Shown piece after piece: positions 1-51,203 of a stretch of DNA of 51,203 nucleotides. Position 1 is the first letter of the stretch. The number at the start of each line of letters is the position of its first letter. The stretch is from Clostridia bacterium (GTDB taxonomy: Bacteria > Bacillota > Clostridia > Oscillospirales > CAG-272). A program made the position numbers and the translations under genes. The stretch covers positions 1-51,203 of the forward strand of contig JAFVZV010000084.1 in assembly GCA_017507985.1 (NCBI GenBank). The letters run 5' to 3'. The notes under the pieces are model-generated. The model did not search any database. It had not been told where the DNA came from and was given only the letters and a program-made list of their open reading frames with translations.

Positions 1-268
1 CCAGCTTGAGATGAAGAAGGCTGTTGAGGCAGGCTACTGGCATATGTTCCGCTACAACCCCGCCGCTAAGGCAGAGGGCAAGAACCCCATGACCATCGAC
101 TCCAAGGAGCCCACGGCTGATTACGTTTCCTTCATCAAGAATGAGACTCGTTATCAGCGTCTGGCACAGGCATTCCCCGAGAGAGCAGAAGAACTGTTCG
201 CAAAGGCTGCCGACAATGCCAAGGCGAAGTACGACAGACTCCAGAGAATGGCTAAGCTGTACGAATAA
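1..268 (+). CDS. nifJ: Pyruvate:ferredoxin/flavodoxin oxidoreductase, C-terminal fragment (5' end outside window)
   Basis: KKAVEAGYWHMFRYNP...KNPMTIDSKEP...ETRY is the typical C-terminus of single-chain PFOR. Confidence 0.9.
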   Translation, partial: QLEMKKAVEAGYWHMFRYNPAAKAEGKNPMTIDSKEPTADYVSFIKNETRYQRLAQAFPERAEELFAKAADNAKAKYDRLQRMAKLYE

Positions 269-284
269 TATTCGTCACGCATAT

Positions 285-326
285 ATAACAAAAGGCCAAC
301 ACCCGAGGGTGTTGGCCTTTTGTTAT
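285..326. terminator. Bidirectional intrinsic terminator
   Basis: ATAACAAAAGGCCAACACCC-GA-GGGTGTTGGCCTTTTGTTAT perfect inverted repeat between convergent genes. Confidence 0.85.
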
Positions 327-1027
327 TCTATGAAGTTGAGAACATCCTTAAAGTCATCTACGATCGCAATGTCCAGCTCTTGCTCATTCGGTGCTCCCTC
401 GACGTTATACCAAACGGTGTTCAGTCCCACCGCAACACCGCCGTGAGCGTCGGCTGCGTAGTCGTTGCCAACAAACAGCATCTCTTGCTTTTTGATCTCG
501 GGATGTCGAGCTTGAATATCCGCAATCGCTGCCTCAAAAAAACGGGAGCTCGGCTTACGCACGCCAAACTCGGCACTGGCGTATACCTCTTCAAAATAAT
601 GCAGGATGCCATGATGCGTCAGATGACGTTTGGTCGCACAGGAGGTGAAAATCGTATTCGACAGAATATACATCGGAATATCGCGCGCCTTTAGTGCGTC
701 CAGCACGTACCGCACATCATCTGAAACACCGCCTTGTTGCATGGCGCTCATGATGGCGTATTCCAGATCATCCACACTCTCGGGCAGAGTCTTGGCAAAA
801 TGAGAAAACCACAACGGTAGTTCGTCCTTTACAAAATGGATTTCGCTATGATCAATATGGCGCTGATGGTACAACGGCAAAAAGGTGTCGGTATACGCCT
901 TGAACTCCTCAAACGTACAAACGTCCGATAAATAATTGTCGTGTACATATGCCACCCCGCGCAAAAAATCAAACAGCTCGTTTTTCAGCACGGTATCATA
1001 CAAATCAAAAATAACAGCCCGCTTCAT
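323..1027 (-). CDS. HAD-superfamily hydrolase (subfamily IA)
   Basis: VIFDLYDT motif I, LSN motif II, RKP motif III, FVGNDYAAD motif IV; ATG at 1027 overlaps upstream TGA (ATGA coupling). Confidence 0.85.
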   Translation of the reverse strand: MKRAVIFDLYDTVLKNELFDFLRGVAYVHDNYLSDVCTFEEFKAYTDTFLPLYHQRHIDHSEIHFVKDELPLWFSHFAKTLPESVDDLEYAIMSAMQQGGVSDDVRYVLDALKARDIPMYILSNTIFTSCATKRHLTHHGILHYFEEVYASAEFGVRKPSSRFFEAAIADIQARHPEIKKQEMLFVGNDYAADAHGGVAVGLNTVWYNVEGAPNEQELDIAIVDDFKDVLNFIE

Positions 1028-1989
1028 CCCTTGAACGCTCCTACACAATTTTGTGGCCGACCTGCTTCAAACGCTTTAAGGTTATGTGCAACGATATCGA
1101 TCAGCCTCGTTCTCGCCTCGATCGATCCCCAAGCAACATGGGGGGTAACGTAGCAGTTTTTCGCTGTCAGATAGGGATGATCGTCTCTCATCGGCTCCTC
1201 GCAAAGCACGTCAATGCCCGCACCGCGCAAGCGGCCTGCGTTCAGTGCGTCCGCCACCGCAGTCTCGTCCGTTACACCGCCGCGCGCCGTGTTGATCAGC
1301 ACCGCCGAGGGCTTCATGAGGGCGAGCGTGCGGGTGTTGACCGCCTGCTCGGTCTCGGGCGTGAGGGGACAATGCAGCGAGAGATAGTCCGACTGCGCAA
1401 ACAACGTATCGGCATCGACGAAGGTGACCTCGCCCTCGCGCCCGCTTGTATGAGTGCGGGAGGTGGCGATGACCGTCATGCCGAACGCCAGCGCGATCTT
1501 GGCAACCGCGTGGCCAATGGTGCCATAGCCGAAAATGCCCAGTGTTTTTCCCGCCAGCTCATACACGGGATATTTAAAATAAGAAAACTCTTTGGATCTC
1601 ACCCAATCGCCATTTCCCACCGAGGCGGCGTAGTCGTCCGCGCGAGTAGCAAAGTGCAGCATCAGAGCAATGGTATGCTGGGCGACCGAGTCGGTCGAAT
1701 ACCCGGGCACGTTGCAAACGACGATGCCTCGCTCGTCTGCCGCCGCCACGTCGATGTTGTTGTATCCCGTGGCAAACAAGCCGACGAATTTCAAATTTGG
1801 GCAAGCATCCATGACCTCGGCCGTGATCTTTGCCTTATTGACAATGACGGCCTCGCAATCTCCGATGGAAAGAGGCACCTCGGCAGGTGGCAAAAGATCA
1901 AAATAGCGTACCTCGCCTATTTGCTCGATGGGCGTGAATACCACGTCACCGTTCGTTACCGTACAGCGATCCAAAACCGCGATTTTCAT
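1024..1989 (-). CDS. D-2-hydroxyacid dehydrogenase (glycerate dehydrogenase/hydroxypyruvate reductase-like)
   Basis: GIFGYGTIG NAD-binding motif, LHCPLT, INTARG, DVLCEEP, TPHVAW; start MKIAVLD. Confidence 0.9.
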   Translation of the reverse strand: MKIAVLDRCTVTNGDVVFTPIEQIGEVRYFDLLPPAEVPLSIGDCEAVIVNKAKITAEVMDACPNLKFVGLFATGYNNIDVAAADERGIVVCNVPGYSTDSVAQHTIALMLHFATRADDYAASVGNGDWVRSKEFSYFKYPVYELAGKTLGIFGYGTIGHAVAKIALAFGMTVIATSRTHTSGREGEVTFVDADTLFAQSDYLSLHCPLTPETEQAVNTRTLALMKPSAVLINTARGGVTDETAVADALNAGRLRGAGIDVLCEEPMRDDHPYLTAKNCYVTPHVAWGSIEARTRLIDIVAHNLKAFEAGRPQNCVGAFKG

Positions 1990-2065
1990 GAGAGCACCGT
2001 CCTTTTTTTCGTGATAATCTATTATAACACGGTTGCTTAAGGTGTTCAATAGGTTGTGAGAGAAA

Positions 2066-2282
2066 AGCGAAGCTTGTTAGCCGCTTTTTCTTTGATACCG
2101 CTGGCACAAAGAAAAAGCTAACAAAAAGAAATGCCAAAAAGCATTTCGCGCTCTGCGGAGCGCGTGGAGGGCTCCGCGCCCTCCACTGCGCCGCTTTTTG
2201 AAAAAAGCGGGCAAAAACTTTTCTGTCAAGTTTTTTGAAAGGAGCGCGAGGGAAACTTTTTTCAAAAAAGTTTCCCTCGCAC
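2066..2282. repeat. Hairpin-rich intergenic repeat, family B copy 1
   Basis: String of stem-loops; homologous to the reverse complement of 31975-32190. Confidence 0.75.
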
Positions 2283-2291
2283 CTTTATCAA

Positions 2292-4520
2292 TTATTCTTC
2301 ATTCTCCGGATAGAAACCGAGCACGCCCTCGTCGGAGCAAAGTCCGTTTTCCTGACGGACGAGCAGACGAATGGTATTCTCGAAAGTATGGACGCCGTCC
2401 TCGGCCTTCAGGGTAAAGTCAACGTACTTACCTTCAGCCGTGACACGGATCTCGCCGACCTTGACCGCACGGGTGTGACCGCAAACGGCCTTGCCTTCGG
2501 TTATCTGCCCTGCAGAGCCATAGCAGTAAGACACTTCCCTCTCGTCACCGTCAAGCGATACGAACACCTCGGCCACGACTTCCTCGCCCGGCTCCCAGAT
2601 CAGCTTATCATACTTGATGCTGACGTTCAAAGGAGCGAACGCCTTACCAACCTGCCAAAGCACCGGCTTGGCTCTCATGCAATAGTCGATCATGCAGGTA
2701 CAGCTAATGTTGGGATAGGGCTCATTGATCTGCCAGATGATACTGCCGCTGTTTTCAAAGGCGCGGCGGCGGTTGGCCTCAACCGCGTAGCGCAATCCCT
2801 CGGCCTGAATGAACTGGGAACGGGCAACCTGCTGTTCCAGCGTTTCAGGCTCGCCGAAAATGTGCTTGTCACGCCAGGAGTTGTCCCACCACTCGCCGTG
2901 ATGGCGCCATACGTGATTGTGTGCCATATCGTCGGGCTTGAGGTTATCCTCGGACAAGAACGTCTTCATGGTCTCAACGCTCATCATGCCGTCCACGCCA
3001 AACTCGCTGTGGAACAGGCTGTCCGACTCGTTGAACACACGATAGTGCTCCTTGGTGCCGTAGTAACGCCAGCTACCGTGAACGTCGTGGTTCTCGCCCT
3101 TGTGCCCGGGATCCAAAAATTCGTAAGGACCGCTGGCCGATGTCGGCAGCATGGGAATGTGGGGTGAATAGTAGGATACATAACCCAACAGCTCGGCAAT
3201 GTTGCGATCGGCAAACGTCGAGGGAATCCCCTCCTCGTTCATCAGCTCGTTACCGCCACTCCATACCGCCAGCGAGGGATGATTGCGGCGGGTTTTGATG
3301 GCCCATTTGGCCGTCGCCTCCTGACGAACAAGGAACTGCTCGATCTTGGAGGGAACGTTATCCAGACCGCTGGAGGACTGGATAAACTCCTGCCATACCA
3401 TAAAGCCCATGCGATCGCACAGCTTGTAAAAGGTTTCGTCCTCAATAACGCCGCCGCCCCAGACGCGAATCACGTTGATGTGCGCCTTCTTCATCATGGT
3501 GAGCAGCTGCTCCAGCTTGACAGGGTCATTGTAGCCCGTCATATCAATGGGGGTCAGGTTGACACCCTTGGCATATACGCGAGTGCCGTTGCAGTTAAAT
3601 ACGTAACCAAGCGCGCCTAAGGGGGCGTTGTCGTTTTGCTCCAGCGTGATGGTTCGGAAGCCGACTTGTTCAACTCTTGTTTCAACAGCCACGCCATCCT
3701 TGATGATGGTCATGGTCAGCTCGTACAGATTCTGCTCACCGACATCCAGCGGATACCACAATTTGACGTTATCCACGTGCAGTCTGGCCTTGGCTTCTCT
3801 GCCGCGGCTGTCCAGAGGGCAGTTGACCAAGCAATTGCCGATGGACACCTCGACTGTACAGCCCTTGGTGTCGCCGTGCAGTGTGGCATAAAATTCCGCG
3901 TCACCATTCGTGCCGACGGGCTTAAAATAAAAATCTTCAAATCGCACTTCATTGTAGGCGCGAACGTAAACAGGGCGATACAGACCAATACTGATCAGAC
4001 GGGTGCACCAGTCCCACTTATAGCTGAAACGAGCCTTCTGGGTGAAGGTTCTGGAGGTGTATCCGATCTGCCCCATCTCATCGGGTGCGTTTTCCAGCAC
4101 CACTGTCACGGTGTTGCTTCCCTTTCGGGCAATATCGGTCACGTCGGCCACGAAGGGGACGTACATATTATCCGACTGCCCCAGCTTTTTACCGTTGAAG
4201 AATATATGTCCCATGCAGTCGATGCCCTCAAGCACCAACTCAAGACGCTCGCCGTCCCCCTTGGGATCAAGGTCGATTTTACCATCAAACACCCACCAAT
4301 GGTTGGATACCCACTGGCATTTGAGACTGTTCATTTCAAAGAAGGGATCCTCAATGACACCCGCTTTTTGCAAAGCATCATAAATAGAGCCCGGAACTTG
4401 ACAAGGAATGGGGGGCAAAATGGACTGATTTTTGACGTCCGTTTCCATATTCTGCACGCGGAAGGGCGTGTAGGGATAGTGGGGCGTCATTGTCCAATTG
4501 TAGCTTTCAAATCGTTTCAT
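2292..4520 (-). CDS. Glycoside hydrolase family 2, beta-mannosidase-like
   Basis: IRVWGGG, WQEF, NHPSLAVWSGGNE (acid/base), SEFG (nucleophile); GGAAAGGA RBS before ATG 4520; no signal peptide. Confidence 0.88.
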   Translation of the reverse strand: MKRFESYNWTMTPHYPYTPFRVQNMETDVKNQSILPPIPCQVPGSIYDALQKAGVIEDPFFEMNSLKCQWVSNHWWVFDGKIDLDPKGDGERLELVLEGIDCMGHIFFNGKKLGQSDNMYVPFVADVTDIARKGSNTVTVVLENAPDEMGQIGYTSRTFTQKARFSYKWDWCTRLISIGLYRPVYVRAYNEVRFEDFYFKPVGTNGDAEFYATLHGDTKGCTVEVSIGNCLVNCPLDSRGREAKARLHVDNVKLWYPLDVGEQNLYELTMTIIKDGVAVETRVEQVGFRTITLEQNDNAPLGALGYVFNCNGTRVYAKGVNLTPIDMTGYNDPVKLEQLLTMMKKAHINVIRVWGGGVIEDETFYKLCDRMGFMVWQEFIQSSSGLDNVPSKIEQFLVRQEATAKWAIKTRRNHPSLAVWSGGNELMNEEGIPSTFADRNIAELLGYVSYYSPHIPMLPTSASGPYEFLDPGHKGENHDVHGSWRYYGTKEHYRVFNESDSLFHSEFGVDGMMSVETMKTFLSEDNLKPDDMAHNHVWRHHGEWWDNSWRDKHIFGEPETLEQQVARSQFIQAEGLRYAVEANRRRAFENSGSIIWQINEPYPNISCTCMIDYCMRAKPVLWQVGKAFAPLNVSIKYDKLIWEPGEEVVAEVFVSLDGDEREVSYCYGSAGQITEGKAVCGHTRAVKVGEIRVTAEGKYVDFTLKAEDGVHTFENTIRLLVRQENGLCSDEGVLGFYPENEE

Positions 4521-4637
4521 ACAATATCCTTTCCGCACCGTATCGCGGTGCCGGGAGTTGTTGGCTTCATTATAACAAATAATGGGAACAAATGCAAGGT
4601 GTTAGGCAAAAAATACATGGGAAGAATGTTTGAGCAA

Positions 4638-4915
4638 AGGAAAAGTATCGCTATATTTCAACCAACTTCCCTACAGCCTCGCACAGCTGCGCACAAAGTT
4701 TTGTGTTCATGCTTGCATAATGCCCGCGTCCAGCGGGCAAGCAAAACTGATATATTTTGCTTTAGCGAAATGGGCACTCGGTGAAAGCAAAGATGCCATT
4801 TCTTTGTCATTGAACAAAGAAATGGCGAAAGAAACCTGTACAGCGAACGCGTGCCGCAGGCACAGTGTGAGCGTCAAAAGGAGAAAATGATTAAAATTTC
4901 ATTTCTCTCCCCCCG
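4638..4915. repeat. Short or degenerate member of MITE-like repeat family A
   Basis: Ends CAACTTCCCTACAGCCTC... and ...GCGTCAAAAGGAGAAAATG resemble the ends of the 10950 and 43974 elements; hairpin TTTCTTTGTCATTGAACAAAGAAA matches the reverse complement of ~44368-44395. Confidence 0.55.
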
Positions 4916-4918
4916 CAT

Positions 4919-4958
4919 AAAAAATCGGCCGTTGCCTCACAGCAACAGCCGATTTTTT
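4919..4958 (-). terminator. Intrinsic terminator
   Basis: AAAAATCGGCCGTTGC...GCAACAGCCGATTTTTT hairpin downstream of the 4973-5221 gene. Confidence 0.7.
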
Positions 4959-4972
4959 ATTCACACTTAACT

Positions 4973-5221
4973 TCACGCTTCCGCGCCCTCGATAACAATT
5001 TCCTCTGCGGGAGCTTCCTCCTCGACGACCAAGCAGCCTGCCTCTTCATCGTACAGGCCGTCGTTATACAACTCATCCAGTTCCTCGTCATAGTCACCGC
5101 ATTCCAGCAGACAATACTTGCGATACAGCTTCATCGCAAACCAAATCACCGCACATGCACCTGCCACGAAGGCCAGCGTAACGGCAATAATTTTACCATA
5201 ATTTGTTTTTTCGTTTTTCAT
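4973..5221 (-). CDS. Small single-pass membrane protein with acidic C-terminal tail, function unknown
   Basis: AAGGAG RBS, one hydrophobic helix, D/E-rich tail, own terminator. Confidence 0.65.
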   Translation of the reverse strand: MKNEKTNYGKIIAVTLAFVAGACAVIWFAMKLYRKYCLLECGDYDEELDELYNDGLYDEEAGCLVVEEEAPAEEIVIEGAEA

Positions 5222-5369
5222 ATTTGACCACGACTCCTTTCACTCGTTTCACAATCAAGGCAAACGCCAAGGGCGCTTGCTTACAATATTAGTATACCAT
5301 GCTTTTTAAAAAAAGCAAGCAAAATTTCAAACATTCACAAAAGTTTAAAATTTGGAAAGCAATCAAGCA

Positions 5370-6086
5370 TCAGACTGCGTATCCGCCGTCGACGCCAAGC
5401 ATCTGCCCTGTGATGAACCCTGCCTCGGGAGAAGCCAAAAACGCAACAGCCGCCGCCACTTCCGCAGGCGTTCCCATGCGGCACAGCGGCGTTTCATCGC
5501 AAAGAGCGATACGCGTCTGCTCATCCAACGCGGCATTCATCTCCGTTTCGATCACACCGGGCTCTACGCAGTTGACGGTGATGCCCGACGGTCCCAACTC
5601 TTTAGCCAGCGCCATGGTCAGCCCGCGCAATCCTGCCTTGGATGCCGAATAATGCACCTCACACGATGCACCGACCTTGCCCCACATCGAGCCGACGTTG
5701 ATGATGCGGCCGTTATGGCGCGAGATCATATCAGGAGCGATCGCACGGCACAGATAAAAGGCAGACGAAAGATTGGTATCGATCATGCGCCGCCACTCCT
5801 CGTCAGTGACATCGGTAAACAGCTTGATTTGAGCAATACCTGCATTGTTGACAAGCACGTCCACGCCGCCAAGCGTCTCAATGGCCCAAGCCGCCGCGCG
5901 CCTTGCCCCATCAGAATCGGAGAGATCGGCCATCAGTGCGTGTGCCCCCGTCTTGGCGGACAATTCTGCAGCCGCATCCTCGCGACTACGGTAGATAAAA
6001 GCCACCTCATCGCCCTGCGCACAAAAATATTCCACCATCGCGCGACCGATGCCGCGTGCACCACCACTGATGAGCACTCGTCTCAT
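5370..6086 (-). CDS. Short-chain dehydrogenase/reductase, FabG/YmfI-like
   Basis: SGGARGIG, NNAG, YSASK catalytic motif; SMWGKVGASCEVHY resembles the YmfI subfamily. Confidence 0.85.
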   Translation of the reverse strand: MRRVLISGGARGIGRAMVEYFCAQGDEVAFIYRSREDAAAELSAKTGAHALMADLSDSDGARRAAAWAIETLGGVDVLVNNAGIAQIKLFTDVTDEEWRRMIDTNLSSAFYLCRAIAPDMISRHNGRIINVGSMWGKVGASCEVHYSASKAGLRGLTMALAKELGPSGITVNCVEPGVIETEMNAALDEQTRIALCDETPLCRMGTPAEVAAAVAFLASPEAGFITGQMLGVDGGYAV

Positions 6087-6099
6087 ACCCTTATGCTCC

Positions 6100-7413
6100 T
6101 TACTTGACAAATTCGTGATAGATCGCACCAATCGCCGTTTCGTAATCGGCCTCTTCGACACCGATGATGATATTCAGCTCGCTCGAGCCCTGGTCGATCA
6201 TGCGAATGTTGATACCGGCCTTAGCCAGCGCGGTAAACACGCGTGCAGCCGTACCCTTGGATTTGGTCATACCACGGCCAACGACGGCAATCATCGCGAT
6301 TCCATCTTCAATTACAACGCTATCGGGACGCGCACGACGTTCAATGGATGCCAACAGCTTTTCGCGCTTACCCTCGAGAGCCGCCGTAGGAATAACCATG
6401 CTGATGGTATCAATACCCGTCGGCAGGTGCTCAATAGGAAGGTCGTAGTCCTCCAGCACATCGAGAATACGGCGGGTAAATCCGACCTCGGCATTCATCA
6501 TATCTTTTTCAATATTGATAAAGGAGAAGCCCTTGCGTCCGGCAACGCCCGTGATGATGCGCTGCTTGTCATAGGACGAGGCCGTTGCCACGATCATAGT
6601 GCCGGCATCTTCGGGACGGTTGGTGTTACGAATGTTGATCGGGATGCCCGCAATACGAACGGGGAAAATTGCATCCTCATGCAAGACCGAAGCACCCATA
6701 TAGGACAGCTCACGCAGCTCGCGATAGGTGATGGTTTCGATCGCGCAAGGATTTTCGACCAGACGAGGATCGGCCATCATAAAGCCGGATACGTCGGTCC
6801 AGTTTTCGTACAGATCGGCACCGGCGGCATGTGCCACAATGGAGCCGGTCACGTCCGAGCCACCGCGCGAAAACGTCTTAATCGTTCCGTTGGGCATGGA
6901 TCCGTAAAAGCCGGGAATGACGGCATATTCATATTTTTTTAGCTCTTCCTGCATCAGCTGTTGCGTATATTCGGCATCAAACTGACCGTTTTCCTTGAAC
7001 ATAATGACGTTCTCGGCATCGATAAAGGAAAATCCCAAATATTTTGCCAGAATCAAGCTATTCAGATATTCACCGCGAGAGGCGGCATAGTCACGGCCAG
7101 ACGCGTGCAGCATGGCATTTTTCACATACTCCAGCTCGCCGGAAATATCAAAATTCAAGCCAAGATCGGCAATAATATCATTGTAGCGCTGTTTGATCTG
7201 CTCATAATATTCGTCAATATTCTGGTGGGCGCGTACCATTTCATAGCAACGGTAAAGCATGTCCGTCACCTTGATATCGCTTGAAAAGCGTTTGCCCGGT
7301 GCGGACGCGACCACGTAATGACGGATTTTATCGGACTGCACGATCTGGGCGACCTGACGAAAATGATCCGCGTCAGCCAACGAACTGCCTCCGAATTTAA
7401 CTACTTTGATCAT
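6100..7413 (-). CDS. Aspartate kinase (YclM/AK-III-like, C-terminal ACT domains)
   Basis: VVKFGGSSLAD, SAPGKR, TFSRGGSDVTG, ELSYMGASVLH, MIDQGSSE. Confidence 0.93.
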   Translation of the reverse strand: MIKVVKFGGSSLADADHFRQVAQIVQSDKIRHYVVASAPGKRFSSDIKVTDMLYRCYEMVRAHQNIDEYYEQIKQRYNDIIADLGLNFDISGELEYVKNAMLHASGRDYAASRGEYLNSLILAKYLGFSFIDAENVIMFKENGQFDAEYTQQLMQEELKKYEYAVIPGFYGSMPNGTIKTFSRGGSDVTGSIVAHAAGADLYENWTDVSGFMMADPRLVENPCAIETITYRELRELSYMGASVLHEDAIFPVRIAGIPINIRNTNRPEDAGTMIVATASSYDKQRIITGVAGRKGFSFINIEKDMMNAEVGFTRRILDVLEDYDLPIEHLPTGIDTISMVIPTAALEGKREKLLASIERRARPDSVVIEDGIAMIAVVGRGMTKSKGTAARVFTALAKAGINIRMIDQGSSELNIIIGVEEADYETAIGAIYHEFVK

Positions 7414-7500
7414 AAGAAAATGTGACCTCTCTTTCACTCTGCTGTATGATGTGCCGCAAATTGCTTTTCACATACGCCCTTTTGGCACAATACACTAATA

Positions 7501-7529
7501 ATTATATGGTAAATTGTGCTATTTGTCAA
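7501..7529 (-). promoter_or_regulatory. Sigma-A promoter of aspartate kinase-SDR
   Basis: TTGACA-17-TATAAT on the minus strand. Confidence 0.75.
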
Positions 7530-7577
7530 TAGCAAAGCCCGATTTTTCAGGCACATAAAGACGTTCTTTTTGCCAAT

Positions 7578-8864
7578 TTATTCTTTGAAACGGTTTTGCT
7601 TTTGAAGCATTGCCATGCGATATATCTCTTCGGTAGCAAGGCGGGTCTTGGCAACCACGTCGCGGTCTGTCTTTGGGAAGCAATAATACAGCACGTCCGT
7701 GTTGCCGATGCCGATAACGTCACCGATCTCATACCAATAATAATCCGAATTTAGACTATAGGATGCCAGCGGCTTTTGGATGTAGTCCAGCTTACCGTCG
7801 CATCCCGTCAGGTGAAAGCCCTGCTTGGTGTGTTGTAAGCGGCCTTCGCCCACGCGGTAAAGCGCCTTGGTATCGATCAGCATACAGATATCCACAGGAA
7901 CGTCAAGCGAATACTCGCCCCGCTCTATTTCGCGGCGCACGCACTCACGCTCCCAACGATACCAGTCGGGAATATGCGAGAACTCGGTTTCTCCCGCAAG
8001 CGCGCGCATTTCCCCGTCCTCAGTCAGCGCCCATTCCTTGCTGCAAGCGTTACAGTGTAGCGTGATGCCCCTTCCCTGCATTTGCCCTTCGGTTTGACAA
8101 TAGGGGCACCGGTATAGTACACGATTGAGAAAATCAGCGCGGAAGGGCTCCGTGATCTTAACTCCCTTTTCCTTTTGCCAACGGAAATAATCGAACGAAA
8201 ACTGTTCCTTGAGAATGGCATTGATCTCCTCCGGCGTTTTGCTCTTGATCTGTTCGGGCGAGAGCAGATATTCCATCTCGGCACTTACCTTGACACGACG
8301 GAGTTGGAGATTATTATACAGCGGATCACGCGAAAACGCCCCCTCGGTACGGATCATAATGACGGGAACACCGAGCAGCTTGATACAGCTCCCCAACGTA
8401 TCGGGCAGCGGTGTAGCCGTTCCGTCAAAGCTGTAACCCGCCTCGGGATACATCAAAACGGAGCACTGTTTTTTACGTACAGCATGAACCATGTCGCGCA
8501 CCAAACGAATGTCGGGCACGTATTTTTGCGTCGGAATGCAGCCAAGCTGGCGCATCAGCCATTTTTTGCCTACGAGTCCGTCGGCTGTACACACGATATT
8601 GAAGGGGCGGGGATAGAGGATCGTCGAGGCGATTTTAAGATCGATAAAGCTGGCGTGATTCATCAAGATCAAGCACGGCTCGCGCTTGCCCAGCTTTTCC
8701 ATACCGATGCGGCGGCAGGTAAAGCGCGTCGCGATCAGATCGGGCGTGCATACCACCCGAAGTAGTGTGCGGAACAAAATATTCGGCTTGTGAGGCGGCT
8801 GGTGCTTGGCGCGAGGAAGTGCCATTACTTGCTCATAGGACATTTGCTTGGTTTTGATTTTCAT
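7578..8864 (-). CDS. PlsC-like lysophospholipid acyltransferase with C-terminal Cys4 extension
   Basis: NHASFID (HX4D) and YPEAG motifs; CPYC...CNAC in the C-terminal half. Confidence 0.82.
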   Translation of the reverse strand: MKIKTKQMSYEQVMALPRAKHQPPHKPNILFRTLLRVVCTPDLIATRFTCRRIGMEKLGKREPCLILMNHASFIDLKIASTILYPRPFNIVCTADGLVGKKWLMRQLGCIPTQKYVPDIRLVRDMVHAVRKKQCSVLMYPEAGYSFDGTATPLPDTLGSCIKLLGVPVIMIRTEGAFSRDPLYNNLQLRRVKVSAEMEYLLSPEQIKSKTPEEINAILKEQFSFDYFRWQKEKGVKITEPFRADFLNRVLYRCPYCQTEGQMQGRGITLHCNACSKEWALTEDGEMRALAGETEFSHIPDWYRWERECVRREIERGEYSLDVPVDICMLIDTKALYRVGEGRLQHTKQGFHLTGCDGKLDYIQKPLASYSLNSDYYWYEIGDVIGIGNTDVLYYCFPKTDRDVVAKTRLATEEIYRMAMLQKQNRFKE

Positions 8865-8935
8865 AAAAATCCTTTCCTTGTCGGTGATCCAACCGTTTCC
8901 GTTGACGCAAACATCGATGGTGTCTTTTCGTCATC

Positions 8936-8964
8936 ATTCTACCATACCTGCTTTCGCTTGTCAA
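8936..8964 (-). promoter_or_regulatory. Sigma-A promoter of acyltransferase gene
   Basis: TTGACA-17-TAGAAT with TG extension. Confidence 0.65.
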
Positions 8965-9109
8965 CGAAAAGCGTACATTCGTATAAAAATTCCCTGTAAA
9001 AAAGGAAAAAAGACAAGGTTTCCTCTTTCTTTTTTATCATTTTTATGATACAATAGGACTATCAGCCATCATCGTTGCCATTGGCAAAACAAAGAAAGGA
9101 AAATCGATC

Positions 9110-10891
9110 ATGAAAACGAGAAATGAAATGGATCCCAAATTCATGTGGGACTTTTCCCATATGTTTGAAACCAAAGAGGCGTGGGAAAGCGCCTACGCCG
9201 AATGTGAAGCCGACATTGCCAAGCTCTCCGCGCTTGCGGGAACGCTGTGTGCTTCGGCCGAAAGTCTCAAGGCAGGTCTTGATGCCGTGTACGCCGCTTC
9301 TAAAAAAATGGAGCTGGTCTATTTGTATGCTATGTTGCATCAAAGCAGTGACAACGGCGATCCCGAATATCAGGCCATGCAGGGCAGAGCGATCAATCTG
9401 ATTGTTGCCATGAATACTGCCATCGCTTTCCTTGAGCCCGAAATCCTCGAGTGCGACGAGCAAACCGTCCGCTCCTATCTCGAGCAGCCCGAATTGGCCG
9501 TCTACCGCCAGACCGTCGGAGAAATTTTGCGCGGCCGCGCTCATATGCTGCCCAAGGAACAGGAAATGATGTTGGCCATGCTGTCCGACGTCCGTGGCAA
9601 TGCCCGTAATATTTTCGAAATGCTGCAAAGTGTCGATATGACCTTCCCCCCCATGATCGACGAAAACGGCAACGAAGCCCCTCTGACGCACGGCAACTTC
9701 GGTGTTTGGCGTGAAAGCTCGAACGCTCGTATCCGTCACGAAGCCTTTACCAAATATTTCGGCGAATTTAAGAAATATATCAACACCTTTGCCTCCACCT
9801 ATGCGGCATCGGTCAAAACGGACACCTTCTATTCGAACGTCCGCAAGTTCAAAACGCCTTGCGAGGCCGCACTGTTCGGCAGCAACGTTCCCGTTGAGGT
9901 ATATGACAGCCTAATCGAGGCCGTTCACGACGGTCTTGGCACCATGAAAAAATATCTCAAGGTTCGCAAGGAGGCACTGGGGCTTGACGAGCTATCCACC
10001 TACGATCTCTACTGCCCGATCCTTGGCGACATCGACATGAAGGTCGATTACGAGCAGGGCAAGGAACTGGTCAAAAAGGCAACTGCGCCGCTGGGTGAAG
10101 GCTATGCCGCTCTGCTTGACCGCGCGTATAGTGAAAACTGGATCGACGTCTACGAGAACAAGGGAAAGACGACAGGTGCCTTTTCCTGCGGCGTCTTCGG
10201 TGTCCATCCCTACGTTCTGCTCAACTACACCAACACGCTTGACGATGCCTTTACGCTGGCACATGAGCTGGGCCACGCCATGCACTCCTATTATTCGAGC
10301 GAAGCGCAGGATTACGTTAACCACGATTACAAGATCATGGTCGCCGAGGTCGCATCCACGGTCAACGAGGTGCTGATGACCAAATATCTTTTGTCGGTTG
10401 AAACGGACAAAAAGCGCCGCGCTTACATTCTCAACAACTTCCTCGAAAGCTTCCGCACGACCATCTTCCGCCAGACGCTGTTTGCCGAGTTCGAGCGTAT
10501 TGCCCACGATATGTATCAGGCAGGCACGCCGCTGACCGCACAGACGCTAAGCGAGGCCTACCAGAAGCTCAATGAGCTTTATTACGAAGGCGCAACCGTG
10601 GGCGAGCTGCACAAGTATGAGTGGGCGATCATTCCTCACTTCTACAATGCCTTCTACGTATATCAGTACGCCACGGGCTTCAGTTCTGCTGTTGCCATTG
10701 CCAATCACATTTACGAAACGGGCGATGCCTCGGATTATCTGGCCTTCCTCAAGACGGGTGGCAGTGATTATCCGCTGGAGGAGCTCAAGATTGCAGGTGT
10801 GGATCTAACCAAGCCTGACACGGTGAAAAATGCCATGAAGGTCTTTGCCGAATGTCTGGATGAGTTTGAACAACTGCTCAAGGAAATTTAA
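9110..10891 (+). CDS. pepF: Oligoendopeptidase F (peptidase M3B)
   Basis: HELGHAMH zinc motif, AEVAST, WIDVYENKGK, HFYNAFYVYQYATG. Confidence 0.95.
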   Translation: MKTRNEMDPKFMWDFSHMFETKEAWESAYAECEADIAKLSALAGTLCASAESLKAGLDAVYAASKKMELVYLYAMLHQSSDNGDPEYQAMQGRAINLIVAMNTAIAFLEPEILECDEQTVRSYLEQPELAVYRQTVGEILRGRAHMLPKEQEMMLAMLSDVRGNARNIFEMLQSVDMTFPPMIDENGNEAPLTHGNFGVWRESSNARIRHEAFTKYFGEFKKYINTFASTYAASVKTDTFYSNVRKFKTPCEAALFGSNVPVEVYDSLIEAVHDGLGTMKKYLKVRKEALGLDELSTYDLYCPILGDIDMKVDYEQGKELVKKATAPLGEGYAALLDRAYSENWIDVYENKGKTTGAFSCGVFGVHPYVLLNYTNTLDDAFTLAHELGHAMHSYYSSEAQDYVNHDYKIMVAEVASTVNEVLMTKYLLSVETDKKRRAYILNNFLESFRTTIFRQTLFAEFERIAHDMYQAGTPLTAQTLSEAYQKLNELYYEGATVGELHKYEWAIIPHFYNAFYVYQYATGFSSAVAIANHIYETGDASDYLAFLKTGGSDYPLEELKIAGVDLTKPDTVKNAMKVFAECLDEFEQLLKEI

Positions 10892-10898
10892 TTTTTAC

Positions 10899-10931
10899 GC
10901 AAGGGACGTGATACGCGTCCCTTGCTTTTTT
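10899..10931 (+). terminator. Intrinsic terminator of pepF
   Basis: GCAAGGGACG...CGTCCCTTGC followed by a T run. Confidence 0.8.
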
Positions 10932-10949
10932 ATGTGATACGATGATAAG

Positions 10950-11448
10950 ATTAAGCAACTACTTCTACGGCCTCATCCTGCGCGGCAAGCCGCGCGCGTT
11001 CGGTGTGTGGTTTTGGTGTTCATTCTTTCTCATTCGAGAAAGAACGAACCAAGAATAACGCGGGCATCTAATTCAGTGCTTATATGAATGTTAAACTCCC
11101 CGCTCCCCAAGAATTTTGCAAGCAAAATTCTTCCCATAGAAAATTAAATTTTAATCCGGGCCTAATACCCTTAAGAAACCCGCAAAACTTTTTGCTTTGG
11201 CATATCTGCCGCTCGTGGTGGCAAGGCGGCGAGAGATAGGCAAAAAGCTACTATGTCTTTCTCCTCTGTCCACTTTGTAGAGCGGCAATCGCAGGGAGGC
11301 CTCGGAGGGAACGTCCGAGCGCCTTTCTTGGCCACTTCTTGGGACGCGCCAAGAAGTGGCATAAAAACGCAAGCACAGATCAGCGCGCGGCAAAGCCGCG
11401 CAGTATGATCGTCAAAAGGAGAAGTTGTAAAAGAGTTCAAATCTCCCC
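10950..11448. mobile_element. MITE-like hairpin-rich element, family A copy (degenerate terminal inverted repeats)
   Basis: Reverse-complement homolog of 43974-44472; shared blocks such as TTTTGCGGGTTTCTTAAGGG-ATTAGGCCC and AAGCACTGAATT-GATGCCCGCGTTATT. Confidence 0.7.
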
Positions 11449-11491
11449 TCATCACCTCCCCCATTTTTGTTTACATTTTTCTTCATATTTG

Positions 11492-11522
11492 TTGACAAAA
11501 TCGCTCAAAAATATGTTATAAT
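11492..11522 (+). promoter_or_regulatory. Sigma-A promoter of ABC exporter operon
   Basis: TTGACA, 19-bp spacer, extended -10 TGtTATAAT; AAGGAGG RBS downstream. Confidence 0.6.
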
Positions 11523-11563
11523 AATAAGGTTAGATATTCGATACTAAGAACAAGGAGGTCCCT

Positions 11564-13312
11564 ATGTTCAAAAAATTTCTGAAAAGCGTAAGAGAGTTTA
11601 AGCTCCCATCTATTCTTACGCTGATCTTTATCATTGCCGAAGTGGTTATCGAAGTATTCATTCCCTTCACCACCGCCAAGCTGATCAACTACATCCAAAC
11701 CACTGCGATGCTGGAAATGGCTGTCATTGCCAAATACGGTATTACATTGGTCATCATGGCACTTTTGTCTCTGACCTGCGGCGGCGTAGCGGCATACACC
11801 TGCGCAAAGGCCTCTTCCGGCTTTTCCAGAAATTTGCGTCAAGACGTGTTTGACCGCATCCAAACCTTTGCTTTTGAGAATATTGACAAGTTTTCGTCCA
11901 CGTCGCTGGTCACCCGTCTGACAACCGACATTCATAACGTACAGATGTCCTACATGATGATCATCCGCACCGCCGTCCGTGCGCCGTTGATGCTCGTCTT
12001 TGCCATTATCATGGCCGCCGTCATGGGTGGTTGGTTGGCCATGTCTTTCGCTGTGCTGGTACCGCTTCTTGGCTTCGGTCTGTTTCTCATCAGCCGCAAA
12101 GCCATGCCCGCCTTCCGCGCAGTCTTCCGTAAATACGACCGCCTCAATGAGTCCATCGAGGAAAACGTCCGCGGTATGCGTGTGGTCAAAGGCTTCTCTC
12201 GTGAAGATTACGAGAAAAAGAAATTTGGCATTGCCGCCGAGGATATCTGCTCCGATTTCACCAAGGCAGAGCGCATCGTTGCTCTCAACTCACCCTTGAT
12301 GCAGGTATGCGTTTACGCTAACATGGTCTTTGTTATGCTGGTAGGCTCCATGCTGGTCATCAACAGCGGCGGTGCCGTTGTCAACGTCGGTCATATGTCC
12401 GCTATGCTGACCTACGGTATGCAGATTCTGATCCAACTGATGATGCTGTCTATGATTTACGTCATGCTCACCATGTCCTCCGAGTCCATGAAGCGTATCA
12501 TCGAGGTATTGGATGAGCGTTCCGCCCTGACCAGCCCCGAAAATGCCGTTACCACTGTCAAGGACGGCTCGATTGACTTTGAAAATGTCAATTTCAAATA
12601 CTCGGCCAAGGCGGAGCGCTTTGCTCTGTCCGACGTTGATCTTCACATCGACTCGGGAATGACCGTTGGAATTTTAGGCGGTACGGGTTCGAGCAAGTCC
12701 ACGCTCGTCCAGCTCATTCCCCGTCTGTACGATGTCACCGAAGGCTGTGTCAAGGTTGGCGGCGTGGACGTGCGCGAGTACGATCTGGATACGCTGCGCG
12801 GGCAGGTCGCGATGGTTTTGCAAAAGAATCTTTTGTTCTCTGGCACCATTAAGGACAATCTGCGCTGGGGTAACGAAAACGCTACCGATGAAGAAATGAT
12901 CGAAGCGTGCAAGCTGGCGCAGGCACACGAGTTTGTCACCTCCTTCCCCGATGGGTATGACACGCACATCGAGCAGGGCGGTACCAATGTCTCGGGCGGC
13001 CAAAAGCAGCGCCTTTGCATTGCCCGTGCACTGCTCAAAAAGCCCAAGATTCTGATTCTTGACGACTCGACCAGCGCGGTTGACACTCGCACAGATGCAT
13101 TTATCCGCGCAGGCTTCAAATCCTACATCCCCGAAACAACCAAGATCATCATCGCACAGCGCGTTTCCTCGGTACAGGATGCCGATCTGATCTTGGTCAT
13201 GGAAAACGGCACGATTGCCGCCATGGGTAAGCATGACGACCTGCTGGCCTCGTGCGATATTTACAAAGAGATTTACACCCAACAGACTAAGGGAGGTGAG
13301 GATGATGAGTAA
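11564..13312 (+). CDS. Heterodimeric multidrug-type ABC exporter, subunit with degenerate ATP site
   Basis: TMD+NBD; GGTGSSKS, VSGGQKQR, Walker B ILDDS (E to D), switch IAQR (H to Q), as in TM287/EfrA-type subunits. Confidence 0.92.
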   Translation: MFKKFLKSVREFKLPSILTLIFIIAEVVIEVFIPFTTAKLINYIQTTAMLEMAVIAKYGITLVIMALLSLTCGGVAAYTCAKASSGFSRNLRQDVFDRIQTFAFENIDKFSSTSLVTRLTTDIHNVQMSYMMIIRTAVRAPLMLVFAIIMAAVMGGWLAMSFAVLVPLLGFGLFLISRKAMPAFRAVFRKYDRLNESIEENVRGMRVVKGFSREDYEKKKFGIAAEDICSDFTKAERIVALNSPLMQVCVYANMVFVMLVGSMLVINSGGAVVNVGHMSAMLTYGMQILIQLMMLSMIYVMLTMSSESMKRIIEVLDERSALTSPENAVTTVKDGSIDFENVNFKYSAKAERFALSDVDLHIDSGMTVGILGGTGSSKSTLVQLIPRLYDVTEGCVKVGGVDVREYDLDTLRGQVAMVLQKNLLFSGTIKDNLRWGNENATDEEMIEACKLAQAHEFVTSFPDGYDTHIEQGGTNVSGGQKQRLCIARALLKKPKILILDDSTSAVDTRTDAFIRAGFKSYIPETTKIIIAQRVSSVQDADLILVMENGTIAAMGKHDDLLASCDIYKEIYTQQTKGGEDDE

Positions 13313-15266
13313 GAACAACACTCCCGCAAAAATGCCCGGTGGTCGCCGCAAAATTGACTTCAAAATGCTCGGCCGCGTCATCAAGCTGCTGTTTGCATCC
13401 TACCCTCGCTTGCTTCCGATCGCCATGTGCTGCATGGTGCTCTCGGCTATGGTCTCCGCCTGCCCCGCCATCTTCACCCAGCGCATCATCAACATCGTTG
13501 ACGTTGCCCTCAAGGCAGGTCACGGATGGGATGTTGTCGCCCCGCAGGTTGTTCCTCTTGTTCTCATTTTGGTCAGCCTTTACGTTCTTTCCATCATATT
13601 TATCACCTTACAAACACAGCTCATGGCGTATATCACGCAAGGCTTTCTGACTAAGATGCGCCGCAAGCTGTTTGATGGCATGCAAAATCTGCCCATCAAA
13701 TATTTTGATACACATCAGCACGGCGATATCATGAGCCACTACACCAACGATATCGACACGCTGCGTCAGCTCGTCTCTCAATCCCTGCCCAGCCTGCTTC
13801 AGTCTTGCACCATCGTGCTCACGGTTCTGTTTATCATGCTGTGGTCCAGCGTTTGGATGACGCTGGTCGTACTTGTCGGCGTTTGCGTCATGATCGTCGT
13901 ATCGGGCAAGATCGGCGGTGGCTCTGCCAAAAACTTCATCAAGCTGCAACGCAACGTCGGTCGCTTGGAAGGCTATGTGCAGGAAATGATGAGCGGTCAG
14001 AAGGTTGTCAAGGTATTCTCGCACGAGAAGAAGGTGCGCGAAGAATTTGCGCAGATCAATGAGGAGCTGTTCCAAACCAGCTACCGTGCCAACGCCTTTG
14101 CCAATATGCTGGGGCCTATCATTATGAATATCGGTAACATTTTGTATGTTATCGTGGCAACGGTCGGCGGTGTATTCATTCTCTCCGAGCTTCCGAACGT
14201 TTCTTTGAGCGGTCTTGGCGCGTATCTCTCCCAAGGTGCCGCCTTCGGCACACTGACCATTGGCGTTGCCGTTTCCTTCCTCAATATGACCAAACAGTTC
14301 ACGGGTAATATCAACACCTTCTCCCAGCAGATCAACTCCATCGTCATGGCGCTGGCCGGCGCAGGACGAATCTTTGCTCTGATGGATCAGCAGCCCGAGA
14401 TTGACGATGGCTACGTCACCTTGGTTAACGCAAACATCGATGCGCAAGGCAACATCACCGAAACAAACGAGCACACCGGTCATTGGGCATGGAAGCACCC
14501 GCACAGCGACGGCACCATCACTTATACCGAGCTCAAGGGTGACGTTCGACTGACCGAGGTTGATTTCGGCTATGAAGAAGATAAGCTTGTCCTTCACAAC
14601 GTCAGCGTCTACGCCGAACCCGGGCAGAAGGTTGCCTTTGTCGGCGCAACGGGTGCAGGTAAAACGACCATCACCAATCTGATCAACCGCTTCTACGATA
14701 TTGACGACGGTAAGATCCGGTACGATGGCATCAATATCAATAAGATCAAGAAATCCGACCTACGCAGCTCGCTTGGCATCGTTCTTCAGGACACCAACCT
14801 GTTCACAGGCACCGTCATGGACAATATTCGTTACGGCAGATTGGACGCCTCTGACGAAGATTGCAAGCAAGCCGCCAAGCTTTCGGGTGCGGATGATTTT
14901 ATCACCCGCCTGCCCGAGGGATATAACACCCTACTGACCAACAACGGCGCCAATCTGTCGCAAGGTCAGCGTCAGCTCATCGCCATCGCCCGTGCGGCCG
15001 TGGCAGACCCGCCCGTCATGATTCTTGATGAGGCAACCTCCTCCATCGATACTCGCACCGAGGCCATCGTTCAGCGCGGCATGGATGCCCTCATGAAAGG
15101 ACGCACGGTGTTCGTCATTGCTCACAGATTGTCCACCGTCCGCAACTCGGATGTCATCATGGTTCTGGAAAAGGGCGTGATCATCGAGCGCGGCAGCCAC
15201 GACAAGCTGATTGAGGAAAAAGGAAAGTATTATCAACTCTATACAGGCGCGTTCGAGCTTGAATAA
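13305..15266 (+). CDS. Heterodimeric multidrug-type ABC exporter, subunit with consensus catalytic residues
   Basis: GATGAGKT, LSQGQRQ, ILDEATS, IAHRLST; GGAGGTGA RBS overlapping the partner's end. Confidence 0.92.
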   Translation: MSKNNTPAKMPGGRRKIDFKMLGRVIKLLFASYPRLLPIAMCCMVLSAMVSACPAIFTQRIINIVDVALKAGHGWDVVAPQVVPLVLILVSLYVLSIIFITLQTQLMAYITQGFLTKMRRKLFDGMQNLPIKYFDTHQHGDIMSHYTNDIDTLRQLVSQSLPSLLQSCTIVLTVLFIMLWSSVWMTLVVLVGVCVMIVVSGKIGGGSAKNFIKLQRNVGRLEGYVQEMMSGQKVVKVFSHEKKVREEFAQINEELFQTSYRANAFANMLGPIIMNIGNILYVIVATVGGVFILSELPNVSLSGLGAYLSQGAAFGTLTIGVAVSFLNMTKQFTGNINTFSQQINSIVMALAGAGRIFALMDQQPEIDDGYVTLVNANIDAQGNITETNEHTGHWAWKHPHSDGTITYTELKGDVRLTEVDFGYEEDKLVLHNVSVYAEPGQKVAFVGATGAGKTTITNLINRFYDIDDGKIRYDGININKIKKSDLRSSLGIVLQDTNLFTGTVMDNIRYGRLDASDEDCKQAAKLSGADDFITRLPEGYNTLLTNNGANLSQGQRQLIAIARAAVADPPVMILDEATSSIDTRTEAIVQRGMDALMKGRTVFVIAHRLSTVRNSDVIMVLEKGVIIERGSHDKLIEEKGKYYQLYTGAFELE

Positions 15267-15278
15267 AAAGAAATACAA

Positions 15279-15313
15279 AAAAAAACGGGAAGACTCAGTC
15301 TTCCCGTTTTTTT
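15279..15313. terminator. Bidirectional intrinsic terminator
   Basis: AAAAAAACGGGAAGAC-TCA-GTCTTCCCGTTTTTTT between convergent genes. Confidence 0.85.
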
Positions 15314-15329
15314 CTATCATTAAATATTA

Positions 15330-16892
15330 TTACTTCAACGTCAGCTCAACAGCCGTCGTTTTGTTGCTGACGCGCATATACACGTAGATGTGCTTACCGA
15401 TGATCATCCAGCATGGACCGTCGTAACCAAAGCCGGGTTTTGCTGAACCGTCTGCATTGGTCTGAGTCAAGATTGGAGCCTCGATGGTCTCCCAGGTGAT
15501 CAGATCGCGCGAGCGGGCAAACATATGCGTCCAGTATGCCTTGTTATAGCCGCCTTCCTCTGCCTGGTCAGTGCTGACCTCGTATACCATGTAATAGTAA
15601 CCGTCGACGTAAATGACGTCACGGCGTCCCGTCGTACCGCTGTAGAGGGTATTGTCCTCGGTGGGGATGATAGGATCGGGCACCACCGTCAGATTGTGCA
15701 GATCCTTGCCGTAGGCTACGCCGATCTGACAGTCCACAAAATCAAAGCCGTGGAAGAAGAGATACCACGTGTCCCCCTCTTTATACAGATCGGGCGTACC
15801 GACGTTAGCGGTCTGCCACGGAATTTCGGGGTTCTTGTAAAGAATGACACCTTCCTTGGTCCAGTTGATGCCGTCCTCGGAGGTTGCCAGCGCGACGTTC
15901 TCAAGCGTGCCGTATTCGGTCTCCTCGCCGCCCTTGCATTCGTACGTCAAATAAAAGGTACCGTCGTCGTCCAACCAGACACCCGCGAAATATGCGCCGT
16001 TACAGTCGTAGTCCTCGTCGGGCTGCAGCACACATCCTTTGTCCTTCCAGTTGATACCGTCATCCGATACTGCAAGACCGACACCGCCTTTACCCGTTTC
16101 GGTCTTATACGTGATGTAATAGCCCCAGTACTGATCGTTGTAATAGATCATATCGGGAAAATGCATTTTAAAGCTCGCGCCCATGTTTTCGGTGGTGATG
16201 GTCTCTACTGTGTTCCCTGTGAACAGGCCGTTCAGAATATCACCAAAATACTCGTCTGCCTGCTGTTGCGACAGACCAAAGAGAACCTTGGGATTGCCGT
16301 CGTCGGGCACAAATTCCGGATCATTCCAAAGACCCTCGTTGTTCAACGCGGCATCCAGCTTGATCTCCTCACGGCTCTCAAAATCACTCTCGCTTTGGTA
16401 ACCGAGATAATTGGAAAGGAAAAAGGTAACTGCTTCCTCGAGTGCACCGTCTTTTTTGGCAACGATAACGATCTTTTTGCCTATCACGCGAATGAGATAC
16501 GCGTTTTCATGCGACAGCTCCTCCATCGCCGCGATGGACTCGGGACGGTTGGTCTTACCGATCAAAATCTCATAACGATCGGCAAACTCGCCCTCGGTAT
16601 CCTCATAGTCTGTCGTCAAATCGACCTTAACACCGGTGACAGCTTTGATTGCAGCGCCCAATTTGATGCACATTTGGGTTTCCGTATCTGTCGTACTCGC
16701 ACGATCCGAGCGTACGATCATATACGGAGAAGCACCCTCGGAAACAAGAATAATCTGCTCGGGCGGCTTGGCAGGATCATCAGGCGTGTTGGGCTGCCCC
16801 TGCGTAGGATCGGTACAGGCGAGCAACATCATACCGCACATCAAGAGCGCGAGCAAAAAACAAAGAATGTGAGAAATACGATTCAATTTCAT
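15330..16892 (-). CDS. Lipoprotein: N-terminal alpha/beta module plus five-bladed beta-propeller glycoside hydrolase-like domain (GH32/43/130-type fold)
   Basis: Lipobox LLAC; Asp-box-like repeats (AVSDDGINW, ATSEDGINW, ARSRDLITW); five blades with aromatic beta strands. Confidence 0.7.
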   Translation of the reverse strand: MKLNRISHILCFLLALLMCGMMLLACTDPTQGQPNTPDDPAKPPEQIILVSEGASPYMIVRSDRASTTDTETQMCIKLGAAIKAVTGVKVDLTTDYEDTEGEFADRYEILIGKTNRPESIAAMEELSHENAYLIRVIGKKIVIVAKKDGALEEAVTFFLSNYLGYQSESDFESREEIKLDAALNNEGLWNDPEFVPDDGNPKVLFGLSQQQADEYFGDILNGLFTGNTVETITTENMGASFKMHFPDMIYYNDQYWGYYITYKTETGKGGVGLAVSDDGINWKDKGCVLQPDEDYDCNGAYFAGVWLDDDGTFYLTYECKGGEETEYGTLENVALATSEDGINWTKEGVILYKNPEIPWQTANVGTPDLYKEGDTWYLFFHGFDFVDCQIGVAYGKDLHNLTVVPDPIIPTEDNTLYSGTTGRRDVIYVDGYYYMVYEVSTDQAEEGGYNKAYWTHMFARSRDLITWETIEAPILTQTNADGSAKPGFGYDGPCWMIIGKHIYVYMRVSNKTTAVELTLK

Positions 16893-16910
16893 GGAAATCC
16901 TCCAAAACAA

Positions 16911-17606
16911 TTATTGTACTTTGTCACCGACAACCATGGTAATGTTGCTGTGACGGTTGGCAAGATCGGGCTCTTTTTGCCCGTTGATGCGAATATTCAC
17001 ATTGGTGTTATCTCCACGGTAAAAGTCCATTGACAAATCGGAATAGTCATATCCACCCGTATGGATCATACGGATATTGTCAAATTTAATGGTTTCGCCT
17101 TTGATGGCATTGCCCTCAAAGAAACTAAAAATACGGATATAGTTGATCGCCGACAAATCGCACCCGCCGGCAGTAACATAGCTTTCATTCAAATACAGAT
17201 AGATCGTATTCCATCCGGCCTTGATCTTGCCCGACTTCAGTGCATTATGCACAGGCCAAGCATTTTCCAGCTTATCGCACGTGCCGGACGAAGTGATCTC
17301 AATATACAACTCGCTGATATTCGCCATCATTGCCGTATCGGACAGATAAATATCAATGGCAAGTGTATCCGCATCAGAAGCATCAATGGGAGAAAATTGC
17401 GCTTGGTTTGCAAAGGAATTTGTTCCGGAAGAAAAGGTATGCGCAACACAAGCGCCCTTTTCTTGGTCATCGTCTCGTACAAACGAACCAAATGACGTAT
17501 TACAATCATGCAGCAGTGTCACATCCTCTTCCTCCGCAATGACAAAAAATGTAAGGTTACACATCAATATGAGTGAGACAAAAATGCAAATAATTTTCTT
17601 AAGCAT
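16911..17606 (-). CDS. Secreted protein with one CBM-like beta-sandwich domain
   Basis: Signal peptide; TLAIDIYLSD...AGWNTIYLYL...DLSAINYIRIF...IKFDNIR pattern, also seen twice in 36021-37706. Confidence 0.6.
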   Translation of the reverse strand: MLKKIICIFVSLILMCNLTFFVIAEEEDVTLLHDCNTSFGSFVRDDDQEKGACVAHTFSSGTNSFANQAQFSPIDASDADTLAIDIYLSDTAMMANISELYIEITSSGTCDKLENAWPVHNALKSGKIKAGWNTIYLYLNESYVTAGGCDLSAINYIRIFSFFEGNAIKGETIKFDNIRMIHTGGYDYSDLSMDFYRGDNTNVNIRINGQKEPDLANRHSNITMVVGDKVQ

Positions 17607-17665
17607 TGGATCCTCCATCTGCTACAGCCAGGCTGCAGCGCATCTTGGTATTGTGCCGTTAAGAA

Positions 17666-18691
17666 TTAGAGGCGCGAAAAGACCTGCAGACCGTATTCGC
17701 ACAGCGCGTGGTCTTCCTCACCCGTGCCGCCCGAAATACCCAGGCCGCCGACAATGCGATCGCCCACCTTCAAGGGAACGCCGCCGCCGAAGACCAGCAT
17801 TTTATCCACGTTTTGCAGTCCGTAGAAGGTTCCGCCGGGCTGTACCAGTGCCGACAGCTCCATGGTGGACATTTTGACCGAAACCGCCGTATATGCCTTT
17901 TTCAGCGCCACGTCGTAGCTGACCAGGAAGGCATCGTCCATCACGTGTACCGCGATGGGATTGCCCTGCGCATTGCAAACGGCAATGACTGCCTTTTTGC
18001 CGATGGTCGCGGCGTACGCCTCGATCTCACGGATCAACATCTCTGCCTTTTTCAGATCCAGCGTGGCGAGCGCACCCACACGGCGCAGCACCTCATCCAC
18101 AACGGCATCCGCGCTGCCAACCGTCCCACCGCTGGCCGTCTGCGGCACAGCCTTACCCTCACGACGCAGCTTTTCATCATGATCGGCACGGCGGGCCAGC
18201 ATATACAGATAATCGGACAAACGGTTGAGGTAGGCCTTAGCCGATGCATGGGCAGAATATTTACGCTCCATGGTCACCAGCTCGCGCTCAGCGCGACGAG
18301 CGATGGTGCGAGCCACGTCAAGACGTGCCGACAACTCGCAATAGCCGGGCATAATAAACTGACGCTCACGGGGGAAGGAATCCTCCACAAGGTCAATGAT
18401 ATGCTCCAAAAATGCCGTTTCTTCAGCAGATACCTCATACGCCTTATTGCGAGGATCAGCAATCCCCGCCATGATGGTCATCAGCGTTGCCTGCACGCGG
18501 TCGAAATGCTCGACGCAAGTATCGCTGTCTGCCGTTCTCATGGAGGCAATGTGCGCCTTGGCAAGTCCCATCTGCGAGGTCAGCTCGTCAATGGATCCTA
18601 GCGCCGCAATGCGATCATCTGCCTTTGAAATCTGGGTTGCGGATTTGAGCGTGGTCATGCCCGCATCCCCGTGCTTTGTATAAATTTTCAT
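17666..18691 (-). CDS. pduO: Cob(I)alamin adenosyltransferase fused to heme-binding (GlcG/DUF336) domain
   Basis: IYTKHGDAGMT, GSIDELTS, ARRAER, YLNRLSDYLY; C-domain VALKKAYTA, FGGGVPL, GISGGTGEEDH. Confidence 0.93.
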   Translation of the reverse strand: MKIYTKHGDAGMTTLKSATQISKADDRIAALGSIDELTSQMGLAKAHIASMRTADSDTCVEHFDRVQATLMTIMAGIADPRNKAYEVSAEETAFLEHIIDLVEDSFPRERQFIMPGYCELSARLDVARTIARRAERELVTMERKYSAHASAKAYLNRLSDYLYMLARRADHDEKLRREGKAVPQTASGGTVGSADAVVDEVLRRVGALATLDLKKAEMLIREIEAYAATIGKKAVIAVCNAQGNPIAVHVMDDAFLVSYDVALKKAYTAVSVKMSTMELSALVQPGGTFYGLQNVDKMLVFGGGVPLKVGDRIVGGLGISGGTGEEDHALCEYGLQVFSRL

Positions 18692-18745
18692 CGAAACATG
18701 CTCTCCTTAGTGAATTCTGTTTCAGATCGGTACTACTATCGTTGA

Positions 18746-19087
18746 TCAGTGCTCTCCCAACTTAAACGGGAGCTTTTTGATAACTCTGGCACTGTTGGCT
18801 CCAACGTCCCGCGCCTGCCCCGGCGTTGCGCGCTCGAAGCCAAGCAGCGGAGATCGATCCGTCATACCCTTGATATGCAGGGCAATCGAGCAACCAACAA
18901 GGGCCACCCCCGAGCCGAGCACCGACACGCCCGAAGCAGCCGCAGCCAGTGTTGCCGCATCGCCCGAGGGCTGTGCGATCACCTCATACAACACGCCCTC
19001 CTCCTCGATGCCGGCGCATATTTCGCGCAACAACATCTCATCGGGACGAACAGTAAAAATCAAAATGGTTGGTTTTCTTGCGATCAT
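18746..19087 (-). CDS. pduH: Diol/glycerol dehydratase reactivase small subunit
   Basis: ICAGIEEEGV, SVLGSGV, ARDVGANSARVIKKLPFK; directly after pduG. Confidence 0.88.
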   Translation of the reverse strand: MIARKPTILIFTVRPDEMLLREICAGIEEEGVLYEVIAQPSGDAATLAAAASGVSVLGSGVALVGCSIALHIKGMTDRSPLLGFERATPGQARDVGANSARVIKKLPFKLGEH

Positions 19088-19090
19088 GGC

Positions 19091-20905
19091 TTATACATCC
19101 CCCAGATACGAAAGTACAAGTCCCGTCGCGACGGCGTTTCTCGGTCCCTCGGTGGCACGGATATTTCCTCGGCCGCATACGATACGGTAAGCGGCAAACT
19201 CCTCCATAAGCATCTCGGGAATTTCAAAATCCTCAGCCGAGCCGCCGACAAGCACCACGTTGGGAATACGACGCATCTCATGCGTAGGTGCAACCTCGCG
19301 CAACGCGCGCAACGCATTGGTAACAAACACCTTACGCTTGGCCTCGCGGCGCACCTGGACGATCTTTTCCATGGGGATATCCTCGTCAATACGCACCATG
19401 CCCTCAGGTGTCATGAGCACAACGTGACCGAACAGTCGCGGATCGATCGATCCGTCAAAGAACTGCATTGCGCCATTTTCCAGACGCAAATGGAACAAGC
19501 TCTCCACCTTGCCAAGCGGATATTTTTTGATCTGCTCGGCCGTGTGACGGCTCGCAAGCCCCAGCTCGGTCTGAATGAGCATAGACACCAGCTCTCCTGC
19601 GCCTGCGCAATGGGTCATACGGACAGCACCATCCTCATCGATGACAGCTGCATCGGTCGAGCCTCCGCCCATATCAAGAATCGCCAACGGCACGCGGGTA
19701 CCCGGCGTGGTCATTGCGCCAAGCGCGGCCATGACGGCCTCCACACCTGCCACGATCACACGAACGCCGAGATCTCTCATCAGCGCATCGGCAATCTGCT
19801 GCATCGGCAGCTGACGGGTACGCACCATTGCAGCAATACCCACTGCCTTTTCCATGCAGGTCTCGCCTGCCAACGCACCTGCAATGGCCACGGGCGCCAA
19901 CGTATCGACAGCCAGCAGATCGGTGATACGAATATCCTCCGCCCGCTCGCCGCTCACCCCCGACATGCCGTTTCGAATGCGTTGCAGCATTTGACCGACG
20001 TTGGTATTGGGCTCACCCAAAATATTGCGAATCTCGCCCGCATTTTGCAACGTTTGCATGATGCGTTCGGCGCCCTCGTCAATATTAACGGTCGCAGACG
20101 AATGCGCATCAAACGTGATCGAGCCGGCCTTCAGCACGTTCTCACGGATATTACCGTGAGGCGTCTTTATCACAACCGCGCTTCGCTTGCCAATCAAGCT
20201 TTTGGCGATCGGCGTAATGCTGCGCGTCTGTGCGGCATCCAACCCAAGCAACGTAGCAATGCCATATGGGTTGCTCAGCATACGCACCGACTGCCCCGGC
20301 AGCGCCACCTCAATGGCAGCCAGCTTACCCTCGGGCAACCGTTCAATGTAGCGAACCTCGTCGATGATCGGTATTTTTTTGTTTAGACGGTTTTCGACCA
20401 GCACCGCCTCGTCCGCCTGCATAATAACACCCTTGATTTCATAGCGCTCGGCGGCGCGGTTAATGCGCTGGGAAACCGTTTCATATGTATACGACCTGGG
20501 CACCGTGACGATATACGCCACGCCCTCGCGCGCCATATCCAGTCGCGCAAGAGGGATGAGCTCACCCACCGCCTGACCCGCGCCTGCGGGCGTGGCCGGA
20601 TTGTGCCCAATCATAGAAGATTCGGTAATGATGGTCTCGGTAATGGTTTCCATCGCTGTGTCACCGATGACAGGTGCGGCCTCGTTGATGCGGACAAGCG
20701 ACAAGTCGGAGATCTGATATCCCGCCTCGCTCACCGCCGCCAATAGTGCCGCTTTGACGCCGTGCACGTTGGCAAGAGTGCCTTTGGTTCCCGTCGTCGG
20801 CCGCATGGCACCGCCAAGAAAACGAGTGAAGCCACTCGCATCCCGCGTACCGATGCACACCTCGGTGGTGGAGTTACCGATATCCACCCCTGCGATCAGT
20901 TTCAA
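19091..20905 (-). CDS. pduG: Diol/glycerol dehydratase reactivase large subunit
   Basis: AGVDIGNSTTE, RINEAAPVIGD, ITESSMIGHNP, LDMGGGSTDAA, EGPRNAVATGL; probable TTG start overlapping the pduE stop. Confidence 0.95.
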   Translation of the reverse strand: MKLIAGVDIGNSTTEVCIGTRDASGFTRFLGGAMRPTTGTKGTLANVHGVKAALLAAVSEAGYQISDLSLVRINEAAPVIGDTAMETITETIITESSMIGHNPATPAGAGQAVGELIPLARLDMAREGVAYIVTVPRSYTYETVSQRINRAAERYEIKGVIMQADEAVLVENRLNKKIPIIDEVRYIERLPEGKLAAIEVALPGQSVRMLSNPYGIATLLGLDAAQTRSITPIAKSLIGKRSAVVIKTPHGNIRENVLKAGSITFDAHSSATVNIDEGAERIMQTLQNAGEIRNILGEPNTNVGQMLQRIRNGMSGVSGERAEDIRITDLLAVDTLAPVAIAGALAGETCMEKAVGIAAMVRTRQLPMQQIADALMRDLGVRVIVAGVEAVMAALGAMTTPGTRVPLAILDMGGGSTDAAVIDEDGAVRMTHCAGAGELVSMLIQTELGLASRHTAEQIKKYPLGKVESLFHLRLENGAMQFFDGSIDPRLFGHVVLMTPEGMVRIDEDIPMEKIVQVRREAKRKVFVTNALRALREVAPTHEMRRIPNVVLVGGSAEDFEIPEMLMEEFAAYRIVCGRGNIRATEGPRNAVATGLVLSYLGDV

Positions 20906-21294
20906 AGCAATATTCCTCTCTTTTCGTAAACCTCGGCTGCTTCCAGCACCAGTTTTGCGCAAGTTTTTGCATTGTATTTTTTATTCAGCTCATCAGCCAT
21001 AGCCAACAGCTCGGCCTTGGTCGAGCGATTGGGGCGGAGCATATTGTACATTTTCAAAATGACCTCGTCGGGAACGTCGACAAGCTCGGCCGCGCGCTCG
21101 AAATTGCGTGCCATAGGCGGATTGTCCGCCTCCATTGCCACCTGTCCTTGCTTGCGCAGCATTTCTTTGGAGATCTTGATGTCCTCTCCCGTGATATTTC
21201 CCTTTTTGATCTCTTCCAGGTTAATATCATCCAGCTTTTTGCCGGTCTTAGAGGTGATTTTTTCGCGTTCGTATTCACCAAGCGGATATTTCAT
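20902..21294 (-). CDS. pduE: B12-dependent diol/glycerol dehydratase small (gamma) subunit, no N-terminal extension
   Basis: YPL, TGKKLDDINLE, NFERAAEL, YNMLRPNRSTKAEL. Confidence 0.93.
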   Translation of the reverse strand: MKYPLGEYEREKITSKTGKKLDDINLEEIKKGNITGEDIKISKEMLRKQGQVAMEADNPPMARNFERAAELVDVPDEVILKMYNMLRPNRSTKAELLAMADELNKKYNAKTCAKLVLEAAEVYEKRGILL

Positions 21295-21324
21295 GGTAGT
21301 TGCTTCCTTTCCTGTGACAAACGA

Positions 21325-22461
21325 TCAGCGATCGCTCCATGCGATGATGGGGTAGTTGGGATCAACCTGCTCGGTCTCGGCAATATGCATGATAGCCGCT
21401 TTGACCTGATACTTGGCTCGGCACATGGGATCGTTGACCGAGGAAATGGGCGTGACCTGCTCACCCTTAGCATACTTGGCAGCATTCTGACCGATCTTGC
21501 GATAGGTTTCCAGATTCATCAGCGGTGCCTGAGGGAACAGCTCCAGATTGGACAGCGGATACAGGTCCTTCTGGTGAATAACGGCCGTACCCTTGGACTG
21601 CAATCCGATACCGATGCCCGAGCCCGAGATCTTGGCCGCCTCAAGGCCCATGAAGCAGACGTCGCTGGTCTTGAGAACCTTGACGACGCGGGGCACCATG
21701 CCCTCTTCCTCAATACCGGCCTTGACCTCGCGGATGACCTCAGAGAGAGGAATACCGCAAATGGTCGCCTGAATTTCCTTCTGGAAGCCGGGGCCTACGC
21801 CAATGACGACCTCCTTAGGGTCCGTTCCCTTTTCGGCAATGGGGTAGCCGTGGTAAGATGTCTTGGTAGGATTGATGCGTTCGGTGCCTGCCATAGATGC
21901 AGGACGGGCAGCGGACTTTTTCGCCGACGCGGGGCAAGCGGTGGCCATTTCGCGAATGGCAGCAGACGACGCGACCTCACGAGTCGGCTGTGCGCGCAGA
22001 GCAGTCAGCACCTTTTCAATGGCCTCTCCGGGAACAACTCCCTCGAGCTGTGCGGCCTCCTTGATGACGGCCTCGGAAATTTTCTTGCAAATTTCATCCT
22101 CCAGTACAACACCGCGACCGGTGAACAACAGGCTCTCGTTGGACACGGGAGCGACCTCGGTAATGGACTCGCCCTGCAGCGATCCTACAACCTTTTGCAG
22201 CATTTCCTCGGGATCAACGCCCTCAAGCTGCTCTGCCTCCTTAACGACGGCGATAGCAATGCGGCGAACGATCTCCTCGTCCACGCGAACACCACGGTGG
22301 CCCATCATTTTGGCAGTAGTGCAGTCCTTGCGAGGCTCAGCGCCTTCCAGATAGTCCACGACCGAGTGAAGCATCTCCTCGGGACGAATACCGTCCAGCT
22401 GAGCCGATTCACGAATGACGGCCTCGGTTATTTTCTTACGAATATCTTCGGTGAGTTGCAT
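21325..22461 (-). CDS. pduD: B12-dependent diol/glycerol dehydratase medium (beta) subunit with ~200-aa repeat-containing N-terminal extension
   Basis: C-terminal ~175 aa: EVVIGVGPGF, AGIEEEG, SGSGIGIGLQSKGT, LSNLELFPQAP; three tandem repeats at the N-terminus. Confidence 0.93.
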   Translation of the reverse strand: MQLTEDIRKKITEAVIRESAQLDGIRPEEMLHSVVDYLEGAEPRKDCTTAKMMGHRGVRVDEEIVRRIAIAVVKEAEQLEGVDPEEMLQKVVGSLQGESITEVAPVSNESLLFTGRGVVLEDEICKKISEAVIKEAAQLEGVVPGEAIEKVLTALRAQPTREVASSAAIREMATACPASAKKSAARPASMAGTERINPTKTSYHGYPIAEKGTDPKEVVIGVGPGFQKEIQATICGIPLSEVIREVKAGIEEEGMVPRVVKVLKTSDVCFMGLEAAKISGSGIGIGLQSKGTAVIHQKDLYPLSNLELFPQAPLMNLETYRKIGQNAAKYAKGEQVTPISSVNDPMCRAKYQVKAAIMHIAETEQVDPNYPIIAWSDR

Positions 22462-22502
22462 ATGTATAATCCTCCGTTTTCGTTTTGGTGGTATAATTCA
22501 AA

Positions 22503-24167
22503 TCAAAGGTTGTGCGGGTCGATCTGGTGAGGAATATCCTTGATTTCCTCCCAACGCTCGCCATCGAGACGATAGCCCGTGCCGGGGCCCATATAGGTGT
22601 TGGGCGTGTTGATGGCGCTGAGCACGCGGTAGTTCTCATCCAGCACCGCCGAGGTCTGCATATAGTCGCCGACAACGCGTTGCTTGAGCATATTGAGCAC
22701 GCGCTGAGCGATGTCCTCATGTCCCGTCTCGGCTAACGCACGGCAGACGTCAATGCCCGTGATGCCACGCTTGAGCATATCCTCGCAAGCGATCAGATCG
22801 GCAGGCACGTCGCGGTTCAAGGTGTCCTTGGAGCCGTGCGCATATACGACAGCCTCCACCTGCTCGTCCGTGATTTCGGTCAAGCCCAGATAGCGGAAAA
22901 CCGACTGAACCGCCTTAGCCGCCTTGCGGCGCACCGCGATGACATCCTCCTCCAGCACGGGGCGAAGACCGCCGTCCACCTGAAGGTCACGCTGCAGTAC
23001 GTTGTAATCGTCAAAGTCCTCGGCATCAAAGTTGGAGCCGGCGAACATATTATCGTAGTTGGGCTCGGCTGCATAGCCCGAGAAAATGAAGTCGGTACCC
23101 GGCATCAGCTCAAGCAACGTACGCGTGGTACGGCGAGCAGGAGAATTGGAGAAGCTCTGGTCGTTACCCGAAGCACACTCAAGGCCCAGAAGGGTTGCCA
23201 CCAGGTTCTCACCCAGCACCTCCCGAATACCCGAGGGAACCGACGCAGGAACGGCGATACAACTGATCGCACCGTTCTGCGTTCCCTGCGAGCCTGCGCC
23301 TTTGGTCACGTACAAGCAACGGCACTCGAGATACAGCATGGACTTCTTTTCGCTATATCCCATGAGGACCTCCGAGCCTGCGCCCGAGGTGAAGCGAACC
23401 TTAAGGCCGCGCGAAGCGTAAGCAGAATTGAGGAATGCCTTGGAATAGGGCGTATCGTCACCGTCTACAAATACTTTTTCGGTACCGTAAACGGAAACGG
23501 TTTCCGCATACGTCGTTAGACCACGAATGCCCAGATCCAACTCGGTTGCCTCCTCAGAGGAGCACTGCGTCAGCACGCCGGGGCGTCCTGCCTGTGAGCC
23601 GATCAAAATGGCCATCGCAGAAAAAGGAGCGTAGCGGGCAATGCCCATGGTCGTCTCCTCCTCGGCAAAGCCGCGAAGTGCGCCCTCAGCCGCGTCGGCC
23701 GCGAGCTGTACGGGATCGTCCTTGAGGTTGGTGATGTGCGCTTGATTAAAGGGACGCAGACGAGCGCGCATCTTTTGCATACCCATCATCAGCTCAACGA
23801 CGTTGAGGTGCCCGATAACCTCGGCCATTTTTGCAGGCGAGATACCCGAGCAGATCTTCAGAATTTCTTTTCTCGGCACGTGGATATCGACGATCTTTCT
23901 CGCAATCTCCAACGACGGAATAGACATGGAAACGGGGGCGCGTTGAATATTGATCGCATGATCGGCGATAAAAGTATCGATAAAGTCGAAGTCCTTTCTT
24001 GCCTTGCCGTCAAGCTCTATGATCTTGCCGCCGCTGATTTTGATGGAAGGCTTGGGATCATAGGGGCTGTGCATGGCAACAAAGCCCATCTCGGGCCATT
24101 CGCTGATATAGCCGTCCAGGTTGACGGGACGGGCATCCAGTGCCTCAAATCTCTTGGATCTTTTCAT
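22503..24167 (-). CDS. pduC: B12-dependent diol/glycerol dehydratase large (alpha) subunit, 554 aa
   Basis: MKRSKRFE start, NQAHITN, EEETT, YAETVSVYGTE, QNGAISC, GNDQ, NMFAGSNFDAEDFDDY. Confidence 0.97.
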   Translation of the reverse strand: MKRSKRFEALDARPVNLDGYISEWPEMGFVAMHSPYDPKPSIKISGGKIIELDGKARKDFDFIDTFIADHAINIQRAPVSMSIPSLEIARKIVDIHVPRKEILKICSGISPAKMAEVIGHLNVVELMMGMQKMRARLRPFNQAHITNLKDDPVQLAADAAEGALRGFAEEETTMGIARYAPFSAMAILIGSQAGRPGVLTQCSSEEATELDLGIRGLTTYAETVSVYGTEKVFVDGDDTPYSKAFLNSAYASRGLKVRFTSGAGSEVLMGYSEKKSMLYLECRCLYVTKGAGSQGTQNGAISCIAVPASVPSGIREVLGENLVATLLGLECASGNDQSFSNSPARRTTRTLLELMPGTDFIFSGYAAEPNYDNMFAGSNFDAEDFDDYNVLQRDLQVDGGLRPVLEEDVIAVRRKAAKAVQSVFRYLGLTEITDEQVEAVVYAHGSKDTLNRDVPADLIACEDMLKRGITGIDVCRALAETGHEDIAQRVLNMLKQRVVGDYMQTSAVLDENYRVLSAINTPNTYMGPGTGYRLDGERWEEIKDIPHQIDPHNL

Positions 24168-24287
24168 GGTGAACGGTTCCTTTCTCTTATGGTCCTCGCA
24201 CGCGTGCTCACGCGTACGCGCGCGTATTGGCAAAGGAAATCGCGCCGGGCAGGCACAATTTCCGATCATATAATTCTAGTCTTCTAT

Positions 24288-24316
24288 ATTATACTATAAA
24301 CTCGCCAAAAAGTCAA
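24288..24316 (-). promoter_or_regulatory. Sigma-A promoter of dehydratase operon
   Basis: TTGACT-17-TATAAT about 120 bp upstream of the pduC start. Confidence 0.75.
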
Positions 24317-24446
24317 TGCATACGACAGCAAAATCCTGCACAAATCTTTGCCCGAATCTCACTCAAAATCGGCGCTTTGTTGGTCATTTTGCCCCGGAAG
24401 AATATAATAGCGCCTTGGAGCATACGCTGTTTCGAGGTGATGCCGC

Positions 24447-25070
24447 GTGTCTTTTGTTTTCAAGCAAAGAGCAATCCCAAAAACAAATAATAATATTTTT
24501 ATAAAGCTGATCTCTATTTTATCAGCCGTTTTTCTATGTATATTGAGCGGTGTAGGCTGTGCAAGCCGGCCAAGCGCCTGTGCAGCGGACGTTCTGCTTG
24601 CCATGACCGCCGCCGGATCCTCACACCCTGTTGGAGATGCTTACATTTTGCCGAGCAGCACGGTCCCCGACGCCGCAGAATCAGAAAAGCAGCCCGATGG
24701 GCAGATATGGCGCATCGCTGATAGTTCGCTTTTGCACGCCGCGTTCGGCAACGAAAGCAGCACTGAAAATAACGAAATTTCCGAACTGTCACAAGGAATC
24801 GTTGATAGCGGTGCGATGTTTCTGTCGACCTCTCACGTTCCTTGCGAATACATGGTATTTCACTGCATCAGCCGCTCAGACACTGACATGGTCGTCGAAT
24901 TGCTCTTGCGCCGACTTGATGTCTTACGACAGCAGTATCGCGATACCGAGCACCAGGCAACAATCGAAAATGCCCGCATTCTCGTCCTTGACAAGTATGT
25001 GATCTTCGCCGTGGCGCAGAGCGCAGACGACGCGATAGATGCTGCCTGCCGCGCAATTAATAAATCATAA
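24447..25070 (+). CDS. Lipoprotein, DUF4358-like
   Basis: Hydrophobic N-terminal stretch with GVGC lipobox; C-terminal QQY...IENARILVLDKYVIFAV pattern; start uncertain. Confidence 0.55.
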   Translation: MSFVFKQRAIPKTNNNIFIKLISILSAVFLCILSGVGCASRPSACAADVLLAMTAAGSSHPVGDAYILPSSTVPDAAESEKQPDGQIWRIADSSLLHAAFGNESSTENNEISELSQGIVDSGAMFLSTSHVPCEYMVFHCISRSDTDMVVELLLRRLDVLRQQYRDTEHQATIENARILVLDKYVIFAVAQSADDAIDAACRAINKS

Positions 25071-25093
25071 TATATCGACACATGTACCAACCG

Positions 25094-25122
25094 TTGACAA
25101 TTCTTCTGAAACATGGTATAAT
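25094..25122 (+). promoter_or_regulatory. Sigma-A promoter
   Basis: TTGACA-17-TATAAT with TG extension; AAGGAGG RBS downstream. Confidence 0.8.
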
Positions 25123-25151
25123 GATCATATCACATATAAGGAGGACGTTTC

Positions 25152-26093
25152 ATGGATGATATGATCATGCAAAAGGCCAAAGAGCGCGTGCGCGCCTATC
25201 GCGTACAGTTCAATCTGCTCACCATTCTATCCGCCTTGATTGCCCTTGTGCCCACTTGTTGGGTGGTTTTCGTCATGCGCGACCACTTTTGGTTGATCCT
25301 TGTATCCTGTTTGTTGTATCTCTTTTTGCGCAGGATCATTGCCTTTCGTCTTTACAATAAATTCATCATGGCCCCTCTGATACACGAGATGGATCCCACG
25401 CTGTACCGCGCCATACTGCTCGAGGCCAAATGTGCTGCCTACCCCGGCGTTGATCATATGTTTGCCGCGTATTATCACGGCGAGTATCAAACCGTCATTG
25501 ATTTGTGTGCCAACAAAATGGCCGACCCGAAATGTCAACGGTTCACATTGTTTTATCTCCTTGAGCTTGCGTCCACTTATTTTGAGCTGAACGACATGGC
25601 CGCTTTGCGCCGAACGCTGGATCGCTACGACGCCTATCTCGCCACGCGTAAGGATGGCGACGCCCTTCGCCAAAAGTACCAATCCATGCAATATTACCGC
25701 GCATACGCAGACGGAGATTATGCCGCGTGTCGCGTGATCATCGAGCCGTTGATCCGAAAAGGCGATCTGCTTCTTTATCACGTCGAATTTTCTTTTTTGC
25801 ACGCGCTTGCCTGCTATCGTTTGGGCGATCTTACAGCGGCACAGTCTTCCTTTGCTTTTGTTGTCCAAAACGCCCCCAAGCTCCATTTTTGCACCATCGC
25901 GCAAAAATATCTGGATGCCATGGAGAGAGGTGAGGACTACTGTGCAGAGGTCACCGCCCTAACACCTGATCCCGCCTATCAGCCGCTCTCCTTTCCTGCG
26001 CGCCGTCGTACCCGCCGTGTTTTGTATATTCTTTTAGGCATTGAACTTGTTTTGTTGCTGTTCATTGTCCTGTTGCGATCCTTCCTCGGATAA
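25152..26093 (+). CDS. Membrane protein with TPR-like helical soluble domain, function unknown
   Basis: Two N-terminal and one C-terminal hydrophobic helices; Tyr/Ala-rich helical repeats (ALACYRLGDLTAAQSSF). Confidence 0.65.
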   Translation: MDDMIMQKAKERVRAYRVQFNLLTILSALIALVPTCWVVFVMRDHFWLILVSCLLYLFLRRIIAFRLYNKFIMAPLIHEMDPTLYRAILLEAKCAAYPGVDHMFAAYYHGEYQTVIDLCANKMADPKCQRFTLFYLLELASTYFELNDMAALRRTLDRYDAYLATRKDGDALRQKYQSMQYYRAYADGDYAACRVIIEPLIRKGDLLLYHVEFSFLHALACYRLGDLTAAQSSFAFVVQNAPKLHFCTIAQKYLDAMERGEDYCAEVTALTPDPAYQPLSFPARRRTRRVLYILLGIELVLLLFIVLLRSFLG

Positions 26094-26101
26094 ATAAATC
26101 A

Positions 26102-26142
26102 CTCCGCGGCCATCTGCCATGACACAGATCGCCGCGGAGCTT
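26102..26142. terminator. Terminator-like hairpin between convergent genes
   Basis: CTCCGCGGC...GCCGCGGAG stem. Confidence 0.6.
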
Positions 26143-26589
26143 TTATCCGAATAAAGACATGACCCAATAGATCACGCCCCACACCGCCCCCGAGAGCGTA
26201 CCGTAGAGCAGGACGGGACCTGCAACCGTAAATATTTTAGCGCCAACGCCCAACACCCAGCCCTCAGCCTTGCAATCGATGGCGGGAGAGACCACCGAGT
26301 TGGCAAAGCCCGTGATAGGAACGAGCGTCCCCGCGCCGGCAAACTTGGCGATCTTAACGAACCACCCCAGCCCTGTCAGCAACGCGGCAACAAATACAAG
26401 CGTCACCGAGGTCAGCGTTCCCGCATCCTCCTTCGGCAGTCCCAGTGTGCTGTACAGCGTTGTCAGGCCTTGTGCAACCGTGCAGATCAGTCCACCCACC
26501 AAAAAGGCGTGCACACAGTCCTTGACCAGCGGTGAGCGGAGGGCGTGCGCATTGGCAAAGCGCCCGTAGGTCTGTTTATCCATATTCAT
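26143..26589 (-). CDS. spoVAC: Stage V sporulation protein AC
   Basis: AFLVGGLIC, AGAGTLVPITGFANSVVSPAI, EGWVLGVGAKIFTVAGPV. Confidence 0.93.
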   Translation of the reverse strand: MNMDKQTYGRFANAHALRSPLVKDCVHAFLVGGLICTVAQGLTTLYSTLGLPKEDAGTLTSVTLVFVAALLTGLGWFVKIAKFAGAGTLVPITGFANSVVSPAIDCKAEGWVLGVGAKIFTVAGPVLLYGTLSGAVWGVIYWVMSLFG

Positions 26590-26629
26590 AGCGACACCTC
26601 ACTTTTTCGTCGGAATTTATTGATAAATG

Positions 26630-26658
26630 TAGTATGCCCTGTGAAAACTTTTTCATGC
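26630..26658 (-). promoter_or_regulatory. Sigma-G-type forespore promoter of spoVAC
   Basis: GCATG-17-CATACTA on the minus strand fits the sigma-G consensus; spoVA genes are known sigma-G targets. Confidence 0.6.
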
Positions 26659-26664
26659 AAACAC

Positions 26665-26693
26665 TTGACACCGCCGTTTGGGATTGCTATAAT
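26665..26693 (+). promoter_or_regulatory. Sigma-A promoter
   Basis: TTGACA-17-TATAAT with TG extension. Confidence 0.8.
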
Positions 26694-26749
26694 GATTACA
26701 GAGAGAAACCCAACTTCGCCTGCCATCGCAGGTAAAATCGGAGGTAATT

Positions 26750-27049
26750 ATGGCTGAATCCACCTGGAATGACATTTGTAAAAGCGTCAGCGGCTTTGCC
26801 AAAAAAGCGGGACGCAAGGCGGAAGAACTGACTGAAGCTGCCGCCATCCGCCTGAAGATCTCGGCAAAAAAAGCCGAGCTTGAGGAAGCGTATCTTGCGT
26901 TAGGCAAGCTGGCGTATGAGCAGGCAAACGCTGAGCCCGATGCCGATACGAGCGAGGTTGACGTTCGTTTTGCCGCCAAGCTCGCGGACATTTCCGCGCT
27001 ATTGGACGATATCGCCATGCTCGAACAAAAGCTCAATAAGGACGCTTAA
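26750..27049 (+). CDS. Small helical/coiled-coil hypothetical protein
   Basis: GGAGGT RBS, own promoter and terminator. Confidence 0.7.
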   Translation: MAESTWNDICKSVSGFAKKAGRKAEELTEAAAIRLKISAKKAELEEAYLALGKLAYEQANAEPDADTSEVDVRFAAKLADISALLDDIAMLEQKLNKDA

Positions 27050-27060
27050 CGCGCCGTGTC

Positions 27061-27097
27061 AAAGCAGAGGAGATCGCTGTGGTCTCCTCTGCTTTTT
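27061..27097 (+). terminator. Intrinsic terminator
   Basis: AAAGCAGAGGAGA...TCTCCTCTGCTTTTT. Confidence 0.75.
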
Positions 27098-27124
27098 CTT
27101 TGGCAAAAAAATTGTCAAAGGCTC

Positions 27125-27153
27125 TTGATTTTAAGTATGATATATATTATAAT
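27125..27153 (+). promoter_or_regulatory. Sigma-A promoter of deaminase-lipoprotein-rimI-tsaD
   Basis: TTGATT-17-TATAAT. Confidence 0.6.
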
Positions 27154-27203
27154 TATACTATCTATCTGTCGGCAAATTTGTTTTTATACGAAGGGAGCCC
27201 ATC

Positions 27204-27692
27204 ATGCAACGAGTTTCCAAACACAACTATTATCTCGATATTGCGCAAACGGTCGCCGAACGCAGTACCTGTATGCGCAAAAAATACGGTGCTATTATCG
27301 TCAAGGATGATGTCATCATCGCAACGGGCTACAACGGTGCCCCCCGCGGCCGTCAGAATTGCACCGATTTGAATTTCTGTATGCGCGAAAAGCTACAAAT
27401 CCCGCGTGGCGAGCGCTATGAGATGTGCCGCTCGGTTCACGCCGAGGCCAACGCCATCATCGCCGCTCCCCGCGATCAGATGTTGGGGGCTACGCTGTAT
27501 CAGACCTGTGTCGATCCCGCAGACGGCAGCATCATCGGCAACATTTGCTCTTGCATGATGTGCAAACGCATGGTCATCAACGCAGGCATCACCACCGTCA
27601 TCTTCCGTGACACCAAGGACGATTTTCATATCGTTAACGTTCAAGACTGGATCGACGACGACGACTCCTTGAGCGGAAAATTCGGCTATTGA
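27204..27692 (+). CDS. dCMP deaminase family protein (ComEB-like)
   Basis: RSTC, TGYNGAP, VHAEANAI, CSCMMCKRMVINAGI zinc motif. Confidence 0.9.
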   Translation: MQRVSKHNYYLDIAQTVAERSTCMRKKYGAIIVKDDVIIATGYNGAPRGRQNCTDLNFCMREKLQIPRGERYEMCRSVHAEANAIIAAPRDQMLGATLYQTCVDPADGSIIGNICSCMMCKRMVINAGITTVIFRDTKDDFHIVNVQDWIDDDDSLSGKFGY

Positions 27693-27733
27693 GCCGCCAC
27701 AATCGCCGCAAGTCGCGGCATGAAAGGATCATT

Positions 27734-28459
27734 ATGCAGCTTCATTCTTCCCCTCGCGCCGTACGGCGCACGCTTGCCATTGTGGTTTTGCTGATCTGCG
27801 CACTATTGCTTGCTTCCTGCGGCAAAGCGCTTCATACCATGACCTCCAACGACGGTGAATATTTCGATAAATGGACAGACACCTCCTACACCGCGCTTCC
27901 CGCCTCGTACGAGCCCATCGCCCGAGGTGACGAATACGGCAAGGTCAATCTTGCGGGCGTGACCAACATACTCTACCGCATTGACGGGCTGTCTCCTCAA
28001 GAATACCTCTGCTCCGCTTACGGTGCCGTTTATCACAGTAAGGATGTCCTCGTTCCTCTCTTTGACGAGTGGACGATATCCTCGCTTAAAGTATGTACCG
28101 ACGCCACCATTGTCGTCGCCAATTTGACGCTTACCCCCGAGGACGCCGTGCACGCGGCCGTAATCGAAGCGGTACAGACGGCCTGGTGCGACGCCACCGC
28201 CATCCGCTATCCCTCGTATCTGACCCCGGATGAAAATTACACGCTCCGCTTTGAAAGCAAAGATGCCCCCGGGTTGTATTATGCCGTCAAGCTGTTGGCC
28301 TACGACGAGGACGTCTATGATGTGGTTGCCAATGAGGCAGGCGAAGAGGTCGAGGTCAATCTCGGCCGCTATTTCTTGTATGATCGCTACAGTGGTCGTT
28401 GCGTTCCCACAGATGATCGCATTTTCCGTCTGCTGCAAGGCGAGGAGATCGCGCCGTGA
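27734..28459 (+). CDS. Lipoprotein of unknown function
   Basis: GAAAGGA RBS, basic then hydrophobic signal, LASC lipobox; stop overlaps the rimI start. Confidence 0.7.
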   Translation: MQLHSSPRAVRRTLAIVVLLICALLLASCGKALHTMTSNDGEYFDKWTDTSYTALPASYEPIARGDEYGKVNLAGVTNILYRIDGLSPQEYLCSAYGAVYHSKDVLVPLFDEWTISSLKVCTDATIVVANLTLTPEDAVHAAVIEAVQTAWCDATAIRYPSYLTPDENYTLRFESKDAPGLYYAVKLLAYDEDVYDVVANEAGEEVEVNLGRYFLYDRYSGRCVPTDDRIFRLLQGEEIAP

Positions 28460-28923
28460 GTCACAGTGTATATCGTATCGTACGCCTTGCGCATGAACAT
28501 CTGCCCGGAGCGGCCGCACTTGAACAGCTGTGCTTTCCTGCCGAGCCCTGGAGCGAACGCGCGCTGGACATTCTTTGCCGTGAACATGGCATAGGATACG
28601 CTGCACTGGACGAGGGAGGAGTCGTGCTGGCCTACGGCGGCATGACCTACGCCGCCGACGAGGGCTCGATCACCAACATTGCCACCCATCCTTCCGCCCG
28701 CCGTCAAGGGTTGGGCCGTGCCGTCGTGCAGGCGCTGATCCGGCAAGGCGAAGCCCTCGGTCTGACAGACATTTATCTGGAGGTGCGCCTCTCAAACGCT
28801 CCGGCCATTGCTCTGTATGAGGCGCTCGGATTTACCGCAATCGGCACACGGAAGAATTTTTACCGCCATCCCACAGAGGATGCGTTGCTCATGAAAGTAA
28901 TGCTTCCAACCGACACACCATAA
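28456..28923 (+). CDS. rimI: Ribosomal-protein-alanine N-acetyltransferase
   Basis: EGSITNIA, RRQGLG, LEVRLSN, ALYEALGF, RKNFY..EDALLM; adjacent to tsaD. Confidence 0.9.
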   Translation: MSHSVYRIVRLAHEHLPGAAALEQLCFPAEPWSERALDILCREHGIGYAALDEGGVVLAYGGMTYAADEGSITNIATHPSARRQGLGRAVVQALIRQGEALGLTDIYLEVRLSNAPAIALYEALGFTAIGTRKNFYRHPTEDALLMKVMLPTDTP

Positions 28924-28940
28924 AAAGGACAACACCTATC

Positions 28941-29960
28941 ATGTACGTATTAGGAATCGAAAGCTCCTGCGACGAAACATCGGCCGCCATTGTCCGTATG
29001 GACGAGACCTCGCGAGAGATCTGCGCTAACATCGTCGCATCCCAAATAGACACCCACCGCCTGTACGGCGGCGTCGTTCCCGAAATCGCCAGCCGCGCTC
29101 ACGTAGAGGCGGTCAGCCGCATCACCTACGAGGCGCTGGAGACGGCCAAGCTGTCGCTGTCCGACATCGGTGCTGTCGCCGTGACCACCCACCCCGGGCT
29201 CATCGGCGCGCTACTCGTCGGCGTCAACTTTGCCAAATCCCTGGCCTTTTCACACGGCATTCCGCTTGTTTCGGTCAATCACATTCATGCCCACGTAGCA
29301 GCCGCCTATCTTTCGGAGCCATTGCTTCGTCCACCCTATCTGGCGTTGGTCGTATCGGGCGGTCATACCTCACTGTACCATGTGCGCGACGAGATCACGT
29401 TTGAGGAAATCGGGGCGACGCGTGACGACGCGGCAGGAGAAGCCTTTGATAAGATCGGGCGCGTCATTGGTCTGCCCTACCCGGGCGGTGCCGCGCTGGA
29501 CAAGCTGGCTTACGAGGGCGATCCCAAGGCATTTTCCCTGCCCTCGCCTGCAATCGCCGGCGACGAGCTGGCTTTTTCATTCAGCGGATTGAAAACAGCC
29601 GCCCTTAATCTCATCAATTCAACAACACAGCGGGGAGAAACCATCAACCGCGCCGATCTTGCCGCCTCTTACACGGCCACCATCGTGCGTGCGATTGAAA
29701 AGAAGGTTGATCAAGCGTTGACACAGACGGGCGAAAAAACGCTCGTAATGGCCGGTGGCGTAGCCGCCAACTCGCATCTGCGGGCATCACTTACCCGTCT
29801 TTGCGCCAAGCGCGGCGTCAAGCTGATCGCACCTCCGCTTGCTCTGTGTGGCGATAACGGTGCCATGGTCGCTGCCGCAGGCTATTTTGAATTTATGGCC
29901 GGACGACTATCCGACACCTCTCTCAACGCCAGCGCCTGCGACATTATGGCGGGCGAATGA
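28941..29960 (+). CDS. tsaD: tRNA N6-threonylcarbamoyltransferase
   Basis: LGIESSCDET, GGVVPEIASRAH, NHIHAH, VSGGHT, DDAAGEAFDK, CGDNGAM. Confidence 0.96.
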   Translation: MYVLGIESSCDETSAAIVRMDETSREICANIVASQIDTHRLYGGVVPEIASRAHVEAVSRITYEALETAKLSLSDIGAVAVTTHPGLIGALLVGVNFAKSLAFSHGIPLVSVNHIHAHVAAAYLSEPLLRPPYLALVVSGGHTSLYHVRDEITFEEIGATRDDAAGEAFDKIGRVIGLPYPGGAALDKLAYEGDPKAFSLPSPAIAGDELAFSFSGLKTAALNLINSTTQRGETINRADLAASYTATIVRAIEKKVDQALTQTGEKTLVMAGGVAANSHLRASLTRLCAKRGVKLIAPPLALCGDNGAMVAAAGYFEFMAGRLSDTSLNASACDIMAGE

Positions 29961-29972
29961 TCGAATCTTTTG

Positions 29973-30147
29973 TTTTCCACAAATTCAGTCGATTTTCCCA
30001 CAGTTTGCAAATAATTCTCGCCAATATAGGCGAAAAATGTCAATTTTTGTTTTAATTTCCGTTTTTTCTGTGGAAAACTTGATGTTTAAGTTCCCCAAGC
30101 ATGGTGTCAGTTCTGTGGGAAACCAAGTTTTTTGAAAGTTTTCCGCA
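29973..30147. promoter_or_regulatory. DnaA-box cluster (5 boxes)
   Basis: TTTTCCACA 29973-81 (+), TTTCCCACA 29994-30002 (+), TGTGGAAAA 30069-77 (-), TGTGGGAAA 30114-22 (-), TTTTCCGCA 30139-47 (+); consensus TTWTNCACA with 0-1 mismatch. Confidence 0.75.
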
Positions 30148-30216
30148 GCTTACTTTCGCATTTCACTCAAAAAAACGCTCTAATATTCCATCACAGGAAC
30201 AAAAAGGAGTTCTGAT

Positions 30217-30945
30217 ATGAATCACGATTTTACCAACATACCCAGCGATACCAACAACACGCCCGTTGCCGATCTCCATACCGAGGAGACCGACCGCCCC
30301 AGCGTCTCGCCCGCTGTCATCAAGAGATTGCCTCGCTATTTCCGCTATTTGCGTGAGCTGTTGCGCGAGGGCAAAATGCGAATCAGCTCAGGCGAGCTCT
30401 CATCGCTGATGAACGTTACCGCCTCCCAAATCCGCCAGGACCTCAACTGTTTCGGCGGCTTTGGTCAGCAGGGCTACGGCTATAACGTTAATTATTTGTA
30501 CGCCAAGATCTGCGAAATTTTGGGCGTTGGCGCAGGACTGAACGCCATTGTCATCGGCATTGGCGATTTGGGACGCGCCCTGGTACGCTCCTCCATGTTT
30601 GAAAAGCGCGGAGTGGATATCATCGGCCTGTTTGACATCTCTCCCGATCTCATAGGCAAATCCTTCGATTCTCTGTCTGTTCGCCATATGGATACTTTGC
30701 AGGAGTTCTGCGAGCAGCATCAGGTGGATTTTGCTGTTTTGACCGTCCCCAAGCCCGTCGCACTCGACGTAGCCAACGAGCTCATCCGTCTGGGTGTCCG
30801 CGGCGTGTGGAACTTCACGGGTGTCGAGCTTCCCTTTGAAGATAAAAATATCATTGTTGAGAACGTTCACCTGGGCGATTCTCTCATGACGCTCAACTAC
30901 AAGCTGTGTGCCGACCGCAAGGATGCGGCCGCACAGCAAGACTGA
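30217..30945 (+). CDS. rex: Redox-sensing transcriptional repressor Rex
   Basis: IKRLPRYFRYL, ISSGELS, SQIRQDLNCFGGFGQQGYGY, GIGDLG, GVWNFT. Confidence 0.95.
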   Translation: MNHDFTNIPSDTNNTPVADLHTEETDRPSVSPAVIKRLPRYFRYLRELLREGKMRISSGELSSLMNVTASQIRQDLNCFGGFGQQGYGYNVNYLYAKICEILGVGAGLNAIVIGIGDLGRALVRSSMFEKRGVDIIGLFDISPDLIGKSFDSLSVRHMDTLQEFCEQHQVDFAVLTVPKPVALDVANELIRLGVRGVWNFTGVELPFEDKNIIVENVHLGDSLMTLNYKLCADRKDAAAQQD

Positions 30946-30967
30946 CATAGCAAGGAGATCCTCCTGC

Positions 30968-31972
30968 ATGAAATACAAGTTACATTACGGCGACGGCGTG
31001 ATCAACCTGCCCGAGGCCGTGCTGTCAAAATCAAAAACCATCGACGGAAACACCCTCAAGGTGCTGATGTGCATCGCGGCAGGTGGCAATCCGTCCAAAG
31101 AAAAAATCGCCCGGGAAATCGGTTGTGATGTCGCCCAAGTCAGTCAGGCCATTCTCTTTTGGTGTGAGGAGGATATCCTTAGTATAGACAAATCCTCTGA
31201 CCGCAAAAAGGCGACCGAGCCGTCCGAAGACAACACTCCCGTCGAACCGGCCGTCAAGACGGTTGATTCGGCCGCGGCCGTCACACCTGCACCCGCATCG
31301 CTCCCCCGCTACACGACCGAGGAGCTGGTCGCGCTGCTGGAAAGCCGCCGCGAGCTGGCCGCATTGATTGATGAATGCACTCGCGTGTTCGGCAAGGTGT
31401 TCAGCACGCACGAGACGAGTATACTGCTGGGTATCGTGGACTATCTCAACGTTGACGGCGAATATCTGTTGCTGTTGTTGGCGCACTGTGCCAAGATGGG
31501 CAAAAAGAGCGTTCGCTACGTTGAAAAATGTGCCTTTTCCTTTTACGACGACGGCATCACCACTCCCTCCGCTCTTCAGGAATGTCTGAAAAAGAAAGAG
31601 GAAATGGAGGAGGTCGAGGGCAAGCTGCGCACCTTATTTGGCATGAACAGCCGTGCGCTGACGACCAAGGAACGTAAGTTGATCGACACCTGGTTGTTCA
31701 CCTACCGCTACGGCATGGACATTATCACTCGTGCCTACGAGATCACCGTCGATGCCATCGGCAAGTCGTCCATTCCCTACACCAACTCCATCTTGGAGCG
31801 ATGGGCAGCCGCCAATCTGCATACCCTTGCCGAGATCGATGCCGCAGAAGAGTCGCGTGCCGCGACAGGACAAGTCAAGACCGCCCCCGGTAACAGTTTT
31901 GATACCAATGACTTTTTTGACGCTGCCCTCAAGCGTAGCTTTGGCGACGATTACGATCCGGGGAAAAAATAA
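30968..31972 (+). CDS. DnaD/DnaB_2-domain replication protein
   Basis: N-terminal winged-helix-like part; two DnaD-like repeats (VRYVEKCAFSF, IPYTNSILERW); upstream of a helicase-loader ATPase. Confidence 0.8.
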   Translation: MKYKLHYGDGVINLPEAVLSKSKTIDGNTLKVLMCIAAGGNPSKEKIAREIGCDVAQVSQAILFWCEEDILSIDKSSDRKKATEPSEDNTPVEPAVKTVDSAAAVTPAPASLPRYTTEELVALLESRRELAALIDECTRVFGKVFSTHETSILLGIVDYLNVDGEYLLLLLAHCAKMGKKSVRYVEKCAFSFYDDGITTPSALQECLKKKEEMEEVEGKLRTLFGMNSRALTTKERKLIDTWLFTYRYGMDIITRAYEITVDAIGKSSIPYTNSILERWAAANLHTLAEIDAAEESRAATGQVKTAPGNSFDTNDFFDAALKRSFGDDYDPGKK

Positions 31973-31974
31973 AG

Positions 31975-32190
31975 CGGAGAACGAGAGGACGCAGGGCTCT
32001 GCCCTGCACCCGCTCAAGCAACTTCTTGGAAAACGTTTTGGTCGAGCTTTTTCAAAAGCTCGCAGATTCCAAAGGCAGCGCCTTTGGTCGCCCTCCTCAG
32101 AGGGCGAAATTCTCAACAGCGTTTCTCTTTTGTTAGCTTTTCTCTTTGCGCCTTGTGTGTCAAAGAGAAAAGCGGCTATGAGCCGCTCGC
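31975..32190. repeat. Hairpin-rich intergenic repeat, family B copy 2
   Basis: Reverse complement aligns with 2066-2282, with compensatory changes in the stems. Confidence 0.75.
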
Positions 32191-32218
32191 CACAACTCCA
32201 ACACTACAGGAGGTCAAG

Positions 32219-33232
32219 ATGCCTTACAATCAGCAAAATTACCGCCGTATTCGACAAGAATATGAAACGAAATATTTAACCGCACGCGAGGATGCCGAAC
32301 GCCGCCGCCGTGAGATTGAGCTACTCATCCCCGACGTGGTAGCCATTCACCGCGAGCTTTCGCGCGTCGGTCTTGAGATCATGCGCGTGTCGCTCGAGCA
32401 CGGTGACGATGCCGCCGCACGCGAGTCGGCCATTGCTGCCTTGCGGCAGAGAAACGAATCCTTGCTCAAGCAACGTGGCGAGCTTCTTTTGGCCGCCGGC
32501 TTCCCGTCGGATTACACCGAGCTACGCTACGAGTGCCCTGCCTGCAGCGACACCGGTTTTCTCGACGATGGCCGGATGTGCCGCTGTATGAAGCAAAAGC
32601 TACGCATGGCAGGCTATGAGACGTCGGGACTGGGCAATCTGTTGCGTGAGCAGAGCTTTGACAATTATTCGCTCGATTATTTCAAAAACGATGAAAAAAC
32701 CTATCGCACCATGAGTGCAGTCGTCCGTATGCTGCGCGATTGGGCAGAAAATTTCACGCTGGGTGATGCCTCTCATCCCGCCAGCGACAATCTACTGCTC
32801 GTGGGCGGCACGGGACTGGGCAAAACGCATCTGTCCACCGCCGTGGCAAAAACCGTTCTGGATGGCGGTCACGACGTGTTGTATACGACTGCTGTCGGCA
32901 TGGTCGCGGCCTTTGAGGCCGAGAGATTCGGCAACAGCACGGGGCTGACCGAGGAGAGCGATCTCAACCGCTACTACAACGTCGATCTGCTCATCATTGA
33001 CGATCTGGGCACCGAGGTGGTCAATCAGTTCACCGTATCCAGCCTGTTCAACGTTATCAACACCCGCATGAACTTGCGCCGCCCGACCATCATCAATACC
33101 AATCTGATGCAAGAGGAGCTGCGTCGCCGCTACTGGGATCGTATCACCAGCCGTTTGTTTGGCGAGTATCGTATTCTGCTGTTTCTCGGTACTGACGTAC
33201 GCGCACAAAAAATCCGCGAGAGTCGCAAATAA
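32219..33232 (+). CDS. DnaC/DnaI-like helicase-loader AAA+ ATPase with zinc motif
   Basis: CPACSDTG...CRC, GGTGLGKTHL, LLIIDDLGTE, NTNL, RITSRL; AGGAGG RBS. Confidence 0.88.
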   Translation: MPYNQQNYRRIRQEYETKYLTAREDAERRRREIELLIPDVVAIHRELSRVGLEIMRVSLEHGDDAAARESAIAALRQRNESLLKQRGELLLAAGFPSDYTELRYECPACSDTGFLDDGRMCRCMKQKLRMAGYETSGLGNLLREQSFDNYSLDYFKNDEKTYRTMSAVVRMLRDWAENFTLGDASHPASDNLLLVGGTGLGKTHLSTAVAKTVLDGGHDVLYTTAVGMVAAFEAERFGNSTGLTEESDLNRYYNVDLLIIDDLGTEVVNQFTVSSLFNVINTRMNLRRPTIINTNLMQEELRRRYWDRITSRLFGEYRILLFLGTDVRAQKIRESRK

Positions 33233-33242
33233 TCAAAAAATT

Positions 33243-33271
33243 GAATAGTTTAACGGGTACTGCACATACTA
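33243..33271 (+). promoter_or_regulatory. Sigma-G-type promoter overlapping an inverted repeat
   Basis: GAATA-17-CATACTA; AACGGGTACTGC/GCAGTACCCGTT arms flank the -10 box. Confidence 0.5.
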
Positions 33272-33341
33272 CGCGTAACGGGCAGTACCCGTTTATATTT
33301 TATGTAACAAGCGCGGAGATGCCGCGGGAAAAGGATATATC

Positions 33342-33800
33342 ATGTCAACTGCTACCATGAAGACCGCTACGACAGAATTGCTGCAGCGGCTTTACAAAAA
33401 TCTCAAGATGGGAAGCGACTCGATCGTTTCTCTGCTTCCCAAGGTCAAGGAGGAGGATGCCGCCTTCAAAAGCGATTTGACCATGCAGCTTGACGGCTAC
33501 GAAAAATATGCCCATCGAGTCAACGATCTTTTGCGTCAAGACGGCGAGCCATCCGAGCAAGACAATCTGTGGAACAAAATGACCGCCAAGGTCGGCACGA
33601 CCATGAGCACGCTGATGGACACCACTCTCAGCCATTTGGCCGACATGGTCATTCAGGGCTCGACCATGAACATGAACGACACCATCAAGCTCATGCGCGA
33701 ATTTGAAAATTCCAGCGCCACTGAGAGCGCGCTTTCGCTCTCGCGTGACATCATCGGTTTTGAAGAGCAGAATATTGAGCGCATGAAGGCGTATCTGTAA
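33342..33800 (+). CDS. Helical (ferritin-like bundle?) hypothetical protein, probably sporulation-associated
   Basis: All-helical 152 aa with SHLADMVIQGS and FEEQNIERMKAYL; AAGGA RBS; sigma-G-like promoter. Confidence 0.6.
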   Translation: MSTATMKTATTELLQRLYKNLKMGSDSIVSLLPKVKEEDAAFKSDLTMQLDGYEKYAHRVNDLLRQDGEPSEQDNLWNKMTAKVGTTMSTLMDTTLSHLADMVIQGSTMNMNDTIKLMREFENSSATESALSLSRDIIGFEEQNIERMKAYL

Positions 33801-33862
33801 CGTCGCGCAGGGGACTTTTTCAAGTCCCCTTTTCGTTTGAGCAGAAGAAAAGGCGCCGAAAG

Positions 33863-33949
33863 GGCTGGTTCTCATAAGGAAGTTTGCCTAACATACGGTA
33901 GGGGCTTTTGTGAACGCCCGCGGGAAACCGCTGGTCTCCCCTACGAATA
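33863..33949 (+). repeat. Left inverted-repeat arm containing a GTAG REP-like doublet
   Basis: GGCTGGTTCTCATAAGGA...GGTAGGGGC...GGTCTCCCCTAC; inverse of 35155-35240. Confidence 0.75.
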
Positions 33950-33981
33950 AGGGGTACTTGCTCCGCAGAAAACAAATAATT

Positions 33982-34014
33982 AACGCCGGCAGATTTTCAA
34001 GATCTGCCGGCGTT
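33982..34014 (-). terminator. Hairpin/terminator downstream of the AT-rich gene
   Basis: AACGCCGGCAGAT...ATCTGCCGGCGTT. Confidence 0.6.
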
Positions 34015-34066
34015 CGTTTTATTCTGTTCAAAAAATTGGAATTTGTTTTTATCCATTAAATATGCT

Positions 34067-34903
34067 TCATTTACCGAGATTAAACTGGTCCGCAATCTGC
34101 TTTCCCATCTCGCCTTCAAGGTCTTGCGCATCCGAATCTGCTATATAGTCTAAATCGTGGTCATCAAGATAAAGGTAGTACAGCGTGGAGTTTTCTCTAT
34201 CAATGCCAATCATATATATTTGCTTAGGAAAATAATCTTCTTCTCCTTCGGTTACAACCTTGAAAAAGATTCCTTCGCAATAAAATTCCGGTGCGGCAAT
34301 AAGGTAATCGCCATCGCGGTCAATAACAGGCTCTGTCAAAAACTGATGCGAGTCTATATAAGCCTTGTAGTCTGCCTCACATAGTTCAAGGCTATCGTAT
34401 TTTACGATTGCGGTGATAGACTGATAAAAGAAGAATCCAGCATCAACCTTGCCAACAAATCGAACATTCTGCTCATCAAATTCATTGTACCTTGGGAAAT
34501 TACTAAAATCAGTTCCCATATCATCTGCACACTGGTTGAAGTCAGCCTCATTTTCAATCGTATAGTAATTCACACTTGTCGGAATCCCAAAGAGGCTTAA
34601 AAATAGAGTGAGCGGATTGCATAGTGCTATGACAACGATTATGTTCACCAATGTAGAAAGCCATTTGCGCTGAATGCGCATGTTAAACAAGAGCATTAAA
34701 ACGAAAATGATATTACAAACGCCAATAATAAAAAGCTCACGGTATGGAGTATAATTCCCATAAAGATACGGTATGTTTTCTTTCATTGCAAATCCATCAA
34801 TGATTGTAAGGATTGCCAAACACGAAAACCACGCTGAGGCAAGACCAATCAGTACGATTGCTACGATTTTGATGGGAGAGAGCTTAACTTTTTTCCTGTT
34901 CAT
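34067..34903 (-). CDS. AT-rich membrane protein (3 N-terminal hydrophobic helices plus acidic soluble domain), probably acquired
   Basis: AAAGGAG RBS; base composition visibly more AT-rich than the flanking genes. Confidence 0.75.
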   Translation of the reverse strand: MNRKKVKLSPIKIVAIVLIGLASAWFSCLAILTIIDGFAMKENIPYLYGNYTPYRELFIIGVCNIIFVLMLLFNMRIQRKWLSTLVNIIVVIALCNPLTLFLSLFGIPTSVNYYTIENEADFNQCADDMGTDFSNFPRYNEFDEQNVRFVGKVDAGFFFYQSITAIVKYDSLELCEADYKAYIDSHQFLTEPVIDRDGDYLIAAPEFYCEGIFFKVVTEGEEDYFPKQIYMIGIDRENSTLYYLYLDDHDLDYIADSDAQDLEGEMGKQIADQFNLGK

Positions 34904-35101
34904 AGTCGTTCTCCTTTGTTATTTTTGTGATTTTAGTTTGTTGGAATGGCGTGGTGTAAACTTGTTAGGCAAATTCTTATTTATCGTTCCGTTTTATCGC
35001 CGGTTTTGCCTTTGTATTACAGCGTTGCAAGCAACGAGGGCTTCGGGGAAAGCTCATATCCCTAAAGGCTCCCTCCGGGAGGGAGCCTTTCTGTCAACCC
35101 C

Positions 35102-35130
35102 ATTATAACACAAATCGGCAGAGAAATCAA
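35102..35130 (-). promoter_or_regulatory. Sigma-A promoter facing the AT-rich gene
   Basis: TTGATT-17-TATAAT with TG extension, overlapping the CGGCAGAGA/TCTCTGCCG hairpin. Confidence 0.6.
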
Positions 35131-35154
35131 CGTCTCTGCCGAAATTTTTATGCG

Positions 35155-35240
35155 TATCCGTAGGGGAGACCTGCGGTCTCCCGCAGGCGAACACAGTTCG
35201 CCCCTACCGTGTTCCGAAAACATCCTTATGAGAAGGAGCC
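35155..35240 (-). repeat. Right inverted-repeat arm containing a GTAG REP-like doublet
   Basis: GTAGGGGAGACC-TGC-GGTCTCCC...GGCGAAC-ACA-GTTCGCCCCTAC...TCCTTATGAGAAGGAGCC. Confidence 0.75.
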
Positions 35241-35262
35241 TAACGACACCTTTTCCTTTTAT

Positions 35263-35826
35263 TCAGCTCTCCAACTGTCTGCCAAGAAATCCTGCGGCGG
35301 TCTGGATCAGCTTGACCTCAACGTCGCCCGTAGGCGCGCTGCTGTCGCGGCTCTCGTCGTTGAGCTGAACCGATGCCACGCAGCCGATGATATCACCCTC
35401 GCTGATGATGGGCATCGCACAACTGACAAAGTGCGTCATATCTGCGTTGCCCGATAGCACAGGCAGTTTTTCCTCGCCCTCGTGATGGACGTAAAGACCG
35501 CGGCTATTGATAATTGCCTCCAACTCGTCCGAAAGGGGCTTGTCGGTGTATTCCTTACGCGACACACCCGCGCAAGCGATCACCGCGTCACGGTCGCAGA
35601 TCACAACAGACAGCGAGCAAGTTTTGTGCAGTGTTTCCGCATATTGCGCGGCAAACCCTGCCAGCTCGCCAATGGGCGAATATTTTTTGAAAATGACCTC
35701 ACCTTCACGGTCGGTATAGATCTCCAGCGGATCGCCCTCGCGGATGCGCATGGTTCTTCTGATCTCTTTGGGGATAACGACTCTCCCCAGATCGTCGATA
35801 CGACGTACAATTCCCGTAGCTTTCAT
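35263..35826 (-). CDS. spoVT: Stage V sporulation protein T
   Basis: MKATGIVRRIDDLGRVVIPKEIRRT AbrB domain, KKYSPIGEL, C-terminal GAF domain ending AAGFLGRQLE. Confidence 0.96.
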   Translation of the reverse strand: MKATGIVRRIDDLGRVVIPKEIRRTMRIREGDPLEIYTDREGEVIFKKYSPIGELAGFAAQYAETLHKTCSLSVVICDRDAVIACAGVSRKEYTDKPLSDELEAIINSRGLYVHHEGEEKLPVLSGNADMTHFVSCAMPIISEGDIIGCVASVQLNDESRDSSAPTGDVEVKLIQTAAGFLGRQLES

Positions 35827-35976
35827 TTATATAAAACCAATTATCCTTTCTCCAATCATCCCGCCCTGTGCATATGCACATTGCGGCGGCTCTGTTAGTT
35901 TCTGTCATATCGGGCGAATTATACGCCGCATTGGTTAATTTTTGCGAAAACCTACATTCTCTCTGCTTGAGGCGAA

Positions 35977-36010
35977 AAGAAAACGGGTTGACACATCAAC
36001 CCGTTTTCTT
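35977..36010 (-). terminator. Intrinsic terminator
   Basis: AAGAAAACGGGTTGA-CACA-TCAACCCGTTTTCTT. Confidence 0.8.
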
Positions 36011-36020
36011 ATATATTTGA

Positions 36021-37706
36021 TCAGCGCGCATCCGTCAGATAGACGCGGTCCAAGTGTACGACGTACGTCTTGTTTCCGTGTGCACCGACAACAAAGCGGA
36101 ACGCATACAACGTAATATCTTCGCCTTCCCCATATTTTTCAGCATCCAGATTCTTTTCAAATGCCGAGAGCGGGATGGCAATCTCGCACCATTCACCGTT
36201 TTTCGTTGACAGACCGTATTCTTGCAGCTCGGCCTTGGTAAAGGTCTTTTCGTATTCGTGAGAGTCTTGAATCTGATTCAGCTCAACAAAGATATACTCC
36301 ATGTTTGCCAGATTCTCCACGTTCACCCAAAAGACCAGCGTATCATTTTGATAACTCAGCGGCATATTCAAATCGCTGACGATGATACGGAAGTCGGTAA
36401 CCGACGAGTCACCCTCGACACGCAACGAAGAATTGCCGAATTTCTTGTTTTCCAGGTCGTAAGAAGCGCCGTACCATTCCTGAATCATCGCGCCGTCAAA
36501 GGCATCGTACTCGGCATCCGTGATAAGTCTGCCGCCCTCAGGAGCAGCCTCGGGTACGTGGTCACTTTCGTAATGCACCACACGCAGATCATCGAACTCG
36601 ATCATAGTACCCTGCTCTGCCGCTACAAGCACGCCAAAGCTGGTAATATTACTATAATCAAAGTCTGTGTCCATGCCGTTATGGATGTTGAAAGACAGCT
36701 CAACCTCGTGCCAACCGTCTCCCGTCAGTGTGTGGTTCCATGCGTGGATGCGGCCCTTAGAGTCAAAGACGCGGAAGAAGAAGGTTGCTTGTCCCTCCTG
36801 ACGCTTACCGTACACGTCATCGTGATCACAGGTCACCTTGTCTACGTCGTCGACAAACAGCCAGAACTTCAAGGTCGTTTTCTGCTTGTCAACTGCCGAG
36901 AAGGAGAAGGCATCGCCGCTTCTCCACATCAATCGAGTCAGCTCTTTGTCATCGCGGCTGATGGTAAAGCGCCACGCAGCGTCGCCTTCCATCTGATAAT
37001 CTTCGTCCAAGCCAACCGCCTCATACGTCGTAATACCCTCGGTACCAAGCTCGTCAAAGCTGAACAGCGGGGTTTCCGTATAAGTATCAACGTAATCACT
37101 ATACTGCTTTTTCAAGGGAGAGCCAACAACCTCCTTAAGCAAAAGCAGCTCGCGAACGGAAATAACGAATTCCAACGAGTCGGAGACGCCCCACTTGCCT
37201 TGACTTTCGCTCAAGTAATATTTGATCAGGTATTCGACGCCATGCACCGTTGCTTCATCATTCGTACCGATAACGATCAGCTTTTTGCCTTTAACGCGGA
37301 TCATAAATCCGTCGCCCACCAGCTCGCCGAGAATTTGCATATCCTTCAGATCCTGCAAAGCCTTGCTTGATTCCTCGCGGTTGGTATTGCCGATCAGAAT
37401 CTCTTTTTCGCCTTTTTCAGCCCAGTCGGTATCCATCTTGAGCTTTACGCCCGTCTTGGTGTGAATCGCCTCATACAGGGTTGAAAATGCAGTTCTTACG
37501 TCAGGCTTGGCCGTATCGCCGCGAATCAGCATATACTCCGATACGCCATCTTTAATAATGGAGAGGCTATCCTTGTCCTGCTCGTCGGGTGTTGTTCCCG
37601 GGCCGTCCGTGGGACCTTCTCCGGCCGGCGGTTGATTGTTGCAGGAAACAGAGGCCAACAGCATTAGCAGTGCCAACAGCATACACAAAATTTTTGTCAG
37701 TTTCAC
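36021..37706 (-). CDS. Lipoprotein: N-terminal alpha/beta module plus two CBM-like beta-sandwich domains
   Basis: GTG start after AAGGAG; SVSC lipobox; EILIGNTNREES module; duplicated TL.FW..V...GW.E.....F...D..R pattern. Confidence 0.65.
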   Translation of the reverse strand: MKLTKILCMLLALLMLLASVSCNNQPPAGEGPTDGPGTTPDEQDKDSLSIIKDGVSEYMLIRGDTAKPDVRTAFSTLYEAIHTKTGVKLKMDTDWAEKGEKEILIGNTNREESSKALQDLKDMQILGELVGDGFMIRVKGKKLIVIGTNDEATVHGVEYLIKYYLSESQGKWGVSDSLEFVISVRELLLLKEVVGSPLKKQYSDYVDTYTETPLFSFDELGTEGITTYEAVGLDEDYQMEGDAAWRFTISRDDKELTRLMWRSGDAFSFSAVDKQKTTLKFWLFVDDVDKVTCDHDDVYGKRQEGQATFFFRVFDSKGRIHAWNHTLTGDGWHEVELSFNIHNGMDTDFDYSNITSFGVLVAAEQGTMIEFDDLRVVHYESDHVPEAAPEGGRLITDAEYDAFDGAMIQEWYGASYDLENKKFGNSSLRVEGDSSVTDFRIIVSDLNMPLSYQNDTLVFWVNVENLANMEYIFVELNQIQDSHEYEKTFTKAELQEYGLSTKNGEWCEIAIPLSAFEKNLDAEKYGEGEDITLYAFRFVVGAHGNKTYVVHLDRVYLTDAR

Positions 37707-37766
37707 GGGTATTCTCCTTTCGACCTTCCCCAAGGGTAAGGCTTTTGCAGACTCATCAATATATTT

Positions 37767-37795
37767 ATTATACCTGCATTTTCCTCGTTTGTCAA
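37767..37795 (-). promoter_or_regulatory. Sigma-A promoter
   Basis: TTGACA-17-TATAAT. Confidence 0.75.
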
Positions 37796-37902
37796 CAAAG
37801 AAATCAGCTGCCGAACGAATCTTATATTTTTTAACATCCTATATACATTTTCGCAAAAATATGGTATACTGTACGTAACCAAAAAAACAAGGAAGTATTG
37901 CT

Positions 37903-38307
37903 ATGAAAATTCATCTTCGCGCTGCGGCGCTTGTGTTGAGTATCCTATTATTGAGTTGTGCGCTGTGCAGTTGTGCATCCAGATATGACGAGGCACTGAG
38001 CGGCACATGGGTTATCACCTCATTTGTCACACAAGACGGCACCAACGCCACCATTGAGAATGAGCTGTGTATCGTTTTCGACGGCAACGGTCACGGCGAG
38101 ATGCGCACAGCATCGGAAGCCTATTATACCTTTACCTACACCGCAAGACGCGGGAGTATGCTACGAGTGATCGACTATGGACGCGGCGAGCCTGAGGTCG
38201 TAGAGGAAACTTATACGATACAGCCCGACGGCACGCTTACCATCGTCACGCCCGAGACGCAAAACGCCCCTGCGGCGACGATAATGTTTAAGAGAAAAGG
38301 GACATGA
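37903..38307 (+). CDS. Small beta-rich lipoprotein (lipocalin-like)
   Basis: LCSC lipobox, LSGTW motif, alternating beta strands. Confidence 0.65.
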   Translation: MKIHLRAAALVLSILLLSCALCSCASRYDEALSGTWVITSFVTQDGTNATIENELCIVFDGNGHGEMRTASEAYYTFTYTARRGSMLRVIDYGRGEPEVVEETYTIQPDGTLTIVTPETQNAPAATIMFKRKGT

Positions 38308-38367
38308 AACCCTGCTTTTTGCATCGATTTCTGCAAATGCTTACAGCGGAAGCCGCTTGTAAAAATA

Positions 38368-38405
38368 ATCGAGAGCCACAATCAAGTCTGTGACTCTCGA
38401 TTTTT
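38368..38405. terminator. Bidirectional terminator-like hairpin
   Basis: AATCGAGAGCCACA...TGTGACTCTCGATTTTT between convergent genes. Confidence 0.65.
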
Positions 38406-38415
38406 CTATTTCCAG

Positions 38416-39246
38416 TTACAATCGTTCAATCAGATCCGCAATCACGCCTTGGTCGTTGGAGCACAGCACCATATCGCTGATGCACTTGACCGCTGTGTGC
38501 GCGTTGGCAGGACAAACGGCCACGTCTGCCGCCGAAAGCAAGGCCAGATCATTCTCATAATCGCCTACACCATAGGTTGTAACGGCATGACCCGTCAAAA
38601 TCTCATAGCTCTGCTTCAGCGCACGCAGCATACTTCCCTTGGAGCATCCCTTCTTCTGCATTTCAAACAGTGTCGCCGAGGATTTGTTGTACTCAAAGGC
38701 ATTCTCGCCAAACATGGTCACAAGTTCGGCGTACAAAGCATCCAGCTCCTCGCACGCCCCCTGGAATACGATCTTATGCCACAGCCGTTGCATCCATTGC
38801 TCGACAGGCGCGACCTCAACGAGATAGGAGCGGTTCTTTTTACTGTAATCGATGAACTTTCTTATATATTCCGTCCGCCCGTCGGTCAGATATCCCTGCG
38901 GCGTGGAGACACGAAATCCTACGCGAGGGTAGTTGGCACGCGCGAACTGCAGCACCGGACGGGACAGTTCAACGTCCATAAATACCTCGGCCAGCACACG
39001 AGCCTCACCAAAATCATAGAGATACGAGCCGTTGGCCACAATCACGGGCATATTGACCAAATTCTCCACGCCGGGCACAGCCTCGGGCAGATGGTCGTGA
39101 TGTCGCCCTGTCGCAAAGGTAAACAGTCCGCCCTCGGCGCAAAAGGCGCGAATAGCGTCCACGTTGCGCTGTACAACGCGTCCCTTGGCATCAAGAAACG
39201 TGCCGTCAAGGTCGGTTGCGATCATCATTCCCTCGTAGCGTTTCAT
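38416..39246 (-). CDS. Cof-type HAD hydrolase (subfamily IIB)
   Basis: ATDLDGTFL, ATGR, ANGS, SKG, VGDYENDL. Confidence 0.9.
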   Translation of the reverse strand: MKRYEGMMIATDLDGTFLDAKGRVVQRNVDAIRAFCAEGGLFTFATGRHHDHLPEAVPGVENLVNMPVIVANGSYLYDFGEARVLAEVFMDVELSRPVLQFARANYPRVGFRVSTPQGYLTDGRTEYIRKFIDYSKKNRSYLVEVAPVEQWMQRLWHKIVFQGACEELDALYAELVTMFGENAFEYNKSSATLFEMQKKGCSKGSMLRALKQSYEILTGHAVTTYGVGDYENDLALLSAADVAVCPANAHTAVKCISDMVLCSNDQGVIADLIERL

Positions 39247-39270
39247 GCTCCTATCTCCTTTCATCAAAAT

Positions 39271-40208
39271 TTATTGTGCCTGTCGGCGCAGAATATCAAG
39301 CAGTTTGGCCATCTCCTCGGGCATGGGTGCTTCAAAGCACATCTCCTCACCCGTCCTCGGATGGATCAGTCGTAGTTTTCCGGCGTGCAGACATTGCCCC
39401 GTAATTAGCGCCTTATGGTCGGCCTCAAAGCGAGTATTGCCTCCGCCATATACACCATCACCCAACAATGGATGCCCAAGACTTGCCATGTGCACACGAA
39501 TTTGGTGGGTGCGTCCCGTTTCCAGCTCGCAGCGAATATGCGTCATTTTGCCAAATCGTTCCAACACGGTATAATGCGTCACCGCCTCGCGGGCATGAAC
39601 GCCCTCTCCGCGCAGCACCGCCATTTTTTTGCGATCGATCGGATGGCGTCCGATGGGAGCGTCAACCGTTCCGCTGTCGGTTTTTAAATTACCCAACACG
39701 ATGGCATCGTATACGCGGCTGACCGTATGCGTTTTGAGCTGCTCGGACAGCGATACGTGTGTCGCATCGTTTTGGCAACGACGAGCAGACCGCTCGTATC
39801 CTTGTCAATGCGATGAACAATGCCGGGGCGGATGACACCGCCAATACCCGAGAGCGAGTCACCGCAATGAAATAACAAAGCATTGACCAGTGTACCATTC
39901 GGGTTGCCCGCCGCAGGATGGACCACCATGCCAACGGGCTTGTTGACCACAATGATGTCGTCATCCTCGTAAACAATGTCCAGCGGAATATCTTCGGGAA
40001 GCGCCTCGGTCGGCTCGGGCTCGGGCAGTTCGACGATCAACTGATCGCCCACGCACAGCTTCACATTTTTAGTCACAGGCTTGCCGCTTCGCAGAATATG
40101 CCCTTCTTCCATCAAGCGCGCCACGGCCGACCGGGACAGTCCCGTCACCTGTGCCGCAAACACGTCGGCGCGCACACCTGCGTGCGCATCATCCACCGGG
40201 TAGATCAT
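39271..40208 (-). pseudogene. rluD: RluA/RluD-family pseudouridine synthase with S4 domain, split by a 1-bp frameshift (possibly a sequencing error)
   Basis: VNKP, RPGIVHRIDKDTSGL in one frame and ETGRTHQIRVH, GDGVYG, LHAG in another; adding one A to the A4 run at 39770-39773 restores VVAKNDATHVSLSEQLK. Confidence 0.85.
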
Positions 40209-40762
40209 GCCTTATCACCATCGCTCTCGGACAGAGAATTTTCGTCTGCCTTATTGCTTCCCTGCTTGTACTCACGATACAATTCCAAACCGCAATACAG
40301 TACCATGATACCCGCGCCGACACACACACAGCTATCGGCAACGTTGAATATATATGGCCAAATACCGTAAAAGTCGATCATATCAATGACGTAGCCGAGT
40401 GAGATGCGGTCGATCATGTTGCCGATACCACCGCCGACGATCAGCGCCAGCGAAGCGCGCAGCCAGCGATTCTGTTCGGAAAGAAACAGCAGATAGAACG
40501 TGACACCAATGATCGCGACCGTTGAAAAGATCATAAAGATCCAGCGATGATCGGACAGACTGCCAAACGCCGCCCCCTCGTTTTGCAGATAGGTCAGCTT
40601 GAGCAGCCCCGGAATGAGGGTTACGCTGCTGACAGGCTTGAGATAGGTCACACACAGCCATTTGGAAATCTGATCAATCGTCACACTCGCAAGCGAGAGA
40701 ATCAGCCACAGCCAAGGACGTCCGCGCATACAAAGGCGCTTGTTACCGTTCGTCCCCGTCAT
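40205..40762 (-). CDS. lspA: Lipoprotein signal peptidase II
   Basis: DQISK, NEGAAFG, GGGIGNMIDR, FNVAD; ileS-lspA-rluD order. Confidence 0.95.
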   Translation of the reverse strand: MTGTNGNKRLCMRGRPWLWLILSLASVTIDQISKWLCVTYLKPVSSVTLIPGLLKLTYLQNEGAAFGSLSDHRWIFMIFSTVAIIGVTFYLLFLSEQNRWLRASLALIVGGGIGNMIDRISLGYVIDMIDFYGIWPYIFNVADSCVCVGAGIMVLYCGLELYREYKQGSNKADENSLSESDGDKA

Positions 40763-40765
40763 GCA

Positions 40766-43576
40766 TCAGCCCTCCAGAATGTTCAAGCAGCGAGCGCACA
40801 AAAATCCTTCGTCGTCCTGCTTGCCCTCGGTAGAGTAGGCCCAGCAACGGTCGCACTTGCAACCATCCGCGCCCTCAACCAGTACGGCAATGCCCGAGGC
40901 AGTTTCAGTCAGGGCGCCCTCGGGAGCTTGACCCTGCTCCAGCTTGACGCCGGATACGATAAACACAGTTTTAAGGTTGTCACCGAACGAAGACAGCAGC
41001 GCCATCTGCTCGTCGTTTTGCGTATAGATGGTCAGCTTGGCATCCAGCGATTTACCGATCTTTTTATCGGCACGCGCCAGCTCCAACGCTTTCATCACGT
41101 CGTCGCGCAGATCGAACAACGCGTTCCAATGCTCTGCCAGTGCAGGCATGGACAGCGCTTCGTCGTACGTGGGCAGATCGTTAAAGAATACGCTTTCACG
41201 CTTGTCAGCCGCCGTATGAGGCATTGCCTGCCAAATCTCCTCGGATGTGAACGCCAACAGCGGAGCCATCAGACGAGTCATAGCAGACAGCACCAGATAC
41301 ATCGCGCTCTGGGCACTGCGGCGCGCGAGCGAATCGGGGCGCTCGGTATACACACGATCCTTGGTAATATCCACGTACAGCTTGGACAAATCGGTTGTAC
41401 AGAAGTTGGTCAGATCGTGATAAATGCTGTGGAAGCAATAATTCTCATAGTTCTCTCTTGCACGGCGAACCAGCTCGTTGGCGCGGGAGAGCAGCCAGCG
41501 GTCGATCTCATACATATCGTCAACAGCCACCATATCCGTCTCGGGATCAAAGCCGTTAAGGTTGGCCAGAATGATACGCGAGGTGTTACGGATCTTACGG
41601 TAAGCCTCGGAAAGCTGCTTGAAGATGTTATCCGAGCAACGGACGTCCACTTGATAGTCGGCAGAAGCAACCCACAAACGAACAAGGTCTGCACCGTATT
41701 TAGCCACCATGTCCTGAGGATCTACACCGTTACCCAGCGACTTATGCATGGCTCTGCCCTCGCCGTCAACGACCCAACCGTGAGTCAAAACGGCCTTGAA
41801 GGGAGCCGTTGTGCCGCCCTTGGCACCGATAGCCGTCAGCAACGATGCCTGGAACCAACCGCGATACTGGTCAGCGCCCTCCAAGTAGAGGTCGGCCGGC
41901 CAGGTGTGCTCGGGCCAAGCAGGGTTGGCCTTGTCGTCCAAAACGGCAACGTGGGTCGAACCCGAGTCAAACCAACCGTCCAGCGTGTTCTGCTCCTTGA
42001 TAAAGTGCGTCTTGCCGCACTTGGGGCAGACGTAGCCCTCGGGGAGCAGATCCTTTGCGTCCATCGAGAACCAGCAGTTCGATCCGTGCTCAGCAAACAT
42101 AGCAGACACCTTCTCGATGGTTTCAGGGGTGCAGATGGTTTCCTTACAATCCTCGCAGTAGAAGACGGGAATGGGCAGGCCCCAATGACGCTGACGCGAA
42201 ATGCACCAGTCAGCACGCTCACCCAGCATCTGCTTCATGCGGTCGCCGCCCCACGCAGGCATCCAAGTCACGTCGTCGCAAGCCTTAACCGCATCGGCGC
42301 GGAAGGCATCGACCGAGCAGAACCACTGAGGAGTAGCACGGAAGATGATGGGAGACTTACATCTCCAGCAGTGAGGATATTCGTGCTCAAATTCCTTGGA
42401 AGCAAACAGCGCACCCGTTTCCTTCAAATCGGCAAGAATTGCCTCGTTGGATTTTTCATAGTAAAGGCCGGCAAACTTACCTGCATCCTCGGTCTGATAG
42501 CCGCGGTCGTCAACGGGCACGATGATGTCGATGCCGTAACGCTTGCAGGTCTGGTAGTCGTCCGCACCAAAGCCGGGCGCGGTATGAACGCAACCCGTAC
42601 CGCTGTCCATGGTAACGTAGTCAGCCATGAGGACAACGCTCTCGCGGTCAAGGAAAGGATGCTGGGTCTTGATGAATTCCAGCTTCTTACCCGGCATGGT
42701 CGCCACAATCTCATAGCCCTCGACGCCGCCCTCAGCCATGGTCTTCTCGACCAGTGCCTCGGCAATTACGTAATATTCATCGTTTGCCTTAACGACAGCA
42801 TAACTTTCCACGGGGTTCAGCGCGATAGCCAAGTTACCGGGCAACGTCCAAGTAGTCGTCGTCCAGATGATAAAGTATGTCTTGGAAAGGTCGCAAACGT
42901 CGGCCAGTACGCCGTTATCGTTGTTGACGCGGAACTTGACATAGATAGAGGTACACTTGTCCGTCTTATACTCGATCTCGGCCTCGGCCAGCGCCGTTTC
43001 GTCCTTAGGGCACCAGTAAACGGGCTTCAGGCCCTTGTAGATATAGCCCTTGCGGAACATCTCACCGAACACCTTGACCTCGCGCGCCTCAAAGGCGGGT
43101 GCCATGGTGGTATAGGGATGCTCCCAGTCAGCCGTCAGACCCAGACGCTTCATCTGCTCTCTTTGGATGTTGATGAAATCCTGAGCAAACGCCTCGCAGG
43201 CGCTACGGAATTCGGGAATGCTCATGGCCTTGCGGTTGAGCTTGTTCTTTTTGATAATAGCAGACTCAATGGGCATGCCGTGGTTATCCCAGCCGGGGAT
43301 ATAGGGCACGCGATAGCCCATCATGCTGCGGGATTTGTTGATGAAATCCTTGAGAATCTTATTCAGAGCATGACCCATGTGGATATTACCGTTGGAGAAG
43401 GGAGGGCCGTCGTGCAACACGAACAGCGGCTTGTCCTTGTTGTTCTCCAGCATTTGATTGTACAGATCGATGGAGTTCCAGTACTCCAGCATTTTGGGCT
43501 CGCGCATGGGAAGATTTGCCTTCATGTCAAACGACGTTGTCGGCATATTCAGTGTGCTCTTGTAATCTTTTGCCAT
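40766..43576 (-). CDS. ileS: Isoleucyl-tRNA synthetase (type 1)
   Basis: HDGPPFSNGNIHMGH (HIGH), WTTTTWT, WCISRQR, AMHKS (KMSKS), C-terminal CDRC...CARC zinc finger; AGGAG RBS before ATG 43576. Confidence 0.97.
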   Translation of the reverse strand: MAKDYKSTLNMPTTSFDMKANLPMREPKMLEYWNSIDLYNQMLENNKDKPLFVLHDGPPFSNGNIHMGHALNKILKDFINKSRSMMGYRVPYIPGWDNHGMPIESAIIKKNKLNRKAMSIPEFRSACEAFAQDFINIQREQMKRLGLTADWEHPYTTMAPAFEAREVKVFGEMFRKGYIYKGLKPVYWCPKDETALAEAEIEYKTDKCTSIYVKFRVNNDNGVLADVCDLSKTYFIIWTTTTWTLPGNLAIALNPVESYAVVKANDEYYVIAEALVEKTMAEGGVEGYEIVATMPGKKLEFIKTQHPFLDRESVVLMADYVTMDSGTGCVHTAPGFGADDYQTCKRYGIDIIVPVDDRGYQTEDAGKFAGLYYEKSNEAILADLKETGALFASKEFEHEYPHCWRCKSPIIFRATPQWFCSVDAFRADAVKACDDVTWMPAWGGDRMKQMLGERADWCISRQRHWGLPIPVFYCEDCKETICTPETIEKVSAMFAEHGSNCWFSMDAKDLLPEGYVCPKCGKTHFIKEQNTLDGWFDSGSTHVAVLDDKANPAWPEHTWPADLYLEGADQYRGWFQASLLTAIGAKGGTTAPFKAVLTHGWVVDGEGRAMHKSLGNGVDPQDMVAKYGADLVRLWVASADYQVDVRCSDNIFKQLSEAYRKIRNTSRIILANLNGFDPETDMVAVDDMYEIDRWLLSRANELVRRARENYENYCFHSIYHDLTNFCTTDLSKLYVDITKDRVYTERPDSLARRSAQSAMYLVLSAMTRLMAPLLAFTSEEIWQAMPHTAADKRESVFFNDLPTYDEALSMPALAEHWNALFDLRDDVMKALELARADKKIGKSLDAKLTIYTQNDEQMALLSSFGDNLKTVFIVSGVKLEQGQAPEGALTETASGIAVLVEGADGCKCDRCWAYSTEGKQDDEGFLCARCLNILEG

Positions 43577-43627
43577 TGCTTGTTTTCTCCTTTTTGTTTT
43601 AATTTTCAACGAATACATTTTCGCGGC

Positions 43628-43915
43628 GGGAAACAAAAAAACGCCCCACAGCCGCACGCGACCATGAGACGGAAGAACCTTCCGCGGTACCACTCATTTT
43701 GTGTCAATGACACCACTCAAGCGTCAACACATTCGTATTGCGCCGTACGCCTTAACGCGGCAACACGGGGCGGATTACACTCGTAGCGAGAGATTGCCGT
43801 CTCGCGCGATTTCACCGTTCCTGCTCCGAAGGGATACGCCATGCCGTCCGCTGCGCAGTTCCACCAAACCTGCGCTCTCTGTGAGTTTTCGACACTTTGC
43901 TTCTTCATCATAGCA
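43628..43915 (-). ncRNA. T-box riboswitch (Ile)
   Basis: GAGTGGTACCGCG T-box near 43683-43695, then hairpin and T run; AGAGAG and GGTGGAA distal stem-I motifs; candidate ATC specifier at 43833-43835. Confidence 0.88.
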
Positions 43916-43924
43916 TTTCAGGTT

Positions 43925-43953
43925 ATTTTATCATATTTTATATGGTTTGTCAA
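43925..43953 (-). promoter_or_regulatory. Sigma-A promoter of ileS leader
   Basis: TTGACA-17-TAAAAT with TG extension. Confidence 0.75.
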
Positions 43954-43973
43954 GGGATTTGGCGGGGAAAGCA

Positions 43974-44472
43974 AGGGAAAATCTAATTTTCCAACAACTT
44001 TTTCTTTTGACGCGCATACTGCTTCGCGCTGCGCTGTACTGGCTTTTTGATGTTACTTCTTGTCTCTCGACAAGAAGTAACCAAGAAACGAGCCAAGACG
44101 TTCCCTCTTGGAACTCCCTTGGCATTGCCGCTCTGCAAAGAGTTTCAAGAGATAGACATATCTATCGGTTATGCGGTGCTTCAAGGCAGCCAACACGAGC
44201 GGCAGGCAAAGATAGCAACAAGTTTTGCGGGTTTCTTAAGGGCATTAGGCCCTGATTGAAATTTTCTGTTCTATGGGAAGAATTTTGCTTTGCAAAATTC
44301 TTCGGGAGCGGGTAACAAAACATTCCCATAAGCACTGAATTGGATGCCCGCGTTATTTTCTTTCGTCCTTTCTTTGTTCAGTGACAAAGAAAGGACATCC
44401 TTGCCTGCACAGCGCAGCGCGAAGCAGTATGCGCGTCAAAAGAAGAAGTTGTTGAAATTTTATTCTTTCCCC
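43974..44472. mobile_element. MITE-like element, family A copy with near-perfect long inverted repeats
   Basis: 43992-44037 vs 44409-44454 match at 45/46 bp as inverted repeats; internal hairpins; inverse homolog at 10950-11448. Confidence 0.8.
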
Positions 44473-44474
44473 TC

Positions 44475-44948
44475 CTACTCCCCCGAGAGCACCACGCTCA
44501 CCACAACACCGTCCCGAAGACCAAAGGTCAAAACACTTCCCTCGCCGCGATAGATCAAACGGGTATCACTCTCCTCATCCGCCTGCCCCATCGCCGCAAT
44601 GACATCCTGTACAGAGCATCCAATGCGTACCCCCTGCGCGCTCTGCACACCGTCATCGATATACGACACCGATGAGACGACCGCCGCGCCGCTCATAGGT
44701 GCAAACACGTACAGCCGCAATGACGGATAGGTATACATCCGATCCATCCCCTGCCCCGCACAGCTTTCCGCTTCAGTCACGGTATAGTCATCGCCCAGTT
44801 GTGCGATTGCGTCATCTGCCGCCATGCCGACCGTCAACTCCAAACCGCGGTAAGATAGTGAAAGCGGGGCAGGCTCATTCGGCAACGGAGGAGCACAAGC
44901 ACAAAGCAAGACGAGGGAAAGCATCAACACGACGATTATTCGTTTCAT
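44475..44948 (-). CDS. Small lipoprotein with internal two-fold repeat
   Basis: LCAC lipobox; LTVGMAADDAIAQLG / VRIGCSVQDVIAAMG repeats; start overlaps the upstream stop. Confidence 0.75.
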   Translation of the reverse strand: MKRIIVVLMLSLVLLCACAPPLPNEPAPLSLSYRGLELTVGMAADDAIAQLGDDYTVTEAESCAGQGMDRMYTYPSLRLYVFAPMSGAAVVSSVSYIDDGVQSAQGVRIGCSVQDVIAAMGQADEESDTRLIYRGEGSVLTFGLRDGVVVSVVLSGE

Positions 44949-45988
44949 TTTGCCCCCTCCTTCTTTTGCGCCTCATAGCGGGCGATATCCTCCGTCCAAA
45001 CGACGCAATCATGATCGCGCAGACGTGTATCCGTCAGCTGATAATTTTCCACCAAAATTTTGCCGAAATAAGCCGTCAACTTTTCAGCACCGTACACATT
45101 CAGATGGAGCCCGGCATCGTAGGTATCGGTCGTATAATTCAGACCGATGGTCTCGATCTCATTCAAAAAATTGTAATATGGCAATCCGTACTGCTCCGCA
45201 AGAGCGACGACCTGTGCCTCATATTCTTCATGCCATGGATAGCGCCACGAGTCGGTCGGTGCTTTGATCAGCACCAACTCAGCATTGTTGTCACGGCACA
45301 GCGTGACAATGCGATCAAAATAATCCAACGCCATCTCACCAAAGGCGGTCGCGCGCGGCGGTAATGCCCCCTCGTGACTCGGAGCGTTTCCTGCGACCAC
45401 GCCATTCTGCACGAGATATCCTCGTACCGAGACGGGCTCCTGATGCGAAAACAGCGTCGTGACATCCTGCCATGACAGCTGAGACCAACGATCATGATAC
45501 CGCAACAGTGGAAAGGCATAAGACAGCTTGCTCTCGCCTTCAACGATAGCATCACTCAGCACTTGCCATTTGGTTGACGATGCAGGCAGATGATCCAGCA
45601 CCATACGGTTATACGCCTCACTCTGCGGCTCACTGTAGATCAAACCATACACACCCAGCACGATCACCTTGGGATCAGAACGCTCAAAAACCTCCTCCAG
45701 CACGGCATAGCTGTGCCACACAAGCTGTTGGGGCGTGCCGCATACGCGGGAAGAAATGCCATATTTCTGCCAAAGCACAACAGGTGAAAAGGCCTCGTAC
45801 ACCTCGCAATCGCCAACAAAGACGACCTCATCCTGTGCTGTGTCGGCCTCAAAATAGTCTTGCAGTAAAAACGCTTCCGGGTTGGCCGCACGATCATGAG
45901 GAACAAGCAACGCCTGCGCCGCGCCAAACAAGAGCGCAGTGAGTATGACAAACGTCAAGACGGCCCATATCCATTTCGTTTTTTTCAT
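44945..45988 (-). CDS. Membrane-anchored SGNH/DltD-like acyltransferase (block I GDC)
   Basis: N-terminal hydrophobic helix; VVFVGDCE; YDAGLHLNVYGA; directly downstream of the MBOAT. Confidence 0.75.
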   Translation of the reverse strand: MKKTKWIWAVLTFVILTALLFGAAQALLVPHDRAANPEAFLLQDYFEADTAQDEVVFVGDCEVYEAFSPVVLWQKYGISSRVCGTPQQLVWHSYAVLEEVFERSDPKVIVLGVYGLIYSEPQSEAYNRMVLDHLPASSTKWQVLSDAIVEGESKLSYAFPLLRYHDRWSQLSWQDVTTLFSHQEPVSVRGYLVQNGVVAGNAPSHEGALPPRATAFGEMALDYFDRIVTLCRDNNAELVLIKAPTDSWRYPWHEEYEAQVVALAEQYGLPYYNFLNEIETIGLNYTTDTYDAGLHLNVYGAEKLTAYFGKILVENYQLTDTRLRDHDCVVWTEDIARYEAQKKEGAK

Positions 45989-46013
45989 TGCCTGTCCTCC
46001 TTTCATTCAAATA

Positions 46014-47588
46014 TTAAAACTGTCCGTAAATAAAATCCATGGCATTGTAGCCAAGGCCGTACCGCCCAAATACAACAATGGCAACGACCATCAGCGCGCA
46101 CACAACAGCGCACAGCATTGGGCGACGAGCAAGCCGCTCGCCAAGAGAAGGGGTGTGGACATCACCCACATGCGGCGTTGCGCGTCCAACGAGCCACATG
46201 GCAAGGACACCCAGCGCGATCAGCCCCCACTGGGCAATCGACAATCCAAGCGCTGTCCAAAGGGATGCGTCAAACAGCCCCACCACAGCCGAAGGAGTAG
46301 CGGCTCGTCCCCAAAGAGAGAGAACCCGTCCTGCGTCAGGGGACAGATCCAGCGTGCGGAATAAACCGACCGTGAACAACGTGCCACTACAGCACAGCCA
46401 CGTCAGAGGGCGCGACGCGGCAACGCGAGAAAATTTCTCACCAAAGCGCCGCCGCAAAGGGCGTAGCTCCTGTGAAAGCAAAATAAATAAACCGTTGCAA
46501 AGCCCCCACACGACAAAATTCCATCCCGCGCCATGCCAAAGTCCGGTCAACGCCCAAGTTACCAGCGTGGCAGTCCACAAGGGCAAGCGACGAGACAGAC
46601 GGGAGAGCTTTTGCGATAAGCGGCTGACGGATAGCGGATAGAATACGTAATCGGTGAAAAAGCGACCCATGGATCTATGCCAACGCCGCCAATAATCGGC
46701 CACGGAGCAAGCCCCAAAAGGACGGTCAAAATTCTCGTACAAGCCGATGCCAAGCACGTGGGAAACGCCGAGCGCGATGTCCATACCCCCCGTAAAGTCA
46801 GCGTAGATTTGGATGCTGTACAAAAGGATCATCAGCCATGTCCAAGTCCCCCCCAAGTTGCCAGAGGCTTGCATCACCGCCTGAACCGCCAAGCCCACCG
46901 TATTCGCCACAACCACCTTTTTTACGCCGCCCCAAAGGGCACGAAGGGCTCCTTGCAGGGCTCTTGGCGCATCAAACGAATGAATGGCAAAGAGCTGCGG
47001 AGCAAGCTCGTCGTAACGGTTGATGGGACCCTGCCACATCTGAGGGAAATAAAAGATAAACAATGTCAATTTAGCGAGATTTTTCTCGGGTGCAAGCTGT
47101 CCGCGCGACACATCAACCATGTAGCTGATCGCGCTGAGCGTTACATAAGACAGCCCCAACGGTACCACAAGCTTCGGCCCCGGGTAAGACGTGCCTGCAA
47201 GCATATTCACGGTTTGAATCAAAAGACTGTCATATTTAAAAACGGCAAGCAGCGAAAGAGTCAACACAACGCCGGCCGCCAACAGCCATTTTCGCCGTGC
47301 GACACACCGATCGCGGAAGGCACGGCGCGTCGGCTTATCCCACGAACCGTCGGCACGGTGCGCTTTCAGTATTTCGGTTTGTCTGTCAAGGGATCGACCA
47401 AGCAACCGTCCAAAGACGTAGACAATGATTGTCAGGGCGATCAGCACGCACAGATTTCGCCAACCGGAAAAACCGTAGAAAATGATACTGCCAATGAGTA
47501 AAATGATCCATTGCCCTCGGCGCGGCGCGAGAAAATAGAGCGGCAGCAAAACCGCAAGGAACAAAACAAACGCAAGGGATAATGACAT
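46014..47588 (-). CDS. MBOAT family O-acyltransferase (DltB/AlgI-like)
   Basis: VPLGLSY, FPQMWQGPI, YADFTG, ENFDRPF, YWRRWH, GLWHGAGWNF; C-terminal FIYGQF. Confidence 0.92.
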   Translation of the reverse strand: MSLSLAFVLFLAVLLPLYFLAPRRGQWIILLIGSIIFYGFSGWRNLCVLIALTIIVYVFGRLLGRSLDRQTEILKAHRADGSWDKPTRRAFRDRCVARRKWLLAAGVVLTLSLLAVFKYDSLLIQTVNMLAGTSYPGPKLVVPLGLSYVTLSAISYMVDVSRGQLAPEKNLAKLTLFIFYFPQMWQGPINRYDELAPQLFAIHSFDAPRALQGALRALWGGVKKVVVANTVGLAVQAVMQASGNLGGTWTWLMILLYSIQIYADFTGGMDIALGVSHVLGIGLYENFDRPFGACSVADYWRRWHRSMGRFFTDYVFYPLSVSRLSQKLSRLSRRLPLWTATLVTWALTGLWHGAGWNFVVWGLCNGLFILLSQELRPLRRRFGEKFSRVAASRPLTWLCCSGTLFTVGLFRTLDLSPDAGRVLSLWGRAATPSAVVGLFDASLWTALGLSIAQWGLIALGVLAMWLVGRATPHVGDVHTPSLGERLARRPMLCAVVCALMVVAIVVFGRYGLGYNAMDFIYGQF

Positions 47589-47637
47589 CGCCGCTCTCCT
47601 TTCTGCGAGATTTTTTGGAAAATAACGAAAGCTTCAA

Positions 47638-47868
47638 TCAAACATCATCCAGCCGTTTCACCATGGTCGCCAATGCTTCCACCGAGTTGAAATTGCTCGG
47701 CAAGATCTCCACAGCAGGAATGCAAACGTCAAACGCTGCGTTGAGCTCGGTCACCAGCGTCACAATATCAAGAGAATCCAATATACCCTCGTCCACCAAC
47801 GCCGTCTCGTGCTTGATGTCTACCGTCGGATGCATTTTTTCGAGTATTTCAATGATTTTTTGTTCCAT
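47638..47868 (-). CDS. Acyl/aminoacyl carrier protein (DltC-like)
   Basis: 76 aa, acidic; GILDSLDIV phosphopantetheine Ser motif; NFNSVE. Confidence 0.9.
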   Translation of the reverse strand: MEQKIIEILEKMHPTVDIKHETALVDEGILDSLDIVTLVTELNAAFDVCIPAVEILPSNFNSVEALATMVKRLDDV

Positions 47869-47871
47869 AAA

Positions 47872-49389
47872 TTACTCCTTTGATAGCGTCTTGCGGTCGA
47901 TCTTTCCGTTGGGTGTCACGGGCAATGCGCTCCTTTTAACTGCACGGGCCGGCAGATAATATCGTGGCAAATAGCAGTTTAGCGCCGCCATTACCTCATG
48001 CTCTTGGGCACTGCCTGAATAAAACAATATGATTTCCTGCGTCGCCCTGTTTACCACGCACGCCGCCTGCGTTACACTCGGACTGCGCTGTGCGCATTGC
48101 TCGATCTCACCAAGCTCGATGCGGTGTCCCATGCGCTTGATCTGCCCATCACGCCGACCAACGAATACCAACTCGCCATGCGCGTTGTAATACGCCAGAT
48201 CCCCCGTGCGATAGACCTGCTCGGGATATGCATCCTGCAAGGGATTTTGCACGAACGCCGCCTCTGTCTGATCAACCTTGTGGTCATATCCGAGTGTCAG
48301 GCAACTTCCCCTCAAATACATCTCTCCGATTTCACTCGCCTGGTCTATCAAGGGGAAAATTTCATTTCCCTGCTCATCGATCAGCATCAGCCCCGTATTG
48401 TCCAACGGCGCGCCGATGGGAATACGCTCATTCTCCGACAGCTCTCGGTCTGCTCGCCAAACGCAAGACATTCCCGTTGCCTCGGTCGGGCCGTAAAGCT
48501 GATAGAACGTCGCCTCAGGCAAGGCTTTTCGCCAAGCATGATAGTGGCATATCGGTAATGCCTCGCTGCCGAAGACTACGGTTTTCAATGTGTGCGGAGC
48601 ACGTACGTCCAGCGCACCGAGCGCCGAGACATTTGTGAGCACCGAGGATACCCAGCAAATGGTATTGATGCCGTTTTTTATCAGATAATCGATCAACGGC
48701 AACGGGAAGGAAAACAGCCCTCTCGGGATCAAATACGTTGTCGCGCCCATCATGAGCGTCGTCAAAATTTCCTTGAGCGGCGCGTCAAAATACAGCGGCG
48801 ACTGGCAGCCGAACACGCTCTGCTCGTCCAGCGACAGTGCGCTCGTCAACGCCTCACCGTAATCAATAACGGCACGGTGACAACCGACAACACCCTTGGG
48901 CTCGCCCGTAGATCCCGAGGTGAATATGATATACATCGGATCGGTGTCAATTTGACGGGCACGCACCCTGCGCAACGATATATCGTCAGTTGGCTGCGAG
49001 GTCAATGCCTCGTAGGTCATTGTCAAACGGTCGAAGGATTCGGCAAGTGCGCGATTGCATTCGTCACACACGATCATACCAGCACGACAGCTCTCGAGAA
49101 TATAGCAAATCCGCTCCTTGGGCATGGTCGCATCCAACGGCACGTAAACCGCGCCCGCATAGGTAGCGCCCAGCATGGCGGCGATCGCGGCAGGATGCCG
49201 ATCCATCAAAACAGCCACCCGCTTGCCCGTCATCCCTGCGCGACACAGTGTGCTTCCCACTCGCCGAGCGGTGTCAAGCAGCGCGGCAAAGCTCATTGAC
49301 GCGCCCCCCGAACCATCCGAAAAGGCAATCTTATCGGGCAGACGTGCGGCGGTATGCTCCAGATATTGCAATACGTTTTTGATGCGCAT
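47872..49389 (-). CDS. Stand-alone amino acid adenylation enzyme (DltA-like)
   Basis: YIIFTSGSTGEPKGV, YFDA, LYGPTE, YRTGD, GRRDGQIKRMGHRIELGEIE, NGKIDR; AAGGAGG RBS before ATG 49389. Confidence 0.92.
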   Translation of the reverse strand: MRIKNVLQYLEHTAARLPDKIAFSDGSGGASMSFAALLDTARRVGSTLCRAGMTGKRVAVLMDRHPAAIAAMLGATYAGAVYVPLDATMPKERICYILESCRAGMIVCDECNRALAESFDRLTMTYEALTSQPTDDISLRRVRARQIDTDPMYIIFTSGSTGEPKGVVGCHRAVIDYGEALTSALSLDEQSVFGCQSPLYFDAPLKEILTTLMMGATTYLIPRGLFSFPLPLIDYLIKNGINTICWVSSVLTNVSALGALDVRAPHTLKTVVFGSEALPICHYHAWRKALPEATFYQLYGPTEATGMSCVWRADRELSENERIPIGAPLDNTGLMLIDEQGNEIFPLIDQASEIGEMYLRGSCLTLGYDHKVDQTEAAFVQNPLQDAYPEQVYRTGDLAYYNAHGELVFVGRRDGQIKRMGHRIELGEIEQCAQRSPSVTQAACVVNRATQEIILFYSGSAQEHEVMAALNCYLPRYYLPARAVKRSALPVTPNGKIDRKTLSKE

Positions 49390-49399
49390 GGTGCCCTCC

Positions 49400-50467
49400 T
49401 TATCGGGTAATGATGTCCGCCGCGCTGGGCGGATAGTCGGCTCTTTCATACTCATAAAAACCGGGATCAACGGCATTATATTCATTCAGCTGCGCGTCGG
49501 TAAACAAGCAGCCTCCACCTGCCGCACCACCACCCTCAACGACAGTCGGGTCAAAATGATACCATCTTGCCGCTTCCCCCTCGGGAGCAAGGTTGACCAT
49601 CAGCCAAAAGTGGGTCTGCTCGCCCGGCGCGTGGGTACGCTCGATCTCAAGATATTCAATGCCGCACCGGCGCAGCATCATCATAGCCGAGGCAAAGTAG
49701 GAATAACAATCCCCCCGCCCCTTGACAAACAAGGCGTGGTAGGCCGCGCGCACAGGATCGCTTTTATCGGAAATGGGAAAATACCCGATCGCACCCTGCA
49801 CGTATGCGTGAATGGCGCGACAATTTTGCTCAATCGTTGCTGACTCATCGACCAGCTCGTCCATCACAGGGTCAAGCTTGTTCCACAGCATTTGCTCGGT
49901 AATTTTCTCAGCCCAAACGTGAACGTAGACCATCTGCTCGGTCACATTGCCGCTGACATCGGTCGCGCGGTAGGTGGCTGAATATAAACCTTCTCGATTG
50001 GTATCGACCGCCGAGGCATCGACCGTCCATTCGACCTTGCCAAAGCAATCATCCACGGCACTCACGCCTGCGCGCAGAATCAGTCCTTCACCAACTAACG
50101 AAGATATCTCCTTGACACCGAGCAACGTCGGCGGTGTCGTATCCTCTACGACGACCACGCGCGTGGACAATTCCCTCTCGTTTCCTTTGCCGTCGCGCAA
50201 AAGCAGCACCACCTTGTGCGCTCCTATCGTTTCAAAATCGGGAACAGTGGCAAATTCGACCGTCACGCCCTCGCTTTGACAGCGCACGCGTGCATCGTCA
50301 GAAAGAAAATCCTCTGCTTTGGGGCGCTCGCCTCCAACGGCCACACGAAGATCGACGGGAGCAAGATCCGTATCCGCCGGGAAGGGCGCCTTTCTCTTTT
50401 CACAAGCGCAAAAAAAGAGCAGCAAGCACAGCAACAAAACAAAAAACACGCGTTTTCCGATTGCCAT
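49400..50467 (-). CDS. Lipoprotein with Ig-like repeats and transglutaminase-like (Cys-His-Asp) domain
   Basis: FCAC lipobox; DTTPP...ATDVSGN Ig-like module; GDCYSY, THFW, HFDPT. Confidence 0.8.
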   Translation of the reverse strand: MAIGKRVFFVLLLCLLLFFCACEKRKAPFPADTDLAPVDLRVAVGGERPKAEDFLSDDARVRCQSEGVTVEFATVPDFETIGAHKVVLLLRDGKGNERELSTRVVVVEDTTPPTLLGVKEISSLVGEGLILRAGVSAVDDCFGKVEWTVDASAVDTNREGLYSATYRATDVSGNVTEQMVYVHVWAEKITEQMLWNKLDPVMDELVDESATIEQNCRAIHAYVQGAIGYFPISDKSDPVRAAYHALFVKGRGDCYSYFASAMMMLRRCGIEYLEIERTHAPGEQTHFWLMVNLAPEGEAARWYHFDPTVVEGGGAAGGGCLFTDAQLNEYNAVDPGFYEYERADYPPSAADIITR

Positions 50468-50498
50468 GGTCTCACTCCTCTCCAACAATATTCAGTTT

Positions 50499-50527
50499 AT
50501 TATATCATTTTGCCACGCAACTGTCAA
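50499..50527 (-). promoter_or_regulatory. Sigma-A promoter of the Dlt-like operon
   Basis: TTGACA-17-TATAAT with TG extension. Confidence 0.8.
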
Positions 50528-50546
50528 CGCCTGCGACGCAGGGAAA

Positions 50547-50587
50547 AAACAAAAGAGGATGCATTTTTTGCATCCTCGTTCTGTTTG
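50547..50587 (-). terminator. Intrinsic terminator of rpmA
   Basis: AAACAAAAGAGGATGCA...TGCATCCTCGTTCTGTTT. Confidence 0.7.
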
Positions 50588-50593
50588 GACAAA

Positions 50594-50875
50594 TTATTCA
50601 GCGTATACGCTGACCTGCTTCTTGCCCTTAGCCTTTTGCTCAAACTTAACCTTACCGTCGATCAGAGCGAACAGAGTATCGTCAGAACCGATACCGACAT
50701 TCTTGCCGGGGTGAACTGCGGTGCCTCTCTGTCTGATGATGATATTGCCGGCGATGACCTTCTGACCGTCAGACTTCTTCACGCCAAGGCGCTTGGATTC
50801 GCTGTCACGGCCGTTCTTGGTAGAACCGACACCTTTTTTGTGAGCAAAGAACTGTAAACTGAGCTTCAACATCAT
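50594..50875 (-). CDS. rpmA: 50S ribosomal protein L27 with cleavable N-terminal extension
   Basis: [21 protein letters not shown]. Confidence 0.97.
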
Positions 50876-50927
50876 TCTTACCTCCCAATGTTAGTGGTTC
50901 GCGCCCGAGGGCGCATGGTGGACGCGG

Positions 50928-51203
50928 TCATTCGTCAAAGGACTTTTCAACCAGCTCGACCTCAAGGTACTGATAGTACTCCTCGGTCAGATCCTTGATC
51001 TGCTGATAATAGCCGTGGAACAATCCCGAGATGGCGTAGCTCTTACGCTCGTCCTCCTCGTAATCGGGCAAAGCCGAGCGGCAACGCACCGAAATGTTCG
51101 TCGTTTCCTCATCGATATTGTACTCCAAATCGGTGGCGTAGGAAACCAACACGGTGTTGATGATCAGCATGGTCATGGCGCTGATGGCAGAGCAAAGAAT
51201 GTC
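50928..51203 (-). CDS. prp: Ribosomal-processing cysteine protease Prp (5' end outside window)
   Basis: Frame reads DILCSAISAMT from the window edge (Prp catalytic Cys motif); directly upstream of rpmA. Confidence 0.85.
   Translation of the reverse strand, partial: DILCSAISAMTMLIINTVLVSYATDLEYNIDEETTNISVRCRSALPDYEEDERKSYAISGLFHGYYQQIKDLTEEYYQYLEVELVEKSFDE

Follow-up and report, generated by a model that had tools for sequence, protein, structure and literature searches.

Encapsulation peptides (EPs) are the handle by which enzymes are loaded into microcompartments, natural as well as engineered. The closest described relative of the protein studied here is PduD of the enteric Pdu system (Salmonella, Citrobacter), in which a short N-terminal helix is followed by a variable linker. 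Across 84 PduDs the EP was described as 14-16 aa long and the linker as 22-58 aa, and the PduD EP is reported to be sufficient to package PduCDE (both from the part of PMC4594438 on which we draw). EPs also drive cargo condensation, and EPs alone condense cargo in vitro, as stated in the part of PMC12339742 used here. In that part, the effect of EP copy number on loading and core condensation is probed only with synthetic EP1, EP2 and EP3 fusions, where EP-plus-linker repeats made of identical PduP EP copies are placed in tandem at the cargo N-terminus, three copies corresponding to a proposed trimeric EP bundle, and no natural tandem case is mentioned (PMC12339742). Our literature phrase searches, with subscription journals and supplements outside their scope, returned no natural tandem EP but docking and titration contexts only. 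Short repeated modules joined by linkers are known from the carboxysome scaffolds CsoS2 and CcmM, which nucleate cargo by multivalent weak binding.

A 2021 catalog of microcompartment loci took in genes up to 12 ORFs away from a shell gene and defined satellite loci by shell-gene presence (PMC8217296, from the part used here). By this neighbourhood rule an enzyme-only operon would not be linked to its shell locus. The PVM-like type of locus was suspected by Axen in 2014 to be a fragment of GRM5 (PMC4207490, likewise used in part).

Here we describe a PduD that carries a natural, diverged and conserved array of three EP-related units on the signature enzyme itself, which sets it apart from the synthetic fusions of identical copies and from the single EP of the enteric protein. 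It shares with enteric PduD the protein and the terminus; each of its three copies is larger, with a conserved turn and a second helix added. The resemblance to CsoS2 and CcmM appears to be functional, in the use of repeated linker-joined modules. There is no sequence relation, and those are dedicated scaffold proteins whereas the repeats here sit on an enzyme subunit. The array is of interest to microcompartment specialists and is not a new kind of system.

The operon and the three-unit array of PduD

The window, meaning the whole analysed stretch of 51,203 nucleotides, contains a same-strand operon pduCDE-GH-O, in which pduD lies between the large- and small-subunit genes and the reactivase and adenosyltransferase genes adjoin (Table 1). 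Gene order is kept in 8 of 8 related loci up to the ends of their contigs. The stop codon TGA of pduC (22503-22505) is found 41 nt upstream of pduD. The start of pduC at M34 was inferred from the family N-terminus and from a tblastn identity of 93-100% over 554-555 aa at seven loci, while the eighth related contig holds the last 43 aa of pduC only. PduC thus has no N-terminal extension, the ORF part upstream of the homologous start M34 not being conserved coding sequence. PduE is also without one, unlike in the enteric Pdu system as described. The true start of the pduG-like gene is probably a few codons downstream of the listed ORF start. An Rfam search of the whole window gave 0 matches, and no cobalamin riboswitch was seen.

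Table 1. Features of the pduD operon, of the PduD array and of the shell locus found elsewhere in the same genome (positions are those of the window)
Feature	Position	Strand	Basis
PduO-type cobalamin adenosyltransferase fused to HbpS-like domain	17666..18691	-	PF01923 + PF03928
pduH-like, reactivase small subunit, 113 aa	18746..19087	-	PF02288
pduG-like, reactivase large subunit	19091..20962	-	PF08841 + PF18427; ORF as listed
pduE, small subunit, 130 aa, no N-terminal extension	20902..21294	-	PF02287 covers aa 2-129
pduD, diol/glycerol dehydratase medium subunit	21325..22461	-	ORF, ATG start, 378 aa incl. N-terminal array
Conserved PduD core, aa 190-378	21328..21894	-	78-84% identity to ordinary 212-258-aa PduDs; AF2 confident
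Ala/Ser/Pro-rich linker, aa 159-189	21895..21987	-	Poorly conserved, variable length in family alignment
Unit 3, aa 120-158, helices 122-138 + 144-156	21988..22104	-	HMM 66.9 bits
Inter-unit linker 2, aa 99-119, ends in conserved R-G-V	22105..22167	-	Family alignments
Unit 2, aa 60-98, helices 62-77 + 84-95	22168..22284	-	HMM 72.2 bits
Inter-unit linker 1, aa 41-59, conserved Cys47 + His55-x-Gly57	22285..22341	-	Family alignments
Unit 1, aa 2-40: EP-homologous helix 1 (aa 5-19), QLDG-x-x-P turn, helix 2 (aa 27-38)	22342..22458	-	HMM 76.2 bits
Shine-Dalgarno GGAGG	22471..22475	-	9 nt upstream of pduD ATG, from sequence
pduC, large subunit	22503..24170	-	PF02286, E 2.8e-296; 555 aa from M34 of 588-aa ORF
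Unlinked shell locus (C110 + C193): acetate kinase, class II aldolase, AldDH, Zn-type alcohol dehydrogenase, four BMC-H, PduL
Unlinked shell locus, continued: BMC-P, PduS-like flavoprotein, BMC-T, further BMC-H, PduV, ParA-like ATPase

PduD matches PF02288 over aa 229-336 (E 7.6e-35, 119.6 bits, cut-off 27). The original prediction, which concerned the span 21849-22461 (PduD residues 1-204), let the catalytic-family domain start near aa 205; the conservation shared with ordinary PduDs begins instead at about aa 190 ('MAGTERIN...'), which leaves an extension of about 188 aa ahead of the core. The extension is composed of three units of about 39 aa at a spacing of 57-60 aa, followed by an Ala/Ser/Pro linker. 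Both this period and the composition of the linker had been predicted, and both hold: the strings quoted for the repeats are present letter for letter in the translation, and the linker follows unit 3. Pairwise local alignments of the three 58-60-aa segments give scores of 93, 92 and 103 against means of 23-27 (sd 4.4-4.8) in 300 shuffles each, corresponding to z 15.0-15.9. Each unit contains a conserved turn Q-L-(D/E)-G-x-x-P, which is invariant as Q-L-x-G-x-x-P-E. A unit HMM of 39 positions was built from 48 units of 17 family members (18 rows aligned, one of them without a unit). It recognizes three domains in its own ORF (76, 72 and 67 bits), and when all six frames of the 2.07-Mb genome are scanned, the next best match has E 0.23, with nothing else below 0.2.

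Comparison of the array with known domains yielded no assignment. The Pfam search, with E up to 10, returned seven families, all below cut-off. The best of them, DUF6846 (17.5 bits, cut-off 27), reaches 12.8 bits in the genome scan and is below cut-off in three control genomes, and was treated as a chance match. Only three matches to PDB sequences were obtained, at E 0.46-0.78, and there was no usable match in the ESM Atlas.

AlphaFold2 (AF2) places two helices in each unit, at the positions given in Table 1, all at pLDDT <50. The Eisenberg hydrophobic moments of helix 2 are 0.45-0.54, values reached by 0.3-4% of its own shuffles; those of helix 1 are 0.36-0.50, reached by 8-36%. Of the two amphipathic helices that had been expected in each repeat, both are thus predicted at this low confidence; helix 2 is more amphipathic than most of its shuffles, and helix 1 is not clearly above its own. 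In the full-length model, calculated with 18 aligned sequences, pLDDT is <50 over aa 1-202 and the catalytic core is confident. The array alone (aa 1-165, 9 sequences) gives a pLDDT of 46 and a pTM of 0.31, and no confident tertiary packing of the array is predicted in either model. A complex prediction with the three units as separate chains (score 0.03, mark 0.32) speaks neither for nor against binding. To be noted, only unit 1 is terminal, while units 2 and 3 are internal in PduD.

Relation to the encapsulation peptide and constraint on the units

A search with the catalytic part (aa 205-378) found 3206 proteins. Among the best 120 of these 3206, those at least 91% identical are triple-repeat forms of 365-379 aa together with a few short records, and the next tier, at 78-84% identity, is formed by ordinary PduDs of 212-258 aa. 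The N-termini of the ordinary PduDs carry a classical single EP and then a short variable linker; that these are EPs is taken from published work on enteric PduD (PMC4594438, the part used here). In 80 of 85 ordinary PduDs the beginning of the unit profile matches the N-terminus. For 46 of these the domain E is <0.01 (database of 132 sequences), and profile positions 1-15/20 as a rule fall on residues 2-16/21. By this alignment, helix 1 of each unit is homologous to the PduD EP. The helix-2 half of the unit profile has no match in the 85 ordinary PduDs. Thus, the repeats are EP-like as originally predicted: the unit start falls on residues 2-21 of the 80 single-EP proteins, and, as with EPs, the linkers between the units evolve faster. 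The proposed number of up to six EP-like helices per subunit is generous, since the alignment to known EPs covers only the first helix of each unit. The conserved turn and the second helix are not features of described EPs, which counts against a targeting role.

Single copies of the complete two-helix form do exist in other Clostridia. The PduD of the sister genus G006 has one two-helix unit of the same form, which aligns to unit 3 without gaps over 37 aa (BLASTP, E 1e-4) and to unit 1 with one gap (E 0.007). A few further relatives (P0048, P0081 and P0107) likewise show an EP helix, a Gly-containing turn and a second helix. In all of these the module is present in one copy, as against three here. 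The occurrence of this single unit in G006 and the other relatives indicates that the two-helix unit existed as one copy and was then triplicated. A description of the single two-helix PduD form as a class was not found in our literature phrase searches.

The array is translated and under purifying selection. In seven pairwise comparisons with related loci, dN/dS of the units is 0.015-0.24, calculated from 38.5-58.5 synonymous and 3-63 non-synonymous differences. In the two closest comparisons the units (0.015 and 0.024) are about as constrained as the catalytic core (0.016), and in one lineage they are better conserved than the core (dN 0.19 vs 0.46). The two inter-unit linkers taken together have dN/dS 0.23-0.98 in the five more distant comparisons, and the Ala/Ser/Pro linker (aa 159-204) has 0.06-0.63 where dS is estimable. 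The linker values exceed those of the units and of the core. Slow units on faster linkers are the pattern expected of functional helices on flexible linkers.

These rates also bear on whether the repeats belong to the mature protein. Two NCBI-named family records of 223 and 219 aa begin inside or just after unit 3, as if translation began further along, near aa 190, which is the start given in some public annotations. Judged from the protein records, their starts seem to have been called so as to give the length usual in the family. The upstream ATG is preceded by a strong Shine-Dalgarno sequence, and in each of the 10 related loci scanned a conserved reading frame runs uninterrupted through the units. 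With units constrained to this degree beside faster linkers, a downstream start is excluded for practical purposes.

Distribution of the array and the unlinked shell locus

Exactly three units are present in 37 of 47 family records and none has four. The other 10 records, of 68-308 aa, are fragments, alternative starts or chimeras. In a tree of the 48 units, R1, R2 and R3 each form one side of a branch, with support of 99/98, 83/79 and 95/85. Since the units group by position, the triplication predates the divergence of the family and the copies do not homogenise. The array is rare, with 31 clusters among 5.8 billion proteins. A search of 1.84 billion representatives with the unit profile, which at this scale is unable to detect ordinary 18-aa EPs with its 39 positions, returned seven proteins, all of the PduD-array family or fragments thereof, and the idea that the unit is a wider module was rejected on this ground. 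Within its taxonomic family the array is found in 8 of 401 genomes, all of one genus (seven of seven sampled members and the own genome), and in none of the 96 other genera. It is also absent from all 400 other genomes sampled from the order (30 families). The eight loci of the species collection all come from uncultured MAGs labelled Eubacteriales, Oscillospiraceae or Clostridia. In these samples the array is limited to one uncultured Oscillospiraceae-like genus and a few relatives.

No shell gene is found within the 51-kb window. Elsewhere in the genome PF00936 has eight matches and PF03319 one, on contigs C110 and C193. The unlinked shell locus there contains PF00936 six times (one of them a tandem-domain BMC-T), PF03319, PF00596, PF00171 and PF06130. 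EP-like termini are seen on four of its enzymes, namely at the C-terminus of the aldolase and at the N-termini of AldDH, Zn-ADH and PduL. It holds no dehydratase, and the only dehydratase large subunit in the genome is the pduC of the window. EutB was not found in this genome, and of three PFL-like matches on other contigs, two lie at the end of a contig. L-rhamnose isomerase (RhaA) is present; fucose isomerase was not found in the 86%-complete genome.

A comparison of this locus with described types shows the content of PVM-like/GRM5 aldolase loci, that is class II aldolase, AldDH, a PTAC-family protein (PduL), a Zn-type alcohol dehydrogenase, acetate kinase and shell genes; the label refers to gene content. 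In GRM5 the locus itself encodes a glycyl-radical propanediol dehydratase, whereas the dehydratase here is a B12 enzyme whose gene lies elsewhere and has no shell gene as a neighbour. The arrangement also differs from the canonical PDU locus, as pduCDE and the shell genes are not in one locus.

Shell genes and pduD are on different contigs in the own genome and in seven of seven sampled genus members, and none of the 8 related loci has a shell match within 10 kb of pduD. The own genome is 86% complete in 194 contigs, and 'unlinked' is here a statement about contigs. The strongest case is a 102-kb contig of a relative, in which pduD is at 77.7 kb and the shell genes are on other contigs. On a 99-kb contig of a relative, the shell locus is flanked by housekeeping genes. 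PF00936 is present in 11 of 11 genomes with the triple-repeat PduD, compared with 91 of 401 in the family, although the 11 are close kin and not independent. This gives the co-occurrence of repeat and shell genes that the original prediction had proposed to look at. The vertex gene (PF03319) was searched in the own genome only and is present there.

Possible roles of the array

The first 158 residues of PduD consist of an enlarged form of the PduD encapsulation module that is repeated three times in tandem, the copies having diverged. Each copy is composed of an EP-homologous helix, the Q-L-(D/E)-G-x-x-P turn and another, amphipathic helix, with variable linkers leading to the next copy or to the core. 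The array probably serves as a multivalent targeting tag, which would recruit the separately encoded dehydratase into the microcompartment of the unlinked shell locus; that the array binds, that the enzyme is encapsulated, that several units are of benefit and that the pathway runs as proposed are the inferred parts of this reading. The shell locus has every step around propionaldehyde but the dehydratase, and so it needs a dehydratase. With PduC and PduE free of extensions, all targeting capacity of the enzyme would lie on PduD. Diol dehydratase is a dimer of alpha-beta-gamma trimers. Its two PduD chains would thus display six units per holoenzyme for EP-EP and EP-shell contacts, and the resulting avidity for the EP-mediated cargo network and the shell could be high enough for the enzyme to join or to seed the cargo core. 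The dehydratase, encoded separately, would probably be regulated separately from the shell as well. One organelle could then lead from rhamnulose-1-phosphate via lactaldehyde, 1,2-propanediol and propionaldehyde to propionyl-CoA or propanol.

A further-reaching reading, possible but rather doubtful, is that the three-unit array makes the dehydratase a nucleating scaffold of the metabolosome core, a catabolic counterpart of CsoS2 and CcmM, and at the same time a device by which a shell-less operon takes over an aldolase-type (PVM-like/GRM5-like) shell and changes the role of the organelle. If it is true, surveys of shell-gene neighbourhoods miss enzyme-only partner loci. The operon shows that the gene of a signature enzyme may lie at a distance from all shell genes, and a survey restricted to shell neighbours would name the shell locus by its aldolase and overlook the dehydratase. 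Complete organelles may therefore be encoded by some 'fragment-like' PVM-like loci together with partner genes at other places in the genome. For the question of EP copy number, the array offers a natural test case that has long been under selection, with three diverged copies and an extra helix in each on a signature enzyme.

The original prediction left room for a shell-free condensate, in which the array clusters the dehydratase in the cytoplasm. The lack of a shell gene in the window and within 10 kb in the 8 related loci would suit it, as would the in vitro condensation of cargo by EPs alone. Propionaldehyde toxicity is the accepted reason for encapsulating its metabolism. With this, with BMC-H genes in all 11 carrier genomes, and with a shell locus that holds the aldehyde-consuming enzymes and a PduS-like protein but no dehydratase, a cytoplasmic condensate becomes very improbable. 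The evidence is less one-sided for a helical repeat domain of EP descent that has been co-opted for another job and no longer serves encapsulation, such as docking of the reactivase, positioning via the ParA-like or PduV proteins, or oligomerisation of the enzyme. Units as constrained as the core in the close comparisons, the one lineage in which they are better conserved than the core, and features foreign to described EPs (the Q-L-x-G-x-x-P-E turn, Cys47, His55 and R-G-V) all argue in this direction. Still, the array matches no Pfam family above cut-off, no PDB sequence and no Atlas cluster, no confident fold is predicted for it, and its position, its linker architecture and its sequence match to EPs fit targeting. 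Such a change of function is unlikely on balance.

The targeting tag that we favour could also work with fewer free binding sites than its three units suggest. In the part of PMC12339742 used here, condensation by synthetic serial EP3 fusions was not superior to that by EP2, for which the authors give intramolecular self-quenching as the cause; more copies need not therefore mean more valency. The three EP-derived helices of one PduD chain might accordingly pack into a closed bundle and act as one stabilised or regulated targeting element instead of a multivalent scaffold. According to the simulations and serial-fusion assays of that report, EPs prefer trimers and a covalent EP3 can close all binding sites (PMC12339742, same part). 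The array has exactly three copies in every full-length family member, the ten exceptions among the 47 records being short, and each copy is kept distinct over the whole family. On the other side, AF2 predicts no confident tertiary packing, with the low pTM and pLDDT of the array alone, and we give a self-quenched bundle only a small chance. The inter-unit linkers, which are about 20 aa long and partly conserved, neither help nor exclude a closed bundle.

Divergence and constraint along PduD

A comparison of PduD with the related loci, made as seven pairwise dN estimates, shows that one genus member, G187, has diverged more in the catalytic core than in the N-terminal units. For its locus (L016) dN is 0.46 in the core and 0.19 in the units, while the other six comparisons give the opposite order, the units having diverged more than the core. 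A divergent core like that of L016 is also found by alignment in two further family records, P0022 and P0025.

The linkers between the two-helix units are not entirely free to vary. Cys47, His55 and Gly57 are invariant in all nine sequences, and so are Arg116, Gly117 and Val118, directly ahead of unit 3. Unit 2, like unit 3, has an R-G-V motif in front of it. In the sister genus G006, PduD (L030) carries one two-helix module at its N-terminus; the start of pduC in this locus lies 187 nt from the end of the contig.

Coordinates of the features discussed
Feature	Location	Strand	Remark
PduD	window 21325-22461	-	378 aa
PduD inter-unit linkers	window 22285-22341 and 22105-22167		
PduD unit 3	window 21988-22104		
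PduD of sister genus G006 (L030)	G006:C1 1857-2585		
PduV, ParA/MinD-like ATPase and 79-aa Lys/Ala/Pro-rich ORF (L027)	G000:C193 5113-6603		terminal genes of the shell locus, own genome
235-aa protein and 526-aa GH32/GH43-like protein	window 15330-17618		downstream of PduO-type gene
570-aa ORF	window 36021-37733	-	no Pfam match at E 1e-5
1079-aa putative ORF	window 40547-43786	+	no Pfam match at E 1e-5
353-aa ORF	window 44945-46006	-	no Pfam match at E 1e-5

Short and composite records of the PduD family

Two NCBI-named PduDs of the triple-repeat family, P0040 (223 aa) and P0043 (219 aa), start within unit 3 or directly after it. Start codons annotated to suit the length typical of the family probably mask the repeats in these two records. 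In two short metagenomic records an unrelated N-terminal sequence is fused to part of a triple-repeat PduD, at unit 2 in P0037 and at the core in P0047. Both are likely chimeric assemblies.

Shell locus and other genes of the window

The three terminal genes of the shell locus could form a positioning module for the organelle. Within the window, the 1079-aa putative ORF is overlapped by a 975-aa ORF on the opposite strand, so either strand may be the coding one. Across positions 1-51203 no match to an Rfam family attains the gathering score, and at this threshold no cobalamin riboswitch is seen in front of the B12-dependent operon.

The 235-aa protein matches no Pfam family, and its N-terminus is signal-like. 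It is found at 32-75% identity in six of the eight related loci, and the GH32/GH43-like protein at 71-84% in five of the eight; the loci outside these counts are short contigs or gave no match. In the closest loci the adjoining pdu genes are mostly far more conserved than these two proteins.
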